Shown here one piece after another: positions 1-64,000 of a DNA stretch of 64,000 nucleotides. Origin of the DNA: Ignavibacteriota bacterium (GTDB taxonomy: Bacteria > Bacteroidota > Ignavibacteria > Palsa-1295); NCBI GenBank assembly GCA_963787835.1, contig CAWBEI010000002.1:1120001-1184000 (forward strand). Reading direction: 5' to 3'. The position numbers were made by a program, and so were the translations under genes. How positions within the stretch are numbered: position 1 is the stretch's first letter; each line of letters opens with the position of its first letter. The notes beneath the pieces are model-generated. The model worked only from the letters and a program-made list of their open reading frames with translations. It was not told where the DNA came from and searched no databases.

Positions 1-1
1 C

Positions 2-1753
2 GCTTTGCACTCCCAGTGTTTTCACCGCCCAGTGGTTATCTTCGTTATCGGTTACGCAGAGTGAAATTGCTTGTCCACCAACCTCAAGAGTTAGACTCGA
101 TAATTGCACCCAACTCGATGCAAGTTGCGATGAACTTGGCCTAAATAACGCTGTGCCAAGATCCAGCGGTTGCATTGGGGAAGAAAAATTGTTCTGGATC
201 TCAATATGGGCAGTGGTATCAGTATGATTAATGGCAGATATTAACCACCCCGTTGGTTGCATATAGGAGGCATAAGCGACGACCGAAGAATCCCAGGTAT
301 AATCGGCTTTAATGTCGGAGATATGTGGCCACAAAGAATCGATATTAATTTGCGAGTTAAGATCGACTCCAAGCAGGAGAGAATCAAGCTGACCGTAATA
401 TGCCGAGGCGGATTCCCGATGAAGTTGTGCGGAGTGTGCTGCTAACGCCGAAGATACGAAACCAATAAGTTGGGTGGTGGTATCTTTTATGCCTGCACCA
501 ATATTATATTGAAGATGCAGGATCGAAGTATCTGATCCCTGCGTACCATCGTAACGAACAAGAATGCTATCGACTGTGCTAAGTGTTCGCGGAGTGGGTC
601 GGGGATCAGACAATTGAAATGCTGCGGAACCGGAGAGCCAAAGTGAATCGAGCGTGCCGGTGGGAATTCCGCATCCAACAAGTCCTATTCCGAGAAATGT
701 ATCGACCGGGGTACTACAAATAGTGTGATTGAGAATGGATGATCGAGAAGGAATAATGAGTGCAGAAGCAGAGGAATTTTGCGCGGTCGCGATCGAATCG
801 CCTCCGCTATTATCCGTGCGCCACACATTGCCGGCATCATCGACGGCTAACAAAATATTATCATTGATCGCGGCGATCAGCCGCGTATCGAAAGTTACGG
901 ACGGGCCTCCGATCGAACTCCACGTCACACCATGATCTGTCGAGCGATACACCCCGTTTGAAGTAGATGGACAATAGATAGTTGTTGTTCCCTCCGCAAT
1001 CGAACCGCTAAAAAAGGGTTCCGGCTCGGAAGCCGTTACTTGCCAAGTAGTTCCGAGATCTGTTGTAAGATAGATCTTGGAATATTGATCCGTCCGAACG
1101 GCTCCATCCTCATGGCTTACGTATATTCGATTAGGGTCGCATGAATCGATGGCAAATGAATATGAATCCTGATCAAAACCTGATTTCGTTTGTTGCCATG
1201 ATAATCCAAAGTCCGTGCTGAAAAAAATATAAGCTGGGTCTCCGCTTCCGCCGGACTGATAAATAGTCCCATTCTTATATCTCACGCAAAGTTTGTATTG
1301 TTGTGTGGGTATGTTCCTCCAATTATTTCCACCATCCAAAGTGACTCCAACAGTACTTGCATCCTTACAGGCAAGAGCGATACTATTAGAGTCATTAAGA
1401 AAACAACCGCTGGCTGCGGCTTGTGATAATATTTGCCAGCTTGTTCCACCGTTTCTGGTAATCCAGGCATTGCTGGTGCCTGACAAAACGCCATTCATGG
1501 AATTAAAAAATTGAATATCATATGGCTCATCCGGAAGCGGTTTCTTGATCCATGTAATTCCTGTATCTGTTGAAATGTAGAGTGCATCTGAAGCGATCCA
1601 GACCGTCCCATTCTGAAAGCACATCGCGCCGAACCATTGAGAAAGTATTGTCAAGTTTGGCGCAACGATCCTCCATTGTGCATGAGTGTTACTTGCTGCT
1701 ACCGTGAGAAATAGCATCGCGAACCACAAATTTTTTAATGAGTAAAAACCCAT
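2..1753 (-). CDS. Secreted BNR/Ycf48-like beta-propeller protein with one Ig-like repeat and conserved pre-CTD domain; probable T9SS substrate; 3' end runs off the window
   Basis: Not in ORF track (no stop in window). Manual translation of the start, middle and end segments, all in one frame from ATG 1753: MGFYSLKNLWFAMLFLTVAASNTHAQW (signal peptide), STDTGITW/TRNGGTSW Asp-boxes, and ...LCVTDNEDNHWAVKTLGVQS at the window edge, matching the neighbours. Confidence 0.85.
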   Translation of the reverse strand, partial: MGFYSLKNLWFAMLFLTVAASNTHAQWRIVAPNLTILSQWFGAMCFQNGTVWIASDALYISTDTGITWIKKPLPDEPYDIQFFNSMNGVLSGTSNAWITRNGGTSWQILSQAAASGCFLNDSNSIALACKDASTVGVTLDGGNNWRNIPTQQYKLCVRYKNGTIYQSGGSGDPAYIFFSTDFGLSWQQTKSGFDQDSYSFAIDSCDPNRIYVSHEDGAVRTDQYSKIYLTTDLGTTWQVTASEPEPFFSGSIAEGTTTIYCPSTSNGVYRSTDHGVTWSSIGGPSVTFDTRLIAAINDNILLAVDDAGNVWRTDNSGGDSIATAQNSSASALIIPSRSSILNHTICSTPVDTFLGIGLVGCGIPTGTLDSLWLSGSAAFQLSDPRPTPRTLSTVDSILVRYDGTQGSDTSILHLQYNIGAGIKDTTTQLIGFVSSALAAHSAQLHRESASAYYGQLDSLLLGVDLNSQINIDSLWPHISDIKADYTWDSSVVAYASYMQPTGWLISAINHTDTTAHIEIQNNFSSPMQPLDLGTALFRPSSSQLASSWVQLSSLTLEVGGQAISLCVTDNEDNHWAVKTLGVQS

Positions 1754-1765
1754 AAATTCAAATTC

Positions 1766-3547
1766 TTAATGATTCCTAACCACCCTAAGAGAATTTATTC
1801 CCGCTGAAGTTTTCACCAAAAGATTATACACTCCATCCGCATCGGGAAGAGTCAGTTCAATAGGATTATCCTTGGTGATATTGGCTTCGGTCTTGCCTCG
1901 CTCAACTCCAAGCAAATCATAGATCTCGATCGTAACATTACCGAGGTCGTCGCTCGAATAGATCCAAACATTGCCGTTCGCCGGATTGGGATAGACTGTA
2001 ATATCCTGCGAAACGGTCGGAACTTCGGTAACTCCGCTTTGTACCCCAAGTGTTTTTACTGCCCAATGATTATCCTCGTTGTCGGTCACGCAGAGGGGAA
2101 GCGACTGACTGCCAATATCAACAACAAAATTTGTTAAGTTCACCCAACTGGTTGCCAGTTGTGGCGAACTCGGACGAAATAGCGCCGTACCCAAATTCAT
2201 CGGTTGCTCCGGAGATGACCCGGTGTTTTGAATATTAATATCGACGAAAGTATTATGATTTGCAAGGCCGTTCAGTGTCCAGCCGGAAGGCGGAAGATAA
2301 CCGGCATATTTTGCGACTGAGGAATCCCAGGTATAGGTGAACTGAATATCAGAAATATACGGCCACAAGGAGTCGATATTTATTTCCGAGTTGATATCGA
2401 CACCAAGCATAAGCGAATCGACCTGTTCAAAATACGAAGATGCAGCTTCGCGATGAAGTTGTGAAGGAACTCCTGTGGCACCAGATCCGAACGAATATTC
2501 ATAGAGGGAACCGTTCGGCTGATCGTCGAACCCGTAAAGATTTATTCCGTCGCACCCATTTAGGACAGAGAATCGTGTATCATTGTGAGCACTGGGACCC
2601 CCGATGCTTGTCCAAGTTACTCCTTGGTCTGTAGAAAAGTAAAATCCATTGTAAGTAACTCCACCAATCGTATTGTTAACGTCCTGGACCTGGAAGAAAA
2701 GATATTGCTCGCCAAGACCGGCAAAATGTCCCGTGGAAACAAAAGGAAAATTTGCGAGTGGGTTCCAATTGACTCCATAATCCGTTGATCGATAGATTTC
2801 CAGGTTATAGGGCTCGCCGTTAGTATATCCTTCCGGTGCAGCATAAAAATTCGAAGTTCCGGAATCGTCATAAACAGACCAGGACTCGATGTTCATGTTT
2901 GAATTTTGCCATGTGACACCGCCATCCGAGCTGTATAGCCAACTTTCTCCACGGTAACAACTAATTACGCCATGCATCGGGTCAATAAAATCTACGCAAT
3001 TTGTGCTGTTAATGAAACCATCTGAAAAGGTGTTGCCGCCATCGGTTGAGATGTGTCCATTACCAATAATGTCAGTTACGATCATTGCATTCGGGGTTAT
3101 CTGAACAGATGTTCCGGAGCCAACGAGTCGTGTTTCTTCCCATGTCAGGCCTCCGTCCGTTGTTTGCCAAAGTGCTTTGTTCCCACTGCCACCCCACGCA
3201 GTCATGGCGAGCCACCCATGCAAAGGGTCCACCATAATAAGGTCCCCGATCTGACCTCCATATCCACCCGGAATGGATGCTTTTATCCATGTTTTCCCAC
3301 CATCAGTGGTTTTATCAAGTTCAACCGGACCGCTCAAATTCTTGCCCGGGCTCACTCCAAGTCCGACGAAGCCGGTATTGGCATCAAGAAATTTCGCGAG
3401 GCAGATATAGCCATCAAAAGTTCCTATCCTCTTCCATGATTGAGCCTGTACCGAACCAGCTCCTAAAATGAAAATAATAGGTAACAAAAAGCGGATACAA
3501 AGCATACGTTCAAACAAAAACCTCATTATATTTTGACGGTGATTCAT
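1766..3547 (-). CDS. T9SS type A sorting domain protein with BNR/Ycf48-like beta-propeller
   Basis: Signal peptide (VQAQ), repeated (S/T)(T/S)DGGxTW Asp-boxes, C-terminal YPNP...IYDLLG...GVY...K CTD. Confidence 0.85.
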   Translation of the reverse strand: MNHRQNIMRFLFERMLCIRFLLPIIFILGAGSVQAQSWKRIGTFDGYICLAKFLDANTGFVGLGVSPGKNLSGPVELDKTTDGGKTWIKASIPGGYGGQIGDLIMVDPLHGWLAMTAWGGSGNKALWQTTDGGLTWEETRLVGSGTSVQITPNAMIVTDIIGNGHISTDGGNTFSDGFINSTNCVDFIDPMHGVISCYRGESWLYSSDGGVTWQNSNMNIESWSVYDDSGTSNFYAAPEGYTNGEPYNLEIYRSTDYGVNWNPLANFPFVSTGHFAGLGEQYLFFQVQDVNNTIGGVTYNGFYFSTDQGVTWTSIGGPSAHNDTRFSVLNGCDGINLYGFDDQPNGSLYEYSFGSGATGVPSQLHREAASSYFEQVDSLMLGVDINSEINIDSLWPYISDIQFTYTWDSSVAKYAGYLPPSGWTLNGLANHNTFVDINIQNTGSSPEQPMNLGTALFRPSSPQLATSWVNLTNFVVDIGSQSLPLCVTDNEDNHWAVKTLGVQSGVTEVPTVSQDITVYPNPANGNVWIYSSDDLGNVTIEIYDLLGVERGKTEANITKDNPIELTLPDADGVYNLLVKTSAGINSLRVVRNH

Positions 3548-3581
3548 ACTTTCCTCCTTGCATATATCGCTACCGACTCAT

Positions 3582-6500
3582 CTATTGAATTTTGCTAATT
3601 CTTCGAGCGATCATGCGATCACCAATGTGACAGACAAGCACATACGAACCCTGCGCGAGCCCTGCGATATTCATGGAACCCGTCGAACCTCCAAGAACAT
3701 TCCCGGTAGCCACCTCCCTGCCGATCACATCGTAGATCGCAATCGAAGCCGGAAGCGCATCATCATTCTTCACGAACAATTCATCGCCTGCCGGATCGGG
3801 GTAGACGGAGATACCCTGCACTTGGGGTGGAGAATCCTCCACAGCGGCTGTAAGCCCCAGTGTTTTTACTGCCCAATGATTATCCTCGTTATCGATGACG
3901 CAGAGGGAGTTCGTTTGATTCCCAATCGTCAGCAGGAGCCGTGGCATTGTTACCCAGCTCGTGGCGGGTTCGGAGGATTTCGGACGGAACACCGCCGTAC
4001 CGAGATCGAGCGGGTTTTGTGCCCTCCCCGTGCTGTTGTGGATCTCAAAATCGAACGAACTTGCGTGTGCCGTAAAGGATACCAGCGTCCATGGAGTTGG
4101 CGGTAAATACTGCACGGCGCTAACCACGTTCTGGTCGAACGCACACGTCCCCTGAATATCGGTCACTAAGTTCCAAAGAGAATCGAAATTGACCGAGGTA
4201 CTAATATCGAGTTGAAGGGGAAGCGAATCGAGCCCGTCGTAATACGCGGATGAGGATTCCCGGCGCATGTGCGCCGGCTGTGCAAGCAATGGTGACGCCA
4301 CCGTGCCGATCACCGTAAGCACGGTATCCTGCGGGCCAGAACCGACATCGTACCGAATATGCAACTCCGCAGTATCCGAACCACCTCCGTTGGGCGAATA
4401 CAAGACACCGATACTGTCGTTGATCAGCAGCGATCGTGGAACGGAACGGGTATCGCTGATCTGCAGCGTTGGCGACCCGGTAAGCCACACTGAGTCCAGT
4501 TCCCCATTTGCGAGCGGACAGCCGGTAACGCCGATGCGAAGACCTGTATCCGATCCGCCGCAGGACTTGGAAAGGATGCTTTCTACCAAAGCCGGAAGCA
4601 GGATCGCCGGAGGGGGCAGCGGATTCATGACGGTGCCGATCACCGTGATGGTCGTATCTTGCACACCCGAGCCAAGATCATATCTAAGATGCAAAACGGC
4701 GGTATCCGGAGCGGTCGCGCCGGGCAGATATTGTAACTGCACACTATCGAACGAGCCAAGTCCGCGCGGCACGCCGCGAGTGTCACTGATATGGATGGCG
4801 GGTGATCCGACAAGCCATGCTGAATCCAAACGGCCGCCGGAAATGAGGCATCCTGTGACCCAGAGTGAAATGGGAATCGAGAGTGGTACACACGTCGCTT
4901 GTACTATTTGTGGCGATGGCGCCGTTTCAAGCGTCACCGAACGAACCGATGTAGCAAGTGTGCCGATCAGTGTTATGATCGTATCGCGATCCCCGGAACC
5001 TGTGTTATAGACAAGATGGAGATACGTCGTATCCAACCCGGGAGGCGTTGGTGCGTAAACGATGCGAACGCTGTCGACCGAATCGAGTGCGCGAGGAGTC
5101 TTGCGCAGATCGGCTATGCTAAACGCCGATGATCCGGTCATAAATGCGTTCACTAAGGTTACGCCCGGACATCCCGTACCTCCCAACCGGAACGAAGTAT
5201 CCTTGACATTACAGACCGTATCAAGCACAGACTCCGTCGTTGGAGCAAGGAACAGTGTGTTAGAGGTATTTTTAGAAAAACCTATCAGTGTAATAACCGT
5301 ATCCCTGGAACCGGAACCAAGATTATACTGCAGATGGAGGTAGGATGTATCGGCGCCCGGCGGAGTGGGCGTAAAGACAAGATTAACGCTATCGAGCGAA
5401 TCCAGCACACGTGGTATACCGCGCAGATCCACAATATGGAATGCAGAGGAACCAGTGATCGAGGCACTCTCGAGCGTTACGCCCGGGCAGCCGGTCCCGC
5501 CAAGATAGAAGGAAGTATCTTCCGGTTTACCGCACGTCGTATCCAAAACCGATTCAGTTGTGGTGGAAAGGGATAGTGTGGAGGCTCCTGCGGATGTGGC
5601 TTCGGTAATAATATTAGCTGCTGCCTGGGACATCACCCATGATGGCTCAAGTGTAGCCGTATTCGTTGATGGATTCAACCGCTGCTGCATTGCAACGACG
5701 TATGTTGTGTTATCTGGATCTATTGTAAGTGCATAGGACCATTGATTCTGGGAGTAACCACCGACGGTTCCTGTAATTTGCCAGGGATTTGTCCCAACTT
5801 TTGTGTAGATTCGGATAGAATCCCCATCTCCGGTACCGTGGAGCGTTAATGGGTTGACCGGAGTATGGGATGTATCAGTGGATAGACCGCGATATGTCGT
5901 GGCTGTGTTTGGTAAGATGGAAGGATTATTACTAATAGGGCCATCGAAGCGGACTCGGCCATCGCCCCCGCTCCCATTATCAGCATGAGTGTGTAAAGAA
6001 ATCCCTCCTGCAGCAGAGATGGAAGGGAACACACTATTCAATTTTGCTTCTATGGTTAGCCCACCTCCACTTCCGCAGCCTCCAACTGATCCATGATTTA
6101 CACAGCCAAATCCACCAGTGACCCCGCTTTCACCATTAACCTGAACCGAGGCGCTTGGACCAGTAATCTGAGCTGAAAAAAGACACACTCCTCCTCCTCC
6201 TCCGCCCGCAGATGCACCAGGAGTCGAGTTATCTTCATCACAGGAACAGAACTCATTTCCACCTCCTCCACCGCTTCCGCCCATCAGAGGTACCAGCATT
6301 GGATTTCCATTGACAATTCCACCCTGATCATCGTAATTGCCCCGCTCTCCTCGACCGTTTTCACCAATTGTACCGAAACCTCCTCCATTACCGTCGCCCT
6401 CATGTTTGTCATGAGTGACAACCCCACCGCCCTCAGAGATAAATGGATTTCCTGTGCCGCCGTAATACTCGCAATTGGGATTTGCGTCACTTGGCTCTGG

Positions 6501-7367
6501 AACAATCTGATTAAGGCCAATTCCGCCTCCATTTACATCTCCAGTTCCTCCAGTTCCTGTGCCTCCAGTTCCAGAACATGGAGCACCATCTCCAGATTCT
6601 CCCGGCGCTCCGCCGACAAATCCATCGCCACCGGGATAGATAACGGGTCCATCGCCCATACTTCCACCACCACCACCTGGACCCCCGTTTTTTCCGCTTG
6701 CACTTCCAGATAGCATTGCGCCAGAAGCAAGTGTAATATTACCTTTGGAGAGGATCACTGCAGGCAAATACCCTTGATTTCCGATCGTCGAGGGATCACA
6801 ATCGGACGTCGAAATAGTATAAGTTCCGGAATCTAATGAAATGCTGTCAAAAATAAGTGCTCCGCGCTTTGAACGGACACCCCACTGGCCACCACTTCCC
6901 AAAACGCCACCGCCCGAAACAACAAGGGCAGGATTTGGTTGAACAATAAAGAATGTGTCGCTATTAGAAGCGACCCCATTAACAAGGACCTTAAGTGGGA
7001 TCGAAAAATCGGGGCCAACTTGATTCCATTGTGAAGAATTTGGCTCTGGACAGGGAGCAATGAATATTTGCGTAGAAATGACACGTCCTTGCCAGCTGAC
7101 AACGATCGGTCCAATAGTAACTTTCGAAGTATCTGAAGAATTCGTACAAACGACCCTCACGTTATCGCCGGGGTTATTGGAGTAGGATCCATCGGAGCCA
7201 AACTGGCCAGTGGCGTTATAGGGTCCAATCATTTCCATGTAGGTATTCATCCCGGGTGTGCCAATATCGGGAATGATGTAAGAGATGACCGGGGCCTGAC
7301 CAAAAGCCCTCAGCGGTAAGACAACCACGCTAAGAAATGCGAACGAGACGGAAACGAATTTATGCAT
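3582..7367 (-). CDS. Large T9SS type A substrate: N-terminal domain, glycine-rich domain, four Ig-like repeats, pre-CTD domain, CTD
   Basis: Probable start ATG 7367 (MHKFV..., signal peptide AFGQ); poly-Gly tracts; four ~107-aa repeats; YPDP...IYDVIGREV...GSY CTD. Confidence 0.85.
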   Translation of the reverse strand: MHKFVSVSFAFLSVVVLPLRAFGQAPVISYIIPDIGTPGMNTYMEMIGPYNATGQFGSDGSYSNNPGDNVRVVCTNSSDTSKVTIGPIVVSWQGRVISTQIFIAPCPEPNSSQWNQVGPDFSIPLKVLVNGVASNSDTFFIVQPNPALVVSGGGVLGSGGQWGVRSKRGALIFDSISLDSGTYTISTSDCDPSTIGNQGYLPAVILSKGNITLASGAMLSGSASGKNGGPGGGGGSMGDGPVIYPGGDGFVGGAPGESGDGAPCSGTGGTGTGGTGDVNGGGIGLNQIVPEPSDANPNCEYYGGTGNPFISEGGGVVTHDKHEGDGNGGGFGTIGENGRGERGNYDDQGGIVNGNPMLVPLMGGSGGGGGNEFCSCDEDNSTPGASAGGGGGGVCLFSAQITGPSASVQVNGESGVTGGFGCVNHGSVGGCGSGGGLTIEAKLNSVFPSISAAGGISLHTHADNGSGGDGRVRFDGPISNNPSILPNTATTYRGLSTDTSHTPVNPLTLHGTGDGDSIRIYTKVGTNPWQITGTVGGYSQNQWSYALTIDPDNTTYVVAMQQRLNPSTNTATLEPSWVMSQAAANIITEATSAGASTLSLSTTTESVLDTTCGKPEDTSFYLGGTGCPGVTLESASITGSSAFHIVDLRGIPRVLDSLDSVNLVFTPTPPGADTSYLHLQYNLGSGSRDTVITLIGFSKNTSNTLFLAPTTESVLDTVCNVKDTSFRLGGTGCPGVTLVNAFMTGSSAFSIADLRKTPRALDSVDSVRIVYAPTPPGLDTTYLHLVYNTGSGDRDTIITLIGTLATSVRSVTLETAPSPQIVQATCVPLSIPISLWVTGCLISGGRLDSAWLVGSPAIHISDTRGVPRGLGSFDSVQLQYLPGATAPDTAVLHLRYDLGSGVQDTTITVIGTVMNPLPPPAILLPALVESILSKSCGGSDTGLRIGVTGCPLANGELDSVWLTGSPTLQISDTRSVPRSLLINDSIGVLYSPNGGGSDTAELHIRYDVGSGPQDTVLTVIGTVASPLLAQPAHMRRESSSAYYDGLDSLPLQLDISTSVNFDSLWNLVTDIQGTCAFDQNVVSAVQYLPPTPWTLVSFTAHASSFDFEIHNSTGRAQNPLDLGTAVFRPKSSEPATSWVTMPRLLLTIGNQTNSLCVIDNEDNHWAVKTLGLTAAVEDSPPQVQGISVYPDPAGDELFVKNDDALPASIAIYDVIGREVATGNVLGGSTGSMNIAGLAQGSYVLVCHIGDRMIARRISKIQ
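4295..5580 (-). repeat. Four intragenic ~107-aa tandem repeats (C...GxTGC...GS...D.R..PR.L...DS...DT..LH..Y..GSG..DT...LIG)
   Basis: Visible in the translation; boundaries approximate. Confidence 0.8.
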
Positions 7368-7430
7368 CGGAATGAAGACTAATTCATTGCATTGTACAAC
7401 CCACAATCATGGCGAAGGTTCCGAAATAAT

Positions 7431-8756
7431 TTATACCTTTCTTTGAATGGAAAAGAGTCCTCGCAAATGATTGGAAACATCGCTAAAACCACGGGTTAGA
7501 AGCAGTTTCCGATCGAATCCAACATGCTTTTGCATGTATGCATACAGTTGCGCAGTCTGGACCGCCGAAGCTGCAACAAAGGCGATGGCTGCGCCGATAA
7601 GCTGATGTGTAATTGCAAGCATGGTCGAAGCGAATACGACATTGACGACGAGGGTTATCGTGAACATACGAAAAGCTTCCTTGATCTTTCCCATCCCCGT
7701 CATCGAAACACCAAACACCATTTGGAGGGGAAAGAAAAGTACCGAAATTAATAATACTCGAAAGATAGGAATGCTTGCGTCAAATTTTACTCCATATAGC
7801 AGATGAAAAAGGAACGGAGCGCCAATATCGAGTAAGATCCCAAGAGGGATCAGTCCCAGGAATAAGAAGCTAACGCTCTTTTCTATGATGGTTCGAAGCG
7901 TTTGAATTTCTCCGCGTGAATGATATTTACTGGTGGCTGGAAAAACAAAAAGTGTCATTGTTTCACGAATGACGTCGAATCCACGAAACAGCATTTTCGC
8001 TCCGTTGTACATGGCTACTCCAATGGCGCCCGTAAACCCCGATACGATCAATACATCGAAATTCTGTTGAGCGGTCGAGACCACTCCCATTGCTGCTTGA
8101 TACCGAACAAATTCCGATATACGCATGAGCATCTTACGAGAATATTTTACGCGGTATCGCAGATACGGTCGAACCAGAATAATTGCAGTTAATGAGGAGA
8201 GCAGGCCGGAAAGCATAGTAATGCGAATCACGTTCTCCGCGCTGTGAAGTTTTCCCATCAATAGCAAGAGGAAGAGCGCAATACTTGCAACTCCAAAATT
8301 TGCAAAATCCACAAAGAAGATCTCTTTCATCCTAAATTTTGATTGCAGCACCTTACTGAGCACCACTCGTGGCATGGTAAACACCGCAAAGATTGCCAGA
8401 TAAGGAATCAGATGTCCTAATTGCGGGATGTTCAGCAAGCCACTGAACGTATCGGGGAACATTAGCAGAAGAGCCAATGCAGTACCAAGGAATGCAATAA
8501 ACAATAAGGTGGTGACGGTGACGAGCTCTTCCAGTTCTACCTCCGGTTCTACGCCGAACTTCACGATGGCCTGCAACGCAAATCCATCAGAGAAGGTGAA
8601 CAGGATCGTGAAGAGGGTCTGAAATACGCTGAGGATCCCAAATTCCGTTGGTGCAATGGAACGAGCCACCATTATTAAGGCGAATGCATAAGGAATGGGA
8701 AGTCCTCGTGAGGCAAAGGCCCATAGTCCTTTTCCAAGATGGCTACTAAATCTCAA
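7431..8756 (-). CDS. Oligosaccharide flippase (Wzx/RfbX, MOP family)
   Basis: Many hydrophobic segments, ARSIAPTEFGILS N-terminal pattern, FPA and LYGVKF motifs. Confidence 0.8.
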   Translation of the reverse strand: MRFSSHLGKGLWAFASRGLPIPYAFALIMVARSIAPTEFGILSVFQTLFTILFTFSDGFALQAIVKFGVEPEVELEELVTVTTLLFIAFLGTALALLLMFPDTFSGLLNIPQLGHLIPYLAIFAVFTMPRVVLSKVLQSKFRMKEIFFVDFANFGVASIALFLLLLMGKLHSAENVIRITMLSGLLSSLTAIILVRPYLRYRVKYSRKMLMRISEFVRYQAAMGVVSTAQQNFDVLIVSGFTGAIGVAMYNGAKMLFRGFDVIRETMTLFVFPATSKYHSRGEIQTLRTIIEKSVSFLFLGLIPLGILLDIGAPFLFHLLYGVKFDASIPIFRVLLISVLFFPLQMVFGVSMTGMGKIKEAFRMFTITLVVNVVFASTMLAITHQLIGAAIAFVAASAVQTAQLYAYMQKHVGFDRKLLLTRGFSDVSNHLRGLFSIQRKV

Positions 8757-8877
8757 AATTTTCTTATGGAAATATATGTAGAAATAAATCTATGGTTTGG
8801 GTGTAACAAACTAAGGGTTCAAGTGTTCTTAAACATGTGTAGAACTCTTTTGTTTCAATTCCTGGAGGGCTTCAATC

Positions 8878-10347
8878 ATGAAATCGTTCGTTAAGCTTTT
8901 CTTCGTTGTTTCTTTAATCTTGGTTCCTTTCGTTTCGGTCGCGCAGACGTGGCAATACACGGGTGCTCTTAGTGAGCCAAAGCGAACGGGAGTGCTTACC
9001 ACGCTTCCGAACCAAACCGCGATCTATGTCGGTGGCGCGGACGCTAATGGCTTTCCACTAACAACCTGCGAGATCTATAATCCGGCCACGACATCCTGGA
9101 CGCTTGCCGCTCCGCTGGCGGTGGGTGTCGAAAGACATACCGTTACTCAGCTCGCAGATGGACGTTTGGTTGTGATCGGTGGTAATACATCGATGGATTA
9201 CGATGAAAGTCAGCCCACCGGAGCGATCGAGATCTATGATTATACCACGAATACATGGTCAAATGGGGGAACACTCTCAATTGCGCGGCAAAACCATTCA
9301 TCAACGTTGCTCTTAGATGGTAACATTCTCGTAGCGGGAGGGTACACTGGGGGAGATGTTACTTCATCCGTGGAAATTTATGATCCTTCCACACAAACAT
9401 GTAGAAGTGTTGCACCACTAATACTTGCTCGTCACGATCATTCTGCAATACTACTTAATGATGGAAGAGTATTAGTAGTTGGAGGACGAGATGGCGGCTC
9501 CAGTAGTAACTATTTTAACGAATGCGAAATTTATGATCCCACGTCAGATACCTGGACGGTGATCGGTAATATGATCCAGGCTCGAATTAAGGGATCTTTG
9601 GCTACCTTCAGTGACGGGACTGTGCTCGCATCTGGTGGAAGGAATACACCGAATACTTCTGCTCCGGGATCTGAAGTATTAACGGGAACATTTTCTTTGT
9701 GGAATGCCACCTCTCCGATGCTCGTGCCCATGACTTGGAATGGAAGCGCACTATTACCTCAAGACCGCTTTTTAGTAACAGGAGGTCTTGTGGATGCCGA
9801 TTGGACTAACTCCTTCACCGGGGATATGACGCCAACCTGTGAATGGTATGATAAACCGAATGAACGCTGGTTTTTTGCTCCGCAATTAAATCTGCAGAGG
9901 AGTTATCACGGGCAATGTTATATGCACCAGACGGTCAACGATACGCTTCCTCAGGACATGGTCTTAGTGGCTGCCGGCATTACGGGGGACTACACTTTTA
10001 CGCAAACCGCTGAAATTCTGGATGTTACTGACCATGCGCTCCAAGCATACAAAGAAATGCCGCAAAACTTGGCTACAGTTAATTCTCCATCCAATTTACT
10101 TGATGCAAGTGTCGTAATGCAATCGCCCGGTCAAGCTTTGCTCCAACTCTCTTTAGGCGCTAATTCCGATGTTAGGGTGGATATCATCTCTTCGGCAGGC
10201 GAAACACTCTCCACGACCGAAGAAGAGCTATCTTCAGGCAGCTATGCTTTGCCCTTGATCGTATCGAACAATGTGTCGGGAATTTATTTTGCTCGTGTCA
10301 ATGTAGGCGGGGTGAATACTCTTCTAAAGTTTGCGATACTTAAGTAA
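8878..10347 (+). CDS. Secreted Kelch-repeat beta-propeller protein with probable T9SS CTD
   Basis: Signal peptide; repeated R..H....L.DG..LV.GG.....EIYDP.T.TW Kelch units; SGIYFARV...K C-terminus. Confidence 0.85.
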   Translation: MKSFVKLFFVVSLILVPFVSVAQTWQYTGALSEPKRTGVLTTLPNQTAIYVGGADANGFPLTTCEIYNPATTSWTLAAPLAVGVERHTVTQLADGRLVVIGGNTSMDYDESQPTGAIEIYDYTTNTWSNGGTLSIARQNHSSTLLLDGNILVAGGYTGGDVTSSVEIYDPSTQTCRSVAPLILARHDHSAILLNDGRVLVVGGRDGGSSSNYFNECEIYDPTSDTWTVIGNMIQARIKGSLATFSDGTVLASGGRNTPNTSAPGSEVLTGTFSLWNATSPMLVPMTWNGSALLPQDRFLVTGGLVDADWTNSFTGDMTPTCEWYDKPNERWFFAPQLNLQRSYHGQCYMHQTVNDTLPQDMVLVAAGITGDYTFTQTAEILDVTDHALQAYKEMPQNLATVNSPSNLLDASVVMQSPGQALLQLSLGANSDVRVDIISSAGETLSTTEEELSSGSYALPLIVSNNVSGIYFARVNVGGVNTLLKFAILK

Positions 10348-10364
10348 ATTTTGAACTATAGATA

Positions 10365-10401
10365 AGAAAGCCTCGCATCAGAAATGCGAGGCTTTTATTT
10401 T
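10365..10401. terminator. Bidirectional intrinsic terminator
   Basis: AAAGCCTCGCAT-cagaa-ATGCGAGGCTTT hairpin with A/T tails between convergent genes. Confidence 0.85.
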
Positions 10402-10413
10402 GGAGAAATCTTG

Positions 10414-11256
10414 TCAATGTCCTCCTCGCCGATGAGTTTCAATATATCGAGCAAGTTCGGGATACGTTTTGGTGGGATCGCCATAGGTGTTACCTGCCAG
10501 ATCACGGCCTCGGGCAAGATAATTGATATGAGGATGTCCCAATTCAGACTTTCCACCCAAAGCTTTCACGGTACTTGGCATATACCGCATCGTGTATCCT
10601 GTGCGTCGTTTTGCACTAAGGTTCGGTGGACTTCCGTGAATCAGTCCGCTATGGTGAATGCTGGCCTCATTCGCAAAGAGTTCACAGGGCACTGCTTTCG
10701 ATTCGTCAAATCGACCACGCTTGATCTCGATCGGAAATAGATTTTTTTCTTTATCGACATCCTCATACTCAGAGAACCCCTGGTGATGGCCACCAGGAAT
10801 AACATACATGCATCCATTTTCAACAGAAGAGTCATCGATCGCCAACCACACCGTTACGACCTCGACAGGTGAGATCATCTGTTTCCAATAATGTGCGTCC
10901 TCGTGCCACGGTACACGCTTCCCAATGCCTTGTGGTTTTGAGATGAAGTGACTTGAGAAAAGAGCGATGTCTGGCCCAATAATCGGCTCGATCAGATCAA
11001 GAATTTCATCCGCGAAAAGCCATTCAAATAATTTTGTATCTGTAAAATGGGGAACATCCATTTCCTCGGGTCTGACTCCGTCAGGCAATGAGGCTAATTT
11101 CTCTTCAAAATGGTCTTTCAATGCCTGAAATTTAGGCTCTGGCAACACTGGGTGCTTATAAAGCAGATAACCCTCCTGCTGGAAGAAGTCGACTTCGGCG
11201 TTGCTTAGCAAAGGCTGTTTTGTCACAGATTCCATAGGTGTATTGTTTGAATTCAT
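10414..11256 (-). CDS. Phytanoyl-CoA dioxygenase (PhyH) family Fe(II)/2OG oxygenase
   Basis: PWHED (HxD), TVWLAIDD, ENGCM.VIPG.H, distal HGS..N.S..RR motif. Confidence 0.9.
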   Translation of the reverse strand: MNSNNTPMESVTKQPLLSNAEVDFFQQEGYLLYKHPVLPEPKFQALKDHFEEKLASLPDGVRPEEMDVPHFTDTKLFEWLFADEILDLIEPIIGPDIALFSSHFISKPQGIGKRVPWHEDAHYWKQMISPVEVVTVWLAIDDSSVENGCMYVIPGGHHQGFSEYEDVDKEKNLFPIEIKRGRFDESKAVPCELFANEASIHHSGLIHGSPPNLSAKRRTGYTMRYMPSTVKALGGKSELGHPHINYLARGRDLAGNTYGDPTKTYPELARYIETHRRGGH

Positions 11257-11349
11257 TTCTTACCCGAAAAACTCCCCAAAAGCAAGTTGGCACTCTAAAG
11301 AAGCCCTTTCAGTTTGGCTTCGGTCAAATTTTAATGGAGATTCAAAAAT

Positions 11350-12087
11350 ATGAAAATTGATTACGAGACGATTAAAATGTATAAGGTCCATAAAAGCCTT
11401 CTTTTTGAAGGATGGGATGGGACCAAGCTCGATCTGATAATGAAGAAATTGCAAATGACGTTTTCTAAGCTGATGGGCATTCAGTTCAAACCTTTATTTG
11501 GAGACCGAATCGTCGAATATCCCTTACTTTTTCAGCATTTGAACCCCAATGCTAAGACCATACTCGATTTTGGCTGTGTCGAGGATCTTCTCCCACTTCA
11601 TTTTGCAAGTATGGGGTACAAAGTTGATGGACTCGATTTTCGTGAATACGTTTTCGAGCACCCTAACTTTAAATTTACACAGGGCGATATTCTTACATGG
11701 ATGCCGCCCGAAAATTTCTATGATATGGTCTGCTCGATTTCAACTGTCGAACATGTCGGACTTACCGGTTACGGCGATCCTGAGAAATCTGATGGCGACA
11801 AGGTAGCGATATCGAAACTTTGGACAGCACTGAAACCAGGCGGAGACCTCATCCTTACCATGCCAGCAGGTAAAGCAACCACACGCCGCAACATGCGAAT
11901 CTACGATCTTGATAGAATAAAATCCGTTGTTCCAAATCCACGGATTGTCCGTTTCTTTGCAAAACCTACTCGGTATGGAAATTGGTCAGAAGTGTCTGCA
12001 GATGAGATCAAGAACCTTGTATATGAGGATTATGAAGCTCCCATCACCCCAGGGCAGGGAGTAGCATTTATCGTTTCAACCAAATAA
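11350..12087 (+). CDS. Class I SAM-dependent methyltransferase-like (DUF268-like) protein
   Basis: R.VEYP, ILDFGC, SISTVEHVGL..YGDP, LKPGG motifs. Confidence 0.75.
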   Translation: MKIDYETIKMYKVHKSLLFEGWDGTKLDLIMKKLQMTFSKLMGIQFKPLFGDRIVEYPLLFQHLNPNAKTILDFGCVEDLLPLHFASMGYKVDGLDFREYVFEHPNFKFTQGDILTWMPPENFYDMVCSISTVEHVGLTGYGDPEKSDGDKVAISKLWTALKPGGDLILTMPAGKATTRRNMRIYDLDRIKSVVPNPRIVRFFAKPTRYGNWSEVSADEIKNLVYEDYEAPITPGQGVAFIVSTK

Positions 12088-13682
12088 TGCTCATTACCCC
12101 CACCGGCGAGCTTCTCGACCACCCCACGCTGATCCCCGGAAAAGCTACGCCGGAGGCTACTTCGGCCATTCCGGCGCGGCATCTGGATTGGGCGGAATCC
12201 TACCGTAAGCTCGGCAGAACTGGCCTAACCTGTAGCGGCGTGGGGTATGGGACGTACCGCGTTCATTTGCGGGTGCAGGAGCATCGGGCGGCGCTGGCGA
12301 AGGCGCTCCGAATGGGTGTCAATCTCATCGATTCATCCTCGAATTACACTGGCGGGAATGCGGAGCGGCTTATTGGTGAAGTGCTGGCTGGTCTTATTGG
12401 GCAGGACATTGTGAAGCGCGAGGAAGTGATCGTCGTTTCCAAAGGCGGGTACATTCAAGGTGAGCTTTTTGAGGAAATGCAGCGGCGAGCGAACGAGGCC
12501 CACGCTGATTATTCGTCCGGTTCCGAGCTTTCGGAACTTGTTCGGCATAGTCAGGGACTTTGGCATTCGATGCATCCCGATTTTCTTCGCGATCAACTCA
12601 CCGATTCGCTCGAACGCCTTCAACTCGAAACGATGGATGTGTATCTTTTGCACAATCCTGAATATTATATCGAGTGGGCGATCGGGGAGGGAATTGCTGC
12701 CGATGAAGCGATCGATGAATATCATCGGCGCATCAAACAGGCGTTCGCGTATCTCGAAACCGAAGTCGAGCGCGGTCGCATTCAATACTATGGGATAAGC
12801 TCCAATACATTCCCGCGACCGGAAGATGCGATCGATCGAACCTCTCTCGAACGGGTGTGGCAATCGGCGGAAGAAATTGCAGGTGTTAAGCACCACTTTG
12901 CCGCTGTGGAGTTTCCGATGAATCTCTTCGAGCCTGGCGCGATCTCGGAACGCAATCAGCGGCACGGAACGGAAACGCTGCTTGATTTTTGTGCGGAAAA
13001 GAATCTTGGTGTGCTCGTTAACCGTCCGCTGAATGCTATTGCAGCAAAGAAACTGATCCGTCTGGCAGATTTTCCGCTAATGGATATTCCACCGGATGAT
13101 GACATTGACGATCATTTGCATGACCTCAAATTGCAGGAAGTGGAATTCACTTCGACTCAATTACATACTCTTGAGTTGGATGAACAGGATCGCGATGCCG
13201 TCAAACAATTTATGACCTTAGGACAGAACCTCGATGAAGGTAATTGGCGGGAGTTTGCGAGCGTCGAGGAATGGCGGGATATTTCGCAAACCGTGCTCGC
13301 GCCGCGCATTCAATATGCGTTCGGAATTCTTCGTCCATTCACTCAGGATAATTCTGCGCTCTTTACATTTCTCACAAATTATGCAGAGCATGTGGACGAA
13401 GCATTCGAGTATGTCTCGAATTATTATACCAATAGCGGGCACGAGCGCTCTGCCAAGATTCATCATGCGTTGAACGCATTGATGGGTGAGGATTATTTCG
13501 AACTTTCGTTGTCACAGAAAGCCGTGCTGCTGATCCGAAGCTTACCACAAGTTTCGTCGGTGCTTGTTGGGATGCGTTCTGATGAGTATGTGGAGGATGC
13601 AGTGTATGGTTTGCAAGCCAAGCCACTAACGCGAGCAGTCGAGATTTGGGAACGTCTTGCTGCTGTGAAGGCCGAGTCTTAG
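12087..13682 (+). CDS. Aldo/keto reductase with long C-terminal region
   Basis: GYGTYR, NLIDSSSNY..G.AE, SKGG, SLERLQ...D.YLLHNPE, YGISSN. Confidence 0.85.
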   Translation: MLITPTGELLDHPTLIPGKATPEATSAIPARHLDWAESYRKLGRTGLTCSGVGYGTYRVHLRVQEHRAALAKALRMGVNLIDSSSNYTGGNAERLIGEVLAGLIGQDIVKREEVIVVSKGGYIQGELFEEMQRRANEAHADYSSGSELSELVRHSQGLWHSMHPDFLRDQLTDSLERLQLETMDVYLLHNPEYYIEWAIGEGIAADEAIDEYHRRIKQAFAYLETEVERGRIQYYGISSNTFPRPEDAIDRTSLERVWQSAEEIAGVKHHFAAVEFPMNLFEPGAISERNQRHGTETLLDFCAEKNLGVLVNRPLNAIAAKKLIRLADFPLMDIPPDDDIDDHLHDLKLQEVEFTSTQLHTLELDEQDRDAVKQFMTLGQNLDEGNWREFASVEEWRDISQTVLAPRIQYAFGILRPFTQDNSALFTFLTNYAEHVDEAFEYVSNYYTNSGHERSAKIHHALNALMGEDYFELSLSQKAVLLIRSLPQVSSVLVGMRSDEYVEDAVYGLQAKPLTRAVEIWERLAAVKAES

Positions 13683-13897
13683 AGTGCTTCCCATTCTTCA
13701 CGAGGAATGTTGGCATCTCGCAATATTTTTCGTAACAACCCAACACTAATATCTCCAACGTGTGGGTTTGGGATGGTAACCTGTATGATTCCCTTTTTCA
13801 TCACTCGATGTTTCCTTCCATGCAGTGGACCGTCAAACCCAAGCTTCCTGAGATAATAGATAAGATCGTCGCGCTTGGTTGGCCCTATGTTAGGCAT
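13679..13897 (-). CDS. hicA: HicA family toxin (mRNA interferase)
   Basis: LRKLGF...GRKH..M....VTIPNPH..DI..GLLRKIL. Confidence 0.85.
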   Translation of the reverse strand: MPNIGPTKRDDLIYYLRKLGFDGPLHGRKHRVMKKGIIQVTIPNPHVGDISVGLLRKILRDANIPREEWEAL

Positions 13898-14138
13898 GTT
13901 CTGCCATTTGAATTTCGAGCGAATGCCCGTCTATTTCTGGAAGCGGGTCATGGCAGGAAATGGCAATCAGAATGTAGTCTTCGATGACACTCTCCAATGC
14001 TTCGCGGCATGCTTCAAGCGTTTTTTCATTCGCCCACGCACCAGGGAATGCTTCGATATGGCCATAAAATGATCCATCATCCTCGACGACCTCGTATTTC
14101 GCGTGATGCATTGCCGCGTGTAGATATTCTGAAAACAT
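13890..14138 (-). CDS. hicB: HicB family antitoxin (short, no obvious DNA-binding domain)
   Basis: Start ATG 14138; EDDGSFYG.I..FPGAWA...TLE.C...L..V; overlaps hicA. Confidence 0.85.
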   Translation of the reverse strand: MFSEYLHAAMHHAKYEVVEDDGSFYGHIEAFPGAWANEKTLEACREALESVIEDYILIAISCHDPLPEIDGHSLEIQMAEHA

Positions 14139-14184
14139 GATACCTATTGAACCACAAAGATGATAAACTTGTGCCTTTGGTTTC

Positions 14185-14853
14185 TCACATCCGATTCGGC
14201 ATTCGAATTGTAGCACCATTTACGGCCTTACCCGCTTCGCTCGAAAGGAAGAGACACATTGCCGCAATGTCCTCCGGCTTCGTCCATTTCGGGATTTCAT
14301 CGGGAGATCCCCACTCCTCATTTGCCTTCGTGTGAATCACGGTTGGAACGATACAATTTGCATTGACTCCAACGACTTTTCCTTCTTCTGCTATAACTTT
14401 TGTCAAAGCAATCACTCCTGCCTTTGCTGCAACATAACCACCCTTCTTTGCCGATGGTGAAAGCGCAGGTTCCGCGCCGATGGAAATGATCGTTCCTTCG
14501 GCGGACATAAGGTTCATTGCTCGCTTTGCAGCAATGAAAAAGGTTACAAGATTAAGTTCAAAAAGAAACCTGAAATCTTCGATGGGCATTTCAGTAACAG
14601 TCTTCCATGGTTTTACCCCTCCAACTGTTGCTACGAGCGCGCGAGGTGATCCAAGCTTTTGAGCGGCATCTGCGAAGGCCTGCTCGACACTCGTGTCATT
14701 CGCAGCATCCACGGCCCAAAAGCGATAACGCTCGTGCGTGAATCCATCATCTTCATGTGAAAACCCCGCGACGCTCCAGCCATTATCGAGATACGTTTTG
14801 CGAATCGCACCGCCAAGTGCGCCTGTTGAACCTGTTAGAAATAAGACTGACAT
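14185..14853 (-). CDS. SDR family oxidoreductase
   Basis: TGSTGALG, YVAAK (YxxxK), N.IVP..I.T. Confidence 0.9.
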   Translation of the reverse strand: MSVLFLTGSTGALGGAIRKTYLDNGWSVAGFSHEDDGFTHERYRFWAVDAANDTSVEQAFADAAQKLGSPRALVATVGGVKPWKTVTEMPIEDFRFLFELNLVTFFIAAKRAMNLMSAEGTIISIGAEPALSPSAKKGGYVAAKAGVIALTKVIAEEGKVVGVNANCIVPTVIHTKANEEWGSPDEIPKWTKPEDIAAMCLFLSSEAGKAVNGATIRMPNRM

Positions 14854-14873
14854 AATAATAAATTAGTTACTAA

Positions 14874-15949
14874 TTATTGTTGATTCACGTGCGACGACAT
14901 TCCTCCCCGAATGCTCTTTGCTTTTATTCCGCGATCGCGGAGCGAAGTTACGGCCCGAAGGCTCCGAATTCCCGAGGCGCAGACAATAGCAAATTCATCT
15001 TTCGGCAATTCTTGAATTCGGTCGAGCAGAGATCCTAATGGGATATGCTTTCCTAAAGATGGCGATGCACGAAATTCCCATTCCTCCCGCACATCGATAA
15101 GCGGCATCGGGCGATGTAAAAACTCTTCCCAAGTGATCTCATCGGCATTATCGTTACAAACGTCAAATTGGTAAGAATCGAAAAGTTTTCGCTCAGATTG
15201 GGGAATACTACATGCTAGACATTTGGGATCGCTATTAACACGGAATGTTCTAACGCTTGCATTTAGGGCATCGTAGAGCATAAGCCTTCCCACCAACGGT
15301 TCGCCGATCTTCGCGATAAGTTTCACCGCTTCCATCGCCAACATCGTTCCCATTACTCCAGCGAGCGCACCGATCACTCCAGCTTCAGCGCAGGATGGCG
15401 CATCCGCAGCATTTGCAGGCTCTGGAAATAAACAGCGATAGCAAGGGCCATCATGTGTGCAAAGAACAGTAAGCTGCCCTTCAAACCTTAAGATTGAGGC
15501 AGAGATAAGCGGAATCCCAAGCATGAGACAGGCATCGTTCACCAGATAGCGCGTCGCAAAATTGTCGGTGCCATCGAGCACAAGATCGAAGCCGCTCAGG
15601 ATTTCAATTGCATTCTCTGGCGTAAGCCGTTGGTTAAAAGCAATGATTGAAGAGCGTGGATTGATTTCCGAGAGCCGCAGCTCTGCAAGAATCACCTTTG
15701 TCTGACCGACATCGCTCTCACAATACAGTATTTGCCGGTGAAGATTTGAAGCCGCAACCGTATCATCATCAATAATTCCGATCGTCCCCACGCCCATTGC
15801 GGCGAGATAGAGCGCGGCGGGCGAGCCAGCCCGCCCGCGCCAATAATAAGGACGCGAGCTTCTTTTAGACGCTCCTGGCCCGCAATTCCAAATTCTGGGA
15901 GTAGAATTTGGCGGGAATACCGCTGCATCTCTTCAGGTAGTAATGCCAT
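14874..15949 (-). pseudogene. thiF: ThiF/MoeB-family adenylyltransferase with C-terminal rhodanese; frameshifted as assembled
   Basis: N-terminus [12 protein letters not shown]...IGAGGL in one frame, rest (D..NLHRQ, DGTDNF.TR, CYRC, rhodanese CASGIRS) in another; adding one G at 15826-15827 restores [19 protein letters not shown]. Confidence 0.85.
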
Positions 15950-16562
15950 GATACTCCTCCAACATTCTGACAAATTTTTTAATAACTACCGCAGGATTCT
16001 CCGCATCACTCACAGCACTTATGACAGCGATGCCGCCAAGACCGGGACAAAGAATGCTTTCTACATTTGAGGTTGAAATACCACCGATAGCGATAACGGG
16101 GATGGAAACAGCCGCGATAACCGAGCGCAATTCATAGCTCGATCGAGGTTGGGAAGCTTTTTCTTTCGACCGTGTTGGAAACATGTGCCCAAAGCCAAGA
16201 TAATTTGCCCCCTTTTGTTCGGCCTCAAGCGCTTGCTCGATATTCGATGTTGAAACACCGATGATGGCATTCGGGCCGAGCATATCCCTTGCTGCTTTGA
16301 TCGGGAGATCATCCTGACCGAGATGGACACCATCCGCGCCTGTGGCAAGTGCAATATCTGCTCGGTCATTGATAATGAAGGCTGAGCGTTTAATGATGTT
16401 GCGGAGGCTATCTGCAGTAACCAGAATTTCCCCGGTGGATTTTGATTTCTCTCGAAGTTGAATGGCGGTCGCGCCTTCTGCTTCAGCGATGCGGGCGAGT
16501 TCCAGTGTCCGATCGATTTCGGTGCCGCCAACAATAACATGAAGTCCCCGAAGCGAATTCAT
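15933..16562 (-). CDS. thiE: Thiamine-phosphate synthase
   Basis: [31 protein letters not shown]; ATGA overlap with upstream gene. Confidence 0.85.
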
Positions 16563-17170
16563 AACACCCCTAACACATCTTTGTACTCGGCAATACGCTC
16601 CTTGAGGTTCGGCGCGGTCAATAAGTCGCGAACAGCGGCAACGCCCCACGCACCATGCTCGATACATTGCCGCGTGCGTTCGGGTGTCATCCCACCAATC
16701 GCAAAAACGGGAATTTTTACTTGCTGAGTAACTTCCGTCAACCCATCAAGCCCACGAGCCTCTATGCCGATCTTCTGCTTCGAAGGCGTATCGAATACTG
16801 GACCAAACACTATGAAGTCTGCGCCATTATCTTCTGCGATCATCGCGCCATCCAGCGAATGAACACTAACTCCACATTGTAATTTTGGGAATGATCGATG
16901 AATTCTGCTCACGGGCCAGCTTGTCTCCGGGAGATGAATTCCACTCGCTCCTGAAGCCATTGCGATGTCAGCCCGATCATTTATAAAAAGCTTACAATTA
17001 GGCGCAGTACTACGAATATTCTTTGCAAGTTCGAACAGTGATTTTCCAGATAGATCTTTCTCGCGAAGTTGAAACGCACGCAATCCTGCGTGCGATGCTT
17101 CACTCACGAACTTCGCCAAGTCCGGAACAAGTGCGCGGTTGCTTATGACGTATAGCTTAAAATCAACCAT
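16559..17170 (-). CDS. ThiE paralog / TenI-like protein
   Basis: QLREK, INDR, GIHLP (not HLGQ), SVHS, FGPVF.TPSK, AIGG. Confidence 0.75.
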
Positions 17171-17942
17171 GCCCGATCATTCCTCCTATCGGGCTGGAAC
17201 GCTCAGCCATAAGCCGCTCAGGAATTCGCCCAGCGAGATAGGCTGAGCGGCCTGCTTCCACAGCCAGTTTCATTGCGCGCGCCATTTGCGCTGGATGTTC
17301 AGCGCAGGAAATGGCCGTGTTCAGTAAAATTCCATCTGCGCCGAGTTCCATTGCAAGCGCGGCGTGGGAAGCAGTTCCAATTCCTGCATCGATGAGAACA
17401 GGGATCGAAACAAGCTCGCGAATAATGGTAATGTTGGCCGGATTCCGAATCCCGCCACCGGAACCAATGGGCGCGCCGAGCGGCATCACGGCGGCACAGC
17501 CCATGTCCGCAAGTTTTCGTGCTGTTACAGGATCGTCGTTCGTGTAAGGAAGCACAGTAAATCCGAGTGCGATAAGTTGTGATGCTGCTTTTAATAATTC
17601 CACAGCATCCGGCATCAGCGTTTCATCATCACCGATGACTTCCAGCTTGATCCAGTTCGTTTCAAGCGCTTCACGAGCAAGCTCGGCGGTGAGCACGGCT
17701 TCTTTCGCGGTGTAGCAGCCGGCCGTATTCGGCAATATATGAAATGCTCCGCTCTTGAGCAATCCCAGAATGCTCTCGCTCGAATTGTCTTGCAAATTAT
17801 AGCGGCGTACCGCAACAGTTACCATCTCTGCTCCGCTCGCCGCAATGGATTCGAGCATGGTTTCCGGATTAGGATACCGTGCGGTTCCCAATATGAGCCG
17901 GGACGTAAATTCACGCCCTGCGATAGTGAAAATATCATTCAT
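17163..17942 (-). CDS. thiG: Thiazole synthase
   Basis: [30 protein letters not shown]. Confidence 0.97.
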
Positions 17943-17971
17943 ATCCTTGTAACCTCATATAAAAATCTCAT

Positions 17972-18003
17972 ACATTCCCAAAATCCCCTAAATCCTGGTT
18001 CAG
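17972..18003. repeat. Solo copy of the 9-mer-based repeat arm that flanks the GxxExxY gene
   Basis: acattcccaaaatcccctaaatcctggttcag resembles catcccattcatcccataaatccaggttcag (60591-60621). Confidence 0.55.
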
Positions 18004-18007
18004 ACAA

Positions 18008-18211
18008 TTATCCTCCCTGAACTGCTCTGACGATCTCGATATGATCGCCGTCGCGCAGTTCATGTTCTTGCCACTTCGATCTTGAAACCACGAGATCATT
18101 CACAGCAATGGCAATACCTTTACCATCTTCTGGAAGCACCAAAGCCTTAAGGAGATCGCCTGTAACTCGAACATCCAGGTTCTTTTTTTCTTGTCCAATA
18201 AATAGATCCAT
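18008..18211 (-). CDS. thiS: Sulfur carrier protein ThiS
   Basis: 67 aa, AIAVN, C-terminal VQGG. Confidence 0.95.
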   Translation of the reverse strand: MDLFIGQEKKNLDVRVTGDLLKALVLPEDGKGIAIAVNDLVVSRSKWQEHELRDGDHIEIVRAVQGG

Positions 18212-18219
18212 TTATCTGT

Positions 18220-19302
18220 TTATGTTTTTATTCCAAGAATTTCACGAGAGATCGTGTATGATGTTAATGGCGCCATAAGTATTCCATGCCGCCAATGACC
18301 TGTGGCATAGTAGAGATTTTCTGTTTCAGATATTCCTACAATGGCACGGTGATTCCGAGTTGCTGGACGAAAACTTGCGAGCGTCTCTTCCATTTCAAGT
18401 TCATAAATAGCTGGAACGATCTCCCACGCAAAATGAAGAAGTTCCATGATGTTTCCTGCAATGATTCGCTGGTCGAACCCAGCTTCCTCCGCAGTTGCAC
18501 CGACAAGCAGGCGGCCATCGTCCTTCGGCACAAGATACACGCGCGGAGTTCGAACTGTTTGTTTCAGTTGTACTTGCGGAGTCATTCGCAAGCCGATCAT
18601 TTGTCCTTTCACCGGTCGAACAGGGATTGCCGGAATAATACCACTAATTTTCGAGGACCACGCCCCTGCCGCGATCGTAATACTTTGTGCATCCAATTCC
18701 TCGCTCCCAAACCGAATCCCCGTCGCTTTATCGTTCTTGATGACGATCTCAGAAATTTTGCAACGCTCGTGTAGTGATCCACCACGCTTCAAAAAAGCCT
18801 CCTTCAATGCCAGACAAAGAGATCGATTATTGATCTGCGCATCTTTTTCCAACCACAATGCTGCACTGACTTTGGTGCTTAGAAGTGGTTCTTGCTCTCG
18901 TGCTTCATCTCCACTCAGGCGTTCAACGGGGATTCCCATGCGATTGCGAAAATCATACTGCCGTGTAAGTTCGCGGGCTTCATCAGCATTCGTCGCGAGA
19001 ACGAGGGTTCCACATCGATCGATAATTGGCACGAGTTCTCCTGCATCTTCGCGAAGTTCATCCAAAAATTGCGGATACAGATCGAGACTTTGCAGACCCT
19101 CTTCATAAATATCCATATCTTCGAAGCCCGCTTCCGCGCGCGGCGAAAGCATTCCCGCCGCAACCCAGGCCGCGCTCGACCGTGCTGCTTCGCCTGCTTC
19201 AAAAATTACGACGTGCCCGGCTCCCTCGCGCAAAAGCCGCCAGCCGATCGCCAGCCCCATAATGCCGCCGCCAATCACGATATGTGGTTTGGGATCGGGC
19301 AT
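18220..19302 (-). CDS. thiO: Glycine oxidase ThiO
   Basis: GGGIMG, AAGML.P, PVKGQ, YLVP, RP, GHWRHGIL.AP. Confidence 0.93.
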   Translation of the reverse strand: MPDPKPHIVIGGGIMGLAIGWRLLREGAGHVVIFEAGEAARSSAAWVAAGMLSPRAEAGFEDMDIYEEGLQSLDLYPQFLDELREDAGELVPIIDRCGTLVLATNADEARELTRQYDFRNRMGIPVERLSGDEAREQEPLLSTKVSAALWLEKDAQINNRSLCLALKEAFLKRGGSLHERCKISEIVIKNDKATGIRFGSEELDAQSITIAAGAWSSKISGIIPAIPVRPVKGQMIGLRMTPQVQLKQTVRTPRVYLVPKDDGRLLVGATAEEAGFDQRIIAGNIMELLHFAWEIVPAIYELEMEETLASFRPATRNHRAIVGISETENLYYATGHWRHGILMAPLTSYTISREILGIKT

Positions 19303-19384
19303 TATCGTACTCCGGTTTTTGCGACAAAAATGTTTGTTCTTTCGTTTAGCATCATCCGAAATTTATCGCTTGAAAATTGTCGTC

Positions 19385-19822
19385 ATGAAATCGTTATTAT
19401 ATTCCGTCGTCGTGGTTACATTGTTCCTTGCGCTTTCTTCGTGTGGGAAGGTGAGCGGGAAGTTTAATGAAGCATCCGTTGCCGGTGGCAGCTCTGCGTC
19501 CGCGAATCTCACGATCGATATGAGTGCCGATCATATTGCTGCCGGCAAAGCCGAGTACATCGAAACCTGCGCGCCCTGCCATGGCACAACCGGCAAAGGC
19601 GATGGGCCTGCCTCCGTTGCTATGAATCCGAAGCCACGAGATCATACGAACGGCGCTTACATGGATAAGCTTTCGAATCTGCATATCTACACGGTCATCA
19701 AACAGGGCGGTGCCCAATTCGGATACCCCGGAATGCCGGCGCAGCCGCAGCTGTCTGACCAAAAGGTGAAGGATGTGATCGCATTCGTTCGCACGCTCAG
19801 TTCGAATTATCATCAGCGGTGA
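19385..19822 (+). CDS. Monoheme c-type cytochrome, probable lipoprotein
   Basis: Start ATG 19385; lipobox LSSC; CAPCH heme motif; GMPA axial Met. Confidence 0.88.
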   Translation: MKSLLYSVVVVTLFLALSSCGKVSGKFNEASVAGGSSASANLTIDMSADHIAAGKAEYIETCAPCHGTTGKGDGPASVAMNPKPRDHTNGAYMDKLSNLHIYTVIKQGGAQFGYPGMPAQPQLSDQKVKDVIAFVRTLSSNYHQR

Positions 19823-19833
19823 TCTTAAATTCC

Positions 19834-20604
19834 TCATGTTATTACTCGCTTGTAAAGCGAGGCTCCGATCGTTACCAGTATGAGCGAGGAGATCAGAAGC
19901 ACCAGGAAGTCAGTTCCGAGTCCAAATTGTCCAATCTGACCTGTCATCATCTCACGGAGTGCATCGATCATATACGTTAGAGGATTTGCGCGCGAAAGCG
20001 CTTGCAGCCAACCGGGCATGAGCGCGATCGGATAAATCGCATTGCTTGCAAAAAAGAGTGGCATGGTCATGAGTTGGCCGATGCCCATAAATCGCTCCCG
20101 CGTTTTTACTAAACACGCGATGATAAGCGAGAACGTAGAAAAGAAGATCGCACCAAGGATGACCATCGCAAGCACGCCAAGTAATGCGAGCGGTTCCCAT
20201 ACAATGTGTACACCAAGTAAAAGCGCAAGGATATACACAATGATCGCGAGAGGAATACAGCGTACGCCTGCCGATAACGATTTCCCAAGCACCAGTGCCG
20301 CACGCGGAGTTGGCGTAGCAAGAAATTTATGTGTCAGGCCAAGATCGCGTTCCCAAATGATCGCGATGCCGTAAAAAATGGAGACAAAAAGCGTGCTTTG
20401 TGCGAGAATTCCCGGCGCCATGAAATCGAGATAGTTCACATTGCCTGTGATTCTCATGCGCGCGAAGACCTGGCCGAATACCAACAGCCACAGCGCGGGC
20501 TGAACGGAGCGCGTAAAAATTTCGGTCGGGTCTCGGAAGATCTTGATGATCTCGAACTCCGCGATGACCCAGGTCTTTTGAAAAAACGAGAATATGGTCT
20601 TCAT
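19834..20604 (-). CDS. ABC-2 type transporter permease (DrrB-like)
   Basis: YLDFMAPG, IIWERD.G, PLFFASNA.YP, NPLTY..DALR. Confidence 0.9.
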   Translation of the reverse strand: MKTIFSFFQKTWVIAEFEIIKIFRDPTEIFTRSVQPALWLLVFGQVFARMRITGNVNYLDFMAPGILAQSTLFVSIFYGIAIIWERDLGLTHKFLATPTPRAALVLGKSLSAGVRCIPLAIIVYILALLLGVHIVWEPLALLGVLAMVILGAIFFSTFSLIIACLVKTRERFMGIGQLMTMPLFFASNAIYPIALMPGWLQALSRANPLTYMIDALREMMTGQIGQFGLGTDFLVLLISSLILVTIGASLYKRVIT

Positions 20605-20620
20605 TACAAATTATAGTGCT

Positions 20621-24196
<3,576 letters not shown>

Positions 24197-24197
<1 letters not shown>

Positions 24198-24293
24198 TCC
24201 GCTTTCCCCACGCTGGCATTATCCAGATCGGGTCCCTGGGGTATTTCTCAGCCTGCCCGGACGAACCATCCCTGCAAAGCACCCCCATCGGAA
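24197..24293 (-). ncRNA. TPP riboswitch (THI element)
   Basis: Minus strand GGGGTGC...GGCTGAGAAATACCC...GACCCGATCTGGATAATGCCAGCGTGGGGA, directly upstream of thiD. Confidence 0.95.
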
Positions 24294-24458
24294 GTGAGTA
24301 ACCATTAAACGGTGTATAGGAGAGGAAGAATTCCAGATAGCAAATTGTCGAAACGGAAATCAATCGGCTGATTGCGAAGTTCATCATACATGCGAGGTCG
24401 AGCTTCGACACACATTACTCCCTGGTCACACCCCCTAACACTACTTCAAGGAATACCC

Positions 24459-24704
24459 ATGATCGGAATGAAAGCGGAGAAATACTTGCTCCAGATCGAG
24501 GCCGGTGGCACGGTTTCTGTAAAGGTAAGGTATGGTTTTGGTGCGGCGGGCGAAGAAGTTCAAAGGCTTCTCGATCTGCTCAACCCCGAGCGAATCCGCG
24601 TAAAGATAGATGGGCAGCAACGCGAAGTAGAATTTCTCCCAGGCAAGCAATTCCGCCTGGCAGACATTAAGCAGAAGATCAAATCACTTTCATTCAACAG
24701 TTAA
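24459..24704 (+). CDS. Small hypothetical protein
   Basis: AAGGA before ATG 24459; stop abuts next start codon. Confidence 0.55.
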   Translation: MIGMKAEKYLLQIEAGGTVSVKVRYGFGAAGEEVQRLLDLLNPERIRVKIDGQQREVEFLPGKQFRLADIKQKIKSLSFNS

Positions 24705-25067
24705 ATGGCACTATTCTCACGACCGATCTTTCTGATACTGGCCATTCTCCTTTGCATCGGATGTTCGGACTCCGTATCCTCAACAAATTATCCACTTCAG
24801 TTGACCGTTGTTTCCGATACGATCGTCAATAATTCGGCGCTCTTTAATTTTCGTGTCACGAAAAACGGCGCGCCGGTCAAAAATGCTCGGTTGCAACGGA
24901 CCGATTCTCCTATTCTAACGACATTCGATCTGGGTATCACATCGGACTCTGCTGGAAATTTCCCTCGTGTGATCGTTGTAATCCCACTGACGCAGGATAC
25001 CATGACCGCCGTCGCCTATCAGGCGGTAAGCGATACTCTTCTTAGTAATTATTTTCGATGGCCGTAA
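24705..25067 (+). CDS. Hypothetical lipoprotein (Ig-like)
   Basis: Hydrophobic leader with CIGC lipobox. Confidence 0.65.
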   Translation: MALFSRPIFLILAILLCIGCSDSVSSTNYPLQLTVVSDTIVNNSALFNFRVTKNGAPVKNARLQRTDSPILTTFDLGITSDSAGNFPRVIVVIPLTQDTMTAVAYQAVSDTLLSNYFRWP

Positions 25068-25079
25068 CCGCCGGGAGCG

Positions 25080-26453
25080 TTAGGCGCACCAGTGGCGGAT
25101 AGCATCTCGAACCAGTTCTGGATTTGTACTTCCAGCAGATTTTTTTTCATGCAGGCTTCGGCGGGGATCGAGATACTCGATAATATCACGATCGAAGTTC
25201 GGTGAGAACGACTGGAATTCCTCGAGAGAAAGTTGATCGAGATCTTTGCGTTGCTCTTCGGCGTACGAGACGATCCTTCCCGAAATATGGTGCGCTTCTC
25301 GGAACGGAACCCCTTTTGATCGGACCAAATAATCAGCGATCTCCGTTGCCATTAACTCACCGCTTGCGGCGGACTCCATTCGCTCGGCATTAAAGCTCGT
25401 TTCACGAACAACGAACGCCATCATTTCAAGGCTGTCGCCCGTCGTTTCGATCGCATCGAACATGGGCTGTTTATCTTCCTGCATGTCACGATTATAAGCC
25501 AGCGGCAAGCCTTTCATCGTCGTCAACACATTGATAAGCGCGCCATACACACGCCCCACTTTGCCACGTATCAACTCCGCCATATCGGGATTCTTTTTTT
25601 GCGGCATGATGCTGGAACCCGTCGTTACAGCGTCCGACATAGTGACAAATCCAAACTCCCTCGTGGACCAGATCACGAGTTCTTCCGACATACGAGATAG
25701 GTGCATCATAATGATCGAGCATGTGGCTGCAAGTTCGATCAGATAGTCGCGGTCGCTTACGGCATCGATACTATTGTTGAGGATGCCGGTGAAGCCGAGT
25801 TCCCGTGCCGTCATTGCTCGGTCGATGGGATAGGATGTGCCGGCAAACGCTGCGGCACCAAGCGGTGAGCGATCTACGCGGCTTAGTACGCCTGCCAGCC
25901 GTTCTCTGTCGCGAGCGAACATCTCTACATACGCAAGCAAATGATGCGATAGCAGCACAGGTTGAGCGCGCTGCATGTGGGTGTAGCCAGGCATGATCGC
26001 ATCAATATATGCCTCGGCTTTCTCCAGAAGCTCAGAGATTAGAGATGAGACTTTCTCCGAGAGATCCGGAATTGCCTGCTTCAAATACAGCCGTTCATCA
26101 ACAGCAACCTGATCGTTTCTGCTTCGGCCGGTATGCAATTTGCCGCCAACAGCTCCTATCTTTTCCGTCAATCGTTTTTCGATCGCGAGATGAACATCCT
26201 CCATCGAGTCATCGAATTGGAATGCGCCGGATTCGACCTCACCAGCAACATCTTCGAGACCAGCAATGATGACCCTTGCTTCATCTCTGGTAATGATTCC
26301 GCACACACCAAGCATTCGCGCATGAGCAATGGAGCCGCGAATATCTTCGCGCCACAATTTACCATCGACGGCAATGCTGGACGAGAAGCGATGGGCGATC
26401 TCGGAAATAGCTTCCTGAAATCGCCCACCCCAAAGCGCAGGTTGGTTAGACAT
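25080..26453 (-). CDS. argH: Argininosuccinate lyase
   Basis: LWGGRF, HTGRSRNDQ, GSSIMPQKKNPD. Confidence 0.98.
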   Translation of the reverse strand: MSNQPALWGGRFQEAISEIAHRFSSSIAVDGKLWREDIRGSIAHARMLGVCGIITRDEARVIIAGLEDVAGEVESGAFQFDDSMEDVHLAIEKRLTEKIGAVGGKLHTGRSRNDQVAVDERLYLKQAIPDLSEKVSSLISELLEKAEAYIDAIMPGYTHMQRAQPVLLSHHLLAYVEMFARDRERLAGVLSRVDRSPLGAAAFAGTSYPIDRAMTARELGFTGILNNSIDAVSDRDYLIELAATCSIIMMHLSRMSEELVIWSTREFGFVTMSDAVTTGSSIMPQKKNPDMAELIRGKVGRVYGALINVLTTMKGLPLAYNRDMQEDKQPMFDAIETTGDSLEMMAFVVRETSFNAERMESAASGELMATEIADYLVRSKGVPFREAHHISGRIVSYAEEQRKDLDQLSLEEFQSFSPNFDRDIIEYLDPRRSLHEKKSAGSTNPELVRDAIRHWCA

Positions 26454-27703
26454 TATACTGCTTCTTGCTCGCGTTCTGCGAATTCTGCGGAGCGTGCAAG
26501 TGTACGAAGCGGGAGCGAGAATATTTTCGAAAATCCTTCGCCGGCAGAATGATCGAACGTATCTTCAGCAGTGTACGATGCAAGCGCCTTATCATACAAT
26601 GAAAATGGAGAGGTGCGCGAAAGAATGCGAAGATTACCCTTGTACATCTCGACGGTAACGTTGCCGCTTACACGAGTTTGCGTTTCATCCACAAAGGCAT
26701 CGAGCGCTTTACGCAACGGCGAGAACCAAAGTCCGTTATAGACGATGTCCGCATAATCCTGCGCGATCTTTGCTTTCGCGTGAGCTGTCCACTTATCGAG
26801 CGTAATGCGTTCGAGTTCGGTATGCGCGAAATGCAGGAGCGTTGCTCCAGGTGCTTCGTATATCTCACGGGATTTAATTCCGACAAGCCGGTTCTCGATC
26901 ATATCCAATCGGCCAATGCCATGGGTGCCTGCAAGATGATTAAGCATTCGAATGAGATCAACGGCGCCGATCTTCTCATCATTCAGCGCCACGGGAATAC
27001 CATTTTCAAACGTAATAGCGATGGATTCTGGCTTATCTGGCGCAGCAGTCGGAGAAACAGTGCGCTGGTACGCATCCTCCGGAGGGGCGACGGTGGGATC
27101 TTCGAGCACACCGCACTCGATGCTGGTTCCCCAAAGATTCTCGTCAATCGAATAAGGATTCGCTTTCGTCGCAGAAACAGGAATTCCGCGCTCGGCACAA
27201 TAGGCAATTTCATCCTCGCGCGATTTGAATGGCCAATGTCGAACCGGCGCGATCACGCGAAGATCGGGAGCTAATGCCCACACACCTGCGTCGAAACGAA
27301 CCTGATCGTTACCTTTTCCAGTGCATCCATGCGCGACGACAGTGCATTCTTCCTTGCGCGCGATCTCGACAAGCGTTTTTGCGAGCAGAGGACGACCCAG
27401 CGCTGTTGCCAGCGGATACACGCCTTCATAGAGTGCTCCGGCTTTCAATGCGCGAAAAACAAAATCTTCCGCGAACTGTTTTCTGAGATCGACATGATGC
27501 GCCGCTTTTGCGCCAAGCTGATATGCTTTTTCCGTAATTCCATTTAATTCCTTCTCTTGACCGAGATCGCCGGAAACCGTGACAATCTCTGTGCCAAATT
27601 CTTCCTGAAGCCAGGAAGCGATCACGGAGGTATCGAGCCCTCCGGAAAACGCCAGCGCAATACGTGCGCCTTCAAGCCCACCAAGTCCATTTACATTGTG
27701 CAT
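26453..27703 (-). CDS. argG: Argininosuccinate synthase
   Basis: [36 protein letters not shown]. Confidence 0.98.
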
Positions 27704-27705
27704 TG

Positions 27706-28152
27706 TTATTCTCCTGTAATAAATCCTGTTAGTTCTTTTACGAGTCGATTAAGATCCTTGACCGCGCGAGGCGCGACGAAAATGGTGTTATCCCCGGCAA
27801 GAGTGCCGAGCACAAAGGGGGAATCCAGCGAGTCGATAAGTTCCGCCACGCCCTGCGCCCGTCCCGCAAGGGTTTTCACGACGATCATTGCTTCGTTCCG
27901 GTGAATGCCGCGCACTTCGTAACTAAGCAGCGAGCGAACCCGCTGATCCTCGCTTACATCGGTGATGGCATAGCGCGGACCATCCGGCGACGTGATGCGG
28001 GCAATGCCCATCTCGGTCAGATCGCGAGAAAGCGTTGCTTGGTTTACATCGACGCCCGCTTTTTTCAGGAACCGCTGTAGTTCCTCGTGTGATCCAACTT
28101 GCTGTTTTGTTACGATCTCACGAATGGTATATTGTCTCTTTTTCTTGGTCAT
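27706..28152 (-). CDS. argR: Arginine repressor
   Basis: Start ATG 28152; [15 protein letters not shown]. Confidence 0.93.
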
Positions 28153-30016
28153 AGCTGTGTTGGACAGCATTAATGCTGTCAAAATCTCTTGTCGCACGGA
28201 TGCCTTCGCCGCCATTGGCAAGCAGTGTTGTTAAGATCGCTTTCTGCACATGCAATCTATTCTCCGCCTGATCGAATACGACGGAATGTTTGGAGTCCAG
28301 TGCATCGCTGGTAATTTCTTCGCCGCGATGTGCCGGAAGGCAATGCATGATGAGCGAGTTCGGATGTGCAAGTTCCACAAGCCTGCTATTCACCTGATAC
28401 GGCTTGAACGCTTTCATGCGTGCTTCTTGCTCGGACTCCTGCCCCATGCTGGTCCAGACATCGGTATAGATCACATCAGCGCTATCGGCTGCGATACGCG
28501 GGTCATCCAAAATTTCGATGGTGCTAATTCCAGTTCCGGTTGCATACGCAAGGATCTCCGGATCGGGATGATACCCCATCGGCGCGGCAATTGCAAGGTG
28601 CATCGGATAGATCGCCGCCATTTCGAGCCACGAATGTGCAACGTTATTACCATCGCCAACGAACGCGATCTTCAGCCCTGGCGTAAGTTTGCCATGCTGA
28701 CGAATTGTGTACATATCCGCCAGAATTTGGCAGGGATGCGAACGATCCGTAAGCGCATTGATGACGGGAACCGTGGAATACTCTGCCAGTTGGAGCAGAA
28801 GATTATGATCGAACAATCGCGCAACGATGCAATTTGAATATGAAGATAGTACGCGAGAAACATCCTCGACCGATTCACGCTCACCGATACCAACCCCTTC
28901 GTTCGAAAGATAAAGGGAAGTTCCCCCAAGTTGCGAAACGCCAACCTCGAAAGAAACGCGCGTTCGGAGTGACGGCTTCTGAAACAACAGTGTTACATGC
29001 TTGCCTGTGAGTGGCTTTGCATCGGTGTTCTTCAATACATCGGTCAGATGCATCAGATCTTCGACGTCTTGCTTTGTCATGACGGTAAGATCGAGCAGAT
29101 CGTGCTTGAGTTTCTCTTCTTTGGAACGCACAGGGCTAATGGTTGCAGGATTGCCGAAAACTTTTTCTTCGCGAATGATCTGCGTCCCAACACCTTCATG
29201 CGTGAAAATTTCGAGCAGGAGCGAATGCCTTGCGGCGCCATTGATCAAGTGAACTTTCTTCACGCCATTCGCGAGGGCATCGAACGATGCATTCACTTTT
29301 GGTATCATCCCGCCGCTGATGATGCCCAGTTTCATCAATTGCTGTGCGCGTGTGTTGGTGAGCGTGGGCACCAGTTCGCCATCGACAAGCACACCTTCGG
29401 TATCTGTAAGGAAAAATAGTTTTTCGGCACCGAGGGCCTGAGCGATCGCACTTGCGGCAATATCGCCATTGATATTGTAGATATCCCCGTTCTCCGCTAC
29501 GCCAACCGGCGCAATGACCGGCATGACACCGGAGGCGACCAGCTTATTCAACCAATCGGCATTTACTTTTTCGACTTGACCGACCAGGCCAAGATCATGC
29601 CCCTTCGGTGCGTATTTCGTGGCTGTGATAAGGTTGTTATCGATGCCGCTAATGCCAATGGCGCTGCCACCCGCACGATTGATGAGCGCAACGACCTCTT
29701 TATTCACACTGCCGGCAAGGGTCATAACGACGGTCTTCAACGTCGCTTCATCGGTGTAGCGCTGGCCACCGACAAAACGAGTTTCCATCCCGAGCTTCGA
29801 GGACAGTTCCGTTACTTCGTTCCCGCCGCCGTGAACGATCACGACGTTAATGCCGATCTTTTTCAGCAGGGTAACGTCCTTCGCGAAGGATTCTTTCAGC
29901 GCATCCTCGATCATGGCGGCACCGCCGTATTTAATGACGAACGTCGTGCCTTCGTACCGCTGAATATAGGGCAGCGCGCTTGTTAAAATTTCTTCTTTTG
30001 TAAGTGTCGTCGTCAT
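28118..30016 (-). CDS. argB-argF: Fused acetylglutamate kinase (ArgB) - ornithine carbamoyltransferase (ArgF)
   Basis: N-half KYGG, VHGGG, NINGD, GGMIPK, EIFT.EG.GT; C-half KPSLRTR, HPCQ, TDVWTSMG, HCLP, QAENR; single ORF. Confidence 0.9.
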   Translation of the reverse strand: MTTTLTKEEILTSALPYIQRYEGTTFVIKYGGAAMIEDALKESFAKDVTLLKKIGINVVIVHGGGNEVTELSSKLGMETRFVGGQRYTDEATLKTVVMTLAGSVNKEVVALINRAGGSAIGISGIDNNLITATKYAPKGHDLGLVGQVEKVNADWLNKLVASGVMPVIAPVGVAENGDIYNINGDIAASAIAQALGAEKLFFLTDTEGVLVDGELVPTLTNTRAQQLMKLGIISGGMIPKVNASFDALANGVKKVHLINGAARHSLLLEIFTHEGVGTQIIREEKVFGNPATISPVRSKEEKLKHDLLDLTVMTKQDVEDLMHLTDVLKNTDAKPLTGKHVTLLFQKPSLRTRVSFEVGVSQLGGTSLYLSNEGVGIGERESVEDVSRVLSSYSNCIVARLFDHNLLLQLAEYSTVPVINALTDRSHPCQILADMYTIRQHGKLTPGLKIAFVGDGNNVAHSWLEMAAIYPMHLAIAAPMGYHPDPEILAYATGTGISTIEILDDPRIAADSADVIYTDVWTSMGQESEQEARMKAFKPYQVNSRLVELAHPNSLIMHCLPAHRGEEITSDALDSKHSVVFDQAENRLHVQKAILTTLLANGGEGIRATRDFDSINAVQHSYDQEKETIYHS

Positions 30017-31257
30017 GAGCGATAGCTTGCGTTGATGTGTACGTATTCTTTCGAGAGATCGCAGGTCCAGAAATTTGCGCTCTCGGTTCCTTGATTCAGA
30101 TTAATCGTGATGGTCAGATTCTCGTTCGAAAATGCTTCCTTGGCTTTGACCTCATCCATCACAATGCCGTAATTCATTTCGAGCACGAGAAGCTCATTAA
30201 AAAATAGCTGAATTTTCGCGGGATCGAAATTAATGCCGGAATAGCCAACTGCTGCGAGAATTCTACCCCAATTCGCGTCCGCTCCATGAATTGCGGTCTT
30301 TACCAAGTTGCTATTTGCAACGGATCGCGCGGCTTGCAATGCTTCGGCTTCCGTACGAGCGCCATTGACGACGATCTCCACCAGCTTCGTGGCACCTTCG
30401 CCATCACGCGCGATAAGTTTTGCGAGACGAACCAGAACATGTTCAAGCGCCTGTTCGAAGATCTCGAAATCTTTCGTTCCTTCAATAAGCTCCGGCGCGC
30501 CGGAGAAACCATTTGCCATCAGCGTGGCCATATCGTTCGTACTCATATCGCCATCGACGGAAATCCTGTTGAACGAGCGATCGATAAGGCGCGCAAATGT
30601 GCGTTGTAGAAGCGGCTGCGCGATAGTTGCGTCTGTTGTGAGGAACGCAAGCATCGTCGCCATGTTCGGCGCGATCATGCCGGAACCTTTTGCAATACCG
30701 CCAATGCGAATAGGATTGCCCGAAGAAGTTGGGAATTCTACTGCAATTTCTTTCGCATACGTGTCTGTCGTCATGATGGCTTCCGCGGCGTCTATGCTTC
30801 CGTTTTCGGAGAGCAGTGCCGGAAGTTGTTCAATGCCTACGACGATATTATCCATTGGCATGTACTGTCCTATCACGCCAGTAGAAGAAACGAGCACTTC
30901 GTTTTCTGGAATGCTGAGGGCTTTCGCAGTGGTGCGAACCATGGTCCACGCATCCTCCATTCCGCGTTCACCCGTGACGGCATTCGCGTTCCCGCTGTTG
31001 ACAATGATCGCGCGGCACACATTGCCACTCTGCTCGAGCAATTGCTTGTCGATAACTAACGGCGCAGCCACGACGCTATTCAATGTAAACACTGCCGCAA
31101 CATTTGCGGGCACATCACTTTTGATGAGCGCGATGTCCTTCTTTACTTTGCGGATGCCGCAATACATTCCCGCGGCAGTAAATCCTTTCGGTGCGGTAAT
31201 GCCTCCAGGGATCTCACGGAAATCCTGCGAACTTGTGCCATTGTAATAGATGCTCAT
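30013..31257 (-). CDS. argJ: Bifunctional ornithine acetyltransferase/N-acetylglutamate synthase
   Basis: NSGNANA, STGVIG, IMTTD, KGSGMIAPNMATML, DGEGATK. Confidence 0.97.
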   Translation of the reverse strand: MSIYYNGTSSQDFREIPGGITAPKGFTAAGMYCGIRKVKKDIALIKSDVPANVAAVFTLNSVVAAPLVIDKQLLEQSGNVCRAIIVNSGNANAVTGERGMEDAWTMVRTTAKALSIPENEVLVSSTGVIGQYMPMDNIVVGIEQLPALLSENGSIDAAEAIMTTDTYAKEIAVEFPTSSGNPIRIGGIAKGSGMIAPNMATMLAFLTTDATIAQPLLQRTFARLIDRSFNRISVDGDMSTNDMATLMANGFSGAPELIEGTKDFEIFEQALEHVLVRLAKLIARDGEGATKLVEIVVNGARTEAEALQAARSVANSNLVKTAIHGADANWGRILAAVGYSGINFDPAKIQLFFNELLVLEMNYGIVMDEVKAKEAFSNENLTITINLNQGTESANFWTCDLSKEYVHINASYRS

Positions 31258-32267
31258 AGCAAGCCCTCCGTTTCTGGGAACCCGCAGACGAGGTTCATAT
31301 TTTGCACAGCTTGTCCAGCCGCGCCTTTCACGAGATTATCGAGCGTTGAAATAATGATCACTTGATTGCGTTCGGGGAGAACCGTTGAATAAATATCGAT
31401 GAAATTAGTATTCGTCACGCGGCGAACTTCCGGAATGCTCGCCGGCAGCCGGACGAATGGCTTATTCGCATAATGCTTTTGAAACGCGGATTTTACATCG
31501 GATTCTGAATATGCGCCGGAAAGCGTGGCGTATGTTGTAGAATAAATCCCGCGCGTGATGGGAATAAGATGCGGCGTGAAGGTGATCTTCACCTCTTCTT
31601 CCGAGATCTCGCCAAGCACGGTTTCGATCTCTGGAATATGCTGGTGATCGCCGATGCGATACGCCTTCACGTTCTCATTCACCTCGGAGAAGGAATATTC
31701 GATAGCCGCTTTGCGTCCTGCGCCGGAAACGCCGGACATGGAGTCTATAATAATGGAATCCGGCTCGATCAGTCCCTCGACGAGCACGGGCGCAAGCGCA
31801 AGGATGGCACTCGTGGCATAGCAGCCCGGATTTGCAACAAAACGCGATTTGCGAATGGCTGTGGAATTCCATTCGGGAAGTCCATAAACGGCTTCATCGA
31901 GAATGGCGCCAGAAGTTTGCTGCTTCTTGTAAAATTTCTCAAAGAGCGCTCGATCTTTCAGGCGATGATCGCCGCCAAGATCGATAACGATCTTGCCTTG
32001 ATCGAGAAGCAAAGGCGCGAGCTCCATCGCCTCGCCATGTGGAAGCGCGAGAAAACAAACATCGGCATCGATCTTCTCGGCGTTGGAGAATTCTTCAAAA
32101 ACGACGTCCTCATCATCCCACGCATGAACGCTGCTGACGGCTGCTCCGGCGAAGCTTTTCGCAAACACCTGCCCAAGCTGTACGTGCGGGTGCCGCGCCA
32201 GCAAACGCATCAGTTCGCCGCCTGCATAGCCCGAAGCCCCAAAGACTGCCGTTCGTATCTGTTTCAC
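31254..32267 (-). CDS. argC: N-acetyl-gamma-glutamyl-phosphate reductase
   Basis: GASGYAG, ANPGCY, SGVSGAG, DNLVKGAAGQAVQNMN. Confidence 0.97.
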   Translation of the reverse strand: MKQIRTAVFGASGYAGGELMRLLARHPHVQLGQVFAKSFAGAAVSSVHAWDDEDVVFEEFSNAEKIDADVCFLALPHGEAMELAPLLLDQGKIVIDLGGDHRLKDRALFEKFYKKQQTSGAILDEAVYGLPEWNSTAIRKSRFVANPGCYATSAILALAPVLVEGLIEPDSIIIDSMSGVSGAGRKAAIEYSFSEVNENVKAYRIGDHQHIPEIETVLGEISEEEVKITFTPHLIPITRGIYSTTYATLSGAYSESDVKSAFQKHYANKPFVRLPASIPEVRRVTNTNFIDIYSTVLPERNQVIIISTLDNLVKGAAGQAVQNMNLVCGFPETEGLL

Positions 32268-32281
32268 AGGAGAAAAGCATT

Positions 32282-32319
32282 AACAAAGGATTATGCAGAA
32301 AGTTGCATAATTATGCAAT
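32282..32319. promoter_or_regulatory. ARG box(es), predicted ArgR operator
   Basis: Perfect palindrome TTGCATAATTATGCAA (32303-32318) plus adjacent half-site TTATGCAG, ~35 nt upstream of argC; argR is in the operon. Confidence 0.8.
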
Positions 32320-32380
32320 CGTAAACAAGATTTAATGTACGCATCATATTACCGTTGTATTTTTGTTCTTTTACGAACCT

Positions 32381-33013
32381 ATGACTAAAAGACAATTCGT
32401 CGTTCTGGCATTCCGGCTGTTCGCGCTGTATTTGCTCATTAATTTCATTTCAAACTTCGGATATCTCATCGGTTTTGCTTCACACTCAGACGACATTACT
32501 CCCTATCTCACAACGTTATTCACGATATTTGCGACACTAACTCTCATCACATTTTTATGGCGAAGAAGCGAATGGTTGATGGAGAAAGTTTTTGCAATTC
32601 CGGCTCTATCCGATAAAACGATCACGGTCGAGCTATTGCCCGGCTCGACTGATGATGTTGAGAACATATCAGAGGATTCTCCAATGTCGTTCGAGATCAT
32701 GGATTATTATGAGACTCCAATTTCAAAGGAGAGCATAGAATCTATTGCTTTCAGCCTAATTGGCGCCTGGGCAATTTTCAACTATTTACCGAGGTTTATG
32801 AGTTGGGTGGAATTTATTATTCAATTGATTCGGGGAAACCCTAATGTGACGGGCCTATTCAGCGTTGAAAGGGTTTCCATAGATTTTTTTAGTGGTATTA
32901 TTCAAGTCGGGCTCGGCATCTGGCTCTTTCTTCGTCCCTGGCAATTTCAGGGATGGATCGAGAAGTTTAAACCGAAAGAGGATACGGAGGAACAAGGAGA
33001 AAGGCCCGCTTAG
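32381..33013 (+). CDS. Hypothetical membrane protein (about 4 TM segments)
   Basis: Long ORF with hydrophobic helices; start taken at ATG 32381. Confidence 0.65.
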   Translation: MTKRQFVVLAFRLFALYLLINFISNFGYLIGFASHSDDITPYLTTLFTIFATLTLITFLWRRSEWLMEKVFAIPALSDKTITVELLPGSTDDVENISEDSPMSFEIMDYYETPISKESIESIAFSLIGAWAIFNYLPRFMSWVEFIIQLIRGNPNVTGLFSVERVSIDFFSGIIQVGLGIWLFLRPWQFQGWIEKFKPKEDTEEQGERPA

Positions 33014-33015
33014 AA

Positions 33016-33142
33016 CGTCATTGCGAGAAGGAATTGCGAAGCGGAGCGGAGCAATTCCGACGAAGCAATCTCTTCGATTTAGGGCTGAGATTGCTTCGTC
33101 AAATCGAAATCCCTTCGGTCGTTCGATTCTCCTCGCAATGAC
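33016..33142. repeat. CGTC-type palindromic repeat element (MITE/REP-like doublet)
   Basis: CGTCATTGCGAG...GACGAAGCAATCTC / GAGATTGCTTCGTC...CTCGCAATGAC inverted arms between convergent genes. Confidence 0.85.
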
Positions 33143-33149
33143 CATATGA

Positions 33150-34325
33150 TTAAACGGTAATTACTCGCACGTTCGCGGCAGCATCTTTTGCTCGCTCTCT
33201 CAAAACACTCGTCGGAGTTCCCAGTTTATCGCTGGCAAGCGCAACGCCCATTCTGCGGTACTTGCGCGTGGTGGGTTTACCGAAAATGCGAACTTCTATA
33301 CCGGGAACATAAAGTGCATCGGCAATGCCTTCGTAACTTGGCTCGTTAGGTGATTCTTCAGGCGCGAGAATAACGGCGCTTGCGCCGGCCCGTTCGAGCG
33401 TTATAGCGGGAATCGGCAAGCCAAGCACCGCGCGAACGTGAAGCTCGAATTCTGTGAAGTTTTGCGATCCGCTCATGGTAACCATTCCGGTATCGTGCGG
33501 ACGCGGTGAAAGCTCTGAGAAATAAACGCCGTCTTTGTTGGATAAAAAGAATTCCACGCCCCAAATGCCAAATCCTGTCAGCGATTTTGTGACGGCTCCT
33601 GCCATGCACTGCGCTTCGGCAAGATGTTCCGAGCTGATCTCAGCAGGCTGCCAGCTTTCCATGTAATCGCCGCGCTCCTGCCGGTGGCCGATAGGGGGAC
33701 AGAATAGCGTTTCGCCATTTCGCTGCGTTACTGTGAGCAAGGTAATTTCAGAATCGAACGAAATAAATTCCTCGACGATCACCTTGCCGACTTTGGCTCG
33801 GCTTTTCGTCATTGCAATTTCCCATGCGTGTTCGATCTCGCTCGCGTTGCGAATGTATGATTGTCCCTTGCCGGAGGATGACATAAGGGGCTTAACCACA
33901 CATGGAATACCGATCTTCGCAATAGCATCTCGAAATTCTTCTATGGTTTTGGCATATTCATACCGCGCTGTTTTCAGTCCTAACTCTTTCGAAGCCAGAT
34001 CGCGAATGGCTTTGCGGTTCATGGTGAAGTTTGCCGCTCGCGCGCTGGGAATTACTTGGGTGCCTTGTTCTTCGTAATCGTAAAACCGCTCGGTACGAAT
34101 TGCTTCGATCTCAGGCACAATAATATCCGGCTTATGCTTTTGCACGATGCGGTCGAGATCGTCGCCAGAGAGCATATCGATAACTTCGCGCTCCTCAGTC
34201 ACTTGCATGGCGGGTGCGCCATCGTAGGAATCAACGGCGATGACGCGGTGACCGTATCGCTTCACTGCAATGATAAATTCTTTCCCGAGTTCGCCGGAGC
34301 CGAGGAGGAGAATGGTCTTTTTCAT
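33150..34325 (-). CDS. purT: Formate-dependent phosphoribosylglycinamide formyltransferase
   Basis: Start ATG 34325; [37 protein letters not shown]. Confidence 0.96.
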
Positions 34326-34936
34326 TTCGTGCGCTTCTTGCTGTGCTTTAGGCATTCCTCGTAACGAAAGCAATCGGTAGTGTGGTCGTTCACCATCCCA
34401 ACAGCTTGCATGAACGCATAGATGATCGTTGGTCCGACAAACCGGAATCCTTCCGCTTTCAGCGCTTTGCTCATTGCTTGGGATTCTTTCGTTTCTGCGG
34501 GAATTTGTTTGCCGGTCTTCCATTTATTGACGATAGTCTTCCCATCCACGAATTGCCAGAGAAATTCATCGAACGATTCGTCGCGCTCTCGCAGCGCGAG
34601 ATACGCTTTTGCATTTGAGATCGCAGATTCGATCTTTAGCTTGTTGCGGATGATTCCGGCATCGTTCATCAACCGATCAATATCGCGCTTGCCATAACGC
34701 GCCATTTTTTCCGCGTCGAAGTTATGAAATGCTTTCAGGTAACCTTCACGCTTGCGGAGAATGGTTACCCAGCTCAGTCCCGCCTGTGCGCCATCGAGAA
34801 TAAGTTTGGCAAAGAGCTTGTCATCATCATGTTCGGGAACACCCCATTCGGTGTCATGATAAACAGCCATCAGCGGTTCCTTTTGCAAAGAAGCCCAGGC
34901 GCAACGAACGATCTCATTCGTATTCTTTGATCCCAT
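34322..34936 (-). CDS. tag: DNA-3-methyladenine glycosylase I
   Basis: RCAW, YHDTEWG, QAGLSW, IIRNKLK, FVGPT, NDH...C. Confidence 0.95.
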
Positions 34937-34939
34937 AAA

Positions 34940-35770
34940 CTACTTCTTTTCCAGCACGGCAATAATATGCGTTCCACCATCGAGCGCGCCGGGCTGACGA
35001 CTCGCTTCTAATTCGACGCTCAGAAATGCATTCCAGAATTCCGAATCCAACCAGCGATCATCAAGCACATTTTCGCGAGCGTATGCAAGAAAGTTTGACG
35101 CACTCATCTCAAGCACAGCACAAGACTGCTTTTCAAGCATTGCCTTCAGCTCTGAGACTAAAAACAGTCTGCACCTATGCCCTGTCGCACTATACTTCTC
35201 ATCCAATAAACCGGTCTTGAAGGGGTCTTCCAAAGCCCAAAATCCCTTGGTGTCAACCAACGAGATCACATCAGGGAAAAGATGCCTCAATGAGCCCAAC
35301 CGAGACATCACGCTGAATAAAACAAGGCCGCCGCTTTTCGTGACTCGCAAACATTCCCTGATGGCATCGTCGGCGTGGTCAAGCGCGTAACTAATTGGGC
35401 CACCATAAGCGACTACGGCATCGAAGCTATTGTCTGCAAATCGCGAAAGGTTGGTGATGTCACATTGTACACGCTCACGAACGCTTGGTTCGCATCCTGC
35501 TTCTGAAACATTGTGTTTGTTGAAATCGAGTTGGACGGTCGAAATGTCGGCAACAGTTATCGACGCTTCAATCCTTGCTAATTCAATCGTAAAACGACCG
35601 GGGCCTGCGCCAATGTCAAGCACAATATCACCGGGCTTGATATACTTCTGCAAATAATGGAGATGAATTGCAAGACCAACACGCGCTGCTGCATTGCGCT
35701 CGAACCGAAGCCACTCGCGCTCGCCATAGGCATCGTAAAATGCTTCCGTGTGGGCGCGATCGTACTTCAT
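34940..35770 (-). CDS. Class I SAM-dependent methyltransferase
   Basis: VLDIGAGPGRF, FD.V, RVTKSGG. Confidence 0.85.
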   Translation of the reverse strand: MKYDRAHTEAFYDAYGEREWLRFERNAAARVGLAIHLHYLQKYIKPGDIVLDIGAGPGRFTIELARIEASITVADISTVQLDFNKHNVSEAGCEPSVRERVQCDITNLSRFADNSFDAVVAYGGPISYALDHADDAIRECLRVTKSGGLVLFSVMSRLGSLRHLFPDVISLVDTKGFWALEDPFKTGLLDEKYSATGHRCRLFLVSELKAMLEKQSCAVLEMSASNFLAYARENVLDDRWLDSEFWNAFLSVELEASRQPGALDGGTHIIAVLEKK

Positions 35771-35771
35771 T

Positions 35772-37190
35772 TTACGCCGCGACCAACTCCCTGAGTTTCG
35801 TTACCAGCATATCGACATTCTTCTTCGCATCGCCGAAGAGCATGCGGGTATTCTCTTTATAAAAGAGGGGATTATCAATTCCAGCATAACCGGATGCCAT
35901 CGAGCGTTTCATCACGACTGCGGTTTTTGCTTTCCACACTTCGAGCACGGGCATTCCTGCGATGGGACTGGTGGGATCTTCGAGCGCAGCGGGGTTTACG
36001 ATATCGTTAGCGCCAATGACCATTGCCACATCGGTCTCCGGGAAATCCTCGTTGATCTCATCCATCTCGAAAACAATATCATAGGGAACATTTGCTTCGG
36101 CAAGGAGCACGTTCATGTGTCCGGGCAATCTACCTGCAACGGGATGGATGCCAAAGCGGACATTCACGCCTTTATCCCGCAGGATCTTCACCATTTCTGC
36201 GAGCGAGTGCTGTGCTTGCGCAACGGCTACGCCATATCCAGGAACGATGATGACACTTTTCGCGTCGCTGAGCATTTCCGCAACTTCATCGTTAGTGGTT
36301 GCAGTCACCTCGCCTTGCGGCTGCGCACCGGCGGCGGGTGATACGCCTTCCGCTGTTCCAAAGCCGCCGAGGATGACGCTGATGAACGAGCGGTTCATAG
36401 CCTTGCACATGATGAAGCTAAGGATCGCACCGGAACTTCCAACCAGAGCGCCTGTCACAATAAGCAGATCGTTCGAGAGCATGAATCCCGCTGCTGCGGC
36501 CGCCCAGCCCGAGTAACTATTCAGCATGGAGACCACAACCGGCATATCCGCACCGCCAATGGCCATGACGAGATGTACGCCGATCACGCACGCGATGGCC
36601 GTCATGATAATCAGCGGCATCATTCCAGCATGTGCCGCATCTTGCGGAGCAGACATGAACACTACGCCCAAAATGATGACTGCAACGATCATTGCAAGAT
36701 TCAGTAAATGTCTCCCGGGGAGTGTAAGCGGCTTGCCGGAAATTTTACCGTTCAGTTTACCGAATGCAATCACGGAGCCTGTAAAGGTGATTGCCCCGAT
36801 GAAGATGCCGACGTAAATTTCGAGTTGATGGATCGTCTCTTCCGAACCCGCAAGCGTGGAACCACCGCCGAGATAATTACTGAATCCAACCAGCACCGCC
36901 GCTGCGCCCACGAAGCTGTGAAGCATTGCGACAAGTTCCGGCATAGAAGTCATTGCAACACGCGAGGCAAGAAAGCTCCCGATGATCGCGCCAGGAATAA
37001 GAGCGCCTATCAGCGGAACGTATCCATTGACAGGAATCAGCACGGCCGTTGCAATGAGCGCCAGCGCCATGCCGATCATGCCGAAGAGATTACCGCGGCG
37101 GGAAGTCGCGTGCTGAGATAGCCCGCTCAAGCTCAATATAAAAAGAGCTATTGCGGCGATGTAACTGGTAGTTGCGAAAGAATTACCCAT
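35772..37190 (-). CDS. pntB: NAD(P) transhydrogenase beta subunit
   Basis: [47 protein letters not shown]. Confidence 0.98.
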
Positions 37191-37229
37191 TAGTGGATAG
37201 TGGAAAAGTGGATAGTGGATAACAGAGAG
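37191..37229. repeat. Heptamer (TAGTGGA) tandem repeat
   Basis: tagtggatagtggaaaagtggatagtggataac. Confidence 0.8.
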
Positions 37230-37592
37230 TTAGTGCTCGTATTCGTTTGCCTTTGCGGTCTTGATGGAAGCGGTTAAGAGCCGAAGTAATTCTTCACAAT
37301 CTTTAAGTAATGAGTCGGCTTCCTCCGGTTTGAGTACATCGCCTTCTTTGAAGAGTCGAATCCAATAGTGCGTTTCGAATGCTTCCTTGTTAGCAATACT
37401 AAGTTTATGAATAAAATCTGCGCGCGATTCGGCTTGAGATGCTTCTTCAACATTAGCTCCGATGGATGTTCCGGATCGGTAAATTTGCCTCGTGAGCGTG
37501 AACTCTCTTTTTAACTCAACAAAGTGTTTGTGAAGTCTCAGGATCCTGACTGCGAATCGAAAAGATTTTTCCCGCAAAATACTTTCTGACAT
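37230..37592 (-). CDS. Four-helix bundle protein (23S rRNA intervening-sequence protein family)
   Basis: KSFRFA, Q..RSGTSIGAN.EEA...ESRADFIHKL.IA.KEA.ET.YW. Confidence 0.92.
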   Translation of the reverse strand: MSESILREKSFRFAVRILRLHKHFVELKREFTLTRQIYRSGTSIGANVEEASQAESRADFIHKLSIANKEAFETHYWIRLFKEGDVLKPEEADSLLKDCEELLRLLTASIKTAKANEYEH

Positions 37593-37622
37593 ATTATCTC
37601 CAAAACTTAATTATTTTTCTTT

Positions 37623-37654
37623 GCACTATCCGTTATCCACTATTAAACTATCCG
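37623..37654. repeat. Inverted degenerate heptamer repeat (complement of 37191-37229)
   Basis: gcactatccgttatccactattaaactatccg. Confidence 0.7.
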
Positions 37655-39295
37655 TTACTTACGGAACATCTTCAGCATGCGCTGCGTGACGAGGAACCCA
37701 CCAAAGATATTGATGCTCGCCAAAAACACCGCGATAATACTTAGCGTCAATACGATGGTAGGAATGTTACCGCCCAATTGTAGCATACCACCGATAATGA
37801 TGATGCCGGAGATCGCATTTGTTACGCTCATGAGCGGAGTGTGCAACGCAGGTGTTACATTCCAGATCACTTGCCATCCCAAAAACACGGCAAGTACAAA
37901 CACGGTGAAATGCTGTAGGAATGATGTTGGCGCACCGAGCGCAAGTCCGAGAAATACAAGCGTAGCAATAGCGAGCGGAATCACTTTTGCAGCTGCCGAT
38001 TTCGGTTTTGGCTCTTTCTTTACTGTAGCGACTGCAGCGGGCTTTGCAACAGGCGCAGGGGCTGCCTTCGGTTTCGGAGGCGGCCACATCACATTGCCAT
38101 TTTGGGTAATGAGCGCACCGCGCACGACTTCATCTTCAAGATCGATATGATATTTCTCCGAGCCGCCCATATCATCGAGCAGATGGTAGAGGTTCATGCC
38201 ATAAAGCTGGCTGGCTTGCGATGCCATGCGGCTTGGAAGATCGGTGTAACCTACGATCGAAACGCCATTGTGCAATGCAACCTTGCCGGGCTGCGTCATC
38301 TCGCAGTTCCCGCCGTTCTCGGCGGCAAGATCGACGATAACGGAACCTTCCCGCATCGCTTCGACCATTTCACGCGTAATTAATTTTGGCGCTGGCTTGC
38401 CGGGGATAAGCGCAGTAGTGACGATGATGTCAACCTCTTTCGCCTGTTTCATGAAAAGCTCCATCTCCGCTTTTATGAATTCCGGGCTGACCTCTTTTGC
38501 ATATCCGCCTTCGCCTTCGCCGCTCTCGTTGATCTTCACTTCGAGGAATTCAGCGCCCATGCTTTGAATTTGCTCTTTTACGGCAGGACGCACATCAAAC
38601 GCGCGAACGATCGCTCCGAGGGATTTCCCCGCGCCGATCGCTGCAAGTCCGGCAACCCCGGCGCCAATGACGAGAATCTTGGCTGGTGGAATTTTACCTG
38701 CGGCGGTAATTTGTCCAGTAAAAAATCGTGGGAAAAGATTTGCGGCTTCGATGATCGCGCGATAACCGGCGATGTTGGCCATCGAAGAAAGTGCGTCCTC
38801 TTTTTGTGCGCGTGAGATACGCGGAACCGCATCGATCGCAATTACATTGGCATTTCGAGCAGCCAATTTCTTGACAAGCTCGGCATTTTGCGCAGGCGCA
38901 ATGAAAGAAATAAGTGTTTTGCCTGGAGAAAGAAGATCGGCCTCGTGGAGTCCGAGGGATGAATTTTGTTCTGGAGCACGGACTTTCAGAATGATGTCAG
39001 CACTCGCCCAAAGCTCGCGGGCATCCTTGGCCATGCGGCAATCGGCTTCGACATATCGGGCATCCGGGAAATCAGCCATTTCACCCGCTCCGTGCTCGAT
39101 AAGAACTGAAAAGCCCAGTTTTTGCAGTTTCCGGGCCGTATCCGGCGTTGCAGCAACGCGGCGTTCGCCAGCATGAATTTCTTTCGGAATTCCAATGAGG
39201 AGTTTGCGGGGCTGTTGGCCATCCGAATTCATCGGAGTCCCGCCTTGGGCTGTAGATACCGGGGGTGGAGGCATCATCGTTTGAGTATCTGTCAT
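37655..39295 (-). CDS. pntA: NAD(P) transhydrogenase alpha subunit
   Basis: [44 protein letters not shown]; start uncertain. Confidence 0.96.
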
Positions 39296-39353
39296 AGATT
39301 GAGTTATTTCGGCGCACCAAACGAGCAAAGGGGCAAAATGGTTAAATTTTGTT

Positions 39354-39429
39354 GTAGGCGTGACCTTCAGGTCACGGCGAATTCAGACTTCGCTGTTTTA
39401 ATTCACCGTGACCTGAAGGTCACGGCTAC
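39354..39429. repeat. GTAG-type REP doublet overlapping the 3' end of the DUF971 gene
   Basis: GTAGGCGTGACCTTCAGGTCACG ... CGTGACCTGAAGGTCACGGCTAC. Confidence 0.85.
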
Positions 39430-39739
39430 GAACGCATTCCTCGCACGGGCAGATCATTCGAAGATAATCCCAGGAGTAAATACCGGTGTTATGGCCATCT
39501 TTCCACGAAGCCTGGACGCCATAGCCGCCCGTTGGCACAAGCGCAGTGAGTTCATTCATTCCGGGTGTGAACATTGGGAGCTTTGCCGGAGCATAGACCG
39601 TCCCGAAAATTACTTCGCCTTTGCATGCCGCGCAGGGGCATTCCTGACGCAGATACGCGAGAGGATAGCGCGAGATATGGCCATCGTCCCAATGGACGAC
39701 CAAGTCGGTATGTTCTCGCTTGATATTTAGTGCTCTCAT
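39398..39739 (-). CDS. DUF971 / gamma-butyrobetaine hydroxylase-like N-terminal domain protein
   Basis: WDDGH, LR..CPCA.C, G.YG....W.DGH.TGIYSWDYL. Confidence 0.88.
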   Translation of the reverse strand: MRALNIKREHTDLVVHWDDGHISRYPLAYLRQECPCAACKGEVIFGTVYAPAKLPMFTPGMNELTALVPTGGYGVQASWKDGHNTGIYSWDYLRMICPCEECVRSRDLQVTVN

Positions 39740-39804
39740 TGGGTAGCCGTTGAAATAGGGAATGTTTTAGACCAATTTGCGCGAACAAACGATACTTTGC
39801 TCGA

Positions 39805-40485
39805 TCACGGCTGTGCACCTGGCATTGGTGTTTTCGTTTTGGTCATATCCATAACTCGGAACCCGTTCGGTGCTACAAATCGATTGGAATCGATCGGACT
39901 CACAGTATCGATGGACATCAGGCGAAGATCGTTCTCATGGCCATCGTAATTGTTCATTTTACCAACGGTCAAGCCTTTGTATTCAAAGATATAGGAAGGC
40001 TCTTCTGCCTGTTGCCAGATATGAGCTTTGAGGGTCACTCCACTCGCAACGATATTCGTATCCCCACGCAAGACAAAGCCACGCCGCGCAAAGAAGCTTC
40101 CGAACTGCTCATCGGGAGTGGGAACCTCATCTGGCGGTAAATGGAACAGGCTGTCGGTCGCTTTATCGATCAGTCGGATCGTCTGCAGTTTGACAGAATC
40201 GACGATCGTAACGGCGCTGATGTCGCGGAGGGTGTAGGCGATAGTTGGATGGAAGGCATCCTGCCCGATGACTTCGAAATGGGCGTAATGTACTTCACGG
40301 AGGCCGGAACTATCCTCGTAGAGATCTTCCGTTCCACGAGTATTACCGAAGTATTCAAGATGGAGCGCGGCGTGCTGCACTCCGAACGGATGATAATTAT
40401 TGCGTTCGCCGGGAGGAAGCTGGCGCGAACATCCTGCGGCGATACCGCACAAGAGAACAAACGAAAAAACTTTCCTATGACGCAT
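39805..40485 (-). CDS. Hypothetical lipoprotein
   Basis: Lipobox AAGC; C-terminal F..P.GF pattern. Confidence 0.7.
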   Translation of the reverse strand: MRHRKVFSFVLLCGIAAGCSRQLPPGERNNYHPFGVQHAALHLEYFGNTRGTEDLYEDSSGLREVHYAHFEVIGQDAFHPTIAYTLRDISAVTIVDSVKLQTIRLIDKATDSLFHLPPDEVPTPDEQFGSFFARRGFVLRGDTNIVASGVTLKAHIWQQAEEPSYIFEYKGLTVGKMNNYDGHENDLRLMSIDTVSPIDSNRFVAPNGFRVMDMTKTKTPMPGAQP

Positions 40486-40732
40486 TTTTTCTCCCTATGA
40501 TCATTCGATAGAGCAGCAGTAATATCACTGCTCCCATGATGGACATGATAAACCAGCTCACGCTTCCGGTGGTACTGATCTTCAGCTCGCGAGCAAGCGC
40601 ACCGCCAATAATGGAGCCCACAAGCCCGACGATCATCGTTACCACACAGCCGCCGGGTCCGCGGCCAGGAGTGAGAAATTTAGCTAATGCGCCAATAACG
40701 AGGCCTATGAAAGCGATCCAAATAAAGTGCAT
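40475..40732 (-). CDS. GlsB/YeaQ/YmgE (transglycosylase-associated) membrane protein
   Basis: GLVIGALAK.L.PG...GG...T...G..GS..GG...GAVILL. Confidence 0.9.
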   Translation of the reverse strand: MHFIWIAFIGLVIGALAKFLTPGRGPGGCVVTMIVGLVGSIIGGALARELKISTTGSVSWFIMSIMGAVILLLLYRMIIGRKNAS

Positions 40733-40788
40733 GTCCAGTTATTTACGAGTAGCCAAGAACGACTGAGTGCCTCTGAAAGCTCCGCACC

Positions 40789-41688
40789 TCAACGAACGCA
40801 TAGCAGATTTGCTTCGGCGCTTCCGGAAAATTGTTGCAACAATTCGCTTTGCGTTGTTTGCTGCACGGTGTCCCGCTTTTCGTCGACGAGGCTCATGGTA
40901 AAGCCTGCACGATCGAGGAGATCCAGCATTTCGCTTGCGCCGTTTTGATGTCGTTCATCCAGGCCTGTATGCCAGAATTCTGTAAAAAGTGCGAGGTGTG
41001 AACTCGATGCGAGCAATGAGGACGCGCCATTCAACACATCAAGCTCGGCGCCCTGCACATCCATAATGATCGCGTCCGCAGGCGCGTGACCTTCAGAAAT
41101 GAATGAGTCGATCGTGGTAACATCGACCGTAACATGATCTCGAGTTGCGACGGATTGAAGTTGATGGTCTCCAGAATTCGTTTGGCTGAGCGAAAGCAAT
41201 GCCGTTCCTTTTGCATCCCCAACTGCCAACTGAAAAATTTCGACATTTGCTACCCCATTTTCAGATACGGTTCTTCTTAACAATTCGAAATTCTCCGGCG
41301 CAGGTTCGAACGCAAACACTTTGCCCAATGGTCCAACACACTCCGAAGCAAGGAGCGTGTAATACCCAAGATTTGCGCCAATATTATAAACGGTCATGCC
41401 GGGTTTGAGATGCTCTTTTACAAGCTTTGACTCATAAGGCTCATAGGCATGGTACATGATCAGTTGATGTGCCACGCCGCCATCCTCAGCACGAACGTAC
41501 ATGAATCGGTTCGGAAATCCTGGAACTGGTGCTTTTTGAATGCCGGTGATCCCGAATATCGGAAGGAGTTTATGAAGACGGAAGGAAAATTTGTGGTGGA
41601 AATTATTTATTCGAGTCGAGCGGTCGTAACCCCGGCCTGTGAGCAGGACAAGGAGGGTTCTCAATATTTCAAAAATGGCGCGGCGCAT
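40789..41688 (-). CDS. FkbM family methyltransferase
   Basis: IGANLGYY, VFAFEP, MDVQGAE..VL.G. Confidence 0.9.
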   Translation of the reverse strand: MRRAIFEILRTLLVLLTGRGYDRSTRINNFHHKFSFRLHKLLPIFGITGIQKAPVPGFPNRFMYVRAEDGGVAHQLIMYHAYEPYESKLVKEHLKPGMTVYNIGANLGYYTLLASECVGPLGKVFAFEPAPENFELLRRTVSENGVANVEIFQLAVGDAKGTALLSLSQTNSGDHQLQSVATRDHVTVDVTTIDSFISEGHAPADAIIMDVQGAELDVLNGASSLLASSSHLALFTEFWHTGLDERHQNGASEMLDLLDRAGFTMSLVDEKRDTVQQTTQSELLQQFSGSAEANLLCVR

Positions 41689-43884
41689 TTAATTCTTACC
41701 AAATACATCCAGAAAATCGGTCCCAGCCCGCATATCCTGGTCATTGTTGGCGATGATCCAACCTTCGGCAAGCTGCTGATCGACGAGGCCATCGATGAAC
41801 CGGCTTGGCTTGGAAAGCACAATGCCGGATTCGCGATCGTACAAATTTGTCGGATAGGTAATGATGAGATGTTCCTTAGCGCGCGTGGCTGCAACGTACG
41901 TCAACCGGCGCTCTTCTTCCAGATCTTCCGGGTCTCGCGCGGCATGAACGGATGGGAACCTGCCATCGAGGCAGTTGGTGATGATGACGGTGTTCCATTC
42001 CAGTCCCTTTGCAGAATGGATCGTGCTTAGCGTGAGAATTTCATCATCGCGCGTGCCTTCTTCCACATCGGTCATGGAGTCCGTTGGAGGGTCGAGCGAA
42101 AGATCGGAGAGAAGGGATGTTAACGAGCGATAGCGTTCTGTGATAAGCTGAAATGTTTCAATATCCTTCTCTCGCTTTTGATGATCGTCGTATTTTTTGC
42201 GAAGGATGGGTTTGTAATATTCGATGAGATGCTCCATTTTTTCTGGCGGAGTCAGCTTCTCGTTCGAAACAAACTTTAGCGTGCTAAAAAGGTTAACTAA
42301 ATTCTGGGGCATTTTGGAAAATTCGAATGGAGGTGGCACAGTACCCTCCATTACAGCATCGCTGAATTTGCCGAATGACACACGCCCATCCCCAATATCA
42401 TTGACGATCTTCTCCGCCGTCTTCGGGCCAATGCCATCATGTAAAAGCAAAATTCGATACCAGCTTACCGCATCTTTCGGATTTTGTATCACGCGCAGCA
42501 TGGCCGTGAGATCTTTGACATGCGAAGTCTCGATAAACTTCATCCCGCCGAATTTCTGGAAGGGAATATTCGCTCGCTGTAATTCCAGTTCCAGATCGAA
42601 AGACATATATCCCGAGCGAAACAGCACCGCAATATCTTTCAGGCTCACACCCATCTCACGGTATTCAAGAATCTTCTCGACTACATAAAGCGATTGCTGC
42701 GCCTCATTCTCCGCACAAACTATTTGCGGCATTTCGCCAAGTTCGTGCCGTGAGTAGAGCGTTTTCTCATACCGCTTGACCGCCATAGAGATGACGTGAT
42801 TTGTCAGCGTGAGTATCGGCTGTGTGGAACGAAAATTCTCTTCGAGTGGAATCACCTTCGCGCCAGGGTATTGCTTCGGGAATTCGAAGATATTCTCCAC
42901 TTCCGCTCCGCGAAAACGGTAGATGGATTGAGCATCATCACCAACGACCATCACATTCGGGCCAACCACCCCCCGCCCCTCGCCTTGAAAAGTCGGGGGA
43001 GACTGCGGGATTTGTTCCCCCTCCTTAAGAAGGAGTGGGTTAGGGGGTGGTAGAGCCAGCAGCTCGACGATCCGTGCTTGCAAACGATTCACATCCTGAT
43101 ACTCATCTACCATGATATAACGGTAGCGTTGGTTCAGCGTTTGCCTAACCTTCTCATTTTGTTCGAGAAGCAGTACAAGATTGGTCAGCAGATCGTCATA
43201 GTCCATTGCGTTAGACTTGCGCTTGTATGCATGATACCCGTGTGCAAGTCGGAGAATATCCGGCAGATCTTCGATGAAATGAGGGAAATCGTTCTCGATG
43301 ACATCTTCGAGTGCGATGAGTTTGTTGACCGCGAGCGAGAACATTGCGCCGAGCGTAGTCTTGCGAGGGAACCGGCGGCGCGCGGTTGCAAGCCCCATTT
43401 GCGTTCGAAGCAAATTGATGGCATCGTGCGAATCGCTCTGATCGAGAATGGTAAAATCATTATTGAATCCGATCAGGCTGGCATAATGACGAAGCGTAAG
43501 ATTGGCAAACGAATGGAATGTACCGCCCGCGACATTCTCTGCTGAGCGGTCATGCAACAGCGCGGAAGCGCGCCGAAGCATTTCCTGCGCGGCACGGCGC
43601 GTAAAGGTAAGAAGAAGAATGGATTTCGGATCGATGCCCTGTTCAACTAATCTGGCCACACGATACGTAAGCGTTCGCGTCTTGCCCGTCCCCGCGCCTG
43701 CGATCACAAGCGCAGGACCATCCTTATGTTTTACAGCTTCGAATTGCGCGGCATTTAATTCCTGCTCGTAGCGCACCTTGAACCGCGATTCATCGACGAA
43801 CGCAGCATCGGCCGCACGCTTTAATACGAAGCGTTTCGGAGCAATGGCAGGAGTTGTTGTGCTGATGGGCACCTGTTCGGGCAT
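41689..43884 (-). CDS. UvrD/PcrA-family ATP-dependent DNA helicase
   Basis: AGAGTGKT, TFH, DEYQD, VGDDAQSIYRFRG, NFRS, TIHSAKGLEW, EERRL.YVA.TRA. Confidence 0.96.
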   Translation of the reverse strand: MPEQVPISTTTPAIAPKRFVLKRAADAAFVDESRFKVRYEQELNAAQFEAVKHKDGPALVIAGAGTGKTRTLTYRVARLVEQGIDPKSILLLTFTRRAAQEMLRRASALLHDRSAENVAGGTFHSFANLTLRHYASLIGFNNDFTILDQSDSHDAINLLRTQMGLATARRRFPRKTTLGAMFSLAVNKLIALEDVIENDFPHFIEDLPDILRLAHGYHAYKRKSNAMDYDDLLTNLVLLLEQNEKVRQTLNQRYRYIMVDEYQDVNRLQARIVELLALPPPNPLLLKEGEQIPQSPPTFQGEGRGVVGPNVMVVGDDAQSIYRFRGAEVENIFEFPKQYPGAKVIPLEENFRSTQPILTLTNHVISMAVKRYEKTLYSRHELGEMPQIVCAENEAQQSLYVVEKILEYREMGVSLKDIAVLFRSGYMSFDLELELQRANIPFQKFGGMKFIETSHVKDLTAMLRVIQNPKDAVSWYRILLLHDGIGPKTAEKIVNDIGDGRVSFGKFSDAVMEGTVPPPFEFSKMPQNLVNLFSTLKFVSNEKLTPPEKMEHLIEYYKPILRKKYDDHQKREKDIETFQLITERYRSLTSLLSDLSLDPPTDSMTDVEEGTRDDEILTLSTIHSAKGLEWNTVIITNCLDGRFPSVHAARDPEDLEEERRLTYVAATRAKEHLIITYPTNLYDRESGIVLSKPSRFIDGLVDQQLAEGWIIANNDQDMRAGTDFLDVFGKN
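42965..43051. repeat. In-frame palindromic doublet (87 bp) inside the helicase gene
   Basis: accaccccccgcccctcgcc...ggggga / tccccctccttaagaaggagtgggttagggggtggt; encodes PPPNPLLLKEGEQIPQSPPTFQGEGRGVV. Confidence 0.8.
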
Positions 43885-43969
43885 GCAAGGCTAACGGGCA
43901 ATGCAGGATGGCGGTTTCCCTCTCTTGGTAAAGTGGCATTCTTTCCGAGCTACCATCGTTTTCTCGATC

Positions 43970-44965
43970 ATGTTAAAGCAAATCTTGCTGTTGTTTCCAC
44001 TTGCGCTAATGCTGATGGCCGTTGGGTGTAGCCAAGCTGTGGCGCCAACGGAATTGAATCTACATTTACCTCCTGGCATTCCGCTTGGAGCAGTTAATGG
44101 GGAATATGGCTTTAATTTAAACGGGAAGGCTTACGACAGCGGAATTCCGAATAGTGATGCGGGCAGTGCAGATTTGAATCCTGGGCAAAGCGGCGGTGGC
44201 GCAAGTCTGTTCGTCGGCTTGTTTTATGATTTCAATAACGGAATTTATGGAGATGTCAATCTCAGTATTCCACTTACGGTTCCCGCACCGCAAATGATGC
44301 CAATTTCCAGTTCGGGCCAAGGAATTCATGCTACAGGAACCCTCGATTGCGATTCCATAGGTTATATTTATTATGGGGCTTTACCGGGTGGAATTGTTAA
44401 CATAACTAAATTTGACACTATCAATAATCTTGTTTCAGGGACGTTCGAGTTTAATGCATCTGAAACCTCTCCTAATGTTGATCTAACTAAGACTGCAAGT
44501 ATCACCACGGGGTATTTCAATAATATTCCTATTGAACAAGGAGGCTACGGTCAGGGAAGTGTTACAGCAATGCTGAATGGATCCCCATTTACTACTAACA
44601 ATAATGGGTTTGAGTATGTGGCAGCAAGTCACGAAGGTGGGGGCCTGTATCTTTGGGCAAATGGTCAGGGCAATCTGCTGTATAATGAGCTTACGATTCA
44701 GGGAATTCCTATGGCGGTCGGCACGTATTTTATGAACGACAGTATCAAAGCGCCAAATTTTTATTATTGGGATTGGGGGAATGAAAAAGAAAATGTTGGT
44801 TCTCAAAGCCCCGGCTCGTTTGGTAAGCTCATAATCACAATGTGCGATTCCGCCCATCGCCGCATTTCTGGCTCATTCCAATTCTCTGCAATCGATTCCT
44901 TAGGAAATACAGTGAGTATCACCAACGGTTTGATCAATAATGTACTGTGGGAGCCGTGGCAATAA
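43970..44965 (+). CDS. Hypothetical lipoprotein with two homologous beta-domains (DUF6252-like)
   Basis: Lipobox AVGC; twice G...IT..D.....SG.F.F.A.......IT.G. Confidence 0.7.
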   Translation: MLKQILLLFPLALMLMAVGCSQAVAPTELNLHLPPGIPLGAVNGEYGFNLNGKAYDSGIPNSDAGSADLNPGQSGGGASLFVGLFYDFNNGIYGDVNLSIPLTVPAPQMMPISSSGQGIHATGTLDCDSIGYIYYGALPGGIVNITKFDTINNLVSGTFEFNASETSPNVDLTKTASITTGYFNNIPIEQGGYGQGSVTAMLNGSPFTTNNNGFEYVAASHEGGGLYLWANGQGNLLYNELTIQGIPMAVGTYFMNDSIKAPNFYYWDWGNEKENVGSQSPGSFGKLIITMCDSAHRRISGSFQFSAIDSLGNTVSITNGLINNVLWEPWQ

Positions 44966-44968
44966 TTA

Positions 44969-46318
44969 TCAGAACTTCAACGCGTTCGTAAATGGATTAG
45001 CCTTCGCATCGCGGGAGGAAAGCGGTTTTATGCCCCATCGTTTTTCGATAAGCGAGAGAATGCTCACCGTTTCATATTGGGTGTGATCGACGAAATGCTT
45101 TTTCGCGAACGGTGAAATAACGATCGCCGGCACACGGACGCCGGGACCCCATTTATCTATTTTCGGTGGCGCAACGTGATCCCAGAATCCGCCGTGTTCA
45201 TCGTAGGTGACGATGATAACGCAATCGTTCCAGTCCGGCCCGTTGCGTACGGCGTTGATAAGGTCTTCGAGATGTTGCTCGCCGGCCATGACGCTCGAAT
45301 AGCCGGGATGTTCGTTTAACTCACCAATGGGCTTTACGAATGCGACGGCTGGCAGTGTACCGGCTTTCGCTTGCGCGATAAAATCGTTCTCATCTCTCAA
45401 ATGCGCCGCTTTTGCAGAAGTTCCATCCGCATAATTTTTGAAATATTCGAATGGCTGATGATGATATTGGAACAAGCTGTCGGGATGTCCGGCAAGGGCA
45501 TCGTTCCAACCGCCGCTGTACCATGCCCAGTCGATATTCTTTTCGGACAGTTTATCGCCTATGTTGGGCATTGTTAATCCGGGAACCAGTGTCTTCTCAT
45601 CTTTCACTTTTGGGTGCGGCGTGTAAACCGAATAGACGGTATTGATCAGATAACCATCCGGAGTTGCACCGCCATCCTTTTTCAAATTACCTTTTTTATC
45701 GAGGATGGCTCGCATGGATTTCGGAGCGTCTTTCCATTGCGGCGTTGCGGCGGCAATAGTCCAGATATGATTGAGCCACGAGCCACCGAACGCACTATGA
45801 AAGAAATGATCGCACAACGTATAGTTTGTAGCCTCTTGCATCGCAACTGGAAAATCGGCGGTATGATAATAACCCATCGAAAGACCCTTTGCATCGCTCA
45901 CAGCCGCAAATTTATCCATCTTTCCGCCATCGATCTGTTCCCGTTCCTGATAATAGCGGTGCACGAGATCGGAGGTCAGTACCGAGGGCGAAAGAAATTG
46001 ATCGATGTTGAAATATTTATTTGGCAGTACGGGGGCAGGATTGAAATGCTTGGTGTCACTCCAGGGCAGCGTGGTATAAGGCTTTCCGTTGGCGGTGTCG
46101 ATCTGTGTGTAGTTCGCTTTCGTCGCTTTGGAAAGTCCATCGGCGCCTGGGAACTCCCCATAGAGATTATCGAAGCTGTGGTTCTCCATGTACAGTACGA
46201 TGATATGCCCGATCTTTTTAATTCCCTTTGGCGCAGAGGTGGTTTTGTGGGAATGCGTTATCGGATTGGAATGAAATCCGAAAAAAAAACTTAGGAGGAG
46301 AATTAAGGTTTGAATCAT
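44969..46318 (-). CDS. Secreted acid phosphatase / phosphoesterase (AcpA-phospholipase C family)
   Basis: [51 protein letters not shown]. Confidence 0.92.
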
Positions 46319-46352
46319 GGAGTTGGATGTCTAATCATCTTTTAAGTTACCA

Positions 46353-46497
46353 TGTCATCCTGAGCGGAGCAATTCGACCCGCATCGACCACGATGCAGGG
46401 AGAATTGCGTAGTCGAAGGATCTTTGGTTAATCGCACGAGATCCTTCGACTACGCAAAACTCCGCTATCGCTGCGTTTTGCTTCGCTCAGGATGACA
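46353..46497. repeat. CGTC/TGTC-type palindromic repeat element
   Basis: TGTCATCCTGAGCG...GTAGTCGAAGGATCT / AGATCCTTCGACTAC...CGCTCAGGATGACA. Confidence 0.85.
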
Positions 46498-46602
46498 ACG
46501 AGATTGAAACATTGCTAACGTAACGATTGTGCTTTATGAAATCGTTACGAAATTCAGTAAATGTTTGTTCGAATGGGTCAAGAAACCCGTATTTTTGAAG
46601 GA

Positions 46603-47568
46603 ATGCCAAACATAGCGATCATCGGTTGCGGACTTATCGGCGAAATTCATGCAAAATGCCTTGCGGAGCTGGGCGTGCGCCCGGCATTATTTGCAGATGT
46701 CGATATTTCACGCGCTGAAAACTTAGCCTCGATTTATTCGGGTAGGTTTATGAATGATCCGACCGAAGCGATTCGAGATTCTGACATCGACACTGTCTAT
46801 ATCTGCACGTATCACGATACGCATGCGCCATTTGCCATCGAAGCAGCGAAGCAAGGCAAGCATATTTTTCTCGAGAAGCCAATGGCACTGACAGAAAAGG
46901 ATTGCCAAGCAATCGTCGAAGCCATTCAAAAAACTGGCGTGCTTTGCATGACAGGATTCAAGCTGCATTATTATTCACTTGCAAAAAAAGCAAAAGAATT
47001 GATCGGTAAACCAATAGCGCTAACAGCGCATGTTATAGATGGCCGATGGCCGGACGATCATTGGGCCAACGATCCTATTCGAGGTGGCGGGAATGTTCTT
47101 TCACAGGGTTGCCATGCGGTTGAATTATTGACCTGTCTCGCTGGGGCGAAGCCCGTTCGAATTTTTTCGGAGGGTGGGAATCTTCATCATCCGCGATTGG
47201 GAATTGTCGATACGATGACCGCGACCATTGCGTATGAGAATGATGCTGTCGCCACTCTTCTAATAGGGGATGTTGGAGGAATGCCGCACGATGGGAAATT
47301 TACGTTTCAGACAATGAACGGTGTTCAATCCATCCACCTTTATGATCGTCTCACCCATTTAAGTTATTTCGATGGTGTCAGAGAGCAAGTGTTCGCTGGA
47401 GAAGAAGATGGTTTCCTTAACGAGAATCGGGAATTTCTAGCCGCGATTGAAGCGCACCGAAAGCCGGAGACGAATGAACTCGATGGACTGCGAGCGGAGA
47501 TGGTATTGCTGCGAGGGATCGAATCAATAAGAACACATTTGCCACAATCGCTAACGGATTTGCCATGA
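46603..47568 (+). CDS. Gfo/Idh/MocA family oxidoreductase
   Basis: IGCGLIG, GKHIFLEKP, GGG......CH; start ATG 46603. Confidence 0.92.
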   Translation: MPNIAIIGCGLIGEIHAKCLAELGVRPALFADVDISRAENLASIYSGRFMNDPTEAIRDSDIDTVYICTYHDTHAPFAIEAAKQGKHIFLEKPMALTEKDCQAIVEAIQKTGVLCMTGFKLHYYSLAKKAKELIGKPIALTAHVIDGRWPDDHWANDPIRGGGNVLSQGCHAVELLTCLAGAKPVRIFSEGGNLHHPRLGIVDTMTATIAYENDAVATLLIGDVGGMPHDGKFTFQTMNGVQSIHLYDRLTHLSYFDGVREQVFAGEEDGFLNENREFLAAIEAHRKPETNELDGLRAEMVLLRGIESIRTHLPQSLTDLP

Positions 47569-50267
47569 TGACCCCTCACCCAACCTCTCCCCCAAGGGGG
47601 AGAGTAGTAGAAATGGTCGGTCAATGGCGTGATTACCGGCGTGATGACACGCGGATGGGTGTGCAATCGCTTCCACGAAAAAGTGGAAAACTCGAACAGC
47701 GGTGGTCCATTCATTTAGGCGGAAGCTTTCAGGAGGTTGAGCCAGTGCCGGATGGCTCGGGCGATATTCTCATGGCCGATGCCGGCGGAATTCAGCGCGT
47801 AACAGTTGAGGGAGAATTCCGCTGGAGAACCATGCCATTCGGTGCACACTGGATCGCGGGTGTGTTCGATCTGGATGCGGATGGTCATTTTGAAATTTTG
47901 ACAAGCAATGGGCGGGAAGTAATTATTCTCTCAGCAGAAAAAGGTGAATTTCTCTTCCGTGATACCGTAGGGCCGCCATTCTCGTATGGAACGTATGCAC
48001 CGATGTTCCAGGTGCATTCTTTTTTCAGTAAGGGAATGCAGATTCTCGTACCATGTTTCTCTAATAAGGAAGTGTTGATGTACGATTGCTCCAATGGAGC
48101 AAAAAATACTTGCATTCTTCATCGGTTGTGGATGGATGATAGTTACCACCCCTCCATTGTGATTGGAGATGTCAATAATGATGGGATCGATGAGATCGTG
48201 ATCGCAAGATTGGGTGGAGTATATGTGTTCGAGGCAAATTCCGGCAAAATGATCTCGCAGACGATCTGGAGATCCGATGAAGAACGCAGACGTAACTACG
48301 GGCATTTCGAACTTGCAGACATCAATGGCGATGGAAACCTTGAAGCGATCATCCTGAGTGATAAAGTAACGCGGCATATCGCCGTGCTTGGCAATGATGG
48401 ACGCGGGAATTTTCAGCCATTATGGGACCGGCTTATCGAGCATATTTATCCCAATGATACAACCGAGCTTCGCTACACCACTAACTCCATCCGGGATTTC
48501 GATGGCGATGGGAAGCTCGAAATAGCCGTCAGTATTTTCAATGAGCAGAAGGATGATCGATGGCATACGGAAGTTCTGCGCGCCGAAACTGGGGAACGTA
48601 TTCTCGATCTGCCGGATCAATATTTGCGCGGAGTGCAAGACGTAAATGGGGATGGCAAGCCGGAGCTTTGTCTAAGCTACGAACCAGCGCGAGGACTGCA
48701 ACAGCACTCACGACTGTCAATTTATTCTCCAAAAGATCAATCAATAATTTGGGAATGCGAGAATGCACGTTTCGCCGAGCGAGCCGTGCATCCTAATGGG
48801 AAGTATTCCGAATTCAAGCCGGATGTGTTCGCTTCGCATGAAATTTGGAGCAATGAAAAAGGCGTCTACATTCAAACTGAGGAATTCGGGCTATGCATTC
48901 TGCAAAATAGTTTATCGCTACAATCACTTGGATATAAAGCCTCCCAAAGCTATCGTGTCGCATTGGCTGAACAAGATCGCGTTCTCATTTCGGAAGCAAA
49001 TGGCGATCTCGTTAAGATCACAAAGGATGGGCCGCAGCATTTTCATTCGTGCGGATACCATCTCACAACAGAAGCACATATTTCCGCAAGACCGGGCAGC
49101 ACGGCAACGGTAGCATCATGGAAGGGCGCGCGTTATCTCGCCGTACCGGATTTTTCAGGGAATGTTCAAGTATTAAAAAATGACGGTAATGGAGTTCCGA
49201 AATCTATCCCGAACATTCGCGGTCGCTCAAGGCTGGGATATGATGGAGTCTTTCACGCTGCGAGTATTATCGAAACGAATGATGGCCCGAGGCTTGTCAT
49301 AATAGATGATGAGGGCGTGTCGCATTCCCGGCTTTCACTTTATTGTCTCGAAGGCGAGCGTGTGCGTTCCTATGAGTTTCCTGACATGCCACCAAGTGTT
49401 CTTGGGAATCGTATTGGATGTTATGATTGGCTTTACTTCCAACATTCACGGGGCGAAGCATTATTCGCAAGCTTCTATCAATCGGCTTCGATGAACAGCG
49501 AATGCTCGCTGGCGTTCTTGCTTGAGACCGGAGAAATTTTGTGGCGTAAAGATCGCGTAGGCGTTGGTGATTATGGACGTGGCGTTGGTGCATGGGGAAC
49601 AAGCGGGCTTCGCAACAATATTGCGGTTTTTTGCGCGAAGGATACACTCTGTCATCTCGATCTGGAGACTGGAGAATTCGTTGGTGAACCAAAAGTGCTC
49701 ACGGAATATACCGCCGAAGCAATGAAATCCGTAAATAATTTGCCGGAACAAACACTTTCGACAAGTTCCTCGATCGAAGATCCGTTTACGGCGTATGGAA
49801 CTCCAATAATCAATGGCGATGATGAAATAATTGGTGGATGCTTTGGAGGGTTTGGTATTCTCGACAAATCGGGATTGCCGAAATGGTGGCACAGGGCCGT
49901 ATTTGGCGATGTGCTTTATCGCTTGCCAGGAATAGGTGATATTGATGGCGATGGGAAATTAGAGTTCGGGCAAGGACACGCCGATGGAACCTTCCGAATC
50001 TATGATTACGACACGGGCGAGCTTTGTGCTTCGCTCAATCTAAAAGCCATTTGTACCGATGTTCTGACATTGAATTCCCAATTTATTGTTGGTACAAACG
50101 ACGGAAGGCTTCTCTCTATCGGTTATGACGGCAAAGAGTTTGCTATTATAGACGAATTCGAAACTGGGTCAGCGATGGGTTCGCCCATCGCAGCGGATTT
50201 CGATGGCGATGGTGTCGCGGAGATATATGTTGTGACAGGTGACGGGAATTTACTGTGCTTTATGTAG
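47565..50267 (+). CDS. FG-GAP/VCBS-repeat beta-propeller protein, no clear signal peptide
   Basis: Multiple DxDGDG/DxNGDG..E motifs; start uncertain (47565 or 47613). Confidence 0.8.
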   Translation: MMTPHPTSPPRGRVVEMVGQWRDYRRDDTRMGVQSLPRKSGKLEQRWSIHLGGSFQEVEPVPDGSGDILMADAGGIQRVTVEGEFRWRTMPFGAHWIAGVFDLDADGHFEILTSNGREVIILSAEKGEFLFRDTVGPPFSYGTYAPMFQVHSFFSKGMQILVPCFSNKEVLMYDCSNGAKNTCILHRLWMDDSYHPSIVIGDVNNDGIDEIVIARLGGVYVFEANSGKMISQTIWRSDEERRRNYGHFELADINGDGNLEAIILSDKVTRHIAVLGNDGRGNFQPLWDRLIEHIYPNDTTELRYTTNSIRDFDGDGKLEIAVSIFNEQKDDRWHTEVLRAETGERILDLPDQYLRGVQDVNGDGKPELCLSYEPARGLQQHSRLSIYSPKDQSIIWECENARFAERAVHPNGKYSEFKPDVFASHEIWSNEKGVYIQTEEFGLCILQNSLSLQSLGYKASQSYRVALAEQDRVLISEANGDLVKITKDGPQHFHSCGYHLTTEAHISARPGSTATVASWKGARYLAVPDFSGNVQVLKNDGNGVPKSIPNIRGRSRLGYDGVFHAASIIETNDGPRLVIIDDEGVSHSRLSLYCLEGERVRSYEFPDMPPSVLGNRIGCYDWLYFQHSRGEALFASFYQSASMNSECSLAFLLETGEILWRKDRVGVGDYGRGVGAWGTSGLRNNIAVFCAKDTLCHLDLETGEFVGEPKVLTEYTAEAMKSVNNLPEQTLSTSSSIEDPFTAYGTPIINGDDEIIGGCFGGFGILDKSGLPKWWHRAVFGDVLYRLPGIGDIDGDGKLEFGQGHADGTFRIYDYDTGELCASLNLKAICTDVLTLNSQFIVGTNDGRLLSIGYDGKEFAIIDEFETGSAMGSPIAADFDGDGVAEIYVVTGDGNLLCFM
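47571..47604. repeat. Solo C-rich/G-rich palindrome (same family as the UvrD insert)
   Basis: acccctcacccaacctctcccccaagggggagag. Confidence 0.7.
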
Positions 50268-50322
50268 CGCAAACTTCAGTTTGCGACCCCGCAGGCAAGT
50301 CGCAAACTAAAGTTTGCGCTAC
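50264..50322. repeat. GTAG-type REP doublet between convergent genes
   Basis: GTAGCGCAAACTTCAGTTTGCGAC...GTCGCAAACTAAAGTTTGCGCTAC. Confidence 0.9.
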
Positions 50323-50325
50323 ATT

Positions 50326-51696
50326 TCACTTTGCCAAACGAATTCCGGTGAATTGCCAGCGTGATTCGGGTGGGAAGAAATTCCGGTACGTTGCGCGGAT
50401 GTGATCCTGTGGAGTTACGCAGGATCCGCCACGAAGTACCATTTGGTTGGACATAAACTTCCCATTGTATTCTCCAAGCGCGCCTTCGGCAACTTTATAT
50501 CCGGGGTAAGGCAGGTATGCGCTGCGGGTCCACTCCCAGGCATCGCCGAACATTTGTGTAGGATGTGTGGCGCAAACTTCAGTTTGCGACTTGGCGGGGT
50601 CGCAAACTGAAGTTTGCGCTACAACAGGATGATAATTTTCATCATCCAGAAAATTGCCTTCGATGGGAAGGTCTTTTGCGGCGAATTCCCATTCGAATTC
50701 GGTAGGTAGTCTTGCACCGCTCCAGGTTGCGAATGCATCGGCTTCGAAGTGGCTGATGTGGGTAACGGGTTCTGAATCTTCGACTTTGCGGAAGCCTTGC
50801 AGGGTCATTGCCCACCATTCGTTTTCGTACAGTTCCCAATATTTTGGGGCTTGCCAGTCATCGGATAGGCAATGTGCCCACCCATCGGAGAGCCAAAGTT
50901 TGGGATTGCTATACCCGCCATCGGCAATGAAATCTTTATACTCGCCATTCGTGATGAGTCGATTCGCCAGTTCAAAGGATTCAATATATTGCCGATGGCG
51001 TGGGCCTTCGTTATCGAAAGAAAAGTCATTGACCACACCCTGGCCCCCTCCTTCTTTAGGAGGGGGGAAAGCTCCGATCTCGATGAGGCCTTCATCGAAT
51101 GAGATCCAATGCAATGGGTGAACTTCTGAGGGAATGATCTCCCGCTGGCGATAGATAGGCCGAAGAGGATTCATCGCAAGAACCGTCTTGACATCCGTGA
51201 GCATCAGCTCCTGATGTTGCTGCTCGTGATTGATTCCCATGATGAGAAGAGGAGCTATTGCATGCAGCACATCACTCGCGCCCTCCGTAATAAGCCGCTC
51301 GATGGAGCGTTCGACATGCAAGCGATAGTTCCTGACTTCCGCAAGCGTCGGGCGCGACATCAGGCCGCGCATATCGCGCGGCGTGCGCGCACCGATGGTG
51401 TTGTAGTAGGAATTAAACAGATACCCGAACTTCGGATGGAACACACGATAGCCGCGCGCGTGCGGCGTAAGAATAAACGTCTCGAAGAACCAGGCGGTGT
51501 GGCCAAGCTGCCATTTGACGGGCGAGCACTCGGTGGAGGTTTGCACCACGCAATCCTCGATGGTAAGCGGTTCGCAGATGCGATCGGTGGTTTCGAGCAT
51601 GCGGAAGTAGCGGCGCAGAAGTTCCTCGCGCTCGATCTCCAGCGCATCGAACGCGGCGCTCGGCTTTCTCCGGTGGGTGAGGGTTTCGGTTTCCAT
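50326..51696 (-). CDS. egtB: Ergothioneine biosynthesis sulfoxide synthase EgtB (DinB + FGE-sulfatase domains)
   Basis: SP.KW.LGHT.WFFE.F, FNSYY, HEQQHQEL, RLPTE.EWE, EYNGKFM, YRNFF....RWQF.G.RL. Confidence 0.9.
   Translation of the reverse strand: METETLTHRRKPSAAFDALEIEREELLRRYFRMLETTDRICEPLTIEDCVVQTSTECSPVKWQLGHTAWFFETFILTPHARGYRVFHPKFGYLFNSYYNTIGARTPRDMRGLMSRPTLAEVRNYRLHVERSIERLITEGASDVLHAIAPLLIMGINHEQQHQELMLTDVKTVLAMNPLRPIYRQREIIPSEVHPLHWISFDEGLIEIGAFPPPKEGGGQGVVNDFSFDNEGPRHRQYIESFELANRLITNGEYKDFIADGGYSNPKLWLSDGWAHCLSDDWQAPKYWELYENEWWAMTLQGFRKVEDSEPVTHISHFEADAFATWSGARLPTEFEWEFAAKDLPIEGNFLDDENYHPVVAQTSVCDPAKSQTEVCATHPTQMFGDAWEWTRSAYLPYPGYKVAEGALGEYNGKFMSNQMVLRGGSCVTPQDHIRATYRNFFPPESRWQFTGIRLAK
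50567..50622. repeat. GTAG-type REP doublet inside egtB, frame preserved
   Basis: Near-identical to 50264-50322; encodes VAQTSVCDPAKSQTEVCAT. Confidence 0.9.
51032..51068. repeat. Solo C-rich/G-rich palindrome inside egtB, frame preserved
   Basis: accacaccctggccccctccttctttaggagggggga; encodes FPPPKEGGGQGVV. Confidence 0.8.
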
Positions 51697-51773
51697 AGTA
51701 TCGTGCGGCAAATGGATTGATTTTGTTTAAAACCAAAAGGGAGGGAGATTTATGCCCGTGGGATTTCTCAACT

Positions 51774-54218
51774 TTATGCCGACACTTTCGTGGCTGTTTT
51801 TTCTTTTATCGAGAAATCAGCGTAGGTTTTTTGTGTAGCTTCACAGAGGCTTTCGAGCGTATCAGCTTTGAGCCCGATTGATGAGTCAAAGGATGTCAAA
51901 AGGTGCTCGGTTGCCAGTTCTTTACGAGTAAGAATCATTACCGGAATTACCTGGCTTGTCTTCCGAGCCTTCATTATTTTTCGTATCATTGTTCCGATAA
52001 GCCGTTTTTCTGAATCGTCGAGACTGGTTTTGAGTGTTGCGAAAAAGCAAGCCGCTTCAGGAAATTCCGACATTATAAATGCAATTTTATCAACATCCTC
52101 ATTCGTAAAATTATTAGTCGTCTTGCACTCTCCAAAAATAAGTCTTGTTTCTTCTCTCAAGTAGTTGTAGCGCATGAAGAGACCGAGATCAGCTTCTATT
52201 TCTTTCAGGGCATTCTCCTTCTTTGCTACAAAGCTCAACAAGGGAGTAGTAGACGCACCTGAATGAAGGAAGTGAGAGAAAAAGCGAAGCGTTAGCAGAA
52301 CTGTGTAGCTTCCGTGAGCCGCACCAGGCGACCGGAACGGTCCAAGCAACCTATACGACCATGGCAATGAGCCCGGCCGTTCATCCATGAGATTCAGCAA
52401 ACCCCCACAAACGGGACAAGGAACTTCCGACCCGATCTCGGTTCGCGGAAGCCACGTAGATTTTGAACAAGTTGTGCATTTGGGGGTTACACCTAGTTCA
52501 AGTATTCTTCTGTGAATCAGCTGTTTAAGAACATCGTCGGGTTCGTGAATTATTGAGTAGCCCGGAGCAATTTTGTTAAGTTGCTCGATCAACCCGGCAC
52601 GAGGAATGACACTAACTTCATATCCAAATTGGCGTTCCATTTGTGTTAACCTGGAATCAAGTTCCTTTATTTTTGAGGCCACGTTTCTGTTTTTTCGCAG
52701 CGCGATCCTTAACTCACTCCTAGGGCCTGCAAGGACACGCGTGGGTTTAACAGAATTGATGAGCATCGCAATGAGGTCATAATTTGCTAAAAGATTCAAG
52801 CCATAAATCCCGCCGAGTTGTGACAACATTGCTTCTGTTGTCTTGCCAGCATCAGAAAGTGCAATTTGCCATCCCTGTTCCTCAAGCCACTCTGTAAAAA
52901 TAGTTTTTGCATGCGGAATCATCATTCGAGCTGATTCTCCTCGCTGTCCAAGGAGCGTCAGTCCACGTTTACTAAATCGCCATTTAAATAGATCATAGCG
53001 GTCAATTGCCCTTACCATCTTCAATCCACCCTCTGGCATTACCTCAGCAAGCAACTCATCAGACCCTTCAATTCTCATTGAAATATCATTTGCAAACTGC
53101 TGTCTTGCCCATCCAAACAACTTAAACTCTGGTTGAAGTGGTGAGAACACGAAGGATTGTAAAGAAGAATGAACCCTTCGAGTTACTTCTCCACAACTCA
53201 ATGGTTTCACTTCAACGTGATCATATGGTCTAGCCCAATCGTCCCAAATTCTTGGCAGATGAGTGTGAACGACTTTAGCAGTTTCTCTGTCGTCAAACTT
53301 TTCATAGAACTCTTTGAATACTTCGAATTGAACGCTTCGCGCTTTCATTATATTGACTTCTTTTCGTCGAACCATATTGAAGAAGCTACCTACGAAGCTC
53401 GATTTTATCAACTCCTTACAGAAATCAACGACATTTGGATGCCTTGTCGATTGAATTGGGATTGGTGTAATGAACCAGCCAGCTGCTCTGAGATTCCAGT
53501 AATCAATAACATCACCGGCGTTCGATGCGTCTAACAAGAAAATTGCTCTTGTTTTATCATTCACATCAAGCAAAGGAGTAAATAGAGATGATATTCGTCG
53601 TGGAAAATATAGATCACTCGGTGCAAGTAGATCTACGTAATTCGAGAGATTGCAATCCAGTTTTTCGATTCTTAGGTCTTCTCCATAGCGAGACAACAAA
53701 GTTGATTCGATGTGAGGGGGCAAAGTTCCGAATACTGCAGAAAAAAATAAGCCGAAATTCTTCGGTATCTTAGGTATGCAAACACGTATCGGTTCACTTC
53801 TTATAAACTTAAACTCTGTATCCCGCCAATGATCAAGGATCTCAAAAAGGCCAGCACCATATTCAGGCGCACCGTAGCTCTTTACATGTTGCAATATTCC
53901 TGAATTTCTAATTACTCTCCTATTCGCGATAGTATTTACTCCTACGCTATCGAAATTAACCAAATAATCAGGGTCAAATGCATTAATAATACCATTAAAA
54001 AACTTTTTTGAAGTAGGTTTTAAAACTGGATGGCTCGAATAATTATCAGGTACTCGTTTGTAATTTGGGATTATGGGACATGCTGCACCACCCCAAAGAA
54101 ATGTTGCGGTTTCTATAGCCTCCTTCACCTGTTTATTTTTTTTGGGATCAACTATGAACCCAAACTTAAGAGGTCTTAGGGTTAAATCTATTGACGCGGT
54201 TACCAAATTTTCTTGCAT
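51774..54218 (-). CDS. Large hypothetical protein with Zn-ribbon and C-terminal PD-(D/E)xK-like motif
   Basis: Probable start ATG 54218 (814 aa); CTTC...CPVC; EIEAD...IFGECK; visibly AT-rich. Confidence 0.75.
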   Translation of the reverse strand: MQENLVTASIDLTLRPLKFGFIVDPKKNKQVKEAIETATFLWGGAACPIIPNYKRVPDNYSSHPVLKPTSKKFFNGIINAFDPDYLVNFDSVGVNTIANRRVIRNSGILQHVKSYGAPEYGAGLFEILDHWRDTEFKFIRSEPIRVCIPKIPKNFGLFFSAVFGTLPPHIESTLLSRYGEDLRIEKLDCNLSNYVDLLAPSDLYFPRRISSLFTPLLDVNDKTRAIFLLDASNAGDVIDYWNLRAAGWFITPIPIQSTRHPNVVDFCKELIKSSFVGSFFNMVRRKEVNIMKARSVQFEVFKEFYEKFDDRETAKVVHTHLPRIWDDWARPYDHVEVKPLSCGEVTRRVHSSLQSFVFSPLQPEFKLFGWARQQFANDISMRIEGSDELLAEVMPEGGLKMVRAIDRYDLFKWRFSKRGLTLLGQRGESARMMIPHAKTIFTEWLEEQGWQIALSDAGKTTEAMLSQLGGIYGLNLLANYDLIAMLINSVKPTRVLAGPRSELRIALRKNRNVASKIKELDSRLTQMERQFGYEVSVIPRAGLIEQLNKIAPGYSIIHEPDDVLKQLIHRRILELGVTPKCTTCSKSTWLPRTEIGSEVPCPVCGGLLNLMDERPGSLPWSYRLLGPFRSPGAAHGSYTVLLTLRFFSHFLHSGASTTPLLSFVAKKENALKEIEADLGLFMRYNYLREETRLIFGECKTTNNFTNEDVDKIAFIMSEFPEAACFFATLKTSLDDSEKRLIGTMIRKIMKARKTSQVIPVMILTRKELATEHLLTSFDSSIGLKADTLESLCEATQKTYADFSIKEKTATKVSA

Positions 54219-54265
54219 ACAAATCTGAAACACAATCCTGAAATGAATCATTAGCTCATCCCATG

Positions 54266-54419
54266 CCCACCAGGGGTTCCGCTTCGCTCCACACTTGGCT
54301 GTTGACATGTCACCCCCTTCGGGTTTTAGCATTCGAAGAACCACTAACCCCAGACTCACGTCCGGGGCTACAAATATGTCGTCCCTCCGGGACTGGTCGG
54401 GCTGGAAGCGCCGACCTAC
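54266..54419. repeat. Cluster of REP-like hairpins (two degenerate direct units plus a GTAG-ended hairpin)
   Basis: ...ggctgttgacatgtcacccccttcgggtt / ...ggggctacaaatatgtcgtccctccgggact / ggtcgggctggaagcgccgacctac. Confidence 0.6.
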
Positions 54420-54797
54420 GCGAAAAATAATTTCGGATTTCCCTTGCATTTGGGTTTTGGATGTGGTATATTAGGAAGTACATTAATAGGCACCAATTTC
54501 TATAAGAATAGCATTAACAATGGTTTTCATTATGAACGAGTTCTTTGGGAAAGCGGATTTTGGATATTTGTTGGAACAAATGGGCGAAATTGGCCTGGAA
54601 ACGAAGGTGGGTCGGGAACTCACAAGAAAGAAAAATGGCACCTATTTCTTGGAGAACAGCATTCTCGCATTAACTTATCCACAATTTGCATCAAAACGGA
54701 ACTAAGGAAAGAGCAAGATGCTTATTGAGCCGCCCAAAAGACCAGGATGGTCGGCCAGGTTGGTCGAAGGATGGTCGGGGCTAATCCAAAATTTATC

Positions 54798-55253
54798 GTG
54801 GCAACCAAAGATACCAGCGTTTTTCGTACGAGAGCGACCAAGCAGGAAGAGGTCGTTCGTAAGTGGCATTTAGTAGATGCGGACGGCCAGACGGTCGGCC
54901 GTTTAGCGACTCGTGTGGCGACGTTGCTTCGCGGCAAGCATAAGGCGACGTTTTCGCATCATGTCGATACCGGCGATTTCGTCGTCGTTATCAATGCGTC
55001 GAAGGTGAAAATGACGGGCAAGCGTATGTCACAAAAAGAGTATTACCATAATACGCTGTATCCCGGCGGCGCACGTCACGAGAAATTCAGCGAGCTGATG
55101 GCGAAGCATCCGGACCGCATCATTACCGAAGCGGTAAAAGGTATGCTTCCGAAAAATTCGCTTGGCAAGAAGACGTTCAAGAAACTGAAAGTCTATGCCG
55201 GTGCAGAGCATGAACACGCGGCGCAGAATCCACAGCCTTTTTCTTTAGGGTAA
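54798..55253 (+). CDS. rplM: 50S ribosomal protein L13
   Basis: WHLVDA....[28 protein letters not shown]; GTG start assumed. Confidence 0.97.
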
Positions 55254-55320
55254 AGGGTAAAGGGTAACGGGTAAAGCAAAGAAAAAAAATTAGCACTTAG
55301 CACTTTAGCACTCAGCACTT
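55244..55320. repeat. Two heptamer tandem repeats (TAAAGGG)n and (TTAGCAC)n
   Basis: tttagggtaaagggtaaagggtaacgggtaaag and ttagcacttagcactttagcactcagcact. Confidence 0.8.
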
Positions 55321-55326
55321 CCAACA

Positions 55327-55725
55327 TTGGCAAAGCAAGCAACTATCTACGTCGGACGCCGCAAGAATGCGGTAGCTCGTGTTTTTCTCACTCCGAGCGC
55401 GGGTGAATCGGTCATCACCATTAATGATCGCACCTTCGAGAACTTTTTCCCCAATTCGCTTCACCGCGATGATGTGATCCGTCCATTCAAAGCGACGAAT
55501 ACGCTCGGCAGTTTTAATGTGCAGGCGAATGTTGTTGGTGGCGGCACAACGGGTCAGTCCGGCGCGGTGCGCTTAGGGATCGCTCGTGCGCTTGCAGAGA
55601 TGAACGAGGAGAACCGTCCGCTCTTGCGCAAGGCCGATCTTATGACGCGCGATCCACGCATGGTCGAGCGCAAGAAACCGGGACGCCCGGGCGCACGGAA
55701 GAAGTTCCAGTTCTCGAAACGATAA
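55327..55725 (+). CDS. rpsI: 30S ribosomal protein S9
   Basis: GRRKNAVARV, GGG..GQ.GA.RLGIARAL, ERKKPG...ARK.FQFSKR. Confidence 0.98.
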   Translation: MAKQATIYVGRRKNAVARVFLTPSAGESVITINDRTFENFFPNSLHRDDVIRPFKATNTLGSFNVQANVVGGGTTGQSGAVRLGIARALAEMNEENRPLLRKADLMTRDPRMVERKKPGRPGARKKFQFSKR

Positions 55726-55758
55726 AATTTTCACCCTCCCAGCAATGGGAGGGATTAT

Positions 55759-55832
55759 CACAAATACGGATACAGCCGAACTGCATGGTGTCCAGCAATG
55801 GATAGCAATTAGGCTCCGTAGAGACATTAACC
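55759..55832 (+). promoter_or_regulatory. Probable rpsB (S2) autoregulatory leader RNA
   Basis: Outer stem TACGGA/AGCC pairing with GGCTCCGTA, internal GGTGTCC..GGA hairpin, 3' GAGACATTAACC, resembling S2 leaders; upstream of rpsB. Confidence 0.55.
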
Positions 55833-55860
55833 AAATAACGCACCATTGGTGCGATTGAAA

Positions 55861-56673
55861 ATGAGACTTAGCTTAGAAGACCTCCTGGCCTCCGGTGCTC
55901 ACTTTGGGCATCTCACACGCCGTTGGAACCCGAAGATGAAACCGTACATCTTCATGGAACGCAACGGAATTCACATCATCGATCTCAAGAAAACGCAAGA
56001 GCTTGCTGAAGAAGCGCTCGAAGCGGCGGAGCGATTGTCCGCAGAAGGAAAAAAATTCCTTTTCGTAGCGACCAAAAAGCAGCTTCGGGCCATGGTCAAA
56101 GAGGAAGCAGAACGCTCCGGCCAATTTTTTGCGATCGACCGCTGGTTGGGCGGCATGCTGACAAATTTCGCGACCATCCGCAAATCCCTCAAGCGCTTAC
56201 AGCAGATCGAAAAGATGGAAGAAGAAGGTTCCATCGAGAATTTTACGAAGCGCGAACGCCTCGATTATACCCGCGAGAAAGAGAAGCTTACGGGAACTCT
56301 GGGCGGAATCGTCGAGATGCGCGGTTTGCCTTCAGCGATGCTCATTATCGATATTAAGAAGGAGCATATCGCAGTCGAAGAGGCGCGCAAGCTTGGTATT
56401 CCGATCTTCGCGCTGGTCGATACGAATGTTGATCCCGATCTCGTGGATTATCCGATCCCGGCGAATGACGATGCGCTTCGTTCCGTTCAGCTTTTCGTTC
56501 ATGCGTTTGCCGACGCGATCAATAATGGCCGCGCAGCAGCTCGCGCTCGCAAGGTCGATGATGTAGCTACGGAAGGTCGTCCGGAACTCAATCTCGAACG
56601 CCGCGGACGCCGTGTGGAGATCGAAGCAAGCGACTTTATGCCGGTTCAGCCGGAACCCGCAACGGCAGCTTGA
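55861..56673 (+). CDS. rpsB: 30S ribosomal protein S2
   Basis: [34 protein letters not shown]. Confidence 0.98.
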
Positions 56674-56717
56674 CCTCTCCCCCCAACCCCTCTCCTTCGT
56701 AAGGAGAGGGGCTTTTT
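56673..56717 (+). repeat. C-rich/G-rich palindrome with U-tail after rpsB (possible terminator/attenuator)
   Basis: acctctccccccaacccctctccttcgtaaggagaggggcttttt. Confidence 0.7.
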
Positions 56718-56743
56718 CAAACTTAGCACTTTAGTACAATAAA

Positions 56744-57595
56744 ATGGCAATTTCAGCAGAACTCGTAAAAAATCTTCGCGATAAAACCGGCGCCGGTATG
56801 GCAGACTGTAAAAAGGCGCTCGAAGAAGCGAATGGCGATGAGCAAAAGGCGATTGAAGTCCTCCGCAAGCGCGGTTCTGCATCTGCTGCGAAACGAGCGG
56901 ACCGTGAGGCGAAAGAGGGAATTATCGTTGCCAGCGTTTCCGAAGATCGCAAACATGGCGTGCTCGCCGAAGTGAATTCCGAGACGGATTTCGTTGCGCG
57001 CAATGAATCCTTCGTTCGGTTTGCACAGGATATTGCTGATGCTGCTTTGAAAGTTGCACCGAATTCGCATGAGGAATTTTTAGTTGCCCGCTTATCGAAC
57101 GGCGCAACGATTTCCGAAGAAGTCGGTGCCCAAACCGGGCGCCTGGGTGAAAAACTGGAAGCTCGCCGATTTGAAATGGTTTCGGAACGATCTGGTTTTG
57201 TGACGAGCTACATTCATCCTGGTGCAAAGTTGGGTGTGCTGGTTGCTATTGCGGGCGGAACGGAAAACACGGCGCTTGGCCGCGACATTGCCATGCAAAT
57301 CGCAGCAATGAACCCAATGGCGGTCGATCGCACGCAGATCTCGACCGAACAGATCGAGAAGGAACTCGAAATTTATCGCACGCAAGCCCGTAACGAAGGC
57401 AAGAAGGAAGAAGTTATCGACCGCATTGCGAAAGGCAAACTCGAAAAGTATTATCAGGATTTTTGCCTTGCCGAACAAAGTTTTATTAAGGATGCAGCGA
57501 GAACTGTTACCGATCTTCTGAAAGAAGCCGGTGGATTAAAAATTACCGGCTTTGTCCGGATGCAGTTGGGGGAGATGCATAAGGGCGCGGAGTAG
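56744..57595 (+). CDS. tsf: Elongation factor Ts
   Basis: LRDKTGAGMADCKKAL, EVNSETDFVARN, AMQIAAM.P. Confidence 0.98.
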   Translation: MAISAELVKNLRDKTGAGMADCKKALEEANGDEQKAIEVLRKRGSASAAKRADREAKEGIIVASVSEDRKHGVLAEVNSETDFVARNESFVRFAQDIADAALKVAPNSHEEFLVARLSNGATISEEVGAQTGRLGEKLEARRFEMVSERSGFVTSYIHPGAKLGVLVAIAGGTENTALGRDIAMQIAAMNPMAVDRTQISTEQIEKELEIYRTQARNEGKKEEVIDRIAKGKLEKYYQDFCLAEQSFIKDAARTVTDLLKEAGGLKITGFVRMQLGEMHKGAE

Positions 57596-57633
57596 GTGGC
57601 TGCATAAGCGCTACATCAAGTCTTTCGCAGTCA

Positions 57634-58365
57634 TTAGTAGATGGGGTGAGCCGACAATTCCGCGATAAAGACTACTATGCCTATATCGATTAGGACACCG
57701 ATTACAAGCCCTATCGTCTGGCCCGTGTTGCTCTTCTCGATAAACGTTGTATTGTAAAAATCGGTGTTTGTCAATGTGAAGAGCTTTTGCTGGTCTGAAA
57801 AGTGAAGGATCGCTTTTACAGGAACATTATTGGAATCGAGGGTGGATTTTAACTCGGTCAATGAATTTACGTTCCCATTCACATGAAAGTATGACATGCC
57901 TGAGACGGGCAGATCTTGGACCACGCCCTTCTGTGAAGCGCTCATGGCGATCCCGTCTGGGGTGAAACCACGGAATTGACCGGTAAAATATTCATATCCT
58001 TTTAAGAGGGTTTCGATGGAATCACCGATTTGTAATGGTATTACGCGTGAACTACGAGGCTTTGTCTCGAACGAAGTCCAGCGTTCACGATACTCGGAGT
58101 CCGGCTCATCCGTGTAGCCCTCGAATGTCGCATAGTGAACGGTTGAGTCATTATATCGGATTCGAGCGAATCGCTTGGTGTTGCTGTTAACGTCGCTAAA
58201 GATGGGCTTGGTAAACGCAGCAGTGGTATCAGAGCGCCAATTTGCATAATCATTTATATTATCTATCGATGCTCCAATCGAAGAAAGGAGGAATGTGCAG
58301 CCCTCGGCTGAAAATGCCGCGATTGCGAGGAGGAGAAAGAGGGAAGTGGTATGTGGGTGTTTCAT
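57634..58365 (-). CDS. Hypothetical lipoprotein-like membrane protein (paralog of neighbour)
   Basis: Leader with EGC, C-terminal TM helix; shares RFARI.YNDS.V.YATFE with 58378 gene. Confidence 0.75.
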   Translation of the reverse strand: MKHPHTTSLFLLLAIAAFSAEGCTFLLSSIGASIDNINDYANWRSDTTAAFTKPIFSDVNSNTKRFARIRYNDSTVHYATFEGYTDEPDSEYRERWTSFETKPRSSRVIPLQIGDSIETLLKGYEYFTGQFRGFTPDGIAMSASQKGVVQDLPVSGMSYFHVNGNVNSLTELKSTLDSNNVPVKAILHFSDQQKLFTLTNTDFYNTTFIEKSNTGQTIGLVIGVLIDIGIVVFIAELSAHPIY

Positions 58366-58377
58366 TTTGGCTTTTAG

Positions 58378-59172
58378 TTATTTATGTGCTATATAATCGA
58401 TGCCATTCCCGCCACTAAAATTTGGTCCGCCGCCCCAGTTCCAATTGCCGCCAAATGAAAACTTGGGAGGATTAGTTACCAGTTCTATAATGATCGCGAG
58501 ATCTATGATCGCCCCGATCGCCGCCCCGATCGCTCCTGCATTACTGTGAGTGAATTTTACGTTAATAAAATCGCTGTTTGTAAGAGTGAATGGCTTTTGC
58601 TGCTGGTCGGTAAAGCGAAGAATGGCACGTACCGGCACATCGCTGGAATCGTACATCGATTTCAGTGTATCCAACGAATTTCCTTTTCCAGTTACACCGG
58701 CATAGTCCAAATCTGTTAGTGGCAAATACTTATGTCGATCGTTCTGGGCAACTTTCAGATAGATTCCCTCCGGGTAGTAAGCTTCGAAGATGCCGGCCTG
58801 TTTGTTGAACCAACTGTATTTATTGAGTTCGATCGAATCCCCAATGTTAATTGGGATCGTGGATGAATTAGGATGCTTTGTAGCAAACAAGGTCCACTGT
58901 GTACGGTAAGCCGAGTCTGTCTCATCCGAGTAGTCCTCGAATGTTGCGTATCCTACGTTCGAGTCGTTATATTGGATGCGAGCGAATCGCCCGGTGTTAC
59001 CGTTTGCGTCGTGAAAAAGCGGCTGGGTAAAGGTCGCTGTGGTATCGTGGGCGTGGTTATTTACGTTATCAATAGCGGCACCGATCCCCAAGCCAATGAG
59101 GGTGCAGCCATTGCAGGAAAATGCTGCGATCGCAAGGAGAAGGAAGAGGTAAATGATGTTTGCTTGTTTCAT
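58378..59172 (-). CDS. Hypothetical lipoprotein-like membrane protein (paralog of neighbour)
   Basis: Leader with NGC, glycine-zipper-like segments at both ends; start ATG 59172 assumed. Confidence 0.75.
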   Translation of the reverse strand: MKQANIIYLFLLLAIAAFSCNGCTLIGLGIGAAIDNVNNHAHDTTATFTQPLFHDANGNTGRFARIQYNDSNVGYATFEDYSDETDSAYRTQWTLFATKHPNSSTIPINIGDSIELNKYSWFNKQAGIFEAYYPEGIYLKVAQNDRHKYLPLTDLDYAGVTGKGNSLDTLKSMYDSSDVPVRAILRFTDQQQKPFTLTNSDFINVKFTHSNAGAIGAAIGAIIDLAIIIELVTNPPKFSFGGNWNWGGGPNFSGGNGIDYIAHK

Positions 59173-59308
59173 GTTCGTTGTCGTTAGTTTAGGCTCCAAA
59201 AATACCTTATATGGCAGGGGGACTTGTCACCGAATTGTCATAAAGTTGTAAAAGAATTTATATGCAAATTCACCCTTTCATTGGTATTGTGTCGTATTTT
59301 TGCACCTA

Positions 59309-60034
59309 ATGCATAGCAATTCTAAATCCCGGTATAAACGGATTCTGCTCAAGCTTTCGGGAGAGGCCCTGATGGGCGAGCGAGAATATGGCATCGATCC
59401 CAAAGTATTAGAACAATTTGCTGCCGATGTCGTGGAAAGCGCAGCCTTGGGTGTAGAGATCGGGATCGTGGTTGGAGGGGGTAATATTTTTCGTGGCGTG
59501 TCAGGAAGCACGGAAGGCATCAGCCGTGTGCAGGGCGACCAGATGGGAATGCTCGCCACAATGATCAATGCGTTGGCCTTGCAGAATGCGCTGGAGTCTG
59601 CCGGACTTTATAGCCGGCTCATGTCCGCAATCTCGATGACGCAATTTGCGGAGCCATTCATTCGGCGCAAAGCGATTCGGCATTTAGAAAAAGGCCGAGT
59701 CGTTATTTTTGGATGCGGTACTGGCAATCCATTTTTCACAACCGATACCGCTGCTGCACTTCGTGCAGTCGAGATCGATGCTGATGCTGTATTCAAAGGC
59801 ACGCGCGTCGATGGCATTTACGATTCCGATCCGGAAAAGAATGCCGATGCCCGGCACATTCCATCGATCAGTTACATGGAAGTGCTCCATCAGGGACTTC
59901 GCATCATGGATCTGACAGCCATCACCCTTTGCCAGGAAAATAATCTGCCTATCGTAGTTTTTAATATGAACAGAAAAGGGAATTTACAGCGAGTGCTAAC
60001 CGAGGACGGCGTCGGAAGTATTGTGACGGTGTGA
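59309..60034 (+). CDS. pyrH: UMP kinase
   Basis: [37 protein letters not shown]. Confidence 0.98.
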
Positions 60035-60041
60035 AGGAATT

Positions 60042-60621
60042 CTGAACCTGGATTTATGGGATGAATGGGATGTTTGAGATAAAGCTATGACTGAGAAAGA
60101 TCTCCCTGACTCCGAGATCACTCGAAAAATTATTGGATGCGCTATGAAAGTGCATACCGAATTAGGCAACGGGTTTCAGGAATTTATTTATCAGGCTGGT
60201 TTGGAAATCGAATTTCGAGATCAAGGGATAGAGTACGAGAGAGAGTTTGAAATGCCTATTTATTACAAAGCTCAATTATTAGGCACTCGACGCATAGATT
60301 TTTTAGTTAATCGAAATATCTCCGTTGAACTCAAAGCGATTATTGAGCTCGGTGACGTGCATATTGCCCAAGCTTTGAATTATCTTGAAGCATACAATAT
60401 TCAGACCGGATTACTCATCAATTTTGGTTCAAAACGCCTTACATTTCACCGATTGCGCAACAAAAAGTATCGGCCCACCATTTGAACTGGGATGTTTGGG
60501 ATGAATGGGATGTTTAGTATAAGGTGGATAGGATAATCACACTCTGAGGAATTAAACTGCCTCATCGAAAGCATAGACCATTATCCCAAACATCCCATTC
60601 ATCCCATAAATCCAGGTTCAG
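60042..60621. mobile_element. Inverted-repeat-bounded cassette carrying a GxxExxY gene (putative mobile/intervening element)
   Basis: 41-bp inverted repeats 60042-60082 and 60581-60621 (40/41 match); third degenerate direct copy 60483-60522. Confidence 0.6.
60087..60485 (+). CDS. GxxExxY protein (PD-(D/E)xK nuclease superfamily)
   Basis: GFQEFIY motif, RIDFLV....VELKA, Q..NYL, GLLINFG. Confidence 0.92.
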   Translation: MTEKDLPDSEITRKIIGCAMKVHTELGNGFQEFIYQAGLEIEFRDQGIEYEREFEMPIYYKAQLLGTRRIDFLVNRNISVELKAIIELGDVHIAQALNYLEAYNIQTGLLINFGSKRLTFHRLRNKKYRPTI

Positions 60622-60627
60622 GAGCCT

Positions 60628-61191
60628 ATGAATACCATCAAAGAAATCACCGCCGACTGCGAGAACCGCATGTCAAAAGCCGTTGAAAATGTACGGCATG
60701 AACTCGCTAAAATTCGCACAGGCCGCGCCTCGACCGCGCTGCTGGATGCCGTGAAAGTGGAAGCCTACGGCAGCGAAACGCCGCTCAATCAGGTTGGGAA
60801 CCTGAGTGTGAGCGATGCGCATACGATCTCGATCCAGGTGTGGGATAAAGGGTTGATGGGTGCAGTAGAGAAGGCAATTCGCAATGCTAATCTCGGATTA
60901 AATCCCATGAACGACGGGCAGATGATTCGTGTGCCAATGCCACCGCTGACCGAAGAGCGGCGAGTGGAGATATCCAAGCTCGTCAAAAAATTTGGCGAGG
61001 AAGGAAAGATCGCCGTCCGAAACGTTCGCCGCGATGCGATGGAACATTTGAAGAAAGCGGAAAAAGCTGACCACTTTAGCGAGGACGACCGCAAGCGCGG
61101 CGAGGATGAAGTTCAGAAAAAGACCGACCATCAGATCAAGGAGATCGATAGTCTCGTTGCGACCAAAGAAAAAGAAGTGATGGCGGTATAA
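60628..61191 (+). CDS. frr: Ribosome recycling factor
   Basis: IRTGRA, LGLNP.NDG, PPLTEERR, VRNVRRDA. Confidence 0.98.
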   Translation: MNTIKEITADCENRMSKAVENVRHELAKIRTGRASTALLDAVKVEAYGSETPLNQVGNLSVSDAHTISIQVWDKGLMGAVEKAIRNANLGLNPMNDGQMIRVPMPPLTEERRVEISKLVKKFGEEGKIAVRNVRRDAMEHLKKAEKADHFSEDDRKRGEDEVQKKTDHQIKEIDSLVATKEKEVMAV

Positions 61192-61197
61192 TTAATA

Positions 61198-61336
61198 CTG
61201 TCATTCCAAGCGTAGTTTGTCGAGCGAAAGCGAGACAAACGAAGTCGAGGAATCTTTTTCTGAAGTAGCATAGAACCAGATTCCTCGACTCCGAAAATCA
61301 TCGCTTCGCTCTGATTTTCTCTGCTCGGAATGACAG
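61198..61336. repeat. CGTC/TGTC-type palindromic repeat element
   Basis: CTGTCATTCC...AGTCGAGGAATCT / AGATTCCTCGACT...GGAATGACAG. Confidence 0.85.
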
Positions 61337-61351
61337 AATAATATAAATTCA

Positions 61352-61930
61352 ATGTTCCCTCTCGATCGCCAGCTTTTCTTTGCCTTCAACAATGGCTTGA
61401 AATGCGGCTTTAACGATCTTTGGTTGGGTTATGCAACCTGGCTGGGAAATGGATGGATCGCGTTCCCAATCGGTGTAATAGTTCTTCTTGCGATAGACCG
61501 CCGTTCATTCTGGTGGAATATCCTTGCGCTTGCACTTTCGGGAGTTGTTGCAGGAATTGCGCTCAATGTCCTTAAATCGGCATTTCACACGCCGAGGCCG
61601 CTTACCGTGTTCGCTCCTGATATTGCTGCGGGCCGAGTGTATCTCAATGTGATGTTCGATAAGTTGTATTATAGTTCTTTCCCATCGGGTCATTCGCAGA
61701 CGATCTTTACGGTTGCGACGGTTCTTCTGTGGGCTGGCATTCGGGCTCGCAAATTGAATTTCTGGAGTGGAGGAGCGATCATTTTAATTGCAATAATAGT
61801 GGGAATATCGAGAATTTATTGCGGCGCGCATTTCCCATCGGACGTTTTGGGAGGGGCTGTGCTGGGTAGCGGGACGGCACTGGTGTGCTGCTTTGCTGTT
61901 GGACGCTTGGGAACAAAAAGGAAGGAATAG
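61352..61930 (+). CDS. PAP2 family phosphatase
   Basis: K......RP, SFPSGH, SRIY.GAHFPSDV. Confidence 0.93.
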   Translation: MFPLDRQLFFAFNNGLKCGFNDLWLGYATWLGNGWIAFPIGVIVLLAIDRRSFWWNILALALSGVVAGIALNVLKSAFHTPRPLTVFAPDIAAGRVYLNVMFDKLYYSSFPSGHSQTIFTVATVLLWAGIRARKLNFWSGGAIILIAIIVGISRIYCGAHFPSDVLGGAVLGSGTALVCCFAVGRLGTKRKE

Positions 61931-61939
61931 CTTCTCGTA

Positions 61940-62565
61940 TCAATGGAAATATTTTAAATTGATAATTTTGGTCTCTTCATTTTCATCCGAACCAATGCGA
62001 GGGGATAGATGAACAATTACTCGATTGGCATCAATGTTGACCTTGCAATATGAACGGTCACCAAGTGCAATCTGTCCGAGCTTCTTGAGCAAAATTCGTT
62101 CTGTATGTTTGACAGTGCTGTCGAGATCTTCAAGCGCAGTATCTTTGACAACTGAAAGTACGAGAAGATTTTCGAATTCACCGGAACCGCCCCCTTGATC
62201 CCAAGTCTCAAGAATATAATAGCCGTTTTTCGTTTGACCCATATACTGGTACGTGAATTCGTCAGGGAACCTTGACTTCGATTTCTTATCTCGTTCATAA
62301 TAAACATACGGATATCGTGCGTCGTCAAGTTTTCTAGTCATTATAGAATCACAGAAATAACGATTACTTTCCTGCGATTGGAGCAGATTAACCGCAACGA
62401 CTTGATCGCCTCCATCGCTTTCCCATGTCGTAAGGTCCTCGAGGATGCGGGGATGATAAATGGGGCTTTTGTAAAACTCCACTTGCCAATTTGCTGGGCG
62501 TGAGCAGTCGCGCCCAAAAGAACGAAAGCAGAATAGATGACAAGGAGGGATCGGATAACCTTCAT
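61940..62565 (-). pseudogene. Secreted hypothetical protein, frameshifted as assembled
   Basis: Signal peptide MKVIRSLLVIYSAFVLLGATAHAQ (ATG 62565) is out of frame with the body HPRILEDLTTW...; one extra base near 62455 joins them. Confidence 0.65.
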
Positions 62566-62578
62566 GTTACAAAAATAC

Positions 62579-62610
62579 AAAAAAGGGACACGCTTCCACG
62601 TGTCCCTTTT
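62579..62610 (-). terminator. Intrinsic terminator of clpC
   Basis: AAAAGGGACACG-cttcca-CGTGTCCCTTTT hairpin with T-tail on the minus strand. Confidence 0.85.
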
Positions 62611-62628
62611 ATTGAGTAGCTATTTACA

Positions 62629-64000
62629 TTACACTTCCGCCGTTTCCGGATGATCTCCGGAGGCAGCTTCGTGGTGCTCTTCTTCAGGCGGTGCGATGAT
62701 GCCGGCTTCCTTCATTACATCGTCGATCGAGGCGGTGGGCTTGGAAACAGCTTCTCCACCACTGGCTTTTGCTTCGACGGTGAAGAGCAGCTCAGCGCCA
62801 TTGGCGGCAACATCGACCTTAACAACGGTGCCATCCTTGACCGTCCCTTTGAGGATCTCCTCGGCGATCGGGTCTTCAACGTACTTTTGCATCGCGCGTT
62901 TGAGCGGGCGAGCGCCATACGTTTTATCGAATCCTTTATCGGCAAGGAAATCGAGTGCACGATCGGTAAGCTGAACATCCACGCCCATCTCGTGAACGCG
63001 CTTGAGCAGTTTTTTCAGATTGATCTGAATGATGAGCTTAATGTCGGACTTTTCGAGATGACGGAATACGATGGTATCGTCAATACGATTAAGGAACTCC
63101 GGATTGAAAAGCCGTTTCATCGATTCATCGACCTGGTCTTTCATCTTCGTATGCTCATCGCCGGTAGCGGATTCGCCAAAGCCGATGCGAGCCTGCTTCT
63201 TAATGTCTTTCGTTCCGACATTGGAAGTCATGATGATGATCGTATTCTTGAAATCGACGCGGCGGCCAAGCGAATCCGTTAGCTGGCCATCATCGAGCAC
63301 TTGCAGCAGGATATTAAACACATCCGGATGCGCCTTTTCGATCTCGTCAAGCAGCACGACGGAATATGGTTTGCGGCGTACTTTTTCGGTAAGCTGACCA
63401 CCCTCTTCATATCCCACATACCCCGGAGGTGCGCCAACAAGGCGGCTCACGGAGAACTTTTCCATGTATTCCGACATGTCGATGCGAATGAGCGAATCAT
63501 CGGAATCGAACAGATAGCGTGCAAGCGTTTTTGCAAGCTCTGTTTTCCCAACACCCGTTGGACCTAAGAATACAAAGCTGCCGATCGGGCGGTTGGGATC
63601 TTTTAATCCAGCGCGAGCGCGGCGAATCGCCTTCGAAAGTTTTTCGATGGCTTCATCCTGACCAACGATCGAGCCTGCGAGCGACGCCTGCATATTGAGC
63701 AGCTTCAACGACTCGCTCTCTGCAACCTTGTTGACCGGAATACCGGTCATCATTGCAACAACGTCTGCAATGTCATCCTCGCTGACTTCATACACTTGTG
63801 CGCCGCTTTCAGCTTCCCAATCCGAGATCGCGGATTCGAGATCCTGCTGATATTTCTTTTCAAGATCGCGCAAACGCGCGGCTTCCTCGAAGTTCTGAGT
63901 CTTGACGACTAAATTCTTTTCGCCCTTTACGTCTTCGATCTTCTTTTCGAGTTCCTCGATATTCTTTGGAGCATGGACGTTGGCCAGATGCACGCGGCTT
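62629..64000 (-). CDS. clpC: ATP-dependent Clp protease ATP-binding subunit ClpC (5' part outside window)
   Basis: UVR motif [41 protein letters not shown]. Confidence 0.95.

Follow-up and report, generated by a model that had tools for sequence, protein, structure and literature searches.

A UvrD/PcrA-like SF1A helicase gene at positions 41689..43884 (minus strand) of the window, the 64,000-nt stretch of DNA analysed here, carries an inverted doublet. From comparison with its relatives, this doublet appears to consist of two BoxC/TMECO-type repeat units that entered a variable loop recently and in frame. In the reading that we favour, with a rough probability of 0.55, the doublet was recently inserted in frame, and DUF559 (Vsr-like) nucleases, whose genes are flanked by such units, would cut DNA, with units being copied to new sites. 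Palindromic dimers in frame are already known, UvrD/REP helicases included, and the helicase insertion is a known kind of event; its significance comes from the repeat family and the likely nuclease partner.

Two units of different subtypes in a helicase gene

The helicase gene is open on the minus strand over 731 codons (...DEYQDVNRLQARIVELLAL-PPPNPLLLKEGEQIPQSPPTFQGEGRGVV-GPNVMVVGDDAQSIY...) and encodes a 731-residue protein with all motifs intact, as judged by ORF translation, Pfam, structure match and dN/dS. The protein matches Pfam UvrD-helicase (E 8e-70) and UvrD_C as well as PcrA 1pjr (E 3e-93), and its predicted fold is that of PcrA (Foldseek E 1e-44). Its SF1A motifs and fold place it in the UvrD/PcrA/Rep group, although it scores below the pcrA, uvrD and rep equivalog cut-offs and reaches no named equivalog. 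By substitution patterns the gene remains under purifying selection, with a dN/dS of 0.039 against the sister species G002 and with 89 synonymous and 3 non-synonymous changes along the branch of the source genome.

A repeat search resolved the doublet into inverted arms at 42965-43000 and 43016-43051, each of 36 nt, 72% complementary and 15 nt apart. The doublet that the first-pass annotation had placed in a UvrD/PcrA gene between motifs II and III was thus recovered at exactly 87 bp, with the frame open and a Pfam UvrD match. Its description as palindromic holds for the inverted arms but not for a single palindrome, as the arms belong to two different subtypes. Unit 1 (43016..43051, minus strand; sense reading PPPNPLLLKEGE) is of subtype A1, a C-rich leader followed by a CCTCCT hairpin, and scores 42.7 bits against its profile with 9/10 base triads. 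Unit 2 (42964..43001, plus strand; antisense reading SPPTFQGEGRGVV) is a decayed copy of subtype D with a CCGCCT hairpin, scores 31.1 bits and fails the triplex geometry described below. The two are joined by a 15-nt spacer (43001..43015, no strand assigned). That this spacer is left over from the ancestral loop was considered, but it aligns too poorly with G002 for a decision. Folded alone, the doublet stretch is modestly above chance (z −2.09; 3/200 shuffles equally good).

An assembly artefact was ruled out, because related units occupy this loop in other genomes and the frame is intact in a relative without an insert. Among contigs of the best-matching DNA sequencing runs, which may come from the source sample, none spans the whole insert, and one identical piece enters it by 15 nt, so that the reads speak neither for nor against the insert.

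The helicase loop across relatives

The helicase of the source genome (G000) has 63 residues from DEYQD to QSIY. The same spacing is 38 residues in seven of 11 congeners and 43-57 in the other four, 38-39 in three other genera and 35 in nine other families. The seven short-looped congeners (G001, G002, G003, G004, G007, G008 and G009) share a 7-residue loop of ancestral type, and they include the sister species, which shows 95% amino-acid identity and joins the source genome with a support of 100 in a tree built without the loop. The expectation that orthologs lack the loop DNA was thereby borne out. In a contig of another study, 87-89% alike, 94 nt (42960..43053, minus strand; residues 278-309, predicted coil) are replaced by 19 other letters. 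Together with the short sister loop, this means that 32 residues replace 7, so that the net gain is 75 nt rather than 87. Hence the proposed 29-codon insertion stands as regards the frame but not the size, which comes to 25 codons net with the 7-residue ancestral loop lost.

Two of the lengthened congeners carry other arrangements in the same loop, namely one D unit in G005, in the opposite orientation to that of the source genome, and a B unit in G012; the lengthened loops of G010 and G011 gave no match to any unit profile, and with the queries used no helicase ortholog was found in G006, G013 or G014. As seven of 11 congeners are short-looped and two carry other subtypes, the helicase loop has been invaded repeatedly.

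In an AlphaFold model (mean pLDDT 77, 22 sequences), residues 278-309 form a coil between a helix at 267-277 and the motif III strand at 310-316, with pLDDT below 50 at residues 285-306. PcrA has four residues at the insert position, and UvrD1 of M. tuberculosis has a naturally longer loop. The suggestion of a tolerated surface loop agrees with this low-confidence coil between helix and strand, and from sequence and model we infer that the insert would be translated as part of the helicase and tolerated there at the protein level.

A single invasion of the loop in an ancestor, with later overwriting producing the different subtypes and recombination between congeners restoring the short loop in G001 and G002, would also accommodate several observations. 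Subtypes have changed in register at 8/26 compared sites (see below), identity to G002 varies along the genome between ~71 and 93%, a pattern that recombination would produce, and in the loop-free tree G001 (38 residues) is nested among three lengthened species, with weak inner nodes (support 51-80 in the G005/G011/G012/G001 clade). We nevertheless regard this history as distinctly unlikely, since three separate lineages near the source genome (G002, G001 and the related contig) have the ancestral 7-residue loop, the D units of G005 and the source genome are oppositely oriented, and the sister relation to G002 is fully supported. That the inserted peptide has been retained for a function, for instance as a protein-interaction loop, is hardly credible: the same loop is lengthened in 5/12 genus genomes read, but the peptides vary from species to species in sequence, frame and length, the D unit is decaying and the modelled segment is disordered.

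A dispersed repeat family in the genome

Units like those of the doublet, each with a C-rich leader ahead of a G/C hairpin and thus comprising three blocks, are dispersed through the genome. In its 3.57 Mb a structural detector counted 62 units, where three shuffled genomes gave 0, 0 and 1, and a profile search found 77 units at E<=0.05 against none at E<=0.1 in the reversed genome. This total is a lower bound because most B2 units (6 by pattern) escape the census. The refuting case of a repeat with no other genomic copies is therefore set aside by at least 77 units, A1 being the commonest subtype (28/77). The units occupy 64 sites, 53 with a single unit and 11 with two or three. By our own gene caller, 36 units are gene-internal, 5 lie near gene ends, 4 overlap gene ends and 32 are intergenic, although some of these last look coding against G002. 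Pfam named 32 of the 33 unit-bearing host ORFs scanned, including TsaD, NusB, a GatA-like amidase, CarA, biotin carboxylase and class II ribonucleotide reductase, as well as CoaBC, Ppx, MgsA and type IX secretion tails. The secretion tails and the gene content suggest a lineage related to Bacteroidota.

All three further copies proposed for the window (at 47571, in egtB and at 56673) were found. A subtype B unit lies where an oxidoreductase gene adjoins an FG-GAP gene (47572..47606, plus strand; profile search). Here the longest ORF, beginning at 47565, takes in the unit, and the gene caller starts 7 nt past it; no ortholog pair for this site was present within the 1.98 Mb of G002 DNA compared. 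An A1 unit stands in frame in egtB (51031..51066, plus strand; PPPKEGGGQGVV; profile search and ortholog comparison), and at this site four congeners have related units, three have none and one has a remnant-like loop. A subtype E unit follows directly on an rpsB-like stop codon (56672..56713, plus strand), and G002 has a unit there too.

The proposal of a protein-invading repeat family thus gains from orthologs without the DNA, from the many copies and from a sequence unrelated to GTAG/CGTC-tagged repeats. By contrast, the proposal that the family is an independent one of this lineage does not stand, as the units have BoxC/PIT/TMECO architecture and recur beside DUF559 genes in many phyla. 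The exact A-type pattern is all but confined to the genus, occurring in 14/14 congeners, 3/10 other family members and 0/16 other families, and an Rfam search with eight unit loci returned only sub-threshold microRNA hairpin matches.

Triplex-type architecture

BoxC/PIT/TMECO repeats consist of three blocks and fold in vitro into a purine intrastrand triplex, as seen by CD and NMR for TMECO only (PMC4666352). They have been known since the 1990s without a function or a spreading enzyme, according to the same source, whose authors saw no triplex that was stable in vivo or within duplex DNA (Holder et al. 2015). The units described here resemble them in size (35-50 nt), in their three blocks (C-rich, G-rich, G-rich) and in occurring as singles and inverted hetero-pairs in tens of strain-variable copies. 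The class II purine intrastrand triplex geometry (Y, R and mirror block), which the blocks match on the G-rich strand, was satisfied by 60/77 units, including the A1 unit of the helicase gene, and failed by its D unit and the other two D copies. At least 8 of 9 triads formed with the unit's own leader in 55/61 units, against 1.5 (maximum 7) with shuffled leaders, and the fit between stem and leader was best within a subtype (0.64-1.0 against mostly <0.5, with cross-fit between A and E). On these fits leader and stem co-vary, with D as the exception.

As a TMECO sequence definition we used CCCTCNCCC N3-6 GGGNGAGGG N3 GGGNGAGGG with at most one mismatched pair. The genome holds one exact copy, B units are 0-6 mismatches away, the closest of them within the definition, and both helicase units, which have other stem sequences, are 6 mismatches away and thus outside the definition. 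From their sequences we read the units as variants of one superfamily with BoxC/PIT/TMECO rather than as TMECO proper. In K-12, TMECO is always intergenic, unlike the 36/77 gene-internal units here, and no mobility genes were found beside it (PMC4666352); nor does that paper name a partner enzyme for TMECO, for which we propose DUF559.

Recurrent occupation of the same loops

The helicase loop is not the only one to be occupied repeatedly. In the TsaD loop, read in 14 genomes, three had an A1 doublet, three another subtype, one a D unit, one a GTAG-type palindrome and six none, and the GatA and EgtB loops showed a similar pattern, with unrelated repeat families occupying the same places. The comparison with G002, which covered 1.98 of about 3.7 Mb, paired 37/64 sites, 26 of them gene-internal (sites 2 and 53, both among the 26, share one G002 locus, being paralogs). 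At these 26 sites G002 had the same subtype in nine cases, a different subtype in register in eight and no unit in nine. The difference in length was a multiple of 3 at 23/26 of the paired internal sites against 6/11 of the others, and units retained inside genes keep the reading frame. All six reading frames are used, the two that are stop-closed in the common loop only with loop variants.

At 8/10 sites empty in G002 the net gain was smaller than the unit, and no consistent adjacent direct repeat of the kind left by target-site duplication was found at unit sites. Flank 5-mers were shared in slight excess (11/64 sites against 5.4 when shuffled, P 0.012), mostly in non-adjacent positions. As single units also predominate, the terminal inverted repeats and target-site duplications of MITEs are not a property of these units. 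A selective loop filter with replacement during repair fits these sequences better than cut-and-paste transposition would, within the limit that flank identity to G002 is only about 80%, which blurs the junctions and means that trimming after insertion could look like a loss of target bases. New here are the recurrent invasion of the same loop and the replacement of one subtype by another in register.

Pairing of units with DUF559 genes

The source genome contains two DUF559 genes, both bracketed by units (flanking subtypes A2/A3 and B2), so the linked DUF559/Vsr-like nuclease that the first-pass annotation had advised looking for does exist. The search of this genome found no DUF559 gene flanked by A1 or D, so that the enzymes for both helicase units would be ones since lost or hidden by a gap. 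Among 27 DUF559 matches in 15 genomes of the genus, 26 had units within 300 nt and 24 had units on both sides; the sole exception is a distant match in an 844-codon ORF. The flanking subtype follows the nuclease clade, with A1 at loci L046 and L049 and D at L043, L053 and L054, under subtype labels assigned after the data were seen; because the flanks are linked to the gene, this agreement can be plain co-inheritance. The 12 DUF559 proteins aligned share invariant acidic and histidine residues, and the closest structure is 3hrl. To our knowledge, YcjD/DUF559 has no assigned substrate. The structure 3hrl has been grouped with Vsr, and VSR and DUF559 treated as one nuclease group (PMC3424549), and a Caulobacter DUF559 protein, VsrA, is reported to cause DNA damage in vivo (PMC12907096).

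The pairing extends beyond the genus. Among DUF559 relatives gathered with a single-protein query, and hence biased to one clade, a unit was present at 36/65 (3.7% when shuffled), the other 29 having none by a detector for C-rich leaders. At phylum level, 16/29 DUF559 loci had a unit, against 0/29 far flanks. In E. coli K-12, an exact TMECO lies about 170 nt downstream of ycjD, and a decayed hairpin covers the ycjD stop. Our pattern counted 23 TMECO copies in K-12, equal to the published count (PMC4666352). The gene ycjD is present in 3378/5426 genomes; five chromosomes with it had 23, 28, 24, 11 and 13 copies and five without it 11, 13, 2, 4 and 1 (P 0.02), a comparison of related, non-independent strains whose counts overlap at 11-13 and in which DUF559 absence was confirmed by family search for 2/5 of the ycjD-negative chromosomes. 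As ycjD tracks E. coli phylogroup (PMC12817139), this difference in counts is confounded by phylogroup.

Within the genus, where related genomes are likewise not independent, subtypes E and C are each most numerous in the two genomes that possess the cognate nuclease (exact P 0.0095 each). The association is weak for B2 (P 0.07) and absent for D (P 0.26), the richest D genome being G013 (85% complete), which has no DUF559 match. In the main texts searched, which included few subscription papers, we found nothing that links DUF559 to these repeats, although the flanking-gene table of PMC4666352 may list ycjD.

Discussion

From the pairing of genes and units we infer that DUF559 mobilises the units. 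A DUF559 nuclease would recognise the folded single-stranded DNA of its own subtype and then cut, and host repair would copy a unit into the break, with the loss of some target bases and no target duplication. By way of shared C/G runs, another subtype could replace a resident unit in register. Selection would retain only in-frame insertions in tolerant loops, the inserted peptide being neutral baggage.

Several known systems share part of this behaviour. Rickettsia RPEs are palindromic, apparently neutral in-frame insertions in conserved genes, RPE-1 measuring 105-150 bp and encoding a conserved peptide (PMC10969869, PMC2229807). The units described here likewise lie in frame in conserved genes and are absent from orthologs; however, they are of about 36 nt, use six frames and are unrelated in sequence, so that neither the length nor the peptide of an RPE is found. 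REPs tagged with GTAG/CGTC are reported as intragenic singles and dimers that encode 20-30 residues, including in UvrD/REP helicase and repair genes, with heterodimers common and sites mostly different between species (Di Nocera et al. 2013, PMC3733652). Our units and dimers also lie inside a UvrD-type helicase gene, but they lack the GTAG/CGTC tag, have a third, mirror block, do not flank Y1 transposases and, unlike the intragenic REPs of that source, strike the same loop repeatedly. The best working model is offered by Ssn nucleases, which cleave their NTS/SRM repeats (Chenal et al. 2025, PMC11893778), since in both cases a small single-domain nuclease gene is flanked by its own dispersed hairpin repeats. 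Ssn is a GIY-YIG enzyme with a different repeat, whereas the DUF559 fold is a Vsr-like PD-(D/E)XK, for which cleavage of these repeats is proposed; the Ssn paper mentions neither DUF559 nor Vsr. Vsr-like homing endonucleases (Dassa et al. 2009, PMC2677866) belong to the same nuclease group, are used by selfish elements and provide a precedent for cut-and-copy spread, but they have separate DNA-binding parts, reside in introns or split inteins and come with upstream translational hairpins instead of dispersed repeats. As these enzymes and Caulobacter VsrA show, a Vsr-like fold can act selfishly and inflict DNA damage.

The units might also need no dedicated enzyme for their spread: a triplex or hairpin would stall replication and be copied by template switching or ectopic recombination, with DUF559 a mere Vsr-like repair gene or passenger. 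TMECO has been tied to local instability, with no mobility genes found adjoining (Holder et al., PMC4666352), VsrA has been proposed as a mismatch-repair enzyme (PMC12907096), the commonest subtype, A1, has no cognate gene that we found, and D counts are independent of nuclease presence. We still consider this account unlikely, because 24/27 DUF559 matches in the genus are bracketed, each clade by its own subtype, the pairing of gene and unit holds from Bacteroidota to E. coli, and the E and C expansions occur in genomes holding the matching gene. Longer odds attach to mobilisation in trans by another enzyme encoded in this genome, either a RAYT/IS200-type (Y1) transposase or a GIY-YIG nuclease of the Ssn type. 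Searches gave 10 Y1 and 7 GIY-YIG matches there, GTAG REPs invade the same loops, and the inverted doublets resemble REPINs. Yet none of the nine Y1 places examined is bracketed by units, no unit lies within 500 nt of any of the seven GIY-YIG matches, and 0/17 matches of both kinds are bracketed by C-leader units, two having one A1 unit 263 and 479 nt away. The Y1/GIY-YIG flanks inspected carry other palindromes (GTAG-type, TGTCATCCTGAGCG-type), and the units themselves lack GTAG/CGTC tags.

Under the preferred reading of DUF559-driven copying, the pairing lends itself to direct testing in E. coli K-12, and if the reading is true, a natural protein would read intrastrand triplex DNA and repeats would spread without a transposase. 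The recurrent filling of the UvrD, TsaD, GatA and EgtB loops maps the insertion tolerance of essential proteins, and, with nearly half of the units coding, the turnover of loop peptides is visible between sister species. More tentatively, at somewhat less than an even chance, DUF559/YcjD and BoxC-type triplex repeats may constitute a third nuclease-repeat selfish class beside RAYT-REP and Ssn-SRM, marked by clade-specific reading of the triplex, transposase-free cut-and-copy and in-register overwriting, in which the tolerant loops of essential proteins would serve as revolving doors for peptides.

Units and other repeats within genes

In the genome under study, G000, a subtype D unit close to where a UDP-glucose dehydrogenase gene begins (G000:C2:208762-208798) has a stem-breaking change in common with the decayed D unit of the UvrD/PcrA-like helicase gene (window 42964-43001), and this shared change suggests that a D unit was copied when already decayed. 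Extra small hairpins of the GCATCG..CGATGC type and the CCGCTTCGC type were nested within units, either in the unit loop or between leader and stem (G000:C2:912450, C2:1543526 and C4:215699, and tsaD of the sister species G002), and modules resembling them were also present in other repeat families of G000.

Units also entered further genes of G000. In a gene for an M1 peptidase (L067; G000:C2:753095-753184), an A1 doublet kept the frame but held an in-frame stop in its spacer, so that either the gene is split or the stop stems from a sequencing error. The reading frame of a coaBC-like gene (G000:C2:1366704-1366760) shifted within a short run of G, with an A2 unit ~20 nt away; this shift is possibly an assembly error. 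One loop of a NusB-like protein (L071; G000:C2:916042-916195) carried three units and was 141 nt longer than in G002, and the corresponding loop of the congener G006 held an array unlike that of G000.

Within egtB, a GTAG-type REP doublet (window 50567-50622, minus strand) was read in frame as VAQTSVCD...SQTEVCAT, with a second copy at window 50264-50322; it is unrelated to the C-leader units that also enter this gene. The GTAG-type unit had 28 pattern matches across the G000 genome and also adjoined a Y1 transposase (G000:C2:1501663-1502187). The GatA loop that other repeats enter was occupied in three congeners (L144, L146 and L158) by tandem heptamers rich in A and T, which encode ITNYELRITNE. 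An 891-codon ORF of the window (51774-54449, minus strand) had no match in Pfam or NCBIfam.

Nuclease genes and their repeats

Among the 29 DUF559 matches of the phylum set, 12 (in the range L352-L375) were located within ORFs of about 800-1400 codons and units flanked 10 of these 12, so entire DUF559 cassettes may be read in frame as parts of host genes. In the congeners G011 and G012 (L036 and L038), the DUF559 cassette was situated between sequences that resemble the end of cas1 and the start of cas2. In E. coli (L384, record W09), exact TMECO units lay on either side of ycjD, one overlapping its annotated start.

Two small GIY-YIG genes of G000 (C2:1221612 and C2:1256678) were both bracketed by TGTCATCCTGAGCG-type palindromes, reminiscent of Ssn-SRM pairs. 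G000 contains three nuclease-repeat systems: RAYT-REP, DUF559 with its units, and GIY-YIG with TGTCATCCTGAGCG-type palindromes.

What the first reader, a model, noticed from the sequence alone, without database searches (positions are those of the whole stretch)
50567..51068. egtB carries two in-frame palindromic inserts from two unrelated repeat families
Seen: a GTAG doublet (50567-50622, VAQTSVCDPAKSQTEVCAT), near-identical to the intergenic copy at 50264, and a C/G-rich solo (51032-51068, FPPPKEGGGQGVV), closely matching the UvrD insert arm. The ORF and the HEQQH metal motif remain intact. Inference: recent, repeated invasion of permissive loops of the FGE-like domain; the first insert adds two Cys to a sulfur-transfer enzyme. 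Shows that more than one repeat family here generates new protein sequence.
Basis: partly seen in the sequence, partly recalled or inferred. Interest (0 to 1): 0.7.

Follow-up and report, generated by a model that had tools for sequence, protein, structure and literature searches.

The report
Repeat-refilled loops in ergothioneine enzyme
Two surface loops of an ergothioneine-making enzyme in this uncultured bacterium are encoded by two unrelated selfish DNA hairpin repeats, and comparison with sister species shows that such loops hold different repeats in different species, so they are likely old landing slots that get refilled rather than fresh insertions with a new function.

Summary
Confirmed. 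egtB (type II-like, TIGR03440 above cut-off) carries two in-frame inserts absent from most orthologs: a GTAG REP doublet (family A, whose RAYT gene is in the genome) and a BoxC-like hairpin-plus-G-tract repeat (family B, which brackets a DUF559 nuclease gene). Both are common inside genes here (9 of 32 and 22 of 41 loci). 'Recent' is not supported: 5 and 6 of 13 same-genus egtB genes carry them, yet silent sites inside shared inserts barely change (2 of 29 versus 12.7 expected), and sub-variants swap at one site. The matching loops of dxs, hutH, gatA and uvrD hold three or more unrelated repeat types across sister species, and EgtB loop A holds BoxC-like doublets in two other phyla. Best reading: a few tolerant loops act as slots that repeats occupy, overwrite and refresh; the two cysteines are a by-product of the only open frame. 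Intragenic REPs are known (Rickettsia RPEs; Di Nocera 2013); slot refilling and the DUF559 link were not in the papers I searched, but this scan noted both before on other DNA.

The parts
50326..51696 (-). egtB, sulfoxide synthase of ergothioneine synthesis (DinB-like + FGE-like domains), 456 aa; His66, His157, His161 and the NSYY loop (95-98) are present
   Evidence: model matches 6o6l_D at Z 44.0, rmsd 2.3 A over 393 residues
50566..50623 (-). Insert A: head-to-head GTAG REP doublet (REPIN-like), residues 359-377 including Cys365 and Cys375; net about +11 to +13 aa over the shortest orthologous loops
   Evidence: low-confidence segment 362-375 in the model
51032..51068 (-). Insert B: solo family-B unit (CCCCTCC-loop-GGAGGGG-loop-G/T tract, BoxC/PIT-like geometry), residues 211-222; net +11 aa
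   Evidence: low-confidence segment 211-231 between two strands
50263..50323 (+). Intergenic family-A doublet between two converging genes, inverted relative to insert A; its spacer is the closest match to that of insert A among all doublets; its GTAG supplies the TAG stop (50265-50267) of the FG-GAP gene 47565-50267
42965..43051 (-). Two family-B-type units in frame in the uvrD/pcrA-like helicase gene; the same loop is empty in 7 of 11 orthologs and holds other hairpins in G005, G012 and G011

Best explanation
The two inserts are copies of two unrelated, non-coding-derived hairpin repeats read in frame in surface loops of an EgtB that is likely still active, and these loops likely behave as long-lived slots that repeats enter, overwrite and refresh. 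Shown: family A is a GTAG REP with a RAYT gene flanked by it; family B flanks DUF559 nuclease genes; both inserts predate the split from sister species; the same loops of several enzymes hold unrelated repeats in different species; silent sites inside shared inserts are far more conserved than the rest of the gene. Inferred: (1) RAYT (for A) and probably the DUF559 nuclease (for B) cut and move or copy their hairpins; (2) inside genes only events that keep the frame and fall in a tolerant loop survive, which explains the few sites and the single peptide frame of A; (3) once a hairpin is in a loop it is re-cut, re-inserted into or gene-converted by other copies, sometimes of another family, which keeps it looking new; (4) the peptide, cysteines included, is close to neutral.
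For: Cognate enzymes: 1 of 10 Y1_Tnp matches in G000 (HVH, FWQ, YILMNP motifs) has family A 100 and 269 nt from the match on either side, and a homolog in G005 is flanked the same way; 8 of 27 DUF559 loci of the genus have family B on both sides within 250 nt, 22 of 27 have B or a related C-rich/G-rich hairpin on at least one side. Age: shared junction with G006; insert B in 6 and insert A in 5 of 13 same-genus egtB genes. Refreshing: G000 versus G006, 2 of 19 four-fold sites differ inside the egtB arms versus 81 of 196 outside (P 0.004); hutH 0 of 10 versus 125 of 260 (P 0.0014); pooled 2 of 29, 12.7 expected. Overwriting: loop B holds three sub-variants, and the variant shared by G002 and G009 is not a clade (AU p 0.0024) because G002 groups with G000+G006 at 100/97; A carriers are not a clade (AU p 0.0004) and show three junction types, G002 holding a sub-variant that exists elsewhere in G000. 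Slots: dxs loop holds family A (G000), heptamer arrays (G006, G002, G003, G001), BoxC-type doublets (G009, G004) and another GTAG doublet (G008), and is short in G010, G007, G012, G013; gatA and hutH show the same. Filter: 7 of 7 intragenic A doublets have a spacer length of 3n+1 versus 2 of 8 intergenic ones (Fisher P 0.007); loop A holds BoxC-like doublets in L220 (Chthoniobacterales) and L293 (Stellaceae). Enzyme intact: 41 of 437 residues differ from G006 against 41% of silent sites; egtD is in the genome above cut-off.
Against: No movement, conversion or cleavage was observed; the link of B to DUF559 is flanking only, and one B unit also lies 264 nt from an unrelated Y1 transposase gene. 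A single origin of insert B is not rejected (AU p 0.42), so for loop B only sub-variant exchange, not exchange between families, is shown. Low silent divergence could also come from selection on the DNA or mRNA hairpin, or from arm-to-arm correction. In pairs that include G013 or G002 the inserts do decay (8 of 19 and 6 of 18 residues differ), so refreshing is not universal. Only 4 of the 27 other insert-bearing genes were compared across species, chosen because G000 has an insert there; repeat classes of decayed inserts were assigned partly by eye, and several have 0 BLAST hits in G000. The place of G013 and G009 differs between gene trees, so gene exchange between species may explain some shared junctions.
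Confidence: 0.65

Rival explanations
1. Pure filter: repeats land at random, only those in a handful of tolerant loops survive, in-frame deletions empty the loop again, and each occupant is an independent arrival with no targeting of resident hairpins and no refreshing.
For: Loop A is naturally length-variable (23-43 aa in 144 of 150 distant EgtBs) and was filled independently in two other phyla; both families are depleted in genes relative to 88% coding DNA; spacer lengths fit a frame filter.
Against: It does not explain 2 of 29 silent differences in inserts that share a junction, sub-variant exchange at loop B, partial extra arms beside the doublets in dxs and hutH, or the spacer shared with the neighbouring intergenic copy. 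Loop B is not a variable loop elsewhere (17 aa in 142 of 159).
Confidence: 0.22
2. Co-option: the inserted peptides (for instance the two cysteines) or the mRNA hairpins have been kept because they tune EgtB activity, assembly or translation.
For: Both inserts are kept across several species, and insert B in all five members of the clade; silent-site conservation would fit a selected RNA hairpin.
Against: Close relatives lack insert A (G009, G014) or change its first Cys (G002); the same peptides occur in unrelated enzymes; the model gives both loops low confidence; for the Rickettsia gmk insert the reported effect was neutral or slightly harmful (PMC2229807, passages).
Confidence: 0.08
3. Recent one-off insertions in this lineage, insert A hopping from the adjacent intergenic doublet.
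For: The two doublets have the most similar spacers of 245 oriented comparisons; arms are 0-1 mismatches from consensus.
Against: G006 has both inserts at the same junctions at 41% silent divergence, and its intragenic spacer resembles the intergenic spacer of G000, which points to later copying between two older copies.
Confidence: 0.04
4. Assembly artefact that duplicated the intergenic repeat into the gene.
For: No listed contig of the four runs laid spans insert A.
Against: Four other independently assembled genomes carry family A in the same loop in frame; the two copies differ in spacer and at three arm positions; insert B is spanned by a contig with no difference.
Confidence: 0.01

Closest known systems
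GTAG REP / REPIN with RAYT (REPtron); Bertels and Rainey 2011 PMC3116915 (passages), Quentin et al. 2018 PMC6006769 (passages), Corneloup et al. 2021 PMC8266576 (abstract)
   Same: Insert A is an inverted doublet of a GTAG-footed hairpin, dispersed at 32 loci, with a class-2-type Y1 HUH gene flanked by it. [quoted passage not shown]
   Different: 9 of 32 loci are translated inside genes; the same loop is shared with unrelated repeat types across species.
Intragenic GTAG/CGTC REPs; Di Nocera et al. 2013 PMC3733652 (section 15, first part of section 17, passages)
   Same: In-frame dimers encoding 20-30 aa, some ORFs hit twice, GTAG supplying a TAG stop, different REPs at about the same site of recB in two Xanthomonas species.
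   Different: Here the two inserts of one gene come from unrelated families, and single loops were followed over 12-15 species and hold three or more repeat types; the parts I read do not describe this or silent-site conservation. Its supplementary table of intragenic REPs was not read.
Rickettsia palindromic elements (RPE); as summarised in PMC2229807 and PMC10969869 (passages; the original papers were not read)
   Same: A large share of copies in frame in conserved housekeeping genes; enzyme reported active with the insert (gmk).
   Different: RPEs are 105-150 bp with no known mobilising enzyme in the passages read; these units are 25-60 bp, each family with a flanked nuclease gene.
BoxC / PIT / TMECO intrastrand-triplex repeats; Holder et al. 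2015 PMC4666352 (passages)
   Same: Insert B has the same three-tract layout: pyrimidine tract, complementary purine tract, mirror G/T tract; 26 of 41 loci fit it, 59 bins in the genome versus 1 in the reversed control.
   Different: It does not match the strict TMECO consensus; TMECO is described as always intergenic and not linked to mobile elements, whereas 22 of 41 family-B loci are in frame in genes and the family flanks DUF559 genes.
Type II EgtB of Chloracidobacterium thermophilum (PDB 6o6l, 6qki, 8qf6); PMC13645936 (passages)
   Same: Best sequence and fold match; three His and the NSYY loop align.
   Different: Two repeat-encoded loop extensions; activity and oligomer state untested here.

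Membership tests
GTAG REP / REPIN (insert A) | Short hairpin with a GTAG (or GTGG) foot | tested here: met
   consensus, folding
GTAG REP / REPIN (insert A) | Dispersed multi-copy, as singlets and inverted doublets | tested here: met
   47 units at 32 loci, 0 in reversed genome
GTAG REP / REPIN (insert A) | RAYT gene (HUH, Y---NP) flanked by the same repeat | tested here: met
   G000:C2:1501756-1502055 and G005:C31
GTAG REP / REPIN (insert A) | Mostly extragenic | tested here: met
   23 of 32 loci not inside a long coding frame by my rule
GTAG REP / REPIN (insert A) | Cleaved as single strand by its RAYT | not testable with these tools
   needs an in vitro assay
BoxC / PIT / TMECO (insert B) | Three-tract geometry able to form an intrastrand purine-motif triplex | tested here: met
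   7 triads with 1 mismatch in the egtB copy; 26 of 41 loci; geometry only, no folding experiment
BoxC / PIT / TMECO (insert B) | Strict TMECO consensus of PMC4666352 | tested here: not met
   1 match in the genome; the egtB copy lacks the CCCTCNCCC tract
BoxC / PIT / TMECO (insert B) | Always intergenic, no link to mobile elements | tested here: not met
   22 of 41 loci in frame in genes; flanks DUF559 genes
GTAG or CGTC REP (insert B) | GTAG or CGTC tag at one end | tested here: not met
   family consensus and 41 loci
Rickettsia palindromic element | 105-150 bp stem-loop with one conserved peptide | tested here: not met
   units of 25-60 bp; family B is read in several frames on both strands; works like an RPE, is not one
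EgtB (TIGR03440) | Score above the curated cut-off | tested here: met
   546 versus 360 bits
EgtB (TIGR03440) | Three-His iron site, and NSYY loop as in the type II enzyme | tested here: met
   aligned with 6qki/6o6l, invariant or nearly so in 20 homologs; the role of the NSYY tyrosines is recalled, not from a call
EgtB (TIGR03440) | Sulfoxide synthase activity | not testable with these tools
   needs purified enzyme

The most novel reading that the evidence does not exclude
Tolerant protein loops in this genus are persistent 'repeat slots': a resident hairpin is itself the target for nuclease-driven replacement by its own or an unrelated repeat family (RAYT-linked REPs, DUF559-linked BoxC-like repeats, heptamer arrays), so loop peptides of core enzymes are rewritten wholesale from selfish DNA faster than silent sites change; and DUF559 nucleases are the missing mobilisers of BoxC/PIT-type repeats.
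Probability: 0.4. Interest if true: 0.72.

Novelty: new variant of a known kind. Interest (0 to 1): 0.5.

Why it matters
Repeats translated inside enzymes are known, but they are usually read as rare frozen accidents. Here one can follow single loops across 12-15 species and see occupants change family while shared occupants stay closer to the family consensus than silent sites allow. That gives a natural, datable series for two open questions: how REP-type elements actually move or homogenise in vivo, and what maintains BoxC/PIT repeats. It also warns that near-identity to an intergenic copy does not date an insertion, and it marks natural permissive sites in EgtB, an enzyme of biotechnological interest.

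Tried and rejected
Rfam scan of four loci (RAYT, two DUF559, egtB): 10 matches, all below gathering scores, miRNA-like hairpin noise. Sequencing runs: no RNA holder listed; the four runs laid are shallow contigs of one study, possibly the source campaign, so they neither test expression nor empty-site polymorphism; the one joint 50290-50598 comes from another family-A locus, as its middle letters match the doublet at C3:92025. Intragenic copies are not more decayed than intergenic ones by profile score (A 29.3 versus 28.5 bits, B 31.6 versus 30.2), so score cannot date them. Promoter and terminator scan of 50150-51900: 1 and 3 sites, as in shuffles. First regex measure of loop lengths misparsed three rows (L196, L180, L277) and was replaced by an alignment-based one. 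L214, the best named hit (labelled Candidatus Kapaibacterium sp.), has the same loop sequences as G013 and was not counted as independent. The idea that the 'empty' loop A of G001, G012, G014 and G009 holds a decayed nine-base array stays tentative: the strict pattern matched 5 times in 4 of 5 genomes (control 0), once in the G001 loop itself, with 0 BLAST hits in G000. Distances from the inserts to the iron site or to a tetramer interface could not be measured: no coordinates were returned, and the structure paper PMC7133768 is not held. Paper searches for a DUF559-repeat link, for in-frame REPs, same-site or replaced inserts and RPE gave no paper describing loop refilling by unrelated families or DUF559 as partner; the library lacks most subscription papers and supplements were not read.

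Full report
Observation. The ORF 50326-51696 on the minus strand is unbroken and is an EgtB: TIGR03440 546 bits against a cut-off of 360, best solved relative the type II enzyme of Chloracidobacterium thermophilum (predicted model versus 6o6l_D Z 44.0, rmsd 2.3 A, 393 residues). His66, His157, His161 and the NSYY loop are conserved and egtD lies elsewhere in the genome above cut-off. Insert A (50566-50623) is an inverted doublet of a GTAG-footed hairpin, 93% like the doublet at 50263-50323 over 57 nt. Insert B (51032-51068) is a 9-bp hairpin followed by a G/T tract. Between fixed anchors loop B is 28 aa here and 17 aa in 142 of 159 distant EgtBs, loop A 41 aa here and a median 29 in 150 (160 loci, the best 80 of 600 candidates in each of two collections). 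Both inserts fall in low-confidence segments of the model (211-231 and 362-375). One contig of another run spans B without a difference; none listed spans A. The best named hit is labelled Candidatus Kapaibacterium sp., which places the organism among Kapabacteria-like bacteria.

The two families. Iterated profiles find 47 family-A units at 32 loci and 52 family-B units at 41 loci, none in the reversed genome. By a rule of my own (long open frame with coding-like flanks) 9 A loci and 22 B loci lie in frame in genes, 28 genes in all: murB, dxs, mnmE, mtnN, tal-pgi, hutH (twice), a monooxygenase and egtB for A; xerC, ppx (twice), tsaD, nusB, coaBC, rarA, accC, gatA, uvrD, egtB and others for B, 20 of the 21 B frames having a family hit. 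Both shares are well below the 88% coding fraction. One of 10 Y1 transposase matches, with RAYT-type motifs, is flanked on both sides by A, as is a homolog in G005. One of 2 DUF559 genes is flanked on both sides by B doublets; over the genus 8 of 27 DUF559 loci have B on both sides and 22 of 27 have B or a related hairpin on at least one side. B has the three-tract layout of BoxC/PIT repeats (26 of 41 loci; 59 genome bins against 1 in the control) but not the strict TMECO consensus. The A pattern occurs in 11 of 61 genomes searched, all in this genus; the B pattern in 22 of 61, all in this family. The genome holds dozens of further dispersed hairpin families, most of them almost wholly intergenic.

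Age and turnover. Of 13 same-genus egtB genes (two frameshifted), 6 carry B and 5 carry A. G006 has both at the same junctions although 81 of 196 four-fold silent sites of egtB differ; inside the arms only 2 of 19 differ (P 0.004), and in a junction-sharing hutH insert 0 of 10 against 125 of 260; pooled 2 of 29 against 12.7 expected. Residue differences outside the inserts are 41 of 437, so the protein has stayed under purifying selection with both inserts in place. Against a general rule, pairs with G013 or G002 show decay (8 of 19 and 6 of 18 residues); in G013 (85% complete) the egtB insert is the only family-A match left. A carriers are rejected as one clade (AU p 0.0004) and show three junction types; relatives without A keep residues that the G005/G013 insert removed, which favours separate gains. 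B carriers may be one clade (p 0.42), but loop B holds three sub-variants that all exist as free copies, and the pair sharing one of them (G002, G009) is rejected as a clade (p 0.0024), so the occupant changed in place. Insert A and the neighbouring intergenic doublet have the most similar spacers of 245 oriented comparisons, which points to local copying between two older copies. All 7 intragenic A doublets have spacers of 3n+1 bases against 2 of 8 intergenic ones (P 0.007); with that length only the VAQT/SQT frame is free of stops, so the cysteines come with the frame.

Slots. I compared 4 of the other 27 insert-bearing genes across the genus. Insertions of 6 aa or more fall in one to three sites per gene, four in egtB with 13 of 15 in the two loops. 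The dxs loop holds family A in G000, heptamer arrays in G006, G002, G003 and G001, BoxC-type doublets in G009 and G004, another GTAG doublet in G008, and is short in G010, G007, G012 and G013. The gatA loop holds B (G000, G010, decayed in G001), heptamer arrays (G006, G014, G009) or another GTAG family (G005). The second hutH loop holds A (G000, G006), a heptamer array (G002), a BoxC-type unit (G014) or B-like units in two frames (G009, G005, G013, G012), and is short in four genomes. At the first hutH site G006 and G009 share one insert while G000 has A and G014 another GTAG doublet. EgtB loop A itself holds BoxC-like doublets in a Chthoniobacterales and a Stellaceae genome (L220, L293). Well-preserved occupants match multi-copy families of G000 by BLAST, decayed ones were classed by eye. 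Kin are not independent and G013 and G009 shift between gene trees, so event counts are lower bounds with some uncertainty from gene exchange.

Mechanism. Most likely (0.65): the repeats are moved or copied by their flanked nucleases (RAYT for A by established analogy; DUF559 for B, inferred from flanking only); the reading frame and the fold let through only events in a few tolerant loops; resident hairpins are then re-cut, overwritten or converted, which keeps them consensus-like and sometimes swaps the family; the peptides are nearly neutral. A pure filter without refreshing (0.22) explains the few sites but not the silent-site result. Co-option (0.08), recent one-off insertion (0.04) and misassembly (0.01) fit worse.

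Comparison with what is known. In-frame repeats in conserved genes are described for Rickettsia RPEs (PMC2229807, PMC10969869, passages) and for GTAG/CGTC REPs, including dimers, genes hit twice and different REPs at about the same recB site (PMC3733652, section 15, first part of section 17); PMC3184786 (section 15) reviews such fusions. REPIN-RAYT linkage and insertion next to existing REPINs are in PMC3116915 and PMC6006769 (passages); PMC8266576 (abstract) says their spread is poorly understood. BoxC/TMECO is described as intergenic and unlinked to mobile elements (PMC4666352, passages). Heptamer arrays are in PMC4679880 (abstract). PMC3337134 (passages) added nothing. My searches found no paper on loops refilled by unrelated families or on DUF559 as partner of these repeats; most subscription papers and all supplements were outside what I read. 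This scan has noted both themes on other DNA and a REPIN in pheS of this genome.

Verdict. The finding is real. As two intragenic repeats it is a new instance of a known habit; as a documented series of refilled, refreshed loops with two different partner nucleases it is a new variant of a known kind. Interest 0.5.

Noticed in passing
window 50265-50267: The GTAG of the intergenic doublet supplies the TAG stop of the 900-aa FG-GAP gene; in G006 the same doublet supplies the stop of egtB instead.
   Followed up: partly
window 51774-54449 (-): An 891-codon frame upstream of egtB with no Pfam match, ending in a Cys-x2-Cys pair of motifs and a nuclease-like tail by eye; it lies between egtB and the rplM-rpsI-rpsB-tsf cluster and looks acquired.
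   Followed up: no
L117 / L129 (G009:C24:26505-26822): A DUF559 domain bracketed by family-B units runs in frame into an RNase H-like sequence (by eye); other DUF559 matches sit in frames of 438-894 aa.
   Followed up: partly
L126, L127 (G011:C73, G012:C71): A Cas1-like frame (by eye) carries a family-B doublet in frame and is followed by a B-flanked DUF559 gene.
   Followed up: no
G000:C2:404186, 1484658, 1514328, 1543527, 1799227; C4:215700: Family-B units carry an extra small hairpin module in either loop, and a similar module sits in a family-A sub-variant (G002 egtB; 3 loci in G000), so modules seem to be shared between families.
   Followed up: partly
G000:C2:1492735-1493046: A second RAYT-like gene flanked by arrays of another GTAG family, beside hutI and hutH; window 39354-39429 holds a doublet of that family.
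   Followed up: no
window 60042-60082, 60483-60522, 60581-60621; 46399-46463: Further hairpin repeats of other families (nine-base arrays in inverted pairs; a 25-bp inverted pair); the genome has about 50 dispersed k-mer groups of 5 or more loci.
   Followed up: partly
L027 (G014), L031 (G001): egtB is split by frameshifts in these two assemblies; assembly error or decay not resolved.
   Followed up: no
L313 and L323 (G009): Two gatA copies, one nearly matching G008 at the loop; with a second partial rpoB this fits the 7% contamination listed for G009.
   Followed up: no

Follow-up and report, generated by a model that had tools for sequence, protein, structure and literature searches.

Why should a gene for a small nuclease stand between two inverted repeats in the middle of a housekeeping operon? 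The question is raised by a stretch of 64,000 nucleotides (the window) from an Ignavibacteriota bacterium, in which a GxxExxY gene separates pyrH from frr. The first-pass annotation of this DNA proposed a nuclease with its cognate repeat, arranged much as REP sequences are with RAYT enzymes, and a third repeat arm that might act as a switch. As far as comparative sequence analysis reaches, the layout is supported by the flanking repeats, by arm subtypes that track the protein and by alleles without the gene. The features are collected in Table 1. Below, G000 is the window genome, G001-G014 are its congeners, and L294 and L303 are metagenome loci.

Table 1. Features of the pyrH-frr junction, in window coordinates.
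Feature	Position	Strand	Remarks
pyrH (UMP kinase), host gene	59300..60034	+	TIGR02075; stop 7 nt upstream of left arm
Left arm L	60042..60082	+	CTGAAC terminal motif and GAT units with 9-bp period; type A; matrix score 56.5
GxxExxY gene, 132 aa	60087..60485	+	Predicted minimal Cas4/RecB-like PD-(D/E)xK fold; TIGR04256, PF13366
Third arm L'	60483..60522	+	Copy of the arm family; its TGA ends the nuclease ORF; L303 copy longer by one 9-nt unit
L'-R spacer	60523..60580	.	Decayed extra units, then unique sequence
Right arm R	60581..60621	-	40/41 complementary to L
frr (ribosome recycling factor), host gene	60628..61191	+	TIGR00496; ATG 6 nt beyond right arm

The arrangement described in the first-pass annotation is confirmed. 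The two 41-nt inverted arms pair as claimed, and a direct copy with 83% identity supplies the TGA that ends the nuclease reading frame. The gap between the left arm and the nuclease ATG is 4 nt. The right arm overlaps the first two letters of an AGGAG (60620-60624), which lies 3 nt ahead of the frr ATG. No transposase is present, the sole open reading frame (ORF) between the arms being the PF13366 match. The near-perfect agreement of L and R is probably the result of conversion between the arms, because L has a letter otherwise typical of R arms. The RNA fold predicted for the whole region is far beyond chance (z -8.6), and no promoter or terminator above chance was found at the locus. The spacer between L' and R is about 90% identical in L303 and missing in G006; its 54-nt core has no second match in the genome.

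The surroundings hold other unusual sequences. A separate palindromic element lies directly 3' of frr at 61195-61339, with arms at 61195-61211/61323-61339 and 61240-61261/61272-61293. We take it to resemble the CGTC-type REPs, and its relatives are nested within many gene-less pairs of GxxExxY arms. Between tsf and pyrH, two tandem paralogous lipoprotein-like ORFs on the minus strand (57634-59199), without a Pfam match, break the usual tsf-pyrH linkage. Another minus-strand ORF of 891 aa (51774-54449) also has no Pfam match; by eye, its end carries a zinc-ribbon-like and a nuclease-like motif.

The protein belongs clearly to the GxxExxY family. It matches TIGR04256 with an E-value of 1.3e-38 (132 bits, cut-off 35) and PF13366 (PDDEXK_3) with 126 bits (cut-off 22). 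In 142 aligned sequences E32, Y35, D71, K83 and N112 are invariant, and E81, H92, Q95 and Y99 are at least 90% conserved. A structure predicted from a single sequence reached a pLDDT of only 33; the model used here was built on the alignment of the 142 sequences and reached 92.5. The best Foldseek match to this model is the Cas4 protein SSO0001 (PDB 4ic1, E 7.7e-5). In a wide structure search SSO0001 aligned over 101 residues (Z 7.7, rmsd 3.2), tied with other PD-(D/E)xK folds, and look-alike structures in the Atlas scored only 0.75. A sequence search found no solved structure among the relatives. The conserved core (E32, D71, E81/K83) and the structure matches agree with the PD-(D/E)xK fold named in the first-pass annotation. 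A separate DNA-binding domain is not obvious in a protein of this size. Four of six pairs of pyrH-frr gene copies are unsaturated and have dN/dS values of 0.06-0.13; the other two are saturated. The gene and its arms are under purifying selection. At least 7,994 members were counted among 7,999 scored candidates, about 8,000 clusters across phyla being a lower bound for the family. The account of PF13366 in PMC3424549 lists its function as unknown and notes multiple transfers.

The arms are not confined to the cassette. A matrix trained on strict matches finds 99 arm copies in the 3.57-Mb genome and none in the reversed genome, which served as control. The consensus has GTCTGAAC as its terminal motif, after which GAT(T) recurs with a period of 9 bp. 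For 46 of the 99 arms there is an inward-facing partner within 1.5 kb (0 in the control), and the remaining arms are single. Paired arms without a gene form shells, which measure about 80-290 bp. Inward arms bracket each of the three GxxExxY paralogs in the genome; they are of subtype A around the window copy and of subtype B around the other two. Some 95 arms are distant from any copy of the gene. To call the repeat cassette-specific would be too narrow, since the arms form a genome-wide family. The strict arm pattern is present in all 15 genus genomes, in 4 of 10 other family members and in 1 of 16 more distant genomes.

Among the 27 shells of this genome, 16 have spacers long enough for analysis; the 11 shorter ones were left out. 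These 16 spacers are unique except for nested REP-type palindromes, and none has a GxxExxY profile match. With no common interior and no visible gene remnants in these spacers, the shells are therefore not simple replicating MITEs. Arms can also enclose foreign cargo. At C2:202183-202748 of G000 (L245), type-B arms bracket, in place of the nuclease, a 144-aa ORF which is presumably GNAT-like. A different arrangement occurs at C10:982000-988500 of G006 (L195), where four near-identical type-C shells each lie in a repeated gene 3' end, which we assume to be restriction-modification-like, and alternate with unrelated cargo genes. An integron-like array was considered for these four shells and rejected, as they ride in the larger repeated gene end.

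Arms of the same kind accompany the gene in other organisms. Flanks were sufficient at 108 of 110 homologous loci, five of which duplicate others. An inverted repeat score of at least 36 is reached by 57 of the 108, compared with 2 in the best of 20 shuffles. After loci were added and duplicates removed, both GTCTGAAC-type arms were found at 85 of 124 homologs with at least 50% identity, in hosts labelled as Bacteroidota, Patescibacteria, Leptospiraceae, Calditrichaeota and others. None of 25 more distant homologs has this type; most have units of 9-10 nt of the form CACAGAG, CACGGAT or CGCAAAG. A quick tree was built from 145 intact proteins, without 4 rows that were broken or short. Along it the hand-defined arm subtype changes 13 times, against at least 32 times in 200 shuffles. 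The survey of flanks that the first-pass annotation suggested thus yields consistent repeats beside close homologs and a subtype that follows the protein tree. Read from sequences, such tracking shows co-inheritance only, and not recognition.

The arms themselves carry a hint of their role. Mismatches between L and R lie between the GATT units, while the terminal motif and the GATT units are conserved. Mismatches compatible with G.U pairing are not enriched (57 versus 68, p 0.37), and selection on an RNA duplex was rejected for want of such a bias. Because of both features, the arms would be better understood as an array of protein-binding sites than as a selected RNA duplex.

Arms also have a preferred position. 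By a crude ORF caller, 84 of the 99 are intergenic. A gene ends on the outer side of 60, in 38 of these within -8..+6 of the arm, and 14 arms supply the stop codon. For unpaired arms in gaps with at least 40 nt to spare, 14 of 20 abut a stop codon where 3.3 are expected. Among 68 full elements, 59 of 66 follow a co-directional gene and 52 of 66 precede one. The TGA of the arm is the stop of the upstream gene in 15 of 59 elements, and in 20 of 52 the downstream gene starts 1-4 nt after the right arm. GTAG REPs likewise supply stop codons to flanking ORFs, as described in PMC3733652. Targeting of stop codons and outward trimming under selection cannot be told apart from the arm positions here.

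One model for these observations is an element that is driven by its nuclease and completed by repair, which homes to its own junction and seeds shells elsewhere. We consider it about evenly balanced between true and false. In this model, the pyrH-frr cassette is one member of a dispersed repeat family, and one that carries the gene. The putative Cas4/RecB-like nuclease would bind the 9-bp-phased arms in DNA and cut or trim there. Host repair would then copy the cassette into the same gene junction of a related species, and the same process would seed gene-less arm pairs at other gene ends. Short-homology recombination repair together with outward trimming would leave arms that end at stop and start codons. 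Under the model the nuclease would thus be active, the arms would be its binding sites, the spread would be its work, and repair with trimming would set the arm ends.

An example for the proposed homing is the history of the pyrH-frr junction. The gene is kept there in 4 of 15 genus genomes (G000, G001, G006 and G007), which are scattered on a tree of pyrH and frr. Among the 11 gene-less congeners, seven have clear or decayed arms (three of them with a nested REP-type palindrome), two have traces only and two have nothing. None of 26 other relatives has the gene at this site. Empty alleles, which the first-pass annotation had suggested looking for, are therefore found among the congeners, and the locus is not fixed across the clade. 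Of 80 metagenome frr loci, two have the gene: L294 with two arms, and L303 with the same three-arm allele as the window. A search of metagenomes with a degenerate frr-start pattern gave no match. Arm scores are 51-60 in the six gene-bearing alleles, and arms are decayed in the gene-less ones except for the left arm of G012.

The comparison of G000 with L303 is the clearest. The host of L303 is no closer to G000 than several gene-less species are (frr 92%, pyrH 91%). The synonymous difference is 0.34 for the nuclease compared with 0.61 for pyrH, 0.68 for frr and 0.60 for PAP2 (Fisher p 6e-6). Synonymous sites in the nuclease are not simply slow, because the difference reaches 0.68-0.88 in deeper pairs. 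Identity is 0.91-0.93 inside the cassette and 0.76-0.89 outside, and the shared tract stops within about 20 nt of the host genes. This one clear pair shows lateral transfer into the same pyrH-frr junction. The cassette is younger than the housekeeping genes around it, and for this reason it likely spreads between species into the same junction. The contrast is weak for G000 and G006 (p 0.03, with 9 of 65 background genes lower), the deeper pairs are synonymously saturated, and copies at the liv and trmH junctions show no contrast between gene and flanks. Any co-conversion at pyrH-frr would extend over at most about 20 nt. Between G000 and G002, divergence is lowered in livK and the 5' part of livH, a comparison made without a control for those genes.

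Several candidates for more direct evidence were rejected. A relative that seemed to be an empty site has both arms, with 70 unrelated letters between them. In the low-depth contigs available, neither a clean empty and filled pair from a single species nor an excised circle was seen, and there was no credible joint of a REPIN-style doublet excision. A joint of 60071 to 60583 in X1 (one contig, with a side of 30 letters) resembled an excision; its loose ends match the flanks of other arm sites, so it is explained as another shell whose arms map onto L and R. A contig from an RNA library over 60299-60703 was rejected as evidence of transcription.

Single cases at this junction add detail. In G001 (L039) the nuclease ORF continues across the right arm and its stop lies at the beginning of frr, so that translation of the two genes would be coupled. 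L296 and L298, from two relatives at a greater distance (frr 76%), each have a single arm that provides the stop of pyrH; since an arm does so again there, the pyrH stop may be a recurrent target.

Other junctions have a similarly patchy record. Of 15 congeners, 4 keep the gene at the liv junction and 3 at the trmH junction. In sister species the same places are taken by REP-type palindromes, shells of 7-mers, arms of other subtypes or a cassette that is four-helix-bundle-like, these family names being our own attributions. At another common site, the copies of G014 and G006 have a pN of 0.21 and different arms, which suggests separate arrivals. Before the trmH-like gene (L267-L283), at least four unrelated palindrome families occur in different congeners, and in G007 this junction contains what we take to be the 3' end of a RAYT-like ORF. 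At C2:1157230-1157592 of G000 (L244), an ORF of 120 aa, presumably four-helix-bundle-like, is flanked on both sides by arrays of 7-mers in inverted orientation. The corresponding junction of G006 contains one GxxExxY-type arm, and a cassette similar to L244 is present in G028 at the liv junction. The L244 type is a parallel gene-plus-arm system that competes for the same slots.

The number of arms in a genome follows the presence of the cognate gene. Counted with the exact type-A pattern, which was derived from G000, the genomes that keep the gene at pyrH-frr have 11, 13, 5 and 20 arms elsewhere (own arms subtracted). The gene-less congeners have 5, 0, 0, 4, 1, 5, 0, 1, 0, 0 and 0. The medians are 12 and 0 (p 0.003, with kin not independent), and three sister contrasts on the pyrH and frr tree all point in the same direction. 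Types B and C show the same trend with exceptions: G009 has 47 and G006 has 26 type-B arms with no type-B gene found. The two congeners without any GxxExxY match, G011 (98% complete) and G013 (85%), have the fewest arms, 5 and 4. Among 60 arms of G006, 20 have no alignable flank in G000, 25 are common to both and 15 are absent in G000. At these 15 filled and empty sites no target duplication is visible, in genomes that are only about 80-90% identical. Often, the stop and one or two codons before it have given way to the arm.

Another model is domestication. Gene and arms would be kept mainly for the benefit of the host, the arms acting for instance at stop and start junctions on transcripts or DNA with the protein processing them, and the transfers would be ordinary recombination between congeners. 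Copies at the same site do form clades and persist to synonymous saturation, and the neighbouring genes are mostly co-directional, as counted above. Orthologous solo arms are conserved at 78% even at variable positions, compared with 55% for non-orthologous arms (20 pairs), which fits a host function as well. The gene is also rare on plasmids, with 8 cases among 72,556, and none of 50,697 phage records has it, a distribution like that given for RAYTs in PMC5581495. No type-A arms were found in viral contigs; eight viral loci do have a GxxExxY gene, three of them with clear inverted arms. Against domestication stand the absence of the gene from pyrH-frr in 11 of 15 congeners, the failure to find any copy in 2 of 15, and the unrelated palindromes in the same junctions of sister species. 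The lack of a G.U signature speaks against RNA pairing, and the tract shared by G000 and L303 stops at the cassette edges. Domestication is thus improbable, while being the alternative that survives best.

Proteins other than the nuclease could also move the arms. If an enzyme acting in trans, such as a Y1/HUH transposase, were responsible, GxxExxY would be a passenger. An ORF at C2:353291-353758 of G000 has a HIHIL motif, which we take to be HUH-like, and a type-C arm is about 300 bp away; arms also bracket the GNAT-like ORF, and REP-type palindromes are nested in shells. This model is distinctly less probable than domestication. Across phyla, the arms agree in family and subtype with the place of their gene on the GxxExxY tree, the number of consensus arms follows the cognate gene, and the catalytic residues of GxxExxY are invariant. 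Furthermore, single arms are tandem 9-bp units and not self-palindromic hairpins, with complementarity only between paired arms.

The third arm invites a different explanation. As the first-pass annotation had it, L and L' would compete for R in the mRNA, and the outcome would decide whether the nuclease and frr are translated, or the ORF would be looped out at the RNA level. A local L':R hairpin of -55 kcal/mol is possible and would form quickly. The three-arm allele is common to G000, L303 and a contig of RNA run X7 (about 96% identity) that spans it, and 26 of 85 elements have an extra same-sense arm 3' of the gene. Energies favour the other pairing: the duplex is -68 kcal/mol for L:R against -47 for L':R, and the whole fold prefers L:R by about 44 kcal/mol. 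R is paired in both folds, so that the frr start region is not released and the third arm cannot switch frr. The AGGAG occurs in only two of the six gene-bearing alleles (G000 and L303), and its spacing of 3 nt from the ATG is poor in a genome where SD-like words peak at 5-9 nt. L' is missing in G001, G006, G007 and L294, intact in L303, and decayed by the loss of one 9-nt unit in G000. A translational switch is therefore very improbable.

Third arms instead behave like arms at any gene end. Of the 23 whose position could be fixed, 18 begin at -21..+13 relative to the nuclease stop, and 5 provide that stop. Because it follows this rule, is absent in other alleles and does not release frr, the third arm probably arrived later, as an insertion without a gene at the stop codon of the nuclease itself. 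Only the DNA version of the proposed loop-out is left standing, as a possible event that was not seen. As a direct repeat of L, the third arm would offer a route to gene loss: recombination of L with L' would leave a shell of about 140 bp, the size found in G002 and G013.

An addiction or defence module, in which repeat RNA or DNA neutralises a toxic nuclease as in type III toxin-antitoxin systems, would suit a small nuclease under strong purifying selection with intact arms beside it, but it is scarcely credible given the frequent clean loss in sister species, the roughly 95 arms away from any gene copy and the absence of a partner ORF inside the arms.

The nuclease-driven model has a wider form, in which a hitherto undescribed class of mobile elements, homing to the same operon junction in different species and planting arm pairs exactly at stop codons, has GxxExxY proteins as its only enzymes. 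This is a tentative proposal, in which we have rather less faith than in the local mechanism. If it is true, a Cas4-like nuclease of about 130 aa reads a phased 9-bp array across at least 8,000 clusters, and a very large protein family listed as unknown gains a function. One inverted motif would end the upstream gene with its TGA and lead into the downstream start, so that the operon keeps working. A third enzyme class, after HUH and DDE, would stand behind dispersed bacterial repeats, and intergenic repeats that rewrite the stop codons and translation-start regions of essential operons would be explained. New from the pyrH-frr junction are a series of alleles, a transfer into one and the same junction, an arm number that goes with the cognate gene, a rule for the position of arms at stop codons, and the dismissal of the switch; a three-arm switch adds little to this significance.

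No description of a GxxExxY gene-plus-arm system was found in the literature searched, which did not cover subscription journals and supplements, and Rfam gave only generic hairpin matches far under the gathering cut-off. The protein has a likeness to Cas4 and RecB-like nucleases in its best structural match and in a D..ExK motif with a QxxxY-type helix, as judged on the predicted model. Cas4 proteins carry a four-cysteine Fe-S cluster. With a single cysteine in its 132 aa, the present protein has no such cluster, and unlike Cas4 it is located between repeat arms in housekeeping operons.

Insertion sequences (IS) with inverted repeats, MITEs, and Tn7-like ends with iterated binding sites offer another comparison. 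Here too a terminal motif is followed by repeated subterminal units, and gene-bearing and gene-less forms coexist. In contrast to IS elements and MITEs, there is no DDE, DEDD, HUH or serine transposase between the arms, and the gene-less copies have no common interior.

Free-standing homing endonucleases are encoded by intergenic genes that are patchy among relatives, under purifying selection and younger than their flanks. The cassette resembles them in all of these features, and it is younger than its flanks at one site (G000-L303), a contrast that is weak or absent in other pairs. It differs from them in that its terminal arms are dispersed genome-wide, similar paralogs occupy unrelated junctions, and the transferred tract hardly enters the flanks.

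The TAACTGA heptamer repeats described in PMC4679880 are also short-period repeats that abut start and stop codons, are unexplained and are patchy across phyla. They are 7-nt direct repeats, and no nuclease is named in the accessible text of that paper, whereas the present arms are inverted, have 9-nt units and accompany a cognate gene.

The closest likeness is to REPIN-RAYT systems, REPtrons and TIRtrons. In these, inverted copies of a repeat surround a small nuclease gene, the same repeat is scattered between genes as doublets and singlets, and several enzyme and repeat groups share a genome (outlined in PMC3116915 and PMC3733652). Long vertical residence and rarity on plasmids are further shared features, as summarised in PMC5581495. 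The dispersed family of 99 arms, the 46 with inward partners against 0 in the control, and the bracketing of 3 of 3 paralogs correspond to this pattern. The differences lie in the parts. A RAYT is an HUH Y1 enzyme, while the present protein is PD-(D/E)xK by profile and fold; REPs are short palindromes with a GTAG- or CGTC-type tag, while the present arms are not palindromes and consist of a terminal motif with an array of 9-bp units behind it. Unlike in REPIN-RAYT systems, each spacer here is unique, two arms directly enclose the gene within operons, and lateral transfer into the same junction is seen. On the features compared, the GxxExxY element works like a REPIN-RAYT system and partly like a free-standing homing endonuclease, and it belongs neither to the RAYTs, nor to the IS elements and MITEs, nor to Cas4.
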